Positions 1 through 64,000 of a stretch of 64,000 nucleotides of DNA are shown one piece after another. Source of the DNA: Octopus sinensis. Its lineage: Eukaryota. Each line of letters opens with the position of its first letter. Position 1 is the stretch's first letter. The DNA lies in assembly GCF_006345805.1 (NCBI RefSeq), contig NC_043013.1, positions 55,676,001-55,740,000 of the forward strand, in the 5' to 3' direction. A program made the position numbers and the translations under genes. Under the pieces are notes generated by a model. The model was not told where the DNA came from and made no database searches. It saw only the letters and a program-made list of their open reading frames with translations.

Positions 1-176
1 TGATATGTAAAAACCCCCACTACACTCTCGGAGTGGTTGGCATTAGGAAGGGCATTCAGCTGTAGAAACTCTGCCAGATCAGATTGGAGCCTGGCGCAGC
101 CATCTGGTTCGCCAGACCTCACTCAAATTGTCCAACCCATGCTAGCATGGAAAGCAGATGTTAAACGATGATGATG

Positions 177-215
<39 letters not shown>
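1..215 (+). mobile_element. 3' end of RTE-clade LINE (or RTE-tailed SINE) with (GAT)n tail
   Basis: Near-identical to 60400-60582, which follows an RTE ORF C-terminus; ends ...ccaacccatgctagcatggaaagcagatgttaaac(gat)n. Confidence 0.85.
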
Positions 216-311
216 TTCTGTTCTTATGGGCAGAATCGGCACGTGAGAAGTATGAAGCAAACTATTCTTTATAAACATGTTTTTGGTCATTTTCTGATGA
301 CCAACGGTGCA

Positions 312-455
312 GTTTCCATCTGCCAAATTCAGTCAAAAGTCTGTGGTTGGCCTAGGGCTATAGTAGAAAACACTTGCCCTAGGTACCGTGCAGAGGGACT
401 GAACGTGGAACCATGTGGCTGGGAAGCAAATTTCTCAACCACACTCCTCGCTCCT
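312..455 (-). mobile_element. tRNA-headed SINE, family B (degraded 5' half)
   Basis: Matches 18696-18858 and the reverse complement of 21413-21580 (ctatagtagaa-acacttgcc...gaaccatgtgg). Confidence 0.75.
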
Positions 456-904
456 AATATGTGTTTCCATTTGTTGCTAAATCGAGTATTGTTCCCCACT
501 ATGTCTTAAAGTTAGCAGTTCATCAAGCAGGGATCTATAAAATAAATGTCAGGTTGAAATACGTACTGATGTTAGTATGATCAATTAAATTTTTGAAGGT
601 GATGCCCCATCATGGCAACAGTTGAAAGACTAAACCCAGTAAAATAATGTTTAAAGACTTAATGGCTTCAAATTTAAGGCAACGGATTACTGACCACAAG
701 ATAATGAGTTGAAAACTTCATATTGAGCTTACCCTCTGTACGATAACCATACATGTACCTCTCAGTCTACTTAGTTTCCAACAATTAACACTTGTAATTT
801 GAAGTTGAATGGTTAGCAGGAAGAAAGGTGTCCAGATTTCTTTTAAAAAAAGTATTGTGTAAAATATTCTGAGAAAAAGTAATTTTTTCACTGCAACAAA
901 GAAA

Positions 905-926
905 ACACACACCACACACACACACA

Positions 927-965
<39 letters not shown>

Positions 966-992
966 ACACACACACACACACACACACCACAC
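905..992. repeat. (CA)n microsatellite
   Basis: Direct reading. Confidence 0.95.
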
Positions 993-1540
993 AGATAGAT
1001 GTCTCTGTGGTAACTTGGGCTACTACAAATGACAGCCAAATCTCTCTTAAAACGCACCCTTTCATCAAAAGACACAGATGTACAGTATTTCAGGAATAAA
1101 AGAAAAAATGCATGCGATGGGTCTGCTGCATTGGAGACAACTCTGGGCTAAACAAAACACAGACATACTTCACATTAAAAGATTATCTGCTGAATAATAT
1201 TAATAAAGTTGCTGGTATATCTTCAAAGTTTCATTCCCTGGTAAAATTTCATGTACTTTAAATGATTTCTCATTATCTTCTATCTAAAACATAAAGAGTA
1301 TTCAGGCAGGTTTGTCTCGCTTAGCTAAAGACCTCAAAATTGTGCAACTTAACCTCGTTTTCGAGGTTACTTTTGTAGTAAAAAAGAGTTGTTGTGCAAC
1401 AAACATACTTTATTTGGTAGGTGAAAGGTTACTGAATCTTATGTCAAAATCAGCAACTCAGTTTTTTGAATCCATAAGGAACATACGCACACACAAACTC
1501 TGTTTTATATATATACATATATGCACAAATAATAATAATT

Positions 1541-2560
1541 ATCATCATCATCATCGTTTAACATCCATCTTCCATGCTAGCATGGGCTGGATGGTACCAC
1601 AAGAGCTGGCCAGGCTGAAACCTGCATCAGACTTCTGTGACTATTTTGGCAGGATTTTTGCAGCTGGATGCCCTTCCAAACACCAATCGCTTTACAGTGT
1701 GGACTGGGTGCTTTTAAGTGGCACCTCAAGACAAAAACAACTTTTAAGAGGGGAGGAAGCACTGGAGGAGGTGATGATGAAAAGGTTATAGTGAGACAGG
1801 TGTCTTGCTGTAGAGAAAGTGCAAGGTTACCCAGCCAGAGGGAGAAAGATCAGGAATGAGGACAGAAACAGGTGTGCTACCACAAAGAAAATACATGGTT
1901 GCCCAACGTGAGTTAGTTGCGGGAGAAGGAGAAAGAGTGGGAGACAGCGGGATAGGGATGGTGGCAAAATGGCAGGCATGGTCACAAGGAACGTAGATCA
2001 GAATAGAAATGGGATGGTTGAGTAAAGGAAGAGAGAGATATAGATGGTGGCAAGTGCCAGGGCATAGCCTTGAGGCTCAAATGCCGTAATATAAATGGCA
2101 GGATATTGTGAAGTGAGTGTGATTAAAGAGTGCGAGTAAGTGGTGAAAGACCTGGGTTTTTATAGAGTTGGGGACGGGGGCTACCAGATAGCAGTGAAAG
2201 AGGGGAACAGGGTTGTGAGGACAGGATTAGAGAGTGAGAGTGAGGCATAGGGAAAGAAGGAGGAAATGTGAGAATGAGAAAAGATGTAGATTGGTTTGTT
2301 GGGGTAGGGTGAGGAGAAATTTTTATTGTTACCTGTGGGTGGAACACCCAGGTCGTGAGCTAGGAGATAGCAGTTATAGAATGTTGATAGAATGCATAGG
2401 TTGTGGGCAAGCAGAGAGCAATGATACAGTGGCACAGGGCCAAGAGCAATATCAATGAAGTGGCAATATGAGAAAGAGAGGAGATGTAGAGATGTACTTT
2501 GGTTTGTCGTGGTAGAGTGTGAGAAGTTTTCCTGTTAAGTGTGGGTGGGACACAGTGCAT
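1541..2560 (-). mobile_element. RTE-tailed retroelement with long pyrimidine-rich segment; homologue of 61118-62110
   Basis: (CAT)n plus RTE tail on minus strand, then blocks shared with the 61-kb copy (acaggtgtcttgctgtag, gagcaatgataca, gtggcaagtgccagggcata). Confidence 0.65.
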
Positions 2561-2603
2561 CTAGAACTCAGTTTCACTGATGTGGAAGATATATATATAT
2601 AAG

Positions 2604-2826
2604 TAATGTAGGATAAAATTTTTTTTGGGAAAAAATTTTATCAATGGCCAGCATATCAAAAAATAACCTTTAAAGGTTAAATTTATCAATAATTTACAAA
2701 ATAAACATAATTCACGTTTTTAATTTTCATTCCTTTCGAGAATTTATCCTTTTTTTGTGGTTTTTGAGATTTCTACTGCTCTTTCTAGCACAACGGTTTC
2801 CTATTTGGAAGCCTCTTATTGTATTT

Positions 2827-2832
<6 letters not shown>
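2604..2832 (-). mobile_element. Penelope-like element fragment (endonuclease C-terminal relic plus 3' end)
   Basis: 2604-2700 is repeated at 3963-4060; frameshifted minus-strand reading LC..E.AVEI...[10 protein letters not shown] resembles the CxLCxxEKxxI...LNxRxE tail of PLE GIY-YIG domains. Confidence 0.6.
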
Positions 2833-2962
<130 letters not shown>

Positions 2963-3121
2963 AAGCAAGGAAAATCATTAAACTCAAGATACACAACAAA
3001 CTCACAATGTATCGGAGTACTTATTTTTTAATTTTTATACATATTTATTATTATTCTTTTGCAAAAAACAATGCAACTTTTTTTCCCCTTTCTCATTTTC
3101 AAAAAAACCTTTTCACCTAAC

Positions 3122-3163
3122 TATTCTTGATAAGTCAAACTATGACGAAAACCGGTTTGAATA
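3122..3163 (+). ncRNA. Minimal type-I hammerhead ribozyme motif, U3-A8 core variant
   Basis: TATTC-TTGATAA-GTC(aaactat)GAC-GAA-AACCGGTT-T-GAATA: 5-bp stem I, 3-bp stem II, palindromic stem III. Confidence 0.75.
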
Positions 3164-3294
3164 AATATATATTTATATATTTTTTCATTTTCTCATTTCA
3201 TTAAAATTTTCTTTCAATCGAGCATTCTGCATTTTTACAATTTTTCCTTGCTTATCATTTCTCCACGTGCGGTCAACACAACCCCACCATTTAT

Positions 3295-3333
3295 TGATCT
3301 GATGAACGGCAACGAGAAACTCAGAGTAACAGA
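3295..3333 (+). ncRNA. Degenerate hammerhead motif
   Basis: CTGATGA-aCG(gcaa)CGa-GAA-ACTC(a)GAGT-A; stem I is poorly paired. Confidence 0.45.
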
Positions 3334-3455
3334 TTTTGTTGAATTTTCTGTTGCTTAAAATAAAGCATATTACTCTACCACTGGTATTTGAGTACTCTTT
3401 TTTCCACCTTGTTTCACATTTATATGTTTACTCCGGTATATATATATATATACAC

Positions 3456-3562
<107 letters not shown>

Positions 3563-3582
3563 TGTATATATATATATATATA

Positions 3583-4384
3583 TTTACAAAATGAGGGCTA
3601 AAGAAAAATTCTAAAGCCAAATATTCCGAAAAAAAGACAAAAATTGTCAAAAACCATTATAATTTATGCATCTTGAAACAAACCGATAGAAATTTCTAAA
3701 AAATACGTTATTACCGTATTGGTCCCAATTTTGGGGTTAATTCATAAGAATTTTCCCTTCTTCAGTGATAAATACGTGAGATATAAGTGAAATACTTACT
3801 CATACCCATGGAAAAAGCAAGCACTAAGTCCTGAGCAGACCTAAGTACCCCAAATATATTCAAAATAGATAATCTTCGACACATCTTGAGACACGTGTGA
3901 TTCGAACTAGAAACTTTCACAGAGTGAGAGAATCCGGAAGTGAACACTATTCAATTTATAACTAATGTAGGATAAAATTTTTTCCGGAAAAAAAATTTTA
4001 TCAATGGCCAGCATATCAAAAAATACATTTAAAGGTTAAATTTATAAATAATTTACAAAATGAGGGCAGAAGAAAAATTCTAATGCCAAATACCCCGAAA
4101 AAAAAGACAAAAATTGTCAATTAACCATTACAATTTATGCGTCTCGAAACAAACCGATAGAAATTTCTAAAACATACATTATTACCGTATTGGTGCCAAT
4201 TTCGGGGTTAATTCATAAGAATTTTCCCTTCTTATGCCGTCTTTTTTTCGGCATATTTGGCATTAGAATTTTTCTTCTGCCCTCATTTTGTAAATTATTT
4301 ATAAATTTAACCTTTAAAGGTATTTTTTGATATGCTGGCCATTGATAAAAATTTTTTCCCGAAAAAAATTTTATCCTACATTAG

Positions 4385-4386
<2 letters not shown>
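3583..4386 (-). mobile_element. Penelope-like element with direct and inverted terminal-repeat segments
   Basis: 3583-3762 is directly repeated at about 4052-4233; 3963-4110 is inverted at 4239-4386; carries hammerhead motifs; flanked by (TA)n. Confidence 0.75.
3711..3771 (-). ncRNA. Hammerhead motif with long stem II; G12A here, second copy at 4182-4233 keeps GAAA but lacks the 5' core
   Basis: ttatca-CTGAAGA-A-GGG-aa-AATTC(ttat)GAATT-aa-CCCC-(A/G)AA-ATTGG(nn)CCAAT-A-cggtaa. Confidence 0.65.
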
Positions 4387-4429
<43 letters not shown>

Positions 4430-4462
4430 AATATATGTATATATATATATAAATATATGTAT

Positions 4463-4532
<70 letters not shown>

Positions 4533-4547
4533 TTATATATATATATA

Positions 4548-4765
4548 GTTAATCCAAACATGAAAACACAAAGGGAAAACACAACAACGCGAGGACGTGG
4601 AACAAGTATAGTATTATTGGACGCGCAGGAAGGAAAGGAAGATGGAGAGTTTAACGTTTCGAGCGGAGCTCTTCATCAGAAACATAGGAAAAGGAAAGAT
4701 CCAGAGAAGGGAAGATGGAGGGAAAAAAATCACCCACAGTGCACACGCGGTCACAAAGTAAAAAG
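4548..4765 (-). mobile_element. Penelope-like 3' fragment
   Basis: Carries an intact hammerhead; related to 11477-11700 (ttcctgcgcgtccaataatac vs ttcctgagcgctatactaatac); abuts (TA)n. Confidence 0.65.
4649..4683 (-). ncRNA. Minimal type-I hammerhead ribozyme motif, canonical core plus extra A
   Basis: GTTT-CTGATGA-A-GAGC(tcc)GCTC-GAA-ACGT-T-AAAC. Confidence 0.8.
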
Positions 4766-4936
4766 TGGTCATGTCGAGAAAAAAGGAAGCAGCCAGAATT
4801 TTGGATACTTCTTTATTATTAATACTTTCGTTCATATATATGTATACATGTATGCATTTGTGTGTGTGTGTGTGTGTTTGTACGTGCATGTGTGCACTGT
4901 TGGTTATATTAAATACATATTGTAGGTCATATATAC

Positions 4937-5190
4937 ATCATCATCATCATCATCACCACCATCATTTAATGTTTGTTTTCCATGCTGACATAGGTTGGAT
5001 GGTTTGATAGGAGCTGGGAAGCCCCAGAGAGCTGCACCAGGCTCCAGTTGTCTGTTTTACCTATTTTCTATGCCTGAATGCCCTTCCTAATGCCAGTCAT
5101 TTTACAGAGTGTACTGGGTGCTTATTATGTGGCACCAGCATGGAGGTTTTGTACATAGCACCAGTACAGGTGCTTTTTATGTGGCACCAA
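4937..5190 (-). mobile_element. RTE-type 3' tail copy
   Basis: (CAT)n followed by the reverse complement of the 1-165 sequence. Confidence 0.75.
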
Positions 5191-6004
5191 ATTCAAAATA
5201 GCATGCTGAAATAATATTTCAACCCTCTATATCAGTCATACCATTTGGCTGCACATGAAATTCTAAGAAACTGCAAGACTCAAAGCCAATAGTATCTGGG
5301 GTTGCTGCCCTTCATATCAATACTGTAGTCTAAGGAATTAATACACACATAGGCCCTTAAAGAATATCCCTCTGCCTATGAGATTCTTAGCCTTAATCTC
5401 TTGCTTGAAAAATACTGGCAGATACTAGAATCAGTCAATGAAATTTACTCCAGTATCAAACTGGTACTTTGTTTTATAGACCCCACAGGGATGAAATGGG
5501 AAATTGACTTCAATCTGATCTGAACTCAGAATGTGAAAAACCTGAATAAAATACTGCAGGCTACAAAAGAATTTTCCAATGCACCATCCTAGTCAATGGC
5601 ATCAATCAATACTAAACAGAAATGTAATAATGAAACTTATGAACATTTCATCCTGTTTTATATTGATTTTATTAGCTAATTTATTTAAAAGCTATTGACA
5701 AAATTCTATTATGCTACACTAACTCCAGCCTACATCAATCTATATTCTTTTGTTTCAAGTTGTTATATCATCAAAAAATATTTAAAAACTATGATAGTAT
5801 CGTAAATATATTTCTATGCCTATAAAAAAACAACAGATAGATGTATTCATTTATGTTAATGAATATATTATGCTAATTACCGTTATACAAATACATTATT
5901 ATATCAAAGAAAACACCTTTATTTGTCTCTTAGAAGACAATATTCTGACTTGATAAGTAAAAACATTATTTGTTTCTCTAAATATATATAATGAAACCAC
6001 ATTT

Positions 6005-6220
6005 CTTTCATCTTTTACTTGTTTCACTCATTAGACTGTGGCCATGCTGGGGCACCAGCTTGAAGAATTTCAGTCAAACGTATCAATCCCAGTGTTTACT
6101 CTTTCTCTTTTTTTTTTAAAGCTTGGTACTTATTCTATTGGTCTTGTTTGCTGAACCGCTAAGTTATGGCAATGTAAACACATTATCACAGGTTGGAAGG
6201 GGTGGTGAGGAATAAATACA

Positions 6221-6267
<47 letters not shown>

Positions 6268-6340
6268 GCACATACATATATGACATGCTTCTTTCAGTTT
6301 CCATCTATCAAATCCACTCACAAGGCTTTGGTCAGCCCCC
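6005..6340 (-). mobile_element. SINE family B (3' two-thirds) with internal (CA)n
   Basis: Reverse complement of 21520-21841. Confidence 0.8.
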
Positions 6341-8510
6341 TGGTAGGTCTTGCAGAGATTGATCTCAGAATGCAAAGAATTGGAATAAATGCTGCAAGGC
6401 GTGCAACATGACATCTTTACAATTCTTTCAGTCCATTACCTTTGACCTTTTTACTGACCCAGGGAAGATGAAAGGCAATGTTGACCACAGCAGGATTTGA
6501 ACTTAAAGCACAGAAAGAAAAATTGCACAGAGCATCCTGTCCAAAACTCTAGCAAACCCATCATTTCACCATTTCAAAAACAAGAGCCATTTATTATCAC
6601 GGAAAGAGAAAAAGCAACTCATGTATATTTCTTGAGTATCTAAATAGTTATGCTCTGTCATGTGATCAGAAAAACAAAGAATGGCTAGGAGGTGCTGTGG
6701 AGAACTAATAAGACTGAAACATGTTTACAATTGTCATGATTGTCGGTGAAGATGAAATTAAACTAATACTAAATTTTCAGCTTATGTTTTAACCTCCTCA
6801 ACTCATTGTAATTCTAATTCTAATTAGAACTGTTTCTTTCTTAGCTTGACCAAATTTCTTCAGTATTAGTCATCAAGCCTATATTTTGCTTTCTTCTGTG
6901 TAATTTTGGTTCTAATTAAATGAAATTTTTTTACTTTCTTCATAAATTACAATAGCACTCACTCAAACTAAAAGTATGTTTCACTTTGAATGAGGCAACT
7001 GGATACACAAAATTATCTTTGTGCTATACGTAATATATCTATAGATTTTAGCAAACACTATATGAAGCAGAGAGATGTTATTGACGAAATATCTTCCTGA
7101 ATTGAGAAAAAGTGATCAGCTGTCCTAGTTTCAGTTTTGTGCTGCGAGTTCCTCAGCGACTGAGTGCAATTTTTAACTCTCCATAGAGACAGTGCTTATA
7201 AAATCATGATCATTGAGAGCTTAAGTAAACTGGACAGGATCACTTACATATTTAATGCATTCTTGGCTGCTAGTTTATTATTAAATTATTGGTGCATTAC
7301 CATTGTATATTAGCTATAAATACAAGGTGTTTACATCCATTACACAAAGGGCTAAAAAATCTATGGATATATTTTGTAGTACAATGTAACACTGAAGCAA
7401 AACATTGTTCACATACAAGTAATTTATTAAAATGATCTTAAAACATCAACTAGAAATGAGAGGAAATCTATATTACAGAAACTTTTATACAATGAGAAAT
7501 AAATTTTATATGTGAATTTAATTGACAATAAGAGTAGGATAGGAAATATTTGATGTGGGTAACCATGACAATGAGAATAATTTAAGTTAGTATCTCTGGT
7601 AGTTCAAAATTATTTATTTAAAAATGTTTAAATGAGATCAAAGTGAAAACTTGTAAAAGAAATTATCTACCATAAAAATAAAAGCATAATAATTCTAAAT
7701 GATAAGTAAAATATCAGAAAGTATTTTAAATGATAATATTGATAGGGTACTTGTTGTTCAGACCCCTTTCTGTGGGTATTGGGCAACCAGGACCCTAATT
7801 AATTGCTTATCTCTATTCACAAGTGATATTCTGTGTCCATAGTTAAACCATTTTTAACTCAATGCCCAGTTAACTGAGCTTTAAGAAGGAACCAAGCATT
7901 TTACCAATATAAGCAACAACTGCATTGTAAAGCTGAGATGGGGATTCAGTGCTGGGTTTCAATCTTCACAAGAGCAGGACTGTCACACCATCGACTTTGC
8001 CCTTCATCCTTTTGGGCTTCATGAAATAAAAACCAGTTAAGCACTGGAGTTGATGTAATCATATTATACCTCCCAAAACATTGCTGGCCTTGTGCCAAAA
8101 TTCGAAACCAATGTGACGTATTAGTGATCAGGTACATTTTAAGTAAAAGAAAATCTACTCAGTACCTGTAATAAGTATAAATACAGTACCACCAACTGCC
8201 ACTAGGCCGTAGCACACATAGCAAGCTACATCTGTATGCATTCTGTGTCCAAACTCTGCTCAGGTAGATTTTCTTTCATTCTCCTTGGGTTGATAGATTA
8301 ATATCAGTCAAATACTGGTAATACATTAATTGGTTAAACTCTTGAATGCACTGCCCCAGCATGGCCACAGCCCATTAAGTAAAGCCAATAAAATAAGAAA
8401 AGAAGAAAAACATCTCACTTATAGATGACATTTTAGAAATGCATGCTAAACTGTACAGATTTCAAGTTTCCCTCTCTCCTCCTTCTCCTTCTCTGTCTAT
8501 CTGTCTCTCT

Positions 8511-8578
<68 letters not shown>

Positions 8579-8829
8579 CCTTTTTGTATGCTAAAATCTG
8601 ATATTTCTACAGGCAGTAAATTCATAATTTTTTCTTCCATTTTGAAACAAATGAACAAAGTTTCTTTGACTTATTAAATGTAGCAGTCTGACTAAAATCA
8701 GAAACGACAGCTTGCTAAGGAATTAGGCATCAGCTAAATATTGAATAATAAATAGTTAATATTCATTTGGCATCAAAAGAATGCTAAAAGCATGTCACCT
8801 GGTTATCAGTGAACTCATAAATCATTTAC

Positions 8830-9035
8830 CTGAAACCTCAGCTGTTGGCTGTCTACGTTTTGGTATCAGTTTGTGGTTGACAACTTCTACTCTTTTAGAA
8901 TGGATTGATGCAACTAGGATAACAATGGTTTATTGGCTGTGTTCCGTTTCCAGCATCTGCCTATGGTTGCTGTGATCAATGGGTACTCCTAAAGATCTTT
9001 GAGACTGAACTGTCTTTGCTGTTGATTTTGATCAT
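8830..9035 (-). other. Possible non-coding exon (206 nt)
   Basis: Minus strand tttctaaaccttcag|ATGATC...TTTCAG|gtaaat; unique sequence; stops in all three frames. Confidence 0.35.
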
Positions 9036-10025
9036 CTGAAGGTTTAGAAACACTTAATGAAATGAGTTGTGATTTTAGCATATGCAATAATAATGATGTA
9101 ACACATTAATTGCAAATAACTTGCCATGTTAATGAAACATTTGCAGCATCTATTGAACTATCATTATTTATTTATCTTCATTTATCGCACAGAGTGTAGT
9201 GGCTGCTTTTTACGTGCCACCTGCACAGGTGCCAGGCGAGGCTGGCAATGGCCACGGTCAGATTGGTGCATTTTACGTGCCACCAGATATATATAAATGA
9301 CAATGATGATGATGGTATATATATATACAGACACATACATATTTGTGTGTGTGTACATGTTTGTTGATGAGCCTGTATGCTTATATTCCACATCGGCATC
9401 GCTTGAGCAAAGTAGTTCTAATGCTGACATTCCTTACTGACGCTACGACTAGTCACTCTGCACTTTCAAATATCTGAAGAATATAAAAAGTCTCTTACAT
9501 GAAAAATAGGTATGGGTTGGTGACAGGAAGAGCATCGGGCTATGAAATCTTACCTCAAATAACTCCCCACCCAGACCCAAGCTAATATGGAAAAACAGAT
9601 CTGAAGATAAATGAACAAACACAGAAACCATACAAAAGAATTGTCACAAAGATAGAATATATTTCAGAGAAACATTAAAAATTCTTTAATTCTTCCAGAT
9701 TGCAAGAGTTTAAATACTGTTTACTTCACCAGAGTTAAAATTTTATTTTCTAAATGCTTTTAATACTTCTAAAATGTTTGAAATGCTTCTAACTGAAAAT
9801 TTAAAATGCTTTTAATCTCTAGAATATTTAAATAGTATGTTTAAGGTAGTCTTTTATGCGTAAATGTGGCTTTTGTAATTTTGAGTTATTAACAGATCTG
9901 TTGAAGCCATGAAAGAAAGTATGAAATAAAGAAACTGAGGAAAAAAACTATTTGAATTCTGTTAATCTTTAAAAAAACAACATTTAATATTGAACAGATT
10001 TCAAATAGAGAGAACGTATAAGGAC

Positions 10026-10072
<47 letters not shown>

Positions 10073-10177
10073 ACACACACAACGAGACTGAGATGTTTCC
10101 CTTTTTTATTTTTTTGATACAATTCAAATGGCTGAGAGTACCTGATGATGAGGAATTATAATCTTGTGTCAGATGTG

Positions 10178-10256
<79 letters not shown>

Positions 10257-10659
10257 CTGTGTGCATGTATATACATACTTACATACACAGAAATGTTTTG
10301 TTTCTATGCTTAGTTATAATAAAAAACATTTTTACATTAATCTGGAAAGTTAACTTGTTATTTTTTATAGAGAACAAACTTTTTATCAAAGTAAAACTAT
10401 TTACCAGTTTACCAGCATGATGTGGCTATCTCAGTTGGGATGAATGTTACTGTTGTTTTAGCCCCAGCAAACATCGTCTCCAGCTGGCCGTACGACACAC
10501 AATTTATCATTCTTCAACAAGAATAGAACTGTCAGTGACTTTGCAGTCTTGTGTCAGTGGAGCTATCACTGGACAGTCTGACAACAACACTGGCAATACT
10601 ATTCTTGTTAAACAATTATATATATATATATATATAAATAGATATACATATATATACGA

Positions 10660-11015
10660 ACAAAACGCCCCCCCCCCACCGTCCAATGGACAGTGCTGAG
10701 TTGTCAAACAATTAAACCAATTTTCTCAAAACAACCTGTCCGACTGTCCCTTAGACCTCCCCTTTGAGAAACACTGATTTAACCTAAATTTGAGACACCA
10801 GCAACAGAAGAAATAAAAATAAACATTTTTTCTATTCCAAAGGAAAACAATTTTATTCACTTTATCAATCGCATTCTCACCTGGAATCGATTTTTGTAAT
10901 CTTATACATGCCCTGATACCGTTGGTATCTACATATCAAATTTGAGCGCAATCGAATGGAGGATGCCAGAGATCATAGAAGAAACACACACAGACAGACA
11001 GAACGGATTTTATAT
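10660..11015 (+). mobile_element. Non-autonomous Helentron/Helitron-like repeat; second copy at 23766-24268
   Basis: Collinear similarity between the two copies; 3' end aaatttgagcgcaatcg...acagacagacaga...ttttatata resembles DINE-1/HINE-like ends. Confidence 0.55.
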
Positions 11016-11434
11016 ATGTATATATATATTTCACATGGGTATTGTGATACAAATAACCTGGTGTAGAACTCAATATACATAAGCTCCTGAATGAAGTGTT
11101 AGTTGAGTACAGAGCAGTAATAAGAAAAGAGATGAGAAAGGAGTAAATGGCTATCTTATGAACTTCATTGGCTTACAGCTGTTTCTGCTATGTGTTGGAG
11201 TCATAGTTGAGTGCTTGTATTCATATGTTTGTGTATATATGTATGTGTGTGTTTTTGTATGTTTCTATGAGTGTATATTTGTATGTATGCATATATATAT
11301 GTATGTATGCATATATGTACATATGTGAATATATTTATGTATATGTATGTATAAATAGGTGCATATGGATGGGTGTATATATGTATATATGTGTGTGTGT
11401 TTATGCCTGTATATATATATATGTGTGTGTGTGT

Positions 11435-11465
<31 letters not shown>

Positions 11466-11476
11466 TATATATATAC

Positions 11477-11700
11477 TGTCCGAAGTCAGGACGCCACGAT
11501 AGATCGTAAGCTACTACATGCATTTTTTTGTCTCCTTGTTTCTCTCCTTCTTTTTTTTCTGTGTATCTTTCTGTTGAAGAGCGTAGGCTCGAAATGTAAA
11601 AGACTTTTTCTATTTCTATTCCTGAGCGCTATACTAATACATTTGTTTGTTTGTACTCCACCTGCCTCTGTCTTTTGTTTATTTTCATAAACCTTCCCGT
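11477..11700 (+). mobile_element. Penelope-like 3' fragment between (TA)n/(TG)n tracts
   Basis: Hammerhead motif plus similarity to 4548-4765. Confidence 0.6.
11566..11603 (+). ncRNA. Minimal hammerhead motif, A6U variant
   Basis: TCTTT-CTGTTGA-A-GAGC(gtag)GCTC-GAA-ATGT-A-AAAGA. Confidence 0.65.
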
Positions 11701-11778
<78 letters not shown>

Positions 11779-11812
11779 TGTGTCTACGAAGATACATAAT
11801 ATATCTGTAAGT

Positions 11813-12022
11813 ATGAATGAATGACACAAATGGAAAACACACTGAATGTTGCCAAATCCTCATTAGTTATCATTCAAAGGATCACATTAATTTTGTGCCT
11901 CTAACGATAATATTGGTTCCCTTTGGTGGTGTCAGAGGTGTGAAATTGTGGTGATCCTTTGAATGATAACTGATGAGGATTTGGTGACATTCTGCGTGTG
12001 TTTTCTGTTGGTTCCATTCATT
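11813..12022 (+). repeat. Long fold-back element (MITE-like hairpin)
   Basis: Arms 11844-11885 and 11951-11992 match at 39/42; pairing extends inward and outward; related partial copy at about 14476-14550. Confidence 0.8.
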
Positions 12023-12038
12023 TGTGCTTTATATATAT

Positions 12039-12908
12039 ACTAGCTTAAGGTGACCCGCTCTATGCGTGGGTAAGTGTGTGGTTGTTACTTTCTGTTGCTT
12101 CCTTTCTGTTTCTTATCGCCACATTCTCCCTCTTTGTTTCTCTCTCACTTTCCCACTCTCTTACTCTTCCTTTCTCTCGGACTCTCCTTCGCTTTCTCTT
12201 ACTCTCTATCTTTATCTATCTCTCTCCCATTTATAAACAACAGAAGATCTTGAGTAAGTTGAGAAATAAAATATTTAGAAAGATCAATCATAAATATCAG
12301 GCAGTGGCAACGGAAAGGTCTGCTTTAAGGCAGACAGCAAAACGCTAACATTTAAAAGGGACAGACGAACTTGCGAGCTGAATAAAAATAATAAAATATT
12401 GGAAACCAAAGTTTGAAGGGATAGAATCTGAGGATAGAGTCACCATGGCTGGCATTTCTTAACGACGGACAGCAACGTATTGACAGTTTAAAGGCTGGCG
12501 TAAGATTTTGAACTTGATGTAAAATAAAATTCCTAAACACCAAGTTTTGAAGTGATTCTTTCTCACGACAGTAGACTTATCATGGCAATCATTCAAAACT
12601 TCTTCATCATGGACGGTAACACATTGACGATTAAAAGGCTGACGCAAATTTTTTAGCTTGATGTAACAGAGAATTCCTAAACACCCGTTCCTGTAAATTT
12701 TAATCCCCTTTACACCCGTTTTCACATTTTGGTTAATATAACCCGATTTTATTCGGGTCTACTCGGGTCACATTTTATAAGATGAGGAATTTTGTCCTAG
12801 AGGTCACGCCTTTCATTTGAGGGAACAAATAGTTGTCATGCAAACTTGCCAGCACTTTTAACATAGGTGTGCATATTTTCAGCTCAACCGACCACATAAT
12901 GCACACAT

Positions 12909-12961
<53 letters not shown>

Positions 12962-13810
12962 ATGTGTGTACGCATTATATATATAAATGTATACAAATTA
13001 TATATATATATATATATATATATAAATACAGATATATACACTTTGTATATATACATTATATATACATATTTATATATAGAACACACACACACATAAATTA
13101 ACCCAATAAATATCTGATTCATAATATTTGTTCTCATGATTGTGTGTGGTGGTGGTGGCGATCATAATTCTCTCTATGAATGCAGACAGACATAGAGAGA
13201 GAGTGTGTGACAGCGCTCGTAAAGGCGATGGGGGAAAGATAGTAGACTTTCCCTCACTTTCTCTTACTCTCTATCTTTCTCTATCTATCTCTCTCCCGTT
13301 TATAAACAACAAAAGATCTTGAGTAAGTTGAGAAAGAAAATATTTTTACGCTTTTTAAACCCTTCGTCGTTATTCTCATTCACTCATTATTACTTTCTCC
13401 CTTCCTTTCACTTTCTCTCTATAACGTTATAGAGACAATGTGAAGGGAAGGGAGGTAGACGCTGTGAAACAACGTTATAAAGAGAAAGTGGAGGGAAGGG
13501 AGGCAGACGCTGTGAAATGTCGTTATAGATAGAACGTGAAAGGAAGGGAGGAAAGAGAGTGAGTGATGGAGGAAGACAGATACATAAAAGAATAAGAGTA
13601 GACTTGTTAAAGTGCGTTTTTGGCCCTAGCAGCGACACCTTTTAAGATGGGGATTTTTAATTTAGCCCACTCGCATCCTCACCTCATTTTACATCTCCCT
13701 GTAAATTTTGGAGCCAATCTGGCGGGATCTAGTGGCCTTTAACCCGTTCTCAGTGTCAAAACCAGACAAACAAACAAACTTTTCGCATTTCAGAATTATA
13801 ATATAGAGAT
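12039..13810 (+). mobile_element. Helentron/Helitron-like non-autonomous element(s) with internal duplications
   Basis: Starts actagc...acccgctctatgcgtggg; ends acaaacaaac...ataatatagagat; 12190-12275 is duplicated at 13265-13345; about 51-bp tandem units at 13420-13550. Confidence 0.5.
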
Positions 13811-14799
13811 TATGTGTCTTTGTTTTAAACATGTTCTTTAATATAATGCCATGCACTGTCTTATTTTGTTAACATTCTGTGAATTTACCATTTTGTGTGA
13901 CGTCTATTTCTGTCCTCTCTTTCCTTTTTGCCCTTCTCTCTCCCTTTAACATTTTCCTCTGTGCTGCTACCTATCCCAGTCTTGTGCCTTCCTCTTCTAT
14001 TTCCGTTGCTCTCAGTATCTCTCTCTGCCCTCTACCACTTTCTCCCTCCATCCACAGACAGCTTATCCTTTGGCATCATCACCCTTCATTTCTTTTTCCC
14101 CATCAATCACTAACATGACCAGCCATGTTTCTTTTGTCTCCAACTTTCAACATGTTTTGTTGTCTCTCTGTTGTTCCCTTCATTTCCAATCCTTTAGTAT
14201 ACTCTTCCTGGCATTACCCATATTTTCGTCTCATGTCCCAGCCCCAAGGCCTTATTCTCTTTATTTGTTTCATTTTGTATGTATATCCACATTCCATCAA
14301 GTTTGTTTCCGTCTTTGTCCCTTGTCCATTCCTTATTCATCTCATCTTGAATATTATTTCGTTTGTATCATTCATATTGCATATTGCTGATAGATTTCAT
14401 ATTTCTTTGCCCACTTTCTGCTGTTTGGTCCTCTGTTCATTTCTTCGTTATCCACCCGGGGGCTTCTCATCACTGAGGCCACCAAAGGGGATCATTATTA
14501 TCGTAAAAGGTATGAAATTGGTGATCCTTTTGATAATTGACAAGAGTTTGTAAATATTCTGTGTGTGTATTCTAGTCGTTCTATTCCTTTGTGCGTATAT
14601 ATATATCATCTTCCTCCTCCTCCTCCTCATCATCATCCAGTGTTTTAAATCTCTGGCCAGATCTACCTCAGAGTGCTAGCAGCTGCCCTCACACCATCTC
14701 ACCTTCTTGCGCTGTTCTGGGCATCCTCCCTTCTCAGTCTTCTCCTCCACCTGTCCCCTCCATGTTTTCCTCTAAAATAAAATTTAGGATTTATGGCGG

Positions 14800-15062
14800 G
14801 TCAAAGTTAGGAACAAAAACACGACTGTATTTCTTTATTGCCCTCAGGGGCTAAAAGTAGAGGGGACTAACAAGGACAGACAAAGGGATTAAGTCAATTA
14901 CATTGATTCCAGTGCATAACTGGTACTTATTTAAACGACTCCAAAAGAAAGAAAGAAAGGTAAAGTCAACCTCAGCAGAATTTGAACTCAGAACGTAACG
15001 GCAGATGAAATACCGCTAAGCATTTCACCCAGTGTGCTAACAACTCTGCCAGCTCGCTGCCC
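14800..15062 (-). mobile_element. tRNA-headed SINE, family C (CORE-type)
   Basis: Minus strand ggcagcgagctggcagagttgttagc...ctgagttcaaattctgctgaggttgactttacc with A/B-box-like motifs; many copies in the window. Confidence 0.85.
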
Positions 15063-16399
15063 TATGCTTGAGTCAAATTAGGAGCAAACACATAGAACAC
15101 GTATCTATGAACAGATCTGTAGATTATTGGCAATCATGCACATTATCATTATTGTTGACCATACCATCTTCTGATACAACTTACTTGAATGACTGTCTGA
15201 AGTAAGCAAACAAAATTTCAGTATGCCATACATACATACATACATACATACATACATACATACATACATGCATGCATGCATATATACATTCATATAAACG
15301 TGCATGCATACATACGTACATACATACATGCATACATACACACACACACACAAAGCATCATTCATATCTATGCCTTTATGGGAGCTAACGAATTTTGGTG
15401 CTGTTTAGAAGTCTTTATTGTGTTGATCAACACCAGATATGTTAAAACAATAACAAGCCCAGTGATGTTAATACAGCAATGAAACAAAGTGGTGCATTGT
15501 CAGACAGCTGGGCATTGCTTTTAATAGTAGGAGTGAATTGCTAAGGGCAGAGCTGAGTTCCACTTCATGTTGAGTTCATGATTTACTCAGTTATAACTGT
15601 AGAAACAACAACTCGATAGTTCTCGAGATTTCATGAAGTGATTAGTTGTATTATATTGAAAAGATTATTGACAAGTGAGTTTAGTCTTAGGATATACCTT
15701 TTACTTAATATACATTGAAGCAAGGACGATGTAATTAAAATGGCAGGGGGAGTGCAGTGAAATTGCTATGGGGAGGGAAACATCCAGCATTTTGGAAAGA
15801 GTTCTACATCAGCTAGCAGAAGACTGAGTGGTCTTCATACTTCCTATCTTGCTCTATATTTGCAAGACAATGGGACACTGTCCAGGGCCCTTATGAGCTG
15901 CCTGAACCCCTTTATTATACTGCAGAGGATTATGAGTTACCATCAGTTGGATTTTGTATCCAAGCAACTACTAGACTGAAAAACTGGAATGGATTCCATT
16001 GCTCGTAGGATTTGGAATTGTCAGTTCAGATTGTTTGGTCATGCTGTTCCATTTTCCAAATTGGGTTCTGCAGATCAAGTCCTTTTCTCTCAGGATCCAT
16101 CAAGGGTGATGGCTCAAGCTAGAGGGCCACATGCCACATGGTCATGACAGATGGGGAAATATTTGGTAGAGATGAAAACTGATTGAAACACTACTCAGAC
16201 GGTTGCTTGGGATTAGCTGAGTCAATTGTGGATGCAACAAGGCACTGCACTTGTGCTTCATATCCTGCCCATATTTGACCTGACCTTTCTTCAGGGTCAA
16301 AATGACTGAAGGAAAGATAGTAGATGCAAAACTCTAGTGAACTTTACTCGAAAGAAGGATCCTGTCCAAAACATTTGATATTCTGCTCCCCATGGTGAT

Positions 16400-16600
16400 T
16401 TCACTAATAATTCTGTCCTTTTTCCCAAATAATACAAGTTTTGCTGTGACAGTACAGCTCCAGTCTCCCTTGATTCTGTTTATATAAGTTAAACCATCTT
16501 TGTTCACTTTTTATTAGGACTGAATATTGCTTTTGATAAACAATCTCCAATAAGCAGCAGACATGTCCAATTTGCAGATATAAAACATCTAACAATGAAA
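16400..16600 (-). pseudogene. Possible decayed reverse transcriptase fragment (PLE-like)
   Basis: LDVLYL...NLYKQNQG resembles the LDVxxL and YxQxxG motifs; weak. Confidence 0.25.
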
Positions 16601-18695
16601 CAGCGACAAATTTAAACTTTATACATTAAAAATGTAATATCTACTTCCTCTTTTATAGTGAACTGGTTAAAGAAACATGGCTAACTTCAGTCGCCTCTGA
16701 ATATATTATACACAGCACCAGTTGAATATTTCACACACACACACACACACTCATACACGCACACACAAGCCATTTATCTGTTTTATAGCCACTTTTATGA
16801 ATTAATCATTAAGTTAGTGCAAAGATTATTTTGATGTTGATTCCGGAATAATCAGGCAGAAATACTGTTGATCAGAAATGATTTGAAAAAGAAGTCGAAA
16901 GATGAAACAGATGCATTTGTAATGTGCATGCTGTATTAAGAAGCAATTAATATCATATCCATATGCTGTCTGTCATGTGAGATCGGCATTATTCAGTACC
17001 CACAGGGTGATAAGAAATGCAACAACTATGTCGATGCTGTTGTCATCTCCATGAATCCTCCTGGGAAATGTATGACCAGATAAAATAAACGAAGTTTCAA
17101 ACAGACTAACCTAAAAAAAGAATTGCAATCAAAATACTATGTTTAAGATATTGTATCAGCAAAATATGCAGATCTGTATGGATTTGCTTTAATCTATTAG
17201 TAATACATCATAAAGCATAAGATGTATATTATAGCTTCTGTAATATGTAATAAATACATATTTAATATCACTTTGAAATATTGTATTGTATATCTTGCAC
17301 AATGCACATAACACCTACATTACATTAGACAAATATCATATGAATGATTTATCCAGTGCTGCAGAATATTCATTGCAGTTTTATGGTGACTGTTATATGC
17401 AGCATATATTTTGCACTATCAATCACATGACTTGTGTTTATAGCACAAAACTCAAAATATATTCAAATATGTTATTTTACACAAAAGTAGAAAATTACCC
17501 AAGAGATGAAGTTATATATTCAATTCATGAATTTAACTGAAGTGGTTGGCTGGGGTGGAATGGCTACTTTGATTTCGTTTGTAACACTGTACATCAGTGA
17601 AAATACATGGGGAAACTATTTGGTTTAATATTTAGGAGAAGTAAACATTGGAGAAATATTGTTGGACCAGATAATAATAATTAATTCAAGTAAGAGTTTA
17701 ACTCAATCAAGTGTCACATATTTTGAATTTTTAAACGAGTAAATTTTCTTGACGTTGTACGAGAGAGAAAGAGAATGAGAGAGAGAAAGGGAGTGAGAGA
17801 TAGAGAGAGAGAGAGAGAGGAAGAGAGAGACAATGGGCTATTTTAGCATCCAATCTTTTAGCATGTTTGAACAGTCAACAAGGAAACCATTTTTCCAAAG
17901 TAAATAAAGATAAATAACTTGAAAATACGTTGCTCAATCGATCCCTTTTCTCCTGTTAACTGTGAGAGTTTATAAACATGTCAGGTGTTTGCAGCTATTT
18001 TATGTATTTACTAAATTATTTATGAATGTTGAGAGGGTTTAGATTAATGGGTTTACCCCTTAGGGTATTTTAGTTTAAATAAAGATAGGGGTTAACATCT
18101 GGAATCTGCTGAAAATGGAATTTGTTGAAAATGGATTTCTTTCCCTGAATATTTTACTCAGAAAAGGAAGACCCTATCTATGATACTTAACAGAGTCTCT
18201 GAGAGTGGAGGGATAAAAGAAGAAAGGGTGAGAGGTAATAAATCTTAGAGACCTGCTTCAAATACAGAGGAACCTCAGTCTACGAATTCATTCCTGAGGT
18301 CTATTTGTCACCCAAAATGTTTGTAAACAACAACTGTCTTACCCAAAGTAAATTCAAGAGAAAGCATCCGTGAATTCTAGCAGGAATGTGAACTGAGTGA
18401 AAGCAAAGCAGTAACTGATGCTCACCTGCTCATACTCCTGGATTGTCACCAATCATTGTCGATGGTTTGTGTAGTTGTTAGTTGAGACACCAGTTGTCAC
18501 CTGAAACATCTTGTGTTTGAAAAATTGTTTGTAAACCGATTTGTTTGTGATGAAAGACATTTGTAAAGCAAGGTTCAACTGTATTTGGACTTTATCAGAG
18601 ATGGTCATGGTTGGTCATGGTGAAGGCCTGCGAGATGAAAGAGAACTCTCTGTAATCATTCAAGGACTTGACACACAAATATATATATACATATA

Positions 18696-18858
18696 TACGA
18701 CGGGCTTCTTTCAGTCTCCATCTACCAAATCCACTCACAAAGCTTTGGTCAGCCTGAGGCTATGGTAGAAGACACTTGCCCAAGGAGCCACGCAGTGGGA
18801 CTGAACCCGGAACCATGTGGTTGGTAAGCAAGCTACTTACCACACAGCCACTCCTATA
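18696..18858 (-). mobile_element. SINE family B 5' half, well preserved
   Basis: Minus strand aggagtggctgtgtggtaagtagcttgc...ccgggttcagtccc (A box/B box), ccttgggcaagtgtcttctac. Confidence 0.9.
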
Positions 18859-19390
18859 CCTATCATAACTGATCCAAAATAATTTGTGTATTTATTCTTC
18901 CTTATATACAAATTCAAAATAAATAGTATAAAAATGTGTATGTTAAGAGGTTAACAACAAAGAAGTGATATTGAACCAGTGTGTGTTAGTTTTATTGGCG
19001 TTTTGGCCGTCCCAAAACACAAGATTTGCTTCAACACATGAACTCACATCAAGAATCTTGCAAACCAAATACAAAACAGGAAATAACATTTGAATATTTT
19101 ATATCTATAAGCTAGAAAGTGGGATTTTTTTACAGTAGACAGATCATAACTGATAAATATCTGAAAAAGGTCAAGAAAAGCATTTAATTTGTGTATTTTG
19201 TTATAATTTAGTTATTTTAGGGGTTAAGAAATGGTTTGTTTCTGGTATTTTTGTTGCTTCTTATCCAAAATTTTTAACATTATGTGTATTTTACTGACAG
19301 ACTTTTCCTTAATTAAAATATCACAGTTTATTTATATTTCTTTACTCAACATGGAGATAATCTTAGTAGTTATTTTAAAAATAATGAACA

Positions 19391-19425
19391 TAATAATAAT
19401 GATAATAATAATAATAATAATAATG

Positions 19426-19472
<47 letters not shown>

Positions 19473-19488
19473 TATTATTATTATTATT
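19391..19488. repeat. (TAA)n switching to (TTA)n
   Basis: Orientation flips at about 19471. Confidence 0.95.
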
Positions 19489-19872
19489 CTATGTTTGACT
19501 TTTGCTTTATATTTGTACAAGTTGGCTCCAAGTCTCACCCAGAGACCTCAAGAGACAACAGGGTTGGAAGTTCATGTTGTTGTTATGCCTAGTGTGCCAT
19601 ATATTTGGGGGGTGGGGATGTTGTACTAATGAATGTCTAAAAAAAAAAGTTTTTTTTTTTTTTTTTTTTTTTTAAACCGAAAATTATGGTTGTTTTAAAC
19701 CTTGAGGTTACATAGAGAGTATTTTGCGTAGGATATGAGCAGTTCCCATGAGCACTATCTTTTGAACTTCTGCCATTTTTGGGTTTCCTGGTATCTGAGT
19801 TAGGTAGCTATCAGCCCCTTTTGCTATCATTCCCAGGGCACCTATGACAACAGGTATTGTTTTAGTCTTCAG
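19489..19872 (-). mobile_element. 5'-truncated R4/Dong-like RLE non-LTR retrotransposon in (TAA)n
   Basis: KTKTIPVVIGALGMIAKGADSYLTQIPGNPKMAEVQKIVLMGTAHILRKILSM* matches the RLE C-terminal signature PxVIGALG...QKxxLxGTAxILR; (TAA)n on both sides on the element strand. Confidence 0.85.
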
Positions 19873-19883
19873 TATTATTATTA

Positions 19884-19939
<56 letters not shown>

Positions 19940-21412
19940 ACACTAAAAATAAAACACAATCCTAAAAGATATAATTTGTTGATATTGCATAGTGAAGTTT
20001 GAGAAGATTTAGGGTTTCAAATAATTAAATTATAACATTATAATAATATTACATTAATAATCCAATATCAAATATTAAAAAACTAAATTTTTCATAAAAA
20101 AAACTGCATCTGTTTCTGATGCCAGAATGTCTAATAATAAAATACACAAGAGTTATTTTTGCAAGTTTTACTTTTGGTAAACATGAAGCCTTGGAATTTT
20201 AGATGAAAAAAATGATTTGTGTGACATGTATATCTTTCTAATATCTTTCAGTGATAAGAATAGAGTGTAACCAAAACTGCGTTGCAGATTTAATTTACCA
20301 AAACCTAATGGTTTTAAATGTTATCAGAATTAACACAAAGCAGATTAAAGCATATTGGAATTAGTAACAAAAACTAAATAACGACAGCATTTGATTGCAT
20401 CCAGTCAAGCACTTCACATCTATCTGAGAATGTCTTGCTGCTGCATTCACAAACTGCTTCTTCTCTCTGCTCTTTGTACCACTACTACTCAAGCTGATGC
20501 TCATTTGAACTAATTAGTTGCATTTTCATGAGACCATTTTTGTGATACCACAACATTTTAGTTGCATTTAAGTGCATTTGCACTTAACATAGTCAAATCC
20601 TTCATCTGAAGATCAATAGCCTCTTGGTTTTCTTCCTTACTCATCTCTGTCCATAAACTTTCAGACTAAACATCAATCACTTCAGCTAGAAAGGGACCTG
20701 CAAATATGATCAAGGTTCCACATCCTGTGTCTAACAAATATAAAATATATTTTCACTAACCCTTTTGTTACCATATTTCTTTCAAAGCACACTCCCCACT
20801 TTATTTTCTATAAATTTGAAAACGATGAAACATTTAGTAAAATATCTTTGTCATTATTCAGCTGGAGTTTGGAACATGAATTAATATGAAATTTGGATGG
20901 AGACTTTAATCTCTGTCATTTAAGAGAAAGGAAATTTGTATCATTGAATCAGAGATCAAAAAGGATTAAATTTGATAGAAAACAAAGCTAATAATAATTG
21001 ATAAATAACAAAGATTGATCCATTTTCCTATATCCTCTCCTCACAAAAATAGGTTTTTTTTTACCAAAAATGGAAAATAATTCTTAATAGATTTAGACTA
21101 TCAAGATTAACCACATCAAGTTCAAATCTAGATTTGACTCGGTCTGCTATTTTCTCAAAATTCAAAATGTATCTGTAATATCTTGGGATTCATTTAATTA
21201 ATAATAGCTTCTGATTTGGGCCCAAGGCCAGTATTTTTGAGGGGAAGAGGTTAGCCAAAAACCATGAGATTGTGTAGCAGACTTCTTAGCCACTCTGATT
21301 AAAATGCTCTGATAATCTCTGTAGTAAACTACATAGACTTATTAGTTTAGTATTGATATTCAACTATATTAATATTAGTTTAAAATTTTTATTGATATTA
21401 ATATTAACTATA

Positions 21413-21841
21413 GAGACAGGAGTGGCTGTGTAGTAAGAAGCTTGCTTCTCAACAACATGGTCCTGGGTTCTGCTCCATGGTATGGAACCTTGGGCAAGTG
21501 TCTTCTACTGTAGCCTGGGACTGACCAAAGCCTTATGAGTGGATGTGCCAGACAGAAACTGAAAGAAGCCCATCCTATACATATATATATATATGCATGT
21601 GTGTGTGTGTGTGTGTGAATTTGTCTCCCCACCCCAACCATCACTGCTTGACAACTGGTGTTGATGGGTTTATGTCCCTGTAACTTAGTGGTTCAACAAA
21701 AAGAAAAATGAAAACAAATAGATTAAGTATCTGGCTTAAAAAAATAAGTCCTAGGGTCGAAATGTTTGACTAAAACACTTTCAAGTGGTGCTCCAGCATG
21801 GCTGCAGTCAAATGACTGAAACAGAAAAAAGAATCAAAGAA
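21413..21841 (+). mobile_element. Full-length SINE family B
   Basis: tRNA-like head, internal (TA)/(TG) tract, 3' tail ggtgctccagcatggctgcagtcaaatgactgaaac. Confidence 0.9.
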
Positions 21842-23765
21842 TACATGATTAGGTAATTGAGAAGAAATATTGAACAAAAAAAAATTGGCTTAGTTCAATG
21901 TTAATTGTTAACCATATTCTTAAATTAATTTAGTATTAATACTTAACTAGATAATTAAAGTAGTTAGTTCAGTATTCATTATTCATTAAACAATTAGACC
22001 ATATAGTTTCAGTATTAATAATTAATGATATTATTAGACCAGTTTGTTCAGTATTATTGTTTAAATGCTATAATACAGACCAATTAACTATTATTATTAA
22101 TCACATAATTAGTCAGTTGAGTATTAATATTTAATTCCCTAGTTAGACTGGTAACTAGATAACCAGTGCTTCTATTTTCATCTTGCTTATTATTGACTAA
22201 ATTAAAATGTTCAGTGATTTCAAATGATAACTAATCAATATATATGCAAATACAGACTTCCAGGCTTCAGAAGAAATTGGAAAACCAATTTCAATCAAAA
22301 GAATAAAGCATTTCTTTAAAAGACATATTTCAGCATCTTGTCAAGATGTTACTTTTAATATGAAAGCTGCATAAAGAAGATTGATATTCTCTACGCAGCC
22401 TGCCTTGACATGTATTGGCCGTCTTTGTTTGTCCAGTGGCAATACTCAAAGACAGATTTATGTAGAGAATATCTAAGACTTCTTCTTGTCTTGCCACAAT
22501 ATTAAAGTTGGATTGATTCAGTGCAAACCTGATGGACTAAGGATTCCTGGTTCACAGCCTACCTCAATCATGTCTCTTGTTTCTAGCAGAGAAGACTCAG
22601 ACCTGCATGGCTCAGTACTCCTAGGAGTATATCGTATAAATGACTATGGTAAACTGCAAAGGTGTGGTATAACTTGAAGAGGAGTAAGATGAGAGAAAGT
22701 GACTTTTGGATATTTGCAAGGACAATGGTCATATAATGGTGGAAGTGCATTAGTTTGAGCCAATGAAAATGATGCATTTAAAAAGAAGGTGTCTTGGCCA
22801 TTGTTTAGCATCCTTTATCTGCGGTTTCAATCCCTGGTGACAATAGTGACCAGGGATTCTCCCACATGAAAACGATGACCAAACAAATTCTATGAATCAA
22901 GTGTATAACTCATCTTCATAGATACCCCACCATCACACATGTACGCATACACAAATGCATGCATGTATGCATGTGCACACACTCGCTGCAGTTGAGACAA
23001 TCTTCAATGGAAGAGAAATTTTCCATAAATATTTGAATCTATAAGCTAGTCTTCATTTCATAAGTATCGTTGTATATCCCTAGGTTGGTGTTGATTTGAC
23101 CAAGCCTTTGATTAAAAGCCTTCCAGCTATGACCATTTCAACATTTTGTGTATCTAGAACTCTTATCAAATTTAATCGTAAATAAACCGGTGGAAATTCA
23201 ACTGCTATTTCTAACAGGTTGTGTGACTACACCAGAGCTTTCTTGCTGTCCCATTGTCCCATTGTCTTGTTGACTCATTGTCCAAATATCTTACTATCTT
23301 GTCTCAAGGTCTTGTTAACTTCACATGCGATCTCATATGAAGAGTATATGTAATTAGGAAATGCTCAGTTTATTTGAAATACTCATCTCAAATCCTTCAT
23401 GGTCTTGAAGAAGGTAACACTCATTGATGAAGCATGAATTGCCAGTACCTGGGGTGTGACATTTATTGTAAAGCAGGCAGGACCCTTTTTAATTTTTATT
23501 ATTAATATAATATTTTTATCTTTTGAAATTTTGTGTCCCCTAAGAATTTACCCTCGATGTAACTACCCTTGTGGTCTCCACCCCATGCTATACCAGTGGT
23601 AACTCTGATGTGCTTTATAGAAAGTAGAAGCATTAAGTAGACAATAACTTAACAATTCATATCTTAACACATTCATATCTGGTATACAGAGTTTTGCTAT
23701 GGAAGGTGTGTTCTGTGGTTAATGCTCATGTCTTTAACTGCTTTCAGTTTTTATTAAAGACAAGC

Positions 23766-24268
23766 AAAACGCTCCTCCCCCCGTCCAATGAGTTGTTAAA
23801 CATTTAAAGCAAATTTTCTCAAAACAACTTGTCTGACCATCCCATTGGCCTCCCCTTTAAGAAACACCGATTTAACCTAAATTTGAGACACCAGCAAAAG
23901 AAGAAATAAAGATAGACTTTTTTCTATTCCAAAGAAAAACGATTTTATCCACACAAATATGCAACCGAAGAGTTTAAAGTACCAGTAATGGATAAGGCTG
24001 TTGACTGGGAGAACACAAATATGGTTTAAACAGTAAGCTTGGCAGGAAAGAAACATGCCTTTAAACAGTACAAAAACAACAAAAAAATGGAAGGTGCAGT
24101 CATGCATTTTCACCTGGAATCGATTTTTGTAATTTTTTCAAGACTTATACACGCCCTGATACCATTGGTAGCTACATATCAAATTTGAGTGCAATCAGAT
24201 GAAGGATGCCCGAGATACGAGAAGACACACACACACAGACAAACAGAACAGATTTTATACAAGAGATT
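23766..24268 (+). mobile_element. Longer copy of the 10660-11015 repeat
   Basis: Collinear similarity; about 150 bp of extra internal sequence. Confidence 0.7.
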
Positions 24269-25682
24269 TATCAGGCATTCCGCTGTCCTTCCTTTGTGGT
24301 AAATTTTGTGAACTCTCCTAAATCTCGTTTGCATTTTTTATAAATAGCTCTACAATAATTTTCTTTTGCTAGTTTACATTATGTAAGTGAACACTGATGA
24401 CTTTTAAACAGAAGAGGAAACTGCCCAGTTTAATCATGATTCCAAGTCTCAGAAAGGTCTGAGTTTTAACCATGGGACCAAAATGTCCTGCAAGACTAAA
24501 TATATGGATATTAAAGATAAAGCAAAAAACAGAAGAAATTATTAATGTTGGATAGAGTACCTCACTGTATTTAATCCACCCTTTTTCCTTCCATGTTCAA
24601 ATCCTGTCAAAGCTAGCTTTACCTTCCATCAATTTATAATTGAAGAAAAAGAACTCAATGAATCCAGGATGGTATGGATTGGTGATGCTCTTAGAGCATT
24701 GGACATGATGCCTTGGGGCATCTATTTTGGCATTTTGTCTTCTGAAAGCAATGCCTTCAACAAATTTAGTGCTAAGGTGGTGCCATTTATCTTGCGTAGC
24801 TTCAACTGCAAGGAGAGATTTGCAAAAAATGGACGGCTGCTAAGTCTTTCCCAATGGCTTCTATGGTTGGAGCAGATTTGATTTCGCTAAAGGCACTCAA
24901 AGAACTAGGCGGCAGTGTTAAACTGGATAACAGATTAATGCATACCAGTTGAGAACTTATATACTTAAACATACCAGTATGGAATGTGGATGTTAAAGAA
25001 GAAGAAGGAGGTAGCTGCCACTTACATCACCACCACTGATGACAATATTGATGATGATGATGACGACGAGGATGATGATGGGGATGAAGGTGATGATGAT
25101 GATGATGATGATATTCACTCTGAAGGCTTTCCATACAGTTTTATTCCATTAAATTACACTCACAAAGCTTTGGTCAAACCAAAATTATAGCAGCAGACAT
25201 TTGGCCAAGGTGCCATGTCATAGGTTTGAACCCAAAACATCATTGTTTCAATGCAAACTTCTTTACCATATACCCATATCTACAAGAACTCTGGAATTCT
25301 TCTGCAAGTTATCATGTTTTGTATCAGATTGAGTCACCACTGAAGTATTGGTAGATATTCTATGAATTTTAGAAGAACTGGTATTCCAAGTGGAACTTAA
25401 TTCAGTGATCGACAATCATAAACATCTCTGTTGCTGTTGCTTTGGATCAGAATAAAGAGGAACAGAAAACTATATTAGCATGAAGAATTTGTTGCAAAAG
25501 AAACAAATCCACTTTTATGCGTGCCTTGAGAGAAATAAAGAATGGTACTATTACAGATAAGAAATGGTGCTATTTTAAATTCAGAAGAAAGAAATGTGTT
25601 TATTTAGAAGAGAAGGTTTACTGATCAAGATGTAAGAGGCGGAATGGTAAACATGCAACTGAAATGCATTGACAAACAATGG

Positions 25683-25782
25683 AAAAACCGATCATTAAAA
25701 ATGTCTCGTAGAATAGATGGTCCATTTATATTGATAGTGTGACCTTTGCCCATTGATAATCAATATAAAATTCAAGTTAAAC
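25683..25782 (+). pseudogene. Possible Gypsy integrase C-terminal (GPY/F) relic
   Basis: KNRSLKMSRRIDGPFILIV*PLPIDNQYKIQV. Confidence 0.35.
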
Positions 25783-26141
25783 ATCAACTGCCCTAACCTC
25801 AATTAATCATCCGAATCTTCAGTTGGCTTGAGAAAATCACAGGCATGTTTGAACAAATTCCTTTGGATAACAAATATAAATGTAAACCGATAAATGAAAA
25901 TTATAAATATGAGTAAAGCAAGCAAATGGTTTGGGAAACATGGAAATGGAGCTTCTAAGAGAAAGAATATTGAGAGGAGTTAAATGCATAAAGAGAACGA
26001 ATACTAAAACCTGGCTTTACTGTTTCACTCAAGATCAACTCTAATCGAGTATATCTATATTCAGGAACGTTCCATTTATGACCATCCCATCTGTTTATAT
26101 GTTAGGGTTGACATTGTGCAATGTATCTAATCAATGTTTTA

Positions 26142-26361
26142 CTCTATAGCATTTAAACCGGTCATAACCAGCTCAAGTAGTCAACCAGTTTTATATTCAA
26201 AGGGATTAGATCCAGCTTCTCACACTTACCCTATAATGTCATTCTAAAAACAAAGAATCGCATCATGAAGATCTCTAAGCTATGAGATAGTTCTTGATTA
26301 ATTCAAAACAATGTTAACTAATAAGTATAAGATTAGACAGAGTAATCTGAATGTTAAAGGT
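26142..26361. mobile_element. TTAA-type MITE family 2 (second copy at 50995-51207)
   Basis: Ends ctct(a/t)tagca...tgttaaagg(g/t)-ttaa; the two copies align internally. Confidence 0.6.
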
Positions 26362-26987
26362 TTAAGACAGTAAGGTGTCAAAAGAAGGAGTCTGGTGCCA
26401 TTTCTAACAAGCTGAATGATTCCTGTAGAGGCTCTCTTGTTGATATGGGCAAGCAGCAGATGGCATCGACAACAGCCATTCTCCAATGGATCCATGGCAG
26501 AAGCTCAGAGCAGAACATTTGAGATGAACAGAATTTCCATGGGATTTGATTAAAGAAACATGTTTTACCTTTGGGTAATTAACGGCTTTTAATCTTCATC
26601 AGAAAGATGTAATCATCTAAAAATATAACATGAATACAGACAAAACATTGAAATCATTATCATTATTGACATCATAGTCATCATCACCATCGTCATCATT
26701 GTCTCCCTCCTCCTCCTCTTTATCACCATCTCCACCACCACCACCACCATCATCATCATTTACATCTGCTTTCCTATGATTGCATTGGTTAGATAAGATT
26801 TTATTGCAACAGAATTTTCTACAGCTGGATGCTCTTCCTGTCATCAACCCTTACCTGTTTCTTTCCAAGCAAGGTAATATTTTTCCTTGTCTATCAAACA
26901 ACACATAACTCAGAGATGACGTTTCCATGGAGAAGTGGAAACAAAGGACATCATTCGTATGAATGGGAATACACACACACACACACG

Positions 26988-27033
<46 letters not shown>

Positions 27034-27235
27034 TGCACACACACACACACACACACACATGCACATATGCACAGACATGCACACATGTGAGCACACACAC
27101 ATACGCACACACACATGCACACATGTGAGCACACACACACACGCTAAATATAATGTGTCTGTTAAATAAAGATGAAGTAATGTCTACAAAATTTATAGAC
27201 ATGTCGAAGGGAGAATCCATTAGAGAACTTCTTAC

Positions 27236-27264
27236 CTGTCCCTTGACCTGCAAGGTATGGAGAG
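27236..27264 (-). other. Possible 29-nt or 12-nt microexon
   Basis: ttattttag|ctctccataccttgcag|GTCAAGGGACAG|gtaag. Confidence 0.25.
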
Positions 27265-29009
27265 CTAAAATAACACTTTACTGGCTTGAAAAACAGATGA
27301 CACACTGAAATAATAGAATCCAAGATACACTGTGTTTGAGAAAAACACAGATCAAATAAATGGAAATACACATTGGGTAAAGTTATAATAAATACATGTC
27401 TGAAAGAAAATATGCATGTGATGGTCATGACTAGAAAGCCCTAAATCCTAGCTCTCCTTAATGGGGGCTGACCTGGGGCTACATAACAACAATAATTATA
27501 AAAAGGAATGTTACAATACTCCAGGCTAGTGGTCGATAAATTGATATTTTCATAGGTAGGTGACTATCATTTGTTTGTTAGAAAATTCTAAGTTGTGAAT
27601 GGAGTCATTGCATTAAAACAGAACGAAATTACATTATTGTACATCAGGTGATATAGTGATTTACCTAAGTATGGTTTCCTTTCAAAATTATACATAAATT
27701 TAGAAATATTTCATGAAGAAGTTGATGCTATCAATGTTTTAGTAAATGCAGCAATAGCTGTTACCTACATTGTCTTTTTCCCTTTCGATGTTACTTCTGA
27801 AAGTGACAATAACATGGAACTGATGTCTGACACAAATGAGAAGAATTTATTTTGACATTGTATAATTGATAAATAGACTCGGCAATAATTTCTGGCTTTT
27901 AACGTTGTTGCCGAAAATTGATGTTTAAAACAAACAACATGAATGTAAGTTAGTTACTTGTTCAGGCAAATTTCGGTTGGTCTTTCAGCAGAATTTGTGA
28001 TATTAATTTGTCTTCCTTTAAAAGAAGGAAATAATTGATTTCTGTACAATTGTAAGACAGTGAAATGGGAGAAGAGCTATGTTTTATAGAATTTCTCATG
28101 TTCTTTGACTTTTAATCTATTCAGTCTTCTATAATTGTTTTGCAGACTCCAGCAGCATACATCTAGACAATATGTATGTGAGTAACAATGCTACTTTTGT
28201 GGAATGGAAAAGGTGATTAGTAGATATGTTGTAAATTGGCATTGAAAGAAAGGTAGAATTATATTATGCAATAATTATATTATAACTTGAGAAAACTAGT
28301 AAAATGAGGAGGATTAGAAGAACAGAAAAATGCCTTGCCAAAACAAGATTAGAGCTAAAACTTCACTAGACTCACATTGCTTCTGAATGTCTGCTAGAGA
28401 GAGAATCATTAAAAAAATTGTTATAATGAAATTAACAAAGTAAGCAGTAAATTTTATTTGAAACTGGCTGTTAGCTTAAGACCATTTGAGATGATGGGAA
28501 AAATTTAATGCTATGTAAAAGGTACCATGTAAAACCAGTATTACATTTAATCAAGGATTTACACTTTAGAAATGTACCACACTAAAGAAATTTTAAATGT
28601 CTTAAGTTAACTCTTTTGATGTCAATCCATTCAATCCCCCCACCCTGGTTCTATGATACAAATTTGTTTTAAAGTTACCTAAATTAAAATTTCCAATTAA
28701 AATTTTACTTTAATTTGTTCCAAACACAAATTAATAATGACAGTTATTTTACAAAATTTTTCATTATTTTCAAAATTAATTGAAACACAGACAGAGTATT
28801 TTAACTGAAATTTAGCAATAAAAAGCATTAAATATATTGAAATATAATTGCACCAAGCAAATATTTGCCAATTCTTGAAATATTGTAGTGTTAACTCAAA
28901 TGATGCCATTCTTATCATCCATTCTTTTGTGATGCAGTGAATGGATATAAGAACAGAGGTTGTAACAGAGGGGTAAACATTTTAATGGCTGGTTGAGTGC
29001 TGGAAGAGT

Positions 29010-29197
29010 GCTACCTGGTTCCAGGGCCTGTTTTTATGTTTTGAGTTCAAATTCCGCTGACGTTGACTTTGACCTTTCATCTTTTCAGGGTCGATTAAAT
29101 AAGTACCAGTTATGCACTGGGGGGAGGGGGTCAATGAAATAAACTAGCTCATTCCCCCAAATTTCAGGCCTTGTGCCTATAATTGAAATTATTATTA
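29010..29197 (+). mobile_element. SINE family C
   Basis: gagttcaaattccgctgacgttgactttg...gggtcgattaaataagtaccag...caggccttgtgcctata. Confidence 0.8.
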
Positions 29198-29839
29198 CTG
29201 GTTCCATTCTTGAAATGAATACTTTCACTCCAAGACAAACACTGGTGAAACACAATGTTTTATTCATAGTGATAACCAGATGTGAAGGGAACAAAAAATT
29301 TTATGAGTTATTCTTAGAAGTCTGAATGGGCACCAGTAGTTAATAGCAATTAATAGAAAAGATTTCTGATTAAATAAGACTTCTGACTGGAATGTTTTCT
29401 TAACTGGTAGAATTCACGTCAAAGTGTAATGATCTACTAGACAGCTATCCAGGTGATATCACCTGTAGATGAAGGGATTCCACAATGTGCATCGTGTATT
29501 AATGTCTGAGTTCTGCTGTACCACAGGGAACCTCACAGCCAAGATCCCACCTCCCAATGCATTCAAGGGGACCCCCATGTATATCTTCCCAGTTCTTGTC
29601 AAGCACTGTTAACTAAGTCTGACAAGAGAGATAACTTCCTATTTCTAAAAATCCCAAAGAGCATTCAGAACATCACATTGAGAAATGTTAAAAGGTTTGG
29701 AACATGCTATGACTCAAAATCAAAATATACGAGATGACAAAGGACCGAGATATCTGTCCTCCACAGCAAAAGTGTTATGGCCATATCCTCTGGTGAAGAG
29801 GGTTAGCCTGCAAGGGTCCTGTGTCTGTGCCATGGGAAA

Positions 29840-30053
29840 AGCACTCATGCTGGTGCTATGTAAAAGGCACTCATGTCTGTGCCACATAAAAGCACCCAGT
29901 ACACACTGTAAAGTGATTGGTGTTAGAAAGGGCATCTAGCTGTGGACAGCAAGCCAAATCAAACTGGAACCAAGTGCAGCTTCCCAGCTCTGGTCAAACT
30001 GTCCAACCCATGCCAGCAAGGAAAGCGGACGTTAAAGAGTGATGATGATGATG
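29840..30053 (+). mobile_element. RTE-type 3' tail copy with (GAT)n
   Basis: Similar to 1-215. Confidence 0.8.
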
Positions 30054-30601
30054 TATTGTATTATATTGACATGTTTATTACATAATACAGAGTATACAAC
30101 TTAGCTTGTTACAGAATAAAACTGGAAATGCATCTGTGGCTACAAAGGAGATGATGGTGAAGCAACTGTGAAGTGGTTTACAGTTTAACTTAATACTATA
30201 ATTGCTAACAAACAGATAACGACATCAAACGATGCAGAGTTGTAATGATATAAGAAGATTTTAACTATGAAACCCAGACATGTCAAGTGATGTCAGAGTT
30301 AAAGAATAGTTTAAATGTAGAAGAGGTGTGAACAGAATATCAACAGAAATGTCTTTTATTTAAGGGAGAGAAATACTTGGTCTGTTATTCCTTCCTGAAA
30401 CATTTTACCAACATGTTGTTACTTTCTATATGAAAGAAAGTTGCTATTCTGACATGGCATCAACATGTGAGTTGATTCCTTGGAAATGTGGTTGCCATAG
30501 TGACCAATCTCTTGGATGGCAATTGAAGTAGCAAGTTTCCTAACTTGGAAAAAGTAACTGATTAAAAATTCCAAAGACTTCATGAACGCTGAGTCTGCTG
30601 C

Positions 30602-30705
30602 AGTATTTAGTAGAAATACAGATACGGTTGAATGAGTATTTAGTAGAAATACAGATACGGTTGAATGAGTATTTAGCAGAAATACAGATATGGTTGAATG
30701 AGTAT
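30602..30705. repeat. 33-bp tandem repeat, 3.1 copies
   Basis: agtatttagtagaaatacagatacggttgaatg at 30602, 30635 and 30668 (two substitutions in copy 3). Confidence 0.95.
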
Positions 30706-32838
30706 ACTCCTGAAAATATAAGGTATGAGTGTATCCATCACTGACCAGTAAGGAGTCTGAGCATCAACAAGACAATTCTGGTTTGATAACAAAACTACAG
30801 GCAGCTTCAAATGGGTCTTTTCTGTGTAAATTTTGGGCACCAAAATAATTTACATAATAGCACTAATTCATAAAATGGTAATTACGTGACATTGTCTGCT
30901 ACAGAAGAGACTTTGTACTAAAAAGAAGCAGTCTGATTGGTTGAAAATAGTTAAGAAAACAGAGAAAAAGAGGAATCCTGTAATAGTTCTTAGTGTTCAC
31001 AGCTCCTTCAGCATTTGGTTGATTGGTATCAATAAAGGATGGAAACAGAATTTACAGAACAAGCAGATGTGAATGTTGCAGGGTCAGTGTCTAGGGAGCA
31101 TCTGAAGTAGAATAATACAAAAAAATGTGTGTGGTTGGTAATGCAGACCAACTTTGAATTGTACTCCATCATGTTGTATAAAGATGGCACACATTAGATA
31201 ATATTGTACTACATAGAGCTAAAAACCCAGATGAATATGAATGGAATGTTTTTGTTTGATCAGAGTTGACCTTGGATCAAGAAGAAGAATAACAACAACA
31301 ACAACAACAACAACAAAACCAACAACAGCAACATCTTTCAGTTCTATAAGGAAAATGTCCACAATGTAAAGAGATATACATTCGATACTGGCAAATCCTC
31401 TTTCACCAATGGTCTCTATCCATTGTGATGCCAGAAGCTTTATTGAAGCTAATATTGCAGCAGTCCACCAAGCTGTAAGTAGGTACCACACAATGACAGC
31501 TAAATAGATCTGACAAGAGTTTCCTTGGTTTAGAGAAGAATGGAATATATTTCATTGATTTAGATTCAAGTGAGAGGAGGAACCTGCTGTGATTTGATGA
31601 GTTATTACGGGAAGAGAGAGAGAGAGAGAGAGAGAGGGAAGAAAGAAATAAATAAGGTGGGAAGAGAGATGAGATATAAATACAATTCAGAGGGCGAAGA
31701 GATGTAGAGAATAGGAAAGGAAAATTTAGTGAGATGAAAGAAATACGAGAGAGAGAGAGAGAAAGAGAGGTCTCTTGGTTTTAGAATAGGGACTACAAGT
31801 CAGATGGGATGACTAAAAAAAGAGTTATTGATGGGAAGGGTTTATGAACTGAAGGTATTGGTTCAAGAAATTTGACTCATGAAGGCATGGAAAAGGGAAA
31901 GTAAAACACTGCTAATTATAAAGATGAGATATCAGAGAGAAAGAGAGATAAGGGGAGTAAAAGAGAAAAGTATGAGAAAAAGTGAGAGAGGAAAGAGAGA
32001 AAGAGAGGAAAGAGAGAAAAAGAAATAAGAAAGAAGCTTTCAAACTCAGACACATATTTTACAGTTCCATTCATTTATCTAGTGACATTGAGGGAGTGTC
32101 CTACCAGAAATAGCAGTCAAAACCCACTTCAATTATACCCTACTACATTACATAAAGAAAGTTACTGTGGGAGGTGGTCATAATTGGAATGCCTTTGATC
32201 ATAGTTTTGATCGATCAACAATAACAGTGTCCATTTGTAAATACTGGCATAAGTTGGATATGTTTTAAGAATGTGTTCCTAGATTGGATATTTTCCACCT
32301 CATTAATATTCTGGTTCTAAATTGCTTCTTATGAAGTGCTAGCGATACTTATTAACTGTATAAATATATGTATATTACATAGCTTTATCATTTATTTATA
32401 TTGCACATTTATGTATGAAGATAGTTTTTTTCTTTTTTTTTGGCAGGAGATCAGAGTTGATCTGTGGCTACAACCAAGATGAATTCATAGCATTCTGCAA
32501 TTCATCATAAAAAAATCCTGCTAGAAACAAAGAAGCACTGATACAGGCACCAGAGTTCTGATTGTCTAGAATAGGGGTTCTCAACCATTTTTTGCCTATG
32601 GATCCCTTTCATACTTATTTTACTCCACTGGACCCTCATAGCCATTTAATGTCCATAAAAATGTTATTGTTTTTTTTATATAATTGAATATTAATAGTTA
32701 CGGAGATGTACTCGCATAGCAAGTAATTTGATCTGAGATCGTGTGCTGAAACGAAAACAATTGCAGCGTGGAAGGTGTTTATAAGCCATTTAAGAAACAT
32801 ACAAAAGTCGTTCGATTCACTTCAACATTTAAGTTTAA

Positions 32839-32888
32839 TTTGTCAAAATATTTTCGTCGCTAAAATCCGCGACCTGTTCACTGACAAA
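32839..32888 (-). ncRNA. Hammerhead motif, G3-C8 core variant
   Basis: TTTGTCA-GTGAACA-G-GTCGC(ggatttta)GCGAC-GAA-AATATT-T-TGACAAA. Confidence 0.75.
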
Positions 32889-32910
32889 AATCCGTGCTGC
32901 ATCACGGATT

Positions 32911-32961
32911 TTTGTCAGTGAACAGGTCACAGTCTGAAAGCGACGAAAATATTTTGACAAA
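32911..32961 (+). ncRNA. Hammerhead motif, G3-C8 core variant (inverted copy)
   Basis: TTTGTCA-GTGAACA-G-GTCAC(agtctgaaa)GCGAC-GAA-AATATT-T-TGACAAA. Confidence 0.7.
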
Positions 32962-33095
32962 TTAAACTTAAATGTTGAAGTGAATCGAACGACTTTTGTG
33001 TGTTTCTTAAATGGCTTATAAACACCTTCCACGCTGCAATTGAATATTAATAGGAATTATATGAAATAAATTGTCAAAATATTTTGTGTATTTTA

Positions 33096-34060
33096 ACGAG
33101 GATCAGCTGAAAAGTTCATAGGCTCACCGAGATACTCTCATGGAGTATGACCAAATGATATTTATTCTTCAACATAGAACTCCCTTGTAGTCTACACCTT
33201 TCTTGTGGTGCTTAGATCCCATTGGTGAAGGAGCTGTCATGCTGTTGGTCAAAAAAGTCCTCAACAGTAGATGTGACATCATCACTGCACAACTGGTTCC
33301 AAACCAAGTGTTTATTCAAGTTGGAGAATAGATGATACCCAGATGAGGCCAAATCAGGTGGGTAGGGAGAGTAATCAACCAGTTTAAAACCATCCACATA
33401 CAACAGCCTTTGAAACCAAGGACCTTGGTGTGCTAGAGCATTGTCCTGATGAAACCAGATCCCTTTGGTCTTAACTACCTTAGTAAGTTGGCATAGAACA
33501 CTCCATTGATGGCATGGTCTTTTTCAAGTTAGTCAATAAACATGATGCCTTTTCTATCCCAAAAAACCAAGGCCATCACCTTCACTGCATATGAAACAGC
33601 CTTGGCCTTCTTTGGAGCAGAGGAGTAGGGTTGTCTCTTTGTCAAAATAATTAACCCGACACTCATTCTCTGCCTGAAATAATATCAGATTTTCGTGTGA
33701 TGTGATCAGCCTGATGTACTTTTGATCAGGTGTCAGAGGACAGGACTCCAAATGAGCAGAAACCCTTGTCATGCCGAATTCATTGCACAGAATATTCTCA
33801 ACTTTCTCACAGATCATGCTTACAGCATTGGCTATTTGATTTATTGCCAATGCTTTCCTTAGTAGTAGCAGTTGCAAGACGTCCAGACATTGAGCCATCT
33901 TCAAGACTCTCCCTTCATCTCCTAAATTCAGCTGCCCACTTTTGCACCGACAATGGAATATTGTCCTCACATCTTAGGTGGTACTGTTACACATTTAGAC
34001 ATCCCAGGTCACATTGTACAAAAGGAGGTCAGTGAACTGAATGACCTCAAGTCACCTTCC
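33096..34060 (-). mobile_element. Decayed mariner transposon
   Basis: TIR-like acgaggatcagctgaaaagtt; YSPYPPDLASSGYHLF corresponds to HPPYSPDLAPxDYHLF; IANAVS...ILCNEFGMTRVSA...LTPDQKxxR corresponds to the HTH/linker; frameshifts and deletions. Confidence 0.9.
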
Positions 34061-34169
34061 AATAAGTTCCAATTAGAAAGAGAACATACCTGCTGCTTCC
34101 CATCTCTTCCTTATTTTACCACTACTACTGCTACAGTGACCTCTACTTATCAGAGTTGTTGGCTCTCAT

Positions 34170-34400
34170 GTCATGTCCAGGCACTCCAAACTCACACATT
34201 TCTCCTCTTTCATAGAGTGCCCCACCCCACCTCAGATTCGTCCACCAATGAACCCCTACATCCAGTCCTTCCTCCTCAGGATGTCGTCCCTCTGGAATCC
34301 CTATCCCGTTTCCTATATTTTTTCTTCAGATGTCAACTTATCAATATCAAAGAAAAGCATCAACTCTGTTGATTTCACTTGTCTTGAAGGCATTGGGCAT
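34170..34400 (+). mobile_element. CR1/L2-group LINE ORF2 C-terminal relic
   Basis: YIQSFLLRMSSLWNPYP...KKSIN resembles SFxPRxxxLWNxLP...FKxxxN. Confidence 0.55.
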
Positions 34401-34446
34401 GGCTCCTTTCTGCAGACCAAATTAAAAAAGCAAGTTTGATATCAAA

Positions 34447-34650
34447 TATTATTTTCAAATTTCAGCACAAGACCAGCAATTTCAGGGCAGGGATTAAGTC
34501 AATTACATCAACCCCAGTACTTAACTGGTACTTATTTTATTGAACCTGGAAAGATAAAAGTCAAAGCCAACCTTGGCAGAATTTGAACCCAGAACAAAAG
34601 GACAGTTGAAATGCAGCATTTTTGCTAATGATTCTGCCAGCTTGCTGCCT
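34447..34650 (-). mobile_element. SINE family C
   Basis: Similar to 14800-15062. Confidence 0.8.
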
Positions 34651-35562
34651 TAATTTTATGCGAAATATTACCAATATGTTTGATTTAAACTGTTTTGTGT
34701 TTAGCACAAAAATAAGAAACCAAAATCACAGTAAAATCACATTTAAATGTTTAAAACAATTTCCTTGAATAAAAAAGATAAATTATTGAAATTTCTGCTG
34801 TGAAGTAAAAATGAGAAGGAAATAAATTTTAGTGAAGTTTTCCCTGTTCCATTGTCAATGAATTAGGTTTGTGGTTCCTTAATTTACTTTGAAATTAATA
34901 ATGGAATCGAAATCTTTGAGGGATAATAAGAGTGATTAAAATTTAAAGCACTATTTTAAAGAAATATTGCACTACAGAACATTCTTCAATAACACACAGA
35001 ATTGTATTTTTAAGAGTTGAAAGGAAAAGAAAACACAAAACTCTTTCCATAATGAGTAGTAAAATTTGCATTGATAATAATATTAGTTTTTCATTTGGAT
35101 AATTATGAAATATAGAAAGATTTTATAATTATTTCTCGGCACATGCAAAGTGATTAGATGGCAATAACTTTAAAGTATTCATTTATGTTCTTAACTACTA
35201 ATGGAAAATAAGCATAATTTTATTTCCTTTCTATTTGAAAAATCTAAAACTACTGACAGATTTTGCGAATTTTAATGTTATTATACTGTCATTTTTAAAA
35301 ACTATTATTAATATCACTTTCACTAGATTGGAATATAGAGGAAATCAATTTTTGTTCTGTGATGATAGGTGTAAACTTTTAATCTGTGTAGAATGGATTT
35401 TAATTGGACTCTTAGGATATCATTTCAAAATTTTAAATTCAAACTAAATGAAAAGACTGCAGATATTCTCTTCAAATTCTATCACTTTCAATATTCCTAA
35501 GACATTTATTTTCTGATTTTAAGTAATCAATTTCCTATTTTAAAACAAACTTTTTCTTCCAG

Positions 35563-35637
35563 ATGAGTGTTCAGTGAAAGATATTGTGTAATTTTGAAGA
35601 AGAGGTTATGCAAAACCGACATTAATTGATCCAGAAG
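35563..35637 (+). other. Possible non-coding exon (75 nt)
   Basis: ctttttcttccag|ATGAGT...CAGAAG|gtaata; stops in all three frames; AT-rich unique flanks. Confidence 0.4.
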
Positions 35638-36164
35638 GTAATATTGCCTTCTCAATACCTTTCTAGTTACTTACTCTCGTTGAATGTGGAATCAAAATTC
35701 GACAAATTTGCTAGAAAATTATTCTCTGTCAGACAATTGTAAAAAGTAATTTCAGACCTGTTAATTCAATGCAGATGTCAATCAATCTTTGAAGCTCAGT
35801 TGATGTGAGCAAAGAATAAAAAAACTTCTTTGCCTCCTATCAAAAATTCACATCAAATTAACTATACAAAAGATTACAGAAAAAGATGAAAATAATTTAC
35901 AAAAATGAAAACTAAAGTCTCTTTTCTCAATTCCATTTTTCAAGGAAAATTATAACTCTAATTTCTCACACCTAATTTCATTTAATTTACAACTGATTTC
36001 TGTGGTCAGTCAGGAAAAGGAAAGCAATATTCTTCATAATATTTCAAACTTACAAAGTCACACACTCAAAATATTTGCTACTGACAATTCTTAAGATCTT
36101 TTCTTTTTATTTGTTTCAGTTCTTCAAGTATGAACCAACAGTGGTACCATTCTCAAGAAATGCA

Positions 36165-36372
36165 GTCAGAGCTGGCAGAATTGTTAGCATGCCAGGTGAA
36201 ATGTTTAGCAGTATTCCGTCTGTCTTTACCTTCTGAGTTCAAATTTCACCAAGGTCAACTTTACCTTTCATTCTTTTGGGGTCGATAAATTAAGTTTCCA
36301 GTTGTGTACTGGGTTTGATCTAATCGACTGGCCCCTTCCCCAAAAGTTCAGGCTTTGTGACTAGAGTAGAAA
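36165..36372 (+). mobile_element. SINE family C
   Basis: gagctggcagaattgttagc...ctgagttcaaatt...ggggtcgataaattaag. Confidence 0.85.
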
Positions 36373-36692
36373 ATATCCCAGTTTATTTTGTGATTGTCAT
36401 TTCTTTTCCCTTTAACCTTGGAGGAATGAAACAAAAAGGTAACATAAGCAGGATTTGAACTCAGGAACTAATTTGGTGCCATATGACTTTTTAGGATTGC
36501 TACTCTACTGATTCTATCACCACCATCATCACCACCATTGCCATCATCAATGTCACCATCATTGTCAGTATTTAACATCCACTTTTCTATATGTTGCACA
36601 GGTCAGATGCAAAATGCTGAGGCAGTTTTTCTATGGCCAGATACCTGGAAACCAACCCCATAACTTGCATGAGGGCAATGCCTGTTTATAAT

Positions 36693-36988
36693 CAGTGGTG
36701 AACTGGCCAGGTTGTCAGCTTGCCTGATGGCATGTGGGCCTCTGTGCCATTAGAATCCATATATGGGGGCCCATCCCTTCAAGTTTGAGAATTTCTTATT
36801 CAATCCTGGAAGAATGCATTAATTATTTCAGCCTGGCTGCGTTTGTAGACAGTTGAAAGGAATACTCTAGCAAAAAGAAAAAATTAAATGATAGTATTGT
36901 AGTTGTGGGTGGGACCCCTTGTAGTTGCAGGTAGGCTCCACCCCTTAGTCTACTGGCAACCAATATTTTGAGACCCAGTCCACCATTG
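36693..36988. mobile_element. hAT-type MITE with 8-bp TSD
   Basis: TIR cagtggtgaactgg / ccagtccaccattg (12/14); TSD tttataat / tttacaat. Confidence 0.8.
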
Positions 36989-37040
36989 TTTACAATCATT
37001 GCATGATAACAAGACAAGGGAAAACAGATAGACACACACA

Positions 37041-37084
<44 letters not shown>

Positions 37085-37191
37085 GGACTTCTTTCAGTTT
37101 CTATGGACCAAATCCACTGACAAAGCTTTGGTCAGCCTGAAGCTTTAGTGGATGTTCAACCTGACCAAGGTACCATGTAATGGGGCTGAAC

Positions 37192-37236
<45 letters not shown>

Positions 37237-37411
37237 GATTATTATTATTATTATTTCAATGTTTAAACAGAGTGGTGAATTGGTAACATCATTAGAGCAC
37301 TAGCAAAAACATCTCATGGCATATAGTCCAGCTCTTTGTGTTCTCAGTTCAAATCCAACTGAGGTCATCTCTGCCTTTTATCATTCTGTGCTTGATAAAA
37401 AGCAGTACCAG

Positions 37412-37571
37412 CACTAGTGTAGCAAGAGTGTGTGCCACCCGGGGCAGCACTTCTGTTTCTCATGCCCACACACCAGAAAAATCACATATTGCCTACAACA
37501 GGCCCCAAAGTGTGGCCCCTTTAAAAGTGCTGCCTGGGATGGACTGCCCTCACCCTGTATCTCTGCTAGTG
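37412..37571. mobile_element. 160-bp MITE inserted in a family C SINE, perfect 8-bp TSD
   Basis: agtaccag at 37404-37411 and 37572-37579; ends cactag/ctagtg; internal inverted repeat cccggggcagcac/gtgctgcctggg. Confidence 0.75.
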
Positions 37572-37927
37572 AGTACCAGTCATGTACTATGACCGATTCA
37601 GTTGTCTACTGCATCCCTTCCACTACCAAATGACTGGCCTTGAGACAATGCTAAAAGGTAATATCTTAATGGCTGAATCAGTCATAGCGAAACTGACGAA
37701 CTTTGGACTGCACCATTGAAACATAACAACTGACAAAGGAGAAATAAAAACATAATAAACTTGTGTATGTATGTAAATAGATATATATGTAGCTTATGCA
37801 ATATATGTAGATAAATGTATATATATATATATATATATACACATACATGTGTGTGCATATATATACACACACATGTATGTATATATATATACACATACAT
37901 GTGTGTGTGTATATATACACACATATG

Positions 37928-37971
<44 letters not shown>

Positions 37972-38043
37972 CATGTGTATATGAATATATATATTTATAT
38001 ATATATATTATATATGTGTATATATATATACATACAAATATAT

Positions 38044-38074
<31 letters not shown>

Positions 38075-38784
38075 TGATAATTGTTTAAATATACCTTGAA
38101 ACAATTATCATATTAAAAGTGTGCAAAAACTAGTTTTTTTTTGTCTTGAATAATTGATATTTGTAAACAGCCAGTCTGGAACCTGACAACAATAAAATAT
38201 TTTAATCTCTTGAGGAAGAAAAATGTACTTTTTTGTTTTTGTGCCCTATTTTATTTATTTATTTTTTTTGTTAATATCAAAAAGCAAAATACTTCAGTAT
38301 TAGGGGAAACAAAATTCTTATCATAATCATTTGTGAATAATTAATTTTTCACTAATTACATAGGGTAGATAACTCTGTATTGTCCTCATTATGATAGATT
38401 ATTTAGCACAACTGAGCAAAGCTTGTTCCAGACCCAGCCAAAAACCTTTCTCCCTGGTGGCTGCACAATAACTAATATTTCAACCAAGGGCCCAGGAACA
38501 GGGGTTGTAGGAGGTGCGTTTGCACCCCTTAAAATTTTTGTGGTGTGCAAACTCAAACTTTCCACCCCCTCCATACATTGCCTGGTTTAGAAGACTGTGT
38601 CTAAAAACTGATCTGTAAAAAGTTGCTTGAAGTTAGGTTTCTTTTCAAAACAAGAACAAAGGAGAAAAATAAATTGATAAAAAAAGTCTAAAAGGTTAAC
38701 TGGTGAAGCTGGTCATAGAATTCTCATGGAAATTCTAGAAAGATATACTACTGAACTAAAACATCATCAACATCAAAATTCAAA

Positions 38785-38827
<43 letters not shown>

Positions 38828-38974
38828 TTCGAAACACGAAGTAGATAAAAAAAAGAGACAACTGAAGAAGAGGAATATTCCGTGTGTTGCATGTCTCGTT
38901 TCTATGTTTTTGTTTTTATGTTTTCGTTTCTCATTGTGATCAACGTTCTTTTGATGTCCTGTACCCATATATGC

Positions 38975-39073
<99 letters not shown>

Positions 39074-39282
39074 TATATGCATATATATATATATACATAT
39101 ATATACATATGTTCGAAGGTTATAATGGATACAGATCGTGTATGAATAGCTATCTTGATGGCTGTGGCCTCATGGAGCTGACCATGGCAGCGATTATTCT
39201 TATATCTATAAGAATGCCATATTAATATGGCGATAACAATTAACATATATATATACATATATACACATATATATATATATTC

Positions 39283-39333
<51 letters not shown>

Positions 39334-39344
39334 CACACATATAT

Positions 39345-39383
<39 letters not shown>

Positions 39384-39420
39384 CATATATCATATATATA
39401 TACATTTATATATATATATA

Positions 39421-39950
39421 TTTTTTATAGTTTCAGCTCAGAGCTGCGGCCATGCTGATGCACCGCCGTTTTGTGCTACACTGTTATTACGAAGAACTTC
39501 GTCTAATATGTGGCACTTGGTGAAGAATGGAGTTTGATATAGCTACTCTCATTTGCACCTCTTGCCGCGAGGTAGGTTCATCTGGGACTCTTGACAGGAA
39601 GATGTCCAGCTTTGATTTAAAAACTGCTACATCTACTTTGTGCAAGTTCCTCAGACTCTTTGGGAGAATATTGAAAAGCCGTGGGCCCTTGAAACCCAGG
39701 CTGTTACAGAAGCTGGTCCTGAAGCGTGATGGCATTGCTGGGATCTTTGGCACTATGCAGTGTCATCCCGTTCTAGCATTGGTGTAGCTTACAATGCCAA
39801 AATTTGGCACAATTCCTTCCAGGATCTTCCAGACATATATTACTGCATACCTCTCCTGTCTTCTCTCCAGGGAGTAGAGTCTTAGCTGTTTCAACCTTTC
39901 CCAGTAGCTGAGCTGTTGCAAAGAGACGATCTTCTTTGTGAATCTTCTTG
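39421..39950 (-). mobile_element. 5'-truncated CR1-clade LINE (ORF2 C-terminus plus 3' UTR)
   Basis: RRFTKKI...LSYWERLKQLRLYSLERRQERY...GPRLFNILPKSLR...FKSKLDIFL; one in-frame stop. Confidence 0.92.
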
Positions 39951-40060
39951 ATGAACAGCAAAGTCGACCTCGGTGGAATTTGAACTCAGAATGTAGTGAC
40001 AGATGAAATACCACAAAGCATTTTACCCAGGGTGCTAATGACTCTGTCAGTTTGCTGCCT
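39950..40060 (-). mobile_element. SINE family C head fused to the CR1 fragment
   Basis: aggcagcaaactgacagag...ctgagttcaaattccaccgaggtcgactttgc runs straight into LINE sequence. Confidence 0.85.
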
Positions 40061-41079
40061 TAAATAGTAATAATACTAATGCCTACATCTCTCTCTCTCT
40101 CTCTCTGTCTCTCTCACATACACACATATACATATATATATATCTATATTCATAACTATATAAATACATGTTATTACTTCACTAACAGGACGTGTGAATA
40201 TTTCATAGAATTAATGGTAAACTTATTGGGTTATTTCTGAAAACTTTATCCAAAAAAACCTGAAAGCATATCCCCGTGTTGTGTCTGTATGGAAAGATAG
40301 TTGCTGCTCATCTGCTAATCATTGAAAAGTGAAAGAAATTGGAATACGATGATTACTTTATATATACACTTTATATACTTTATGCACAATTTTATAGACT
40401 TAATACACAACACTCATAAAATTAATATTCTTAGTTTTCCATTTTCCCCATGAACAAAAAAAATATATCCTGTACATATGATACAACCTTTAGTTAAATT
40501 GCATATGTCTGCCATGTAAATAAGCAGGAATATTTCGTGGAATTGCACTTATGAACATGCGTTAAGTGATACGGAATATATAAAAAAACTTAGTTCAATT
40601 AAAAAAATTTCCCCACTGCCACCACCATCGTCACCACCACCTCTCTCTTCTGCTCTCCCTCTCTCTCCATTCTCTCTTTCTCTATGCCTTTCATTAACCT
40701 CACCCTCAGAGCATCACCTTACTGCTAAAATTATATTTTTAAATCTCCTCCTATAACGTCAACTAATTCCTTTCTCCCTCTTTCTGTCTCACTCCTTGCC
40801 TTATCCACTTTTTCTTTCTCTCTTCTCTTCAACTAATGATGTGAAAGTGTTACAATTATGTTCCCTCTACTGCAAGCCATGGATGCTTCTCTCGTCTTTT
40901 TCTCCCTCCCTCTTTTTCTCTCTCCCTCTTTTTCTCTGATCCTGCGAAAGCCTTACCAACAGGTTAAGGAATGCAATGACAAGCAGAATTATTAAAAGAT
41001 AATTAAGAGAAACCCTACTTTTCTAATATGAAATTGTTGATCTGCTGCCACTTTTTGTGGTTTTTAACCTTTTTTACAA

Positions 41080-42520
41080 GTCCACCAGAAGTAAAAGTGA
41101 AGAAAATTTCAGATTTCTTCAGTATTGCATCATGTCAATAGAATGCAAGATCTTTGGAGATTCAGTGAAAACATTAATGATAAAGAACTCCCAACATTTC
41201 AAGAAGTGCCATCGGAATTTTGCCCATCACAAAAACAATTTGTGCCTGGAAAAATATTCAGCTTTCTCAAAGATGTAAAGAAATGCTCATACTGCCAGTC
41301 TGGTTCAAGGAAGCCTTGTGGCTTCATTATGATATTCAGCATGGTGCTGTTATGCCTCAGAAAACTACCTTCTTGACTTGTGTACAAACTGGGGCAACAT
41401 TACACGAAAAATCGCTGCATTCTGGTTGCCATATGAAAGCAGTTAGCACTTTTGGCCAAAGACAGATGTATCCGTCACTCTGAATAAGCAGCTGATTCAG
41501 TAACAAGGAGTAGCTTAGCAAGCATTAGAAATTATTTTCAAAGCAGTCAGATTCTGTGGTAGGCAAAGCCTAGCATTACAAAGGAATGAATATAACACAA
41601 GAAACTTTGTATATCTTATAAAAAAAAACTTGCTGAAGAATGCAGTGCAGAAGTTAGTCAGTTGCTTAAACGTTGAGATAATTTCCAATCTGCTATGATA
41701 CAAAATGAAATCCTATAGGTATATACTCATAACATCATGCATGAGATCAGAAAAAAAGTTGAAGATCCCATGTTTATTGGTATTAAATGTGATGGCACTA
41801 CAGATTGCTCTGGGATGGAACAAGAATCAATTTTCACAATTTTTATAATCCTCCAGACTGCTCTTCAGAGACACTAAGGTTATTCTGGACGTTTTTTGAT
41901 GCTTAAACATTTTACTTGGCACAAAATTATGCTGCTTTCCATTTGATGGTGCCAATACCTTGCATACAAACATTCCAGGCATACAAACGAGATTAAAAGA
42001 CATGTTTCCTTGTACATATTTTGCACATTACAGAAACCATTCTCTGGACCTTGTCCTCCAAGAAGTTGGCTTTGTTCACTAATGTGCCATTTTTCTGAAA
42101 GAGTCATCAAAAAGGAAACCACAATGGTCAAGCCTTTGTTGCGAGATGGTCATATTGCAAACTGTGTATCCAACTCATTGGTGCATTTCAGCAACAGCAC
42201 TGAAACAGGTGTAAAGCAACTATAAGAAGATTAAGGGTTTCTTGCCAGAGTTTCTGAATGATGCATTGCTATGAGCAACACCAAAGGCTACTGTCCAAAT
42301 GACTGCTGAAACAATATTAAGGTGTCTGGGAATGTATTTGCAACATGTGAATCTGTGGCATGTAGCTTATGGCATTCAGGCACAACTAGGGACTGCTTGA
42401 AGCTGATCAGGAAGTTGAAGAACTCTCTTTCAAAAATGAGAAGTGAGAAAGTTTTTGAAAACTATTTCAATGAAATATCCTCTGATGACTTTGAGAAAAT
42501 GCCTACACTTTTCGTTCCAA
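41080..42520 (+). pseudogene. hAT transposase fossil (TTF zinc finger / ZMYM1-like group)
   Basis: WFKEALWLHY; FIGIKCDGTTDCSGMEQES (first catalytic D region); FDGA; GIQTRLKDMFPCTYFAHYRNHSLDLV (decayed CxxH); many stops and frameshifts. Confidence 0.88.
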
Positions 42521-42530
42521 GAATAATATA

Positions 42531-42597
42531 TATTTTGAGTGCTAAACCTGCCAGGGTTAACTTTGTTTCTCATTAATTTGAGATCAATAAAATAAGT
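42531..42597 (+). repeat. Exact 67-bp duplicate of 43549-43615
   Basis: tattttgagtgctaaacctgccagggttaac...aataaaataagt is identical at both sites. Confidence 0.95.
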
Positions 42598-43070
42598 GTT
42601 TCAGACATATAGCAACTACTGAAGAAGGTGCTCTCTCTGTCATCAATGACTGGCATCGGCCGTTTTTCAGCAGCATCATTGATGTCATCAAAAATGAATC
42701 GAATCCCCACTTTCAGCAAGAGGGAATGTGCATCTGCTGTGAGCGAGAGGAGTTTTGCATTTATCAGAAGTCAGCTGTGGGATGTTTGAGCTTGCAAATG
42801 CATCCCTGCCTTTTCTATATGGAAATCGGACGTTAAACATTGATGATGATTGCCCTCACTATCATCACAAATCAAGCTCCTTACTGGCCCATAGACGGAA
42901 AAAGAAACTTTTCCCAAATAACTGCATGACATTGTTGGAAATGGAGAGCTTCTGGTGCTGTTCTTCGTTCTGGCAAGCGTTGATGCAAATGCAGCTTATT
43001 CTGTCTCATGAACGTGGAAAAGTGCTTCAAATTATTCTAAAGAATGTTCTGCTCTCATTTTGGTAATGAA

Positions 43071-43111
<41 letters not shown>

Positions 43112-43118
43112 AACTACA

Positions 43119-43155
<37 letters not shown>

Positions 43156-43173
43156 TTATTATTATCATCATCA

Positions 43174-43233
<60 letters not shown>
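43071..43233. repeat. Compound (CTA)n-(TTA)n microsatellite
   Basis: Direct reading. Confidence 0.95.
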
Positions 43234-43234
<1 letters not shown>

Positions 43235-43239
43235 GTTTT

Positions 43240-43447
43240 GAGGTGGCAAGCTGGCAGAATTGTTAGTATGCTGGGCAAAATGCTTTGTGGCATTTTGTCC
43301 CACTTTATGTTCTGAGTTCAAATTCTGTCAAGGTCGACTTTGCCTTTCATCCTTTTGGGGGTTGATAAATTAAGTACCAGTGACAGACTGGGATCGATGT
43401 GATCGACCTTCACCAATTTCAGGCCTTGTGCCTATAGTAGAAAGGAT
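43240..43447 (+). mobile_element. SINE family C
   Basis: Similar to 36165-36372. Confidence 0.85.
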
Positions 43448-44545
43448 CATCATCATTATTATTATTAGTATAAACACATGTGCAGTGGATGGTAGAATTG
43501 ATAAATCAACACGAAAAATTGACTGCAGTATTTTGGTAGAGTGTTTTCTATTTTGAGTGCTAAACCTGCCAGGGTTAACTTTGTTTCTCATTAATTTGAG
43601 ATCAATAAAATAAGTTCAACTGATGAACTAAAACTGATCTCATCAACTCTATCTCATAAAGAAAAGTTTCAGGGTCCCTGTGTCTATATACGTCTGGGGG
43701 TGGCCATGATCAGAGACACCTGTAGCCATGGCACATGAAGAGGGAGAATGAAAGAGAAGGAGGAAGGGAGAGAGATGGAGAGAGAGAGTGCAATGGAGAT
43801 GGAGAGAGAGCAAGAGAGAAAGCAAGAAAGACAAAGTAAGAAAGAGAGAGAGAAAGAGAGATTTGGTGACCAGTTGAAATAGTTTGTGTTCCTAAAGCCC
43901 TTATCAGTTGATGATGAAGAAAAGCTGATGCTTTGAAACCCTTTTCTTGGTCTTTAAATCCCAAAATACCACTTAGGATAAACTTTACTAATAAAGGTTA
44001 CCTTAATCAAAATTTGTAAAAACTGGTGACAGCTTTTGATCTGATAAGGGAGCCTCCATGCTAATTGGTAGCAAGATAAATACCTTCAACTGTCGACAGT
44101 TTGTAATAGCAAAGCAAAGAGACATAAAAAATGCTTTAACCAAAAGTGATAAAATACTGTGAAATCAACTTCAATAGAAGGGTCAACATGTAATTTTAGT
44201 ACAACCCTTGGGTGGGGGAAGGGGAGAGGGTGTATTGTTTGAACCATCACTGACTATTTAGAAGAAGCAAACAATCCCACAATTGCTAACTTTTAACTGA
44301 GATGTTTAGGATGGAGAGGCAGAACAGAAAATATATGTAGCTACCGGTTCAGTTGTATAGGCTTTCAAACCCCCTTCAATAACCATAAAATACCAGTGAA
44401 TGTAGATCACTACATGTATTAGCATAAATCACCTTTTATATGTCCATTCAAAGAATTATCAAAGGTAGGTGTGGGTGGGGAGGGTTTGATGGGGTTACAC
44501 AGCTACATCAAATGTCTGGTTTCTTTTTCACTGTGTATACTAAAA

Positions 44546-44884
44546 CAGATATTCTCAAACATTTGGGGTCACTGCCCCACTCATGGCCACATAATATCCT
44601 CAGCGCCCTCACCCCTATTTTTATGTAGAAATAAATATTTTATATTTTACTAATTTATATATATTATGAATCATTTGATATTTAATATAATATTATATAA
44701 TTTCTATACAATACTATAAAATAATAAATTCATAGTATTCCCCAATCCACTGCCTTCTTCCCAATGCCTCCATTTTCTCAAACGTCCCCCCTCTCGCACC
44801 ACACCCTTAGGCACCAGCGCCCACCTGGACCCTCTCAACGCCCACCAGGGGGGGGGGTAGTAGCGTCCACTTTGAGAATCTATG
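44546..44884. mobile_element. hAT (Charlie-like) MITE
   Basis: TIR cagatattctcaaa / tttgagaatctatg (12/14); TSD tactaaaa / agctaaaa (6/8). Confidence 0.6.
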
Positions 44885-45420
44885 AGCTAAAATGTCTCAA
44901 AAGAAATCATGTCCAGTCCTAAATTCCAACAGAAAGCTGTTCAGTGCCAAATTCTTTAAGCATTAGATATTCATTTGAATAAATTTGAGTAAAGAACTAT
45001 CCTGTTTAGTTTTTCTTCTGTACCTGTTCACCGACAACTGTTTAACTGTATTGAACTTTTATTTATATTTTCTTAAAACATGAAAGCAAACGTCTATTTA
45101 CAAAATGTTTATAAATTTTCCTGGAAACAATTTTCAACTTCTCCTCTGTTGATACCTAACTCACGTTAAATTGCCACGAATGAGGCTACACTGCAAACTA
45201 AAGCAGAGCCAGTGATTTATCTGTCCACATTCACATGTTTATAGCTTGTAATATGTTTCAGTTGAGGTATTAGCATTTAGACTAAAGCCATAAATTTATA
45301 GATTTCTTTTCAAACAAATTTCAAGTGGTCATAAATTGTCAACACATACCTCATGAATACATGTACAAACACAGGGAAATATATACACATATATATAATA
45401 TATATACATATATATATGTA

Positions 45421-45488
<68 letters not shown>

Positions 45489-48400
45489 TGTATATATATC
45501 ATATATATACATATATATATCATATATATCATATATATACATATATATATATATCATATATAAACATATATATGTATACACATACAGTGCACGTCCCTCA
45601 GCATGCATATAACAAGAGAGAGAGAGAGAGAGAGAGTGTGTGTGTGTGTGGTGAGGAAATGACTGTGCCTGCAACTTTGTAGAGAGATGGAGATAAAACA
45701 ACAAAAAGATCAGTTTTGAGAAGCAGAACAAAGACAGATGAGTTTTATGGCGAAATGAGTAAAGATAGCAATGCAATTTAGTTGGAATGGCTGCTTGCAG
45801 AGAAGACTGGAGTAGATAGGTGAATTACTGTGAGGATAAATAGGTGGAAGGAGCTGGGGGTCGAGGATATGGGTAAGGTGATAAAGATGGATAAATAAGA
45901 AGAGAAAGTAATGAAAGAAAAAAGACACAGATGAGTGTAAAGCTAAAAGAGAAAGGAGATAAATAGTTTTTATATGAGAGAAGGAGGGAGAGAAGGAGAA
46001 AGAGGGGGAGGAGGAGATTGGAGGAGAAAGAGAAGGAAGATAAGAGAAGAAGTTGGATCAGTGTGTGAGAGAAAGAGGGAGAGAGGGAGAAGAGGTGAAT
46101 GAGGAGAAAGAAAGGAATGAAAAAGAATATAAGAGAAAAACACATAAAACAATGACACACACACACACACATATGCGATTGTGTATGTGTGTGTGTGTGG
46201 GGCATATGAATGTATATGTATATACATGTGTGTGTGTGTATATATGTATATATATATGATATATACATACATATCTCTCTCTCTTTCAATATATATATAT
46301 ACACACTCACACACATACATGTGTGTGTATATATGTATATATATATGTGTGTGGGTGTGTCTTTGTATAGGCTCATAGAGAGAAAGGGAGAAAAAGGTTG
46401 AGTGTGGTAATGTATCTGTATCTACACAGATTCACACACACATACACACACAGATATACAGGCACAGTCTCATTCTCTCTCTCTTTCTTTTTCTTTCTCT
46501 CTCCTCCCCCTTCTCTCTCTCTCATACACATGTAACATTCATTCGTATACGTATGTATTTAATTGATTTATTATATAAGAAAATGTCGTTGGGAAGAAGA
46601 GTGAACAGAATGGCAGCAGAACACTTGTCCTGCCACCAAGAAAGAAGAGACATGGAAATGTAACTGTGAGAGGCTGAAGAGTAAGAATAGAGAGATATAC
46701 AGATGAAGAGATCGATGGACAGAGAGGGGGAGACAGACAGAGACATAGAGAAAGAAACTGAGCAAAATGACCAACTGTTGAAGTTCCCGGTTTAGGGGAT
46801 CGAAACTGTGATTGACTCTATGAAGGCAGAAGAATAATCAGAGATAATCAGTGAGAGACTGAGAATGCCTGGTGAAGCAGGGGATGGACTATCCACACCT
46901 GTATTTGGTATTTCAAGAGTGATATGCACTCAGGTAATACCAGGAGACATCCAACCTTATGACTTGTGTCATAGTCTTATCATAGTATGATGATAAACTG
47001 CTACAGGGACAAAGGAAATACTCCAGAAAGAAACAAGTGCAGGGGCAGCAAATTCGTGGAACAGACTATGTAGAAAAGCATATATTTAATGTGATTAGGA
47101 AGGCAGTTTGCTTAATGTCAGGATGCCAGGAGCTGGGTACTACAGATACCCCGGTGCCCAACTAATGTTTTGTCCTATATGCAATTTAGTCAGCTTATTT
47201 TGCTGTGACATCTGCTAGAGATGCTGTCACATGGTGCCATGCTCTTTACCATTGAATGCACGGTGCCACACAGTTAAAAGAAATCAGTTGCTGACAAGAC
47301 ACAGGCAAGGAATGGCATTGGGAACAAACGTTTTTCTTTGTCATTTATGTTGTAGCTGATATGAAGACATTTTCTTATCGTTTTTTCATTGCAGTTAACA
47401 TCTTAGAAAAACTAGACAAACTCCTTTGCCTCTTGTGTAAGATGACAGCTTTTTTAATTTATTTTTCATTTCTTACATTACAATTAAACATTCCTTTCTC
47501 TTTTACTAAACAGAAAATGTAATGTGTAATACTAATTTTGTTTAAGACCCATGCACGGAATTTTCTCTAACCATTGTGTTCATACAAATTCTTCTCTTGC
47601 CGGACATATTTGAATGAACAAAGTCTGGGTCATAATTTATATTTTGAGAATTTTAAAAATTATTATAAGATTTATTCCTGTTTTAATTCCTTTTGCTTGT
47701 CATATAATATATATTGTCTGATGCAGATGTTCAGGTTTGACTAGACTCACAGACTTTATATACATTATTATATTTGTGTAGTCAGTCAAACTCCCATTTC
47801 TTGTCTTGCATCAACTGGCAATCGTTGACCTTTTAAACTGCAGCCATCATAAATCTTTGTAGACGTTATATTATGTGACTAGCATAAAAATATTTTTCCC
47901 ATGTTATTTAACATTTGAATTTTTTCTGGTAATTTTTGTATATCTATTTAATATCTTGTTTTGAATTGTAACCTCACCTGAAACGAGCAACCTTCACATT
48001 CATATAATGAATGACCGTTATTGTAAGAAATTGTTATACACCCTCTTCACTGTGAAATTGCTGTGGGAGACATTCTCAGCAAAAAGCAATCCAACAGAAC
48101 TAGAGAGGGGCCTTTTACAGTGGGCTTCACAAAGGAGGGCTGAGGTGGATGAATGGCTTGTGGTGGATGTAGAATTCTTGTGCAGATACTACTAGCAAGG
48201 TGAAAGTTTGTTACATGTTCAGGTAGGAATTTTGTATGGAAGTAGGTGTCTCTCAGGTGGTGGGTTTATGAAGACAAGGGATAAATGAAACAGACATGTT
48301 CTACGGTTATGCAGTGTTAGTGTGGATAAATAATGGATCAGAAATGAGCTGAGAGGACAAACATGGAGGAGAGGATTCCGACATATTATGCAAGGGGATA

Positions 48401-50084
48401 CACTTAACTAATGTGATGTGCATGAAGGATGGAGGTTGAGTAAAGAAACAACAAGTAAACTAAGTAGAAAGATCTTGTAGACTGAGAAAAACGTAAGAGG
48501 ATGTGTTGTGGGTTGATCTGTTTGGCTAAATTGCACAAAAGAGACAAGAAAGGGGAGTGGAAGCTGGTGTGAAACTGTGCGAGAAAAGACTTGTCTAACT
48601 CCTACCTGCAAAACAAGAAACAGATATAAAAATTGATGATGATAATGATGATGATGACAATGATGGGGATTATGGCAACATGTACATTTCACTTCAATGT
48701 TGTTATTGGCTTTGTTCTTGAAGGTGGAACCAGTGTGTATAGATTTTTAATATTTTGTTAAATATAGCAAATATAACAACTATATATAGCAGTTAACAAA
48801 AGAATAAATCTTGTAATAATCTAATGATTCCAAGTTGAGTCAGAAACTGTTTGAAGTTAGGATTTCTTTCCAATTTCAATACCAAAAACAATATTGATTG
48901 GGCCATAATCATTTATGACTCCAGAATTTAAATCACTTGAAAGAACTCAGCCAAGGCTTTTGACTTCTTCCCTAAATTTATTAGGATTTGGTGAATCTTT
49001 TTGGTCAAACGAGTATTGGAACATTCTGAATCTTTTGTTTAATTAAAGATGAAACTTCAACTCTCATAGCTGTGGACCCTCAACAAAAATTAAAAGCAGA
49101 CCCCACAATGAAATATCGATCTTACATCTGAGATGCTGTTGCTGTATTTACGAGCATCCTAGATTACATCCAAAATAAGGAACCCAACTGATTGATGTTG
49201 GAGTTTCCCACCTCCACACTTCATCCTCCACTCCCTTACATATACACCTCACTCAGCTGTTTCTAGCCCTGCAACAATGACTTCTGGTTGCTAGAAGCAG
49301 AGGGTGTGGGTGGCAGTGGTGAAGGTGGTGGTGATGGTAGTAAAGGTATTGTTATTGTTGTTGATGTCAATTATCTGATTGAACCATATCTTCATGAAGT
49401 TTCATCTTAATGACTTATTTCCAATCAGTGATTCCATTTCTCATTTCAGGCTTCCATCTATCTACTCCGACAAGCATTTTTGACTTCCACCATCCTCGAT
49501 TATTTGCAAGAATTGTCCAAGTGATTCCTTCCCTTTTCCACAGTTGTTTCTGCTAATGCTGGTATCTGTCAGTCACAACCACTGACAGAAGCATCACTGA
49601 TTTTGGGGGACGAGGTGGGACCAGAACCTGTAGAAAGAGACACTGCAACACATCTTCTCCAATACACTAACAATTCCTTCAATCTACCACCAGGGACCGA
49701 TCCTTTATTAACTGATCCTGAAAGAATTAAAAGCAAAGTGAACCATGGCAGGATTTGAACACAGAAGGCAGAAATCCCAAACAAATACCACAAGGCATTC
49801 TATCCAGCACTCTAGCAATCCTTTGAGTTTGCTTGTTGTCTGCTACATTCTTTCATTAGTGAAGATGAAGCTGAATGGAATGACGAATATCATACCATCT
49901 TTATACTTTATTTAATTTAATTAGCTTTTCTCATTTCAACTGTAAAATCTTTCGTATACAGAGGCTGCCATTTTCATTTAATTGAATCTCTTTACACACA
50001 CACATATGCGTGTGCATGCACATATATCCATACATGCATATACATACATATATGTTATATATACACACACATATATACATGTAA

Positions 50085-50155
<71 letters not shown>

Positions 50156-50213
50156 TATGTACATATATATATATGCACATGTATATATATATATGTGTAT
50201 GTGTGTGTGTATG

Positions 50214-50246
<33 letters not shown>

Positions 50247-53200
50247 ATGTATATGTATTTATATACGAATGATAGGGATGAACAAGTATCTGTTCTAATC
50301 ATCTTTTATCTTTGCTCAGGTCAGCTCCCCCTGCTGGGTTTGGGATTTTCCATTTTCTAAATCATTCAATTTAATCATCAGAAATTTTCATATTTTTTTT
50401 TTCAAATATAATGATTGGTATTTCAAGTGTAAGGAGGTGAGCTTCCAGCAGACCAAAATCTTGATATTATTCTGATTATTAATGTGTCTTTCTCATTTCC
50501 CGTATGATGCCAGTAGCCTCAGGAAATATAAAAATTGGTAAAGATCCTCCTTTCTCTCTGGAAACTTAATAAGACTGATTAGTTTGTGTTTGTATCGTAC
50601 ACCAGTTCTGAAAATGAAATAACTGATATTCTTCAATTCTTTTATTCCCTTTCATTCAACTGACTGTGGCCAGGCTGGGGTCCGACCTTAAACAGTATAG
50701 TTAATTAGATCGATTACATCGTTTATAACTCATTAATTTGAATAATTTGTCAGATATTTTATTGACCTCCGTAGCAGAAATGGAAGAGTTGACGTTGATA
50801 GGATTCAAATTTTAATAAAGAACAATAACTACAACATACTCATAACATAAAGGAACATATAAAAGAACACAACCACAACACAACCCTAACATAAAGGGAC
50901 ATATCCCAAAATTGTTCCTATGATGCTCTAAAATTATTTGGTTTCATATTCTGTCATATTTTTATTAGATACAAACTACAATTCATTGAGTCAACTCTTT
51001 AGCAGTAAAGCTTGCTGAATCCAGCCAAATTATCCTGCCTGTTTAATGCCCAATCTAATCAGATCCAACCACTCACACTTAACCGACAATGTCATTTTAA
51101 AAATAAGCAATCCCATAGTCAAAATCTCAAAGTTTGGAAATAAGGCATGATTAATTGAAAGAAGGTGAATAAGTAAGCATTGAGAGTGTAATCTTAATGT
51201 TAAAGGGTTAAATGGTATTGAACATCCATTTCTTTGATCATTCTGTATGGTATCTTGAGGCAGTGTCCCTTACAATAGTTTCAGGTGACTCAAGCTTTGT
51301 GAGGTAAATTCTGTAGAAGCTCTTTGTGTGGAATGTAGCTCTAAGCTAAAGGATCAGCCTTGTCACATGCTGCTATGCTGACTCTCTCTTTTAATTCCAT
51401 TCTGTGAAATAGTCAGCCAGCTATTTCAACAGGTGTGCCATTCTGTTGACCAGACAATTGAAACACTAATAAACAAGTTCAACAATGATTCCATCGTCAG
51501 TAACCCAGAAATTCTCATGTTGAAAGTCTTTGAGTTGGTGAAACAAATGCCAATAAGATACCAGTTTGTTTTTTCAGTTAAGGTATGGCAAAATTGAAAA
51601 TAGTTGTTGTTTAACCCCCAGGTAATCCCTGTGTACAAAGACTTGACCATGTTGATTTTATATATTTCTTAGATAAAAGTGGTTTAGGATTTGAGTGAGA
51701 TTTACTGATGTTTCTAGCAGTTCAAACATCCATGTAGTAGCTCCTTTGTTAGTTGTACTTAAGAGTTGCTATTTATAAAAGAAGTACTTTCCAAATAAAT
51801 TATTATGCACGATGATGATGATGATGATGATGATGACACACAATCCTGTTGTAATAAGGTCTCTCTACAGAGTGTTACATATTTTTAAGTAGAGGTTATT
51901 TTTTTTCTATTATCATGAGAATTTAATTACTAATTTTCAAACATTTTCTAAATCTGTCGTATTTCGCATATTCTATTAACGAAGCAAATTCAAAATATGA
52001 GTATTTCATAGTGTTTCTATCTGCTGCTCTGGCCATTCTTTTGGCTTCCATTGGAATGGATCTAAGTAAAATATTCTTCCCAGCGTTAGCACAATGCAGT
52101 CTTCCATATGAATGCATCAGAGAATCACAGATATCTGAAGAGCTGATAAATAGTTATTGAATTTGCATTTACCTACACTACATGTCCATAATTTTGGATA
52201 TTCAACATGTGGTAAGCATTCTATTAAAGAAGAGTGGAACCTGGCCACTACCATATTTCAGTAAATAAAGATTCCATTTTCAGATCAATAATTTATGTAT
52301 TAAAAAAAGATGATCATTGATTTTCATGGATTATAGCTTTGAGAATCAGCATCTTCCTTTAAATAGTTGCTTTCTTCCCATATTTAAATAATTCATGCAG
52401 AGGCCTCCTATTCAATTTGGCTGTAACTAATGGTTTTATGTATTATAAAAATAAATTGTTGGATAGTGTGTTTTTAGAACCAAAGAGAAGACATAATTAG
52501 ATACACTGTGTATATTATATGAATAATTAAATTAAATTATCTTGTAAAAAGTGTAAAATGATTTTTTAATGTTTTAAAAATGTAAAATAGATTTTATAAC
52601 ATGTAAAGTATGTTTTAAAATATTTCAAAGAGGAAAACAAAATTGAGTGTCTAGAGTAATTAGTTATATTGTAAATAAAGGTGATCACACTGATAATTAT
52701 ATAAATATTCAAATTACCAAAGACAAGGCAAACATAGAAAACTGTTAGCAAAAGAGAATGAAGAAAGCAATTTAAGGGCTTAATTTCAGCACTTTTGAAA
52801 TTTAAGCAATATTTAGCTAAATCTTATATTAGACATTTTTTCTTTAGTTTTTTGTTTTAGATTATACTTGAAATATTTTAGTTTTGTTCCAGGTTACAAA
52901 AGGGAAGTGTTTAGTGAATGTTAACATATTTGAAGGAGAGAAAGTAAAGTAATCTATTTAGAACCAATTATGTGACATGGATAAGACAACATTAGCTCAG
53001 TGAATTATATTATTTTATGACATTTTGACAATTAAAGGGCAACAACTTGTTTCAATGTTATTAGACCTTATCAGCAAAGCATGAATTTCAGAGTAGATAC
53101 TGAAAGGAGCACTACAAAATGAATGAAATAATAATACTCACTAAGTTGATATTGTTTTTTATCTCCATCACATAATTGTTTCTATTGAGGTATTTAATTC

Positions 53201-53517
53201 TCATTACATTAAATATGCTAACACTAACTTGACTGTTGCATTTTGTTGCAGATGACATCGATGAATAGTTCAACTGACTAATCTATTTTTTTTAGAAATA
53301 CTATTTCTTCACATCCACTCATATACACTGGTACACATCTGTTTACTGATTCTTACATCATTACTTTATCAAACATAACAAAGTCTAAGATCTGTTGAGA
53401 GGTGTAATAACACTGGAACATGTCAAGAGTTGTCTGCCACATTTGCTAAAATGAAATATTATTAACCATTGTCATCTTTTCCTCTCTATATAATTATCTC
53501 GAATGAGATATTTTGAT

Positions 53518-53692
53518 GCATTGTGTTCTTGAGCAAAACACTTCATTTCACATTGCTCCAGTCCACTCAGCTGGCAGAAATAGGTAATAATCCTGTGAGG
53601 GACTGGTGTCCCATCCAGGTGGGGAATATATACGCCACTGAAACCAGGAAGCTGACCTTTAAGAGTAGGTATGGCTCAAGAAGGAGACATTT
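53518..53692 (+). mobile_element. Headless SINE fragment with a conserved central domain (CORE/V/Meta-like)
   Basis: ttgtgttcttgagcaaaacactt...ccactcagctg...cctgtgagggactggtgtcccatccagg. Confidence 0.6.
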
Positions 53693-55440
53693 CTTCTTAT
53701 TTACATTCTGAGTTCAGTTTTGCCTTTAATTTTTTTTTTTTTTTTGAGGTCAATAAAATAAAGAACTATTCAAGCAGAGGGGTTGATGATATTAACTTAC
53801 CTTTTGCACCTCAAAATTGTTGCAGGAATTAGAAGCAATTGTATTAGATATATTAACCCTAACTTGGCTATATTTTGTCATACAAATGATGTCTCTGGCT
53901 CATTAACCTAATTAACTTGTTATTTTAAGAACTGTAAAATTGTCTTCAAAGATAAAAATTGCCTCTCATATTTAGAATATTATTTTAACTAAGAAAGAAA
54001 TATTTAAAAAAAAATTAAAACATTTATTGAATGATTGCAATCAAATTCATAAATAAAGATATTGCAAATTTGATTTCATGTTATCTTTGTTGTTTCTTCC
54101 CCAGATAAGCTCTAAGTAGGTAAATCAAAGACCTTCCAGCTGGGATTAGCTAATTCTTTTGTCTGGAATAGTGTATCTAAGACTTCTTATCCAATTTGTT
54201 CTATTTTCAAAATTTCAAAATTAGTTTTGAAGAGAATTAGCAGTTGTTTTTAGTCAGTCAAGTGTCTCTTCTCCTAAAGAGTCTCCTACATTGGTTTATA
54301 TAAATTACACTCTGTTCAGATGAGTAAAAAATATTTTTCTAAATTAAATAAATTTATGAAAACGTATTATTTTCTATTGGTCACATTTGACCAAGTTCCA
54401 GCCAATCTTGTCCACACACTTTATTGAGTTTCCTCTTATTTCCTTAGTCCTGGTTCTAAAAGTGGTCAGAGACCATTCCATATCTGAGTTCCTGTTCCTA
54501 TGTTTATAATTTTAGAACATAAGCTATTCTAATCTATATCAAAATGCAATATGTAAGAAAGAGGACTGAGCTGGTATTGATATATGATGTGTCGAGTAAA
54601 GAAGTGAGAAGTGATTCAAGTGGGAAGAATTAACAGAAGACGATAACCAAAGGCAAGTAGGCCAAAATGGTACAAATGCTTGTCAAGGGGCTGCATCACA
54701 CCAAGAAGAACTCATGGGATTCCAACATGTGGCAAAATGCTGTGCAACCCATGACAGCATAGAAAAAAGGATTTACAAATGATGATTATTGTGTTGATAG
54801 TGATGCAGATAATGACAATGATGATGATGATGATGATGAGGCAGTGGAGGAGGATAACTTAGAAAATGATAAGCAAAGTCAAAGGGCAGAAGTCTGTTCA
54901 AACGGAGAGGATTTTATCTTTGGAGCAGTGGGTTAAGTTTCAGATTTATCATCTGAAGAAATACTCTATCTTCTTTATCTAGTTTTCTGAGGATTGCTGA
55001 TAAGAAATTTACCAGTTTAAAGAACAAACAAACAAACAAAAGAGTTTAATGAATCAATTTACAGCTTTAAAATGTCTTACTAAAGATAAACTCTTAACCC
55101 TGACGTCCTCATACTCTGACAATAATCGATACCACTCATTTTCTTCACAAAACACTGATAAAACAGTTCTTTTGTGAGAATAAAATTAACTTTCAATTAG
55201 AATTAAATTCCATTTTAGTTTGGATTTTTTATTTCTTTTTACAACATAAAAAGCACAACAGCAAAAAAAACATCAACCCAAACATTTAGCGATCCACAAT
55301 CAAACCAATCACGCCTGACTGACAAAGTTTTAGTGATATTATTTTGAGCTCTCTTTATATTTTGTAGAATACCTTAATTTATTTTTTTTGTGTACACATG
55401 TAGTAGCACCCTGGTATTTTATCCACATTCCGTGTTTTAA

Positions 55441-55651
55441 CCCTTTCATTACTGTATTTATTTTGAGATGCTCTGTGTTTCTTTCAATTATTTTAAATAT
55501 AACAAAGAATTTAGTAAAATAACTTAATTATCATTAAGTTAGTGTTAGGAACATAAATTGCGACTAAGGTTTGGTGGTATATTTTAATGAAAAACTTATG
55601 AAAACAAGACATTTATACTACAAAGCCAGAGTTGGGTTGGTAACAAAAGGG
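55441..55651. mobile_element. TTAA-flanked MITE (piggyBac-like); related copies near 20760-20968 and 28608-28820
   Basis: TTAA|ccctttcattac...gtaacaaaaggg|TTAA. Confidence 0.85.
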
Positions 55652-57217
55652 TTAAGTATTTTTTTTTTCAGTTCAATAAATACCATTTTAAACTCTTCTC
55701 ATTCCACAAGAAGACAAGATTCATAATATTTATGAAGGTTGCTTATTTTAATATAAACATCATTACACTGTTATCACTTCAATCATCAGCAGTTTATTGT
55801 AGTTTATATCAAGTTTTGCAGAGTCGTGCAACTTAGTTCTTTGAACACTAAGCTGAAAAATGGTATGCAGCCTATACACTGGGTTTTTGAGAAGAAAATC
55901 TTGTAAAAGCGGTAGTCTGAAAGCCAACCATTTGAGCTTCAACCACAGAGCATTAGGAACTCCAAACTCAGTCACTCTCAGTTTCACCCCGGTGTTTTAT
56001 TAATCACCTAATCAGTCACAGTTTTCTGAGTTATGTATTATAAATGACGTTTGTTCACATGGAGAGGAATCTTATTTCACAAAGATTTTACCAATATTAG
56101 AACTGGAACTAAACACTTGAAGTGAACAAAATGTTTATCAATGATATGTTAGCTTTCAATTTCTCACAATACATCTTAGAGAACTTAGCCAACAAGAGGT
56201 AACATTATGGCATCATGGCTATGAATACAAAGATTCCAATGTTCCAACAAATGTCCATGCCTTACAGACTCAAAACAGGTTTGGTTTTTTTATTCAAAAA
56301 ACAAAAATGGAAATAAATTGTTGTGCAAACAACTTGCACATGCAAGTGCTACCAGTCAAAAACTCTGCATACCAGAATCCAGCAAGTATATGGAGTTATC
56401 AGGAGAGAATTCGCGCTGTTTCAGGGCCTACCTCTCGATGGCATCAATGCTCACCGGCCACCCTCCCTCACTGATATGTAGCCCCACTTGCTAGATCAGC
56501 AGGTTATCAAATAAAGCTCAAAATTCTTCTAGCCATCGCTCATCGTCTCTTTTTAACATTATAAAGTTAATACAATTTTGAAATTTTGCTTATTAGAGCA
56601 AGAATTTGTTTTTGCCTTGCTATGAGAAACTGGTTATGTTTAAATATCTCCAATTTTCACATTTGAGAACCATCTCCAATTTCAGTATTCACATTTCCGC
56701 GTCTCCAATTTCTTTTCCTAAGTATTATATCTGTTTCCAAACACAAATCAAAATGACGCATAATGTAGATGATACGATACACTGTGGTAGTTTCTCATTA
56801 TATTTACCTGATAGATATGAAGCCTGAAGTATTCAGAAGAATGATGTTTCCAAGTTATGTCATTCACGTCTTTCCCAAGAGTATTATCAGCTTGAAAGAG
56901 ATGAAAATGGTTTGAACTAGAAATAGAAATAAGACTGCTAACTTGAAGAGAACTGGCCACCATTTCACAGCATTCACACTATTTCCAAATAAATGCAAAC
57001 CAAAATTGACATTTTATTTAAGAAACTGATATGAGTTATGCCTTCAATATCATCAAGTAAATACAAGGGGAATACATTTGTGTTGAACAGGAAATATAAT
57101 TTAGAATGATAGGGTTTACTATTTAATGAACAAATATTGTGGTGGAGAATGTATTGGTGCTGGCTAAAGGTAAATGCAACTAAAATAAAGAATGTAACTT
57201 CAAGTCAATACAGCTGT

Positions 57218-57595
57218 AGATTACTTGTTTCAGTTGTTAGACGGTGGCCACACTGTAGCATCAGGTTGAAGAATTTTTAGTCAAACGAATCAATCCCCGG
57301 ACTTATTCAAAAAACCCTGGTACTTATTCTATGTGTCTCTTTTACTGGACTGCTAAGTTATAAGGCCAGGAACAAACCAACACCGGTTGTCAGGTAGTGG
57401 TGGGGGGGGACAAACACAGATACATAGACACACACATGTATACAGTGAGCTTCTTTCAGTTTCTATTTACTAAATCCATATGGTTGTCTCCCTGAGACTA
57501 TAGTAGAAGACACTTACCCAAGGTGCCACGTAATGAGACTGAACCCAGAACCATGTGGTTGGGAAGCGTGTTTCTTACTATACAGCCACACCTGT
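57218..57595 (-). mobile_element. Full-length SINE family B
   Basis: Reverse complement of 21413-21841. Confidence 0.85.
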
Positions 57596-58261
57596 GTCTT
57601 GTCTGTCTGTATGTATTTTATCAGAAAAATATTTTAAAGCTAAACTATTTTACAAGATGATAATGCAGGGAAATTTTTGTGAACAAACTCCACCGTGTCA
57701 TAAGTTGGCCAATACAGAAATTTCTAGAATGACACTGCTTAGTGAATATAGTCTTAAACATAAGAAGCAACAGAGAAATCTACTCCAGCATGGAATATGT
57801 GTATATGGATGTCTGAACTGTGCAGAATTTTCCTCTCGGTTGATGACGCTAGTTAAACTCGCCCATTATTTATTTATTGGTGTTTAAGTATTCGATGTAC
57901 TATAACACTATGTAAATCATCATAGCAGGTTCAATAATGCAAATAAACAGAAATAGTTGTGATCAAATAAAATATTAATCAGAAACAAAATACAGAACTG
58001 AAAGTTCCGTTCAAGCAAATGTGTCTGACAATTATCCAAATGAAGCTGAGGAAAATAAATGATTCTTTATATTTTATTGGTCTTGGCATTCTAGGTTAAA
58101 TTATAGCCAGAATACTATGTAATAAGATTCTTCGAATGTTCTTCTGAATTATTATTTGACACTTCATTCTTAACTTGCAGTCTTTGGAGAGCAACACGCA
58201 CGAAGGGAAGCAAATGTAACCGTTTTACATTTTTTTAACACATTAGCTGTTCAAAACTTAC

Positions 58262-58318
58262 CTATTCCTTCAGTCTCACACACATCAATATCCCCTAGGG
58301 ATCAGTTATATAATAACT
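58262..58318 (-). other. Possible non-coding exon (57 nt)
   Basis: atttttgtag|AGTTAT...GAATAG|gtaagt; stops in all three frames. Confidence 0.3.
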
Positions 58319-58394
58319 CTACAAAAATATATTTTGTTTTGGTAATCTAACTGAACTGAGGAGCAGAATAATGGGATAAAAGGAATCTGTTGGG

Positions 58395-58840
58395 TTTTTA
58401 GGAGGCTGCTTGCTTAGCAACCACATGGTTTTGGGTTCAGTCCCACTAATTGACACCTTAGGCAAATGTCTTCTACTATAGCCTCAGGCCAACCAAAGCC
58501 TTGTGAGTGGATTTGGTAGACAGAAACTGTAAGAAGCCCATTTTGTGCGTGTGTGTGTGTGTGTGTGTGTATATAGATGTCTGAACTGTGCAGACATCAT
58601 ATATATATGTGTATATGTGTGTGTGTATGTACGTATTTGTGTGTCTGTGTTTGTGCCCCCACCATCACTTATTAACTGATGTTGGTATGTTTACATACCT
58701 ATAACTTAGTGGCTCAGCAAAATAGACTAATAGAATAAGTACTATGCTTAGAAAGAATAAGTCCTGGGGTCGATTCGTTTGACTGAAGATGATGCTCCAG
58801 AATGGCAACAATCAAATGACTGAAACAAGTAAAGGGAAAG
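58395..58840 (+). mobile_element. SINE family B
   Basis: Collinear with 21413-21841. Confidence 0.85.
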
Positions 58841-59632
58841 GAAAGAGGTGTATTACACAAGGTATTACAGTGAACAAAACCCCTTGCTAAGCCAGGAACA
58901 GAGAATATCTACGAAGGTTCAGCTTGCTAGAAATAGAAACCAAATCTCTCTTAGATCATATCAGTTTTAAATAAAAAATAGTTTGGATGAACTAATCTTA
59001 AAAATTGTTGGTGGTCAAATCTGGAGAGCCTTTGATTGTGGGTTTTCTTTGTTATCACCCTCATAACTTGTTAATGAAAACATACTGAGTGTGTTCCTCA
59101 ACTACACTGCTCTGTGTTAATCAGGCTATCTCATACTAGAAATGGCAGCCAAACTGCTTTCTCATCATGTATTCTAAATTTTAAAAGGAAGGCACATTAC
59201 CTAATGTATTTAAGTGTATGAATAAATATGTATTGATGTGTATTTGTCTATCAATCTATCTATCAGTTTGTTTGAATGTACATACATATGTATGTATGTA
59301 TGCTTCCTCCGAGTAAGGAGCTGGTTTTTAACAAAGCTCCATCGTTGGAATGGAGATAACAAAAAACAAAGGAACCTTTTAAACTTGAGAAAAGTCTTGC
59401 ATATTCATTCTGCTCCATTTCCAGATTATGTTTGTGACGTGTGAAGTGGTTGATTTCTCTTTTTCTGAAATCCAAGCTTATCCAGGCAGTTGCTTAGGCA
59501 TTTACTCACGAAACCAAGGGCAACAAACATTGCTGGTAAAAATCAAAATTTATAATCTGGATTTGGAAGCTGGAGGTTTCAAAGCATAGTCATCCTCTTT
59601 CTCTTTAACTTTCAGTGTGTGTGTGTGTGTGT

Positions 59633-60929
59633 CATTATTATTCAGTTTATTTCAAGATTTCTTGCCAATAGAGAAAGAACCAGTTTCTAACTGAGATCCA
59701 AGGCTTGTTCATTGGAATTTCAACATGGAAGAGGTAGACTCAGAAAGACCTGGGATGAAGTGGTGAAGCATGACCTTCGAACATTAGTCCTCGTCAAGGC
59801 AATGACTAGTGGCCGAGACCTTTGGAAATATGCTGCACTTGAGAAGACCCAGCAAGTCAATTTCACTTGCCTCAACAGGTCTTTGCAAGCAGAGTTTAGT
59901 GTCCAATGAAGGAAAGGTACGCATAAATGGGCTGGTTACACCCCTGGCATAGGCCATGAGGTTATGGTCTCACTTGACTTGCTGGGTCTTCTCAAGTGTG
60001 ACCATAACCTCATGGTCTATGCCAGGGGTGTAACCAGCCCACTTATGCGTACCTTTCCTTCATTGGACACTAAACTCTGCTTGTGAAGACCTCTTGAGGC
60101 AAGTGAAATTGAAATCGAAATCAAATTCGATGACTGGCATCCATGCTAGTGGAGCGTTAAGAGCACCATCCAAGCGTGATCGTTGCCAGAGCAACAAATT
60201 GGCTTCTGTGCTGGTGGCATGTAAAAAGCACCATTCAAGTATGATCATTACCAGCGTCGCCTTACTGGCACTTGTGTTTGTGGCACGTGAAAAAACATTT
60301 GAGCAAGGTTATTGCCAGTGCGGCTGGACTGGCTCCGGTGCAGGAAGCACATAGTGTGGCTGTTGCCAGCACCACCTGACTGGCCCTCGTGCCAGTGGCA
60401 CGTAAAAGCACCCACCACACTCTTGGAGTAGCTGGCGTTAGGAAGGGCATCCAGCTGTAGAAACTCTGCCAGATCAAGTTTGGAGCTTGGTGCAGCCATC
60501 TGGTTCGCCAGTACTCAGTCAAATCGTCCAACCCATGCTAGCATGGAAAGCGGACGTTAAACGATGATGATGATGATGATGACTACAGAGTATTTTTGTT
60601 TGTTTGTATGTATGTATGTATGTATGTGCAGATTTGTATGTTTTATGTACCTATTCTCATGCATATAGTTACATACCTAGACATGCTCATATATATTTAA
60701 ATGATAAACTTCTGGAAAGTTTTACAGATTTTTACAGTTCCAGTGATGGATTGGATCTGTAGTCTTCGAATTAGGTTTCTCCTTTCTGGTTTCGAGAAGC
60801 CTAATTTCTCAAGATTGGTATTTAGGCAGTGTGTTACATATCTCAGGACCCCAATAATTACCTGAACCTGTAATCTGGATAGAGCAACTGCAGATTTCTC
60901 AATAGTTCAGCATAGGTGATCTTCAGCTT
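59633..60929 (-). mobile_element. 5'-truncated RLE-type non-LTR retrotransposon, probably split by the RTE insertion
   Basis: 60929-60697 reads YAELLRNLQLLYPDYRF/frameshift/IIGVLRYVTHCLNTNLEKLGFSKPERRNLIRRLQIQSITGTVKICKTFQKFII*; (TACA)n lies 5'; putative terminus 59723-59633 has AATAAA, then (CA)n. Confidence 0.7.
59724..60582 (+). mobile_element. 5'-truncated RTE LINE with internal inverted duplication
   Basis: GRGRLRKTWDEVVKHDLR...GRDLWK is an RTE ORF C-terminus; 3' UTR and (GAT)n tail follow. Confidence 0.9.
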
Positions 60930-61028
60930 TATGTATGTATGTATGTATGTATGTATGTATGTATGTATGTATGTATGTTTGTATGTATGCATGTATGTAT
61001 GTATGTATGTTTGTATGTTTGTATGTAT
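60930..61028. repeat. (TATG)n microsatellite
   Basis: Direct reading. Confidence 0.95.
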
Positions 61029-61117
61029 GCGCTCACACACATACATAATTACAATACACCAAGGTATTGTCATAATAAAATCAGTTTGATCAAATGTTTT
61101 CTGAACAATCCCTGGTT

Positions 61118-61554
61118 CATCATCATCATCATCGTTTAATGCCCGTCTTCCATGCTGGCATGGGTTGGATGATCTGACTTGAGCTGGCCAGGCAGAAGAC
61201 TGCCTCAGGCTTCTGTGTCAGTTTTGGTAGGGTTTTTACAGCTGGATGTCCTTCTGAACACCAACCACTCCACAGAGTGGACTTAGTGCCTCCAGCACAA
61301 TAAGATCAGTTTTGACATGACTTTTGCAGCTGGATGCCCTTCCAAATGCCAACCACTTTACAGTGTGGACTGAATGCTTTTTTACGTGGCACCAGTTCTG
61401 GCAGGGTTACCAAGTAACTTTGTAAGACAAAGAATCTTTGAAAGGGGAAGGGGCATTGGAAGAGGAGGTGATCTTCTGTCAGATGATGAAAGGCTACAGT
61501 GTGACAGAGAGACAGAAACAGGTGTCTTGCTGTAGGGGAGGTACATGGCTACCC

Positions 61555-61592
<38 letters not shown>

Positions 61593-61724
61593 GGCGGGGG
61601 AGAGGGAGTTAAGAAGAAAGAGGGTGGAAATAGGTGTGCTGCTGTAAAGGAGATACATGGTTACTTAACCAGAGGGAAGAGCAAAAGAAGGGAGAGAGAG
61701 AGAGAGTGGGAGAGAGCAAATATG

Positions 61725-61757
<33 letters not shown>

Positions 61758-62110
61758 AGAGGAGAGATGGTGGCAAAGTGCCAAGGTATACTCGCAAAGA
61801 AGGGAGATCAGAGCATAGATGAGGTGGAAGAGTAAGGAAGAGAAAGCGAGATAAATGGTGGCAGGTACCAGGGTGTACACCCAAGGTATGAAGGTCATAA
61901 TATACGTGGCAGGGTATTGCCAAGAAGGCACGAATAGGGAGTGGGGGTGGGGAATGCTGTGATTGGTGAGAAGCTGGGTATATAGAGGAGGGTAGAGAAA
62001 GCAATGATACATTGAGCTGGGCAGTGAGGACAGGATTGGGGAGTGGGAGATAATCATAGGGTACGAAGAGGAAATGGGGAGAAGAGAAGAGATGCAGCTT
62101 GGGAAGGGGA
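61118..62110 (-). mobile_element. RTE-tailed element with long CT-rich segment; homologue of 1541-2560
   Basis: See 1541-2560. Confidence 0.65.
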
Positions 62111-63399
62111 GGGGTGTTGTTTGCTTTCAGTGACCAGAACTTCTTTATTCACATGCATCACATGTCCAGACCAACGTACTCTCTTCCCTTGCCCGCTGCA
62201 TTTGGTTCAAGGGGCTAAACATCAACAATCACACCTTTCCATATTTTCAAGTTACAAAACCCTAACACACCTATGAGGGGTCTTCCAGCTAATCATTTTC
62301 ACCAATTCAACTTTACTCAACAATTCATTTCTTCTTTGTTTCTCTACGAAAACCTTGCTTCTCCCATTCAGTTCCCAGTTTTCTGGTATCAGTTAATAAA
62401 GATTCATATTAGCTACACAATTATGTTTAAGCAACTAATGAGCTGATATTAACGATCATTAACAGATTATTACATGGATAACAAGTTCTAGATTCAAAGG
62501 AACATCAAAGAATTTGGCAACTCCATGAGTTAGGAATTTCACATCAAACATAAGCCAAAAGGAATTACTGTCAGGCATTTGAACCAAATTTCCTAGTTGA
62601 TATCGTTATTTTCCTTATTATTATTATTGTTATTCTTGTTGTTGTTGTTGTTAGTATTATCATCATCATCGTCGTTGTTGTTATCCTCTTCTTTTTGATT
62701 ATCATTGTTGTTGTTGTTGTTATTGATGCTCATAGTGTGAAGATGGCTTTTGATTCTCACTTCAAAGTATGACTTATTTTAAGCATTACCCAAGGAAATT
62801 CTCTTTGGAGTCCTTGTGAAAGGAACGACAACAGCAGAAGGATGGGCTTCTCTGGAAACCCGGGAGGCAGAGAGGAAAAATGGATTTGTTTCTCAAACTT
62901 TTAAACTTATATTTATATGCATTACATTTTCACATCTGAAAATGGCTTCCACACATAATTATGGCACATGAAAGAATACTAAAATGGCAAAGAACACGAA
63001 AAAGAAACTGAAGAACAGAGTGAACAGTTCATAGAAGAAAATCTCCTAAATACGTAATTGGCAACGATAGTAATAAATTCAATAACCACAGTTTCAAATA
63101 TTATGGTGTCTTCTTAGAGTAGCTGAAGAAAAACTACACTTCCCTAAATGAAGAGACAGAATTTTTGGATCAAAGAAAATGAAAGTAATGAGGTGGGCCG
63201 GTGCAGAGTGATGCAGTCGAGAGGTAGGCCCCCAAAATGGCACACATTCTCTCCTGACCCCATATACTTGCTGGCTTCAGGTATGTGGTACTTTCAACTG
63301 GTAGCACTTGCATGTGCCAGTTGTTTGTAAAACAAATATATATATCTACAAAGTTTCGGCCTCAGAGGCAATGACAAGTGAGTGAGACCTTCAGAGACA

Positions 63400-63830
63400 T
63401 GCTGTGCTTGAGAAGACCTGGCAATCCAAGTGATATCGTAGCAGTGGCCAATGCCAGTGTTGCACAATTGGCCCATTTAAATGTACCCTTCAATCATCGG
63501 GCAGTATGCTGTGCTTGAGAAAACCTTTTGAGTCAAGTGAAATTGTAGTCGCAGCCAATGCCAGTGCTGCCTGACTGGCACCTGTGCTGGTGGAACATAA
63601 AAAGCACCATTTGAGTGTGGTTGATACCAGTGCTGCCTGATTGGCTCCCATGCTGGTGGCACGTAAAAAGCACCCACACTTCTGTTGGAGTGGTTGGCGT
63701 TAGGAAGGGCGTCCACTTGTAGCCACTTGCCCGACTAGATTGAGCCTGGTGCAGCTTCCCGGCTTGCCAGCCCTCAATCAAACTGTCCAACCTATGCCAG
63801 CATGGAAACTGGACGTTAAATGATGATGAT
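63400..63830 (+). mobile_element. RTE 3' UTR fragment with (GAT)n tail; an opposite-strand tail begins at about 63933
   Basis: Repeated gctgtgcttgagaagacc subunits and the terminal ccaacctatgccagcatggaaa..ggacgttaaa(tga)n. Confidence 0.8.
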
Positions 63831-64000
63831 GGTGCATACATATATAGATATATATGTCACATATATGCAAACCATATACATACTTATATATATATATCAT
63901 AGTGTGTGTGTGTGTGAGTGTGTGTATGTGATCACCATCTAGCGTCTGCTTTCCATGCTGCCATGGGTTGGATGGTAATGAGTGAGCAAGGGCGGTTTCT

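What the first reader, a model, noticed from the sequence alone, without database searches (positions are those of the whole stretch)
59615..61028. RLE retrotransposon associated with (TACA)n/(CA)n instead of (TAA)n
Seen: an RLE-type C-terminus, quite divergent from the 19.7-kb element, begins exactly at a ~100-bp (TACA)n array and has a further TACA run in its 3' UTR. Its inferred terminus (59723-59633, beyond the nested RTE) ends at (CA)n. Established: RLE elements are often sequence-specific; ACAY-repeat targeting is known for APE-encoding R1-clade Waldo elements. Inference: an RLE lineage that independently acquired ACAY-type specificity, which I do not recognise as described.
Basis: partly seen in the sequence, partly recalled or inferred. 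Interest (0 to 1): 0.75.

Follow-up and report, generated by a model that had tools for sequence, protein, structure and literature searches.

The report
Retrotransposon branch that lands in CATA-repeats
This is a dead, front-truncated copy of an abundant jumping-gene family whose copies sit between runs of the four-letter repeat CATA and nearly all face the same way, likely because its own enzyme cuts that repeat, and it belongs to an old branch of Dong-like elements that likely uses four-letter repeats instead of the usual TAA.

Summary
Confirmed, with corrections. 60934-59632 (minus strand) is a 5'-truncated, frameshifted copy of a ~4.2-kb RLE non-LTR retrotransposon, split in its 3' UTR by an unrelated RTE. 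The terminal piece is contiguous 3' UTR in 20 of 29 other copies. (CATA)2+ lies within 30 nt of 35 of 47 truncation points, 26 of 33 full-length 5' ends and 66 of 80 3' ends. Background is 0.9%, the reverse repeat is rare, and an age-matched RTE scores 0 of 29. (CA)n is minor, so the target is (CATA)n, not ACAY broadly. The window's (CA)n is a spacer before a second, missed copy of a related family. Four such families exist here; three were treed and form one clade. It lies in a deep branch only ~30% identical to the co-resident (TAA)n Dong; two metagenome relatives adjoin (CTTA)n. Targeted insertion is well supported; protein-directed cutting is inferred. Not found in 10 literature searches, but Repbase and key papers were unavailable. 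This scan reached the same reading earlier in another genome (unreviewed notes). New variant of a known kind.

The parts
60930..61029 (-). (CATA)n array upstream of the 5' truncation point (target array); its last 5 nt (60934-60930) are also the element's own sequence (microhomology)
   Evidence: family sequence at this point from other copies
60697..60929 (-). 3' end of the family-1 ORF (C-terminal half of the RLE domain); 15-nt in-frame deletion near the start, 10-nt frameshifting deletion at ~60861, stop 60699-60697
   Evidence: (93% to working majority sequence)
60628..60696 (-). 3' UTR, first unique part
60598..60627 (-). internal (CATA)5 plus CAAA units; element-encoded copy of the target inside the 3' UTR
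   Evidence: present with variable length in other copies
60585..60597 (-). first 13 nt of the 110-nt terminal piece, left of the RTE insertion
59724..60584 (+). nested, 5'-truncated RTE-type element with (GAT)n tail, opposite orientation; 5 nt of host lost, 3-nt overlap at its 5' end, no target-site duplication seen; internal fold-back 59857-60112
59632..59726 (-). rest of the family-1 terminal piece and true 3' end
59615..59631 (-). (CA)8 spacer between the two stacked elements; likely a decayed or variant target array
59303..59614 (-). second, older 5'-truncated copy of the same lineage (family 4), same orientation; lacks the last ~25 nt of its family
   Evidence: 50% aa over 70 residues to family 1; 73-77% nt to its own family
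59287..59302 (-). (CATA)4 at the 3' end of the family-4 copy

Best explanation
This is a decayed, 5'-truncated copy of a Dong/R4-like RLE retrotransposon family whose copies adjoin (CATA)n on the same strand at both ends, likely because its single protein recognised pre-existing (CATA/TATG)n arrays, nicked the TATG strand and reverse-transcribed its RNA from that nick. Shown: the domain order (N-terminal domain homologous to that of TAA-type Dong, RT, CCHC knuckle, PD..E..K RLE); strand-specific (CATA)n at full-length 5' ends, at scattered truncation points and, in fixed phase, at 3' ends; copies sitting inside another copy's own 3'-UTR array; four families with this pattern; a separate deep branch with (CTTA)n-flanked relatives. 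Inferred from R2 biochemistry: target-primed reverse transcription, bottom-strand nicking, and specificity set by the N-terminal Myb/SANT-like domain with the RLE. Inferred weakly: 5' joining through 2-5-nt microhomology to the array. The array in the element's own 3' UTR, and the array left beside each insertion, would re-create targets and explain head-to-tail stacks such as the one in this window.
For: Junctions: 35 of 47 de-duplicated primary truncation points have (CATA)2+ within 30 nt, 1 has (TATG)2, 1 has (CA)4. Full-length 5' ends 26 of 33 (0 TATG); 3' ends 66 of 80 (4 TATG), in phase. Background 0.89%. Controls: age-matched RTE (88% pairwise) 0 of 29 at 5' and 0 of 29 at 3', Fisher p=1e-11, and its own (GAT)n tail occurs only at the 3' end; young TAA family 0 of 15 CATA. 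DNA beyond the 5' arrays is unrelated in 42 of 46 copies, so the arrays are not tails of one other retroposon. Nested copies inside family 1's internal array: L103 (host body, array, full-length guest with its own end, host end), L260, L013, L323, L365. Family 2: 14 of 26 at 5', 23 of 37 at 3'. Family 3: 15 of 27, 7 of 12. Family 4: 8 of 29, 21 of 40. Tree: families 1-3 form a 100/100 clade inside a 24-row branch (100/100) apart from all TAA-flanked rows. L176 (52% aa) has (CTTA)13 and (CTTA)12 at its ends, L177 (52%) has (CTTA)14 at its 5' end. The branch profile matches R2 proteins from RT to the C-terminus, E=4e-47; a model of L176 (pLDDT 88.6) matches R2 structures best.
Against: No intact ORF of these families was found here, so nothing can be assayed from this genome directly. 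No orthologous empty site was found and no target-site duplication could be read inside the repeats. 12 of 47 truncation points, 7 of 33 full-length 5' ends and 14 of 80 3' ends lack the array; only 2 of 7 near-5' truncations in the full-length set had it; the oldest family reaches only 8 of 29 at 5'. Copies were the best-scoring 30-40 hits per query, not a random sample. Microhomology rests on 12 cleanly resolved junctions of 34 (5 with 3+ nt, 7% expected). The Myb/SANT identity of the N-terminal domain was not detected by Pfam or PDB profile search. Only 2 of 3 metagenome branch members reach a flanking repeat. The tree has no R2, NeSL, HERO or CRE outgroup.
Confidence: 0.72

Rival explanations
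1. The insertions are targeted, but by RNA-DNA pairing rather than protein recognition: a loosely specific endonuclease nicks AT-rich DNA, and priming succeeds only where (CAUA)n at the RNA 3' end anneals to a nicked (TATG)n strand.
For: All four families meet the array in a fixed phase starting with C. Read-through transcripts would carry CAUA units. RNA-target pairing is known for some telomeric R1-clade elements (recalled, no call).
Against: RLE elements such as R2 bind targets through N-terminal DNA-binding domains, and the same is argued for Dong (PMC7998251, passages). The N-terminal domain is conserved here. No direct test was possible.
Confidence: 0.17
2. The arrays are made or carried by the element (tail and co-transcribed head), and the 'truncated' copies next to arrays are later deletions between a 5' array and internal ATA microhomologies.
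For: The element carries an internal (CATA)n. Full-length copies show many internal deletions. Part of each 3' array may well be RNA-templated or expanded after insertion.
Against: A true tail appears only at 3' ends (RTE control). 3' probes find far more candidates than a 5' probe (2651 vs 378 first-look candidates), as 5' truncation predicts. The brand-new TAA family shows the same both-ends pattern before deletions could accumulate. Guests sit inside a host's pre-existing array.
Confidence: 0.07
3. Passive accumulation: the element inserts without preference and survives in microsatellite-rich, low-recombination regions, as proposed for Drosophila Waldo-A/B.
For: The genome is very rich in microsatellites. 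The idea is in print for Waldo-A/B (PMC3812793, passage).
Against: Immediate adjacency, a 35:1 strand bias, fixed 3' phase, and 0 of 29 for an age-matched RTE in the same genome.
Confidence: 0.03

Closest known systems
Dong elements of the R4 clade (B. mori Dong, DongAg, DongBg, ostracod Dong1/2; PMC3812793 and PMC7998251, passages)
   Same: Single ORF with RT, CCHC and RLE; homologous N-terminal domain; inserts into a microsatellite in fixed orientation, with the repeat at both ends of truncated copies.
   Different: Target (CATA)n, or (CTTA)n in relatives, instead of (TAA)n. Only ~30% aa identity to the co-resident TAA family and a separate 100/100 branch. Carries its own target inside the 3' UTR. 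No named Dong sequence was in my tree; 'Dong-type' there means TAA-flanked elements.
Waldo (WaldoAg1/2, WaldoFs1; R1 clade, ACAY repeats; PMC3812793, passage)
   Same: Target unit overlaps (ACAT is one of the ACAY units).
   Different: Waldo has an APE endonuclease, this has an RLE, so the overlap is convergent. Here CACA is minor.
Togen ((TG)n) and microsatellite-specific HERO families (RLE; PMC4640811, passages)
   Same: RLE elements that target microsatellites other than TAA, so target switching among RLE elements has precedent.
   Different: Different targets; placed near NeSL/HERO by the authors. I could not compare sequences.
'Dong-R4' of octopus repeat annotations (PMC13282606, first third of text and passages; PMC8967140, passages)
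   Same: Abundant Dong-R4 LINEs of about 4.2 kb are reported in octopus genomes; these families probably fall under that label.
   Different: Neither text mentions a target repeat in the passages found ('target' 0 occurrences in PMC13282606). Supplements were not read.
R2 (structures 9nl3, 9dou, 8gh6)
   Same: Best sequence-profile and fold matches; same RT-knuckle-RLE layout.
   Different: 16-18% identity; R2 targets 28S rDNA and has N-terminal zinc fingers.

Membership tests
RLE-type non-LTR retrotransposon | RT domain of non-LTR type in a single long ORF | tested here: met
   RVT_1 above cut-off in L070 (E=1e-8); intact 1153-aa ORF in relative L176; family-1 copies are all broken
RLE-type non-LTR retrotransposon | CCHC knuckle followed by C-terminal PD-(D/E)xK restriction-like endonuclease | tested here: met
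   CRLC..H....C and RPD..E..K aligned across families 1-3, L176, L177, P0246 and the TAA family; branch profile covers R2Tg to its C-terminus
RLE-type non-LTR retrotransposon | Fixed 3' end, variable 5' truncation, no LTRs | tested here: met
R4/Dong clade | RT phylogeny groups it with R4/Dong to the exclusion of R2, NeSL, HERO, CRE | tested here: inconclusive
   30% to TAA-type Dong versus 16-18% to R2, but no named R4/Dong sequence and no outgroup in the trees
R4/Dong clade | N-terminal divergent Myb/SANT-like domain without zinc fingers | tested here: inconclusive
   Aligns with the N-termini of TAA-side elements (G, R invariant; N, Y, W, Q nearly so) and is a confident three-helix unit in the L176 model; no Myb hit in Pfam or PDB profile search
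Dong proper (TAA-specific) | Insertion into (TAA)n | tested here: not met
   0 TAA runs at family-1 junctions in all sets
Waldo (R1 clade) | APE endonuclease | tested here: not met
   No APE family in Pfam scans of full-length relatives P0014, P0246, P0210; C-terminal RLE instead
Waldo (R1 clade) | ACAY target with both ACAT and ACAC | tested here: inconclusive
   ACAT dominant; (CA)4 at 6 of 80, 4 of 37, 0 of 12, 3 of 40 3' ends versus 1.6% background: slightly enriched, may be decay of CATA
Site-specific retrotransposon | Sequence-specific nicking by the encoded endonuclease | not testable with these tools
   needs a biochemical assay

The most novel reading that the evidence does not exclude
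An unnamed, ancient sister branch of Dong, with members from cnidarians (Hydractinia) to cephalopods, is specific for four-letter C[A/T]TA microsatellites, has switched between CATA and CTTA by a one-base change of specificity, and in octopuses seeds its own landing sites through a target copy in its 3' UTR, building polarised stacks and shaping the genome's (CATA)n landscape.
Probability: 0.5. Interest if true: 0.72.

Novelty: new variant of a known kind. Interest (0 to 1): 0.55.

Why it matters
How RLE retrotransposons change target is an open question and matters for R2-based gene insertion. TAA, CATA and CTTA versions of one protein layout, with intact ORFs available for TAA (L167, L262-L271) and CTTA (L176, L177), make it testable by binding, nicking and N-terminal domain-swap assays. 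Thousands of arrays in this genome share flanking element sequence, which also affects microsatellite marker design and repeat annotation. It is not a new mechanism: microsatellite-specific RLE elements are known.

Tried and rejected
Empty-site search: laying four public DNA runs on 58900-61300 gave no contig bridging the insertion; the family has very high summed depth in coded organisms A, B, C and E, which is not a copy number. Run search: no RNA holder listed. Target-site duplications: looked for by eye in copies with both ends; unreadable inside repeats. Ribozyme or structured RNA: Rfam on L080, L095, L176, L177 gave only sub-threshold miRNA-like hits on simple repeats; 5'-end folds showed no shared structure. 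A single-sequence fold of the family-1 N-terminus was unusable (pLDDT 45.7). A single RLE-region query against PDB sequences found nothing relevant. Stand-alone 110-nt 'SINE' idea: rejected, 27 of 29 terminal pieces have element body upstream (one, L136, later proved to be family 2). Idea that the arrays are tails of an RTE: rejected for the window's GAT-tailed RTE and by 42 of 46 unrelated upstream flanks; other RTE families were not examined. Intact or young CATA-family copies: none among the hits. Literature searches without a report of this target. Not held: Kojima 2020 review, Fell 2025, Biedler 2015, Shivram 2011. Kojima and Fujiwara 2003/2004 are known only from citing passages; Repbase was not available.

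Full report
Setting. The window lies on G000:C17, in a 2.7-Gb animal genome. It is likely an octopus: the nearest named homologue is from Argonauta, and earlier scan notes say the same. I did not identify the assembly.

Observation. On the minus strand the locus reads: (CATA)n 61029-60930; an ORF remnant 60929-60697; 3' UTR; an internal (CATA)5; 13 nt of a terminal piece; an inverted, 5'-truncated RTE with a (GAT)n tail (59724-60584); the rest of the terminal piece to 59632; and (CA)8. The remnant is 93% identical to a working majority sequence of the family and carries a 15-nt and a 10-nt deletion. Among 29 other copies found with the ORF end, 20 continue through a variable CATA array into the same 110-nt terminal piece. 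Among 29 found with the terminal piece, 27 have element body upstream. So 59633-59723 is true 3' UTR. Directly beyond the (CA)8 lies a second truncated copy of a related, older family (59614-59303) that ends in (CATA)4. The (CA)n is therefore a spacer in a two-element stack.

The family. A 296-nt query gave 2651 first-look candidates; the best 39 other copies were 90-93% identical. Walking upstream gave a ~4.2-kb element with a sharp 5' end. Longer copies encode an N-terminal domain, RT (Pfam RVT_1), a CCHC knuckle and an RLE with RPD..E..K. All 38 5'-anchored copies fetched are broken (longest family frame 295 aa), and two protein searches found no intact copy.

Is (CATA)n more than chance? 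I scored two or more CATA units, any rotation, within 30 nt of a junction. Random windows score 178 of 20,000. Primary 5' truncation points score 35 of 47, against 1 for the reverse repeat and 1 for (CA)4. Dropped before this count: the window copy, one duplicate locus, copies with more element upstream, junctions at a locus edge and full-length starts. Full-length 5' ends score 26 of 33, and 3' ends 66 of 80 in fixed phase, C89 A90 T80 A82 C85 A88 T82 A88 (the 80 include the window copy). Seven near-5' truncations scored only 2. Controls: the RTE family nested here, of similar age, scores 0 of 29 at both ends, and its own tail occurs only 3'. The young TAA family of 19.7 kb scores 0 of 15 for CATA and 7 of 15 for TAA, an undercount because the boundary often ran into the TAA run. 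All sets are best-scoring hits, not random samples.

Target or tail? Arrays at scattered truncation points are what insertion into an existing array predicts. DNA beyond the 5' arrays is unrelated in 42 of 46 copies. Family 1's own 3'-UTR array is a known pre-insertion site, and copies sit in it: L103 shows host body, array, full-length guest with its own end, then the host end; L260, L013, L323 and L365 show the left half of that arrangement. Adjacent lineage fragments were co-oriented in 50 cases and opposed in 8, with overlapping loci and some rearrangements not removed. Microhomology of 3 nt or more occurred at 5 of 12 cleanly resolved junctions (7% simulated), but 22 of 34 could not be resolved, so this is weak. 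No orthologous empty site was found.

CATA, not ACAY. (CA)4 occurs at 6 of 80, 4 of 37, 0 of 12 and 3 of 40 3' ends of families 1-4, against 1.6% background. That is a slight excess and could be decay of CATA.

Breadth of the lineage. Searching with the Argonauta protein revealed family 2 (single copies 49% aa to family 1) and a fragment of family 3; the window gave family 4. CATA at 5' junctions: 14 of 26, 15 of 27, 8 of 29. At 3' ends: 23 of 37, 7 of 12, 21 of 40; a stricter motif-anchored count gave 17 of 29 and 9 of 25 for families 2 and 3. In a 38-row IQ-TREE analysis (11 rows of an earlier set left out for time), families 1-3 form a 100/100 clade within a 24-row branch (100/100) that excludes every TAA-flanked row. 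The family 2 and 3 majority proteins were built on family 1 as guide, which can inflate their likeness; family 4 was not treed; the root is a midpoint and no outgroup was available. Family 1 and the co-resident TAA family share 30% over 671 aa. Of 80 metagenome loci, 3 belong to the branch (50% or more to family 1). L176 has (CTTA)13 and (CTTA)12 at its ends, L177 has (CTTA)14 at its 5' end and no such run 3', and L178 reaches no flanking repeat. Of the other 37 loci with ORFs of 600 aa or more, 24 adjoin TAA-type runs and none adjoins CATA or CTTA (my count of the table). Named proteins near the branch come from Argonauta hians (in the tree) and Hydractinia symbiolongicarpus (62% to P0200 over a quarter of its length, not treed).

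Mechanism. The branch profile aligns to R2 proteins from RT to the C-terminus, and the L176 model matches R2 structures best. By analogy with R2 (established knowledge), the protein likely nicks the TATG strand and primes reverse transcription of the RNA 3' end there. The N-terminal domain aligns with that of TAA-side elements, which PMC7998251 describes as a divergent Myb/SANT domain proposed to set specificity; my own Pfam and PDB searches did not detect Myb. I put protein-directed targeting at 0.72, RNA-pairing-directed targeting at 0.17, element-made arrays at 0.07 and passive accumulation at 0.03.

Known context. PMC3812793 (passages) lists Waldo at ACAY and Dong at TAA. PMC7998251 (passages) says Dong targets (TAA)n in most insects, molluscs and cnidarians. 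PMC4640811 (passages) gives Togen at (TG)n and some HERO families at microsatellites. PMC13282606 (first third and passages) and PMC8967140 (passages) report abundant octopus Dong-R4 without targets. PMC7650587, PMC12503042 and PMC13580325 (passages) added nothing on targets. Ten searches found no CATA or CTTA target. Repbase, Kojima and Fujiwara 2004, Kojima 2020 and Fell 2025 with its supplement could not be seen and may hold it; no supplements were read.

Earlier scan notes. Seven unreviewed notes from another genome reach the same reading, two of them including CTTA relatives. I saw them after my own counts and trees; they are not independent support. Several describe an RTE sharing the arrays on the opposite strand; the RTE in this window does not.

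Verdict. A real, strongly supported target preference in a deep Dong-like branch: a new variant of a known kind, interest 0.55.

Noticed in passing
window 59857-60112: The nested RTE contains a fold-back: the segment matches its own reverse complement at 90.6% over 256 nt, perhaps a template switch during insertion.
   Followed up: no
window 19390-19938; L104-L133, L164-L175, L262-L285: The TAA-type Dong at 19.7 kb is very young: all 40 best hits are 100% identical. Other TAA-side families have stop-free frames up to 1348 aa, so several are probably active.
   Followed up: partly
L190, L211 (metagenome): Two related Dong-like elements adjoin (ATT)n/(TTA)n on the sense strand, the reverse of the usual (TAA)n orientation, and group together at 100.
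   Followed up: no
L103, L135, L137, L141, L146: The 110-nt terminal piece often occurs twice in tandem with a CATA spacer, as expected from insertion into the internal array or from re-priming.
   Followed up: partly
L033, reverse strand ~2830-3230: An insertion with a tRNA-like head (judged by eye, not by tool) interrupts the 5' end of a near full-length copy.
   Followed up: no
L033, reverse strand ~3770-3890: Family 1 carries an (AGT)n/(AGC)n run inside its N-terminal coding region, where the working sequence loses frame.
   Followed up: no
L136, L369, L373: Some copies adjoin (CATC)n rather than (CATA)n, suggesting tolerance at the fourth base or later array drift.
   Followed up: no
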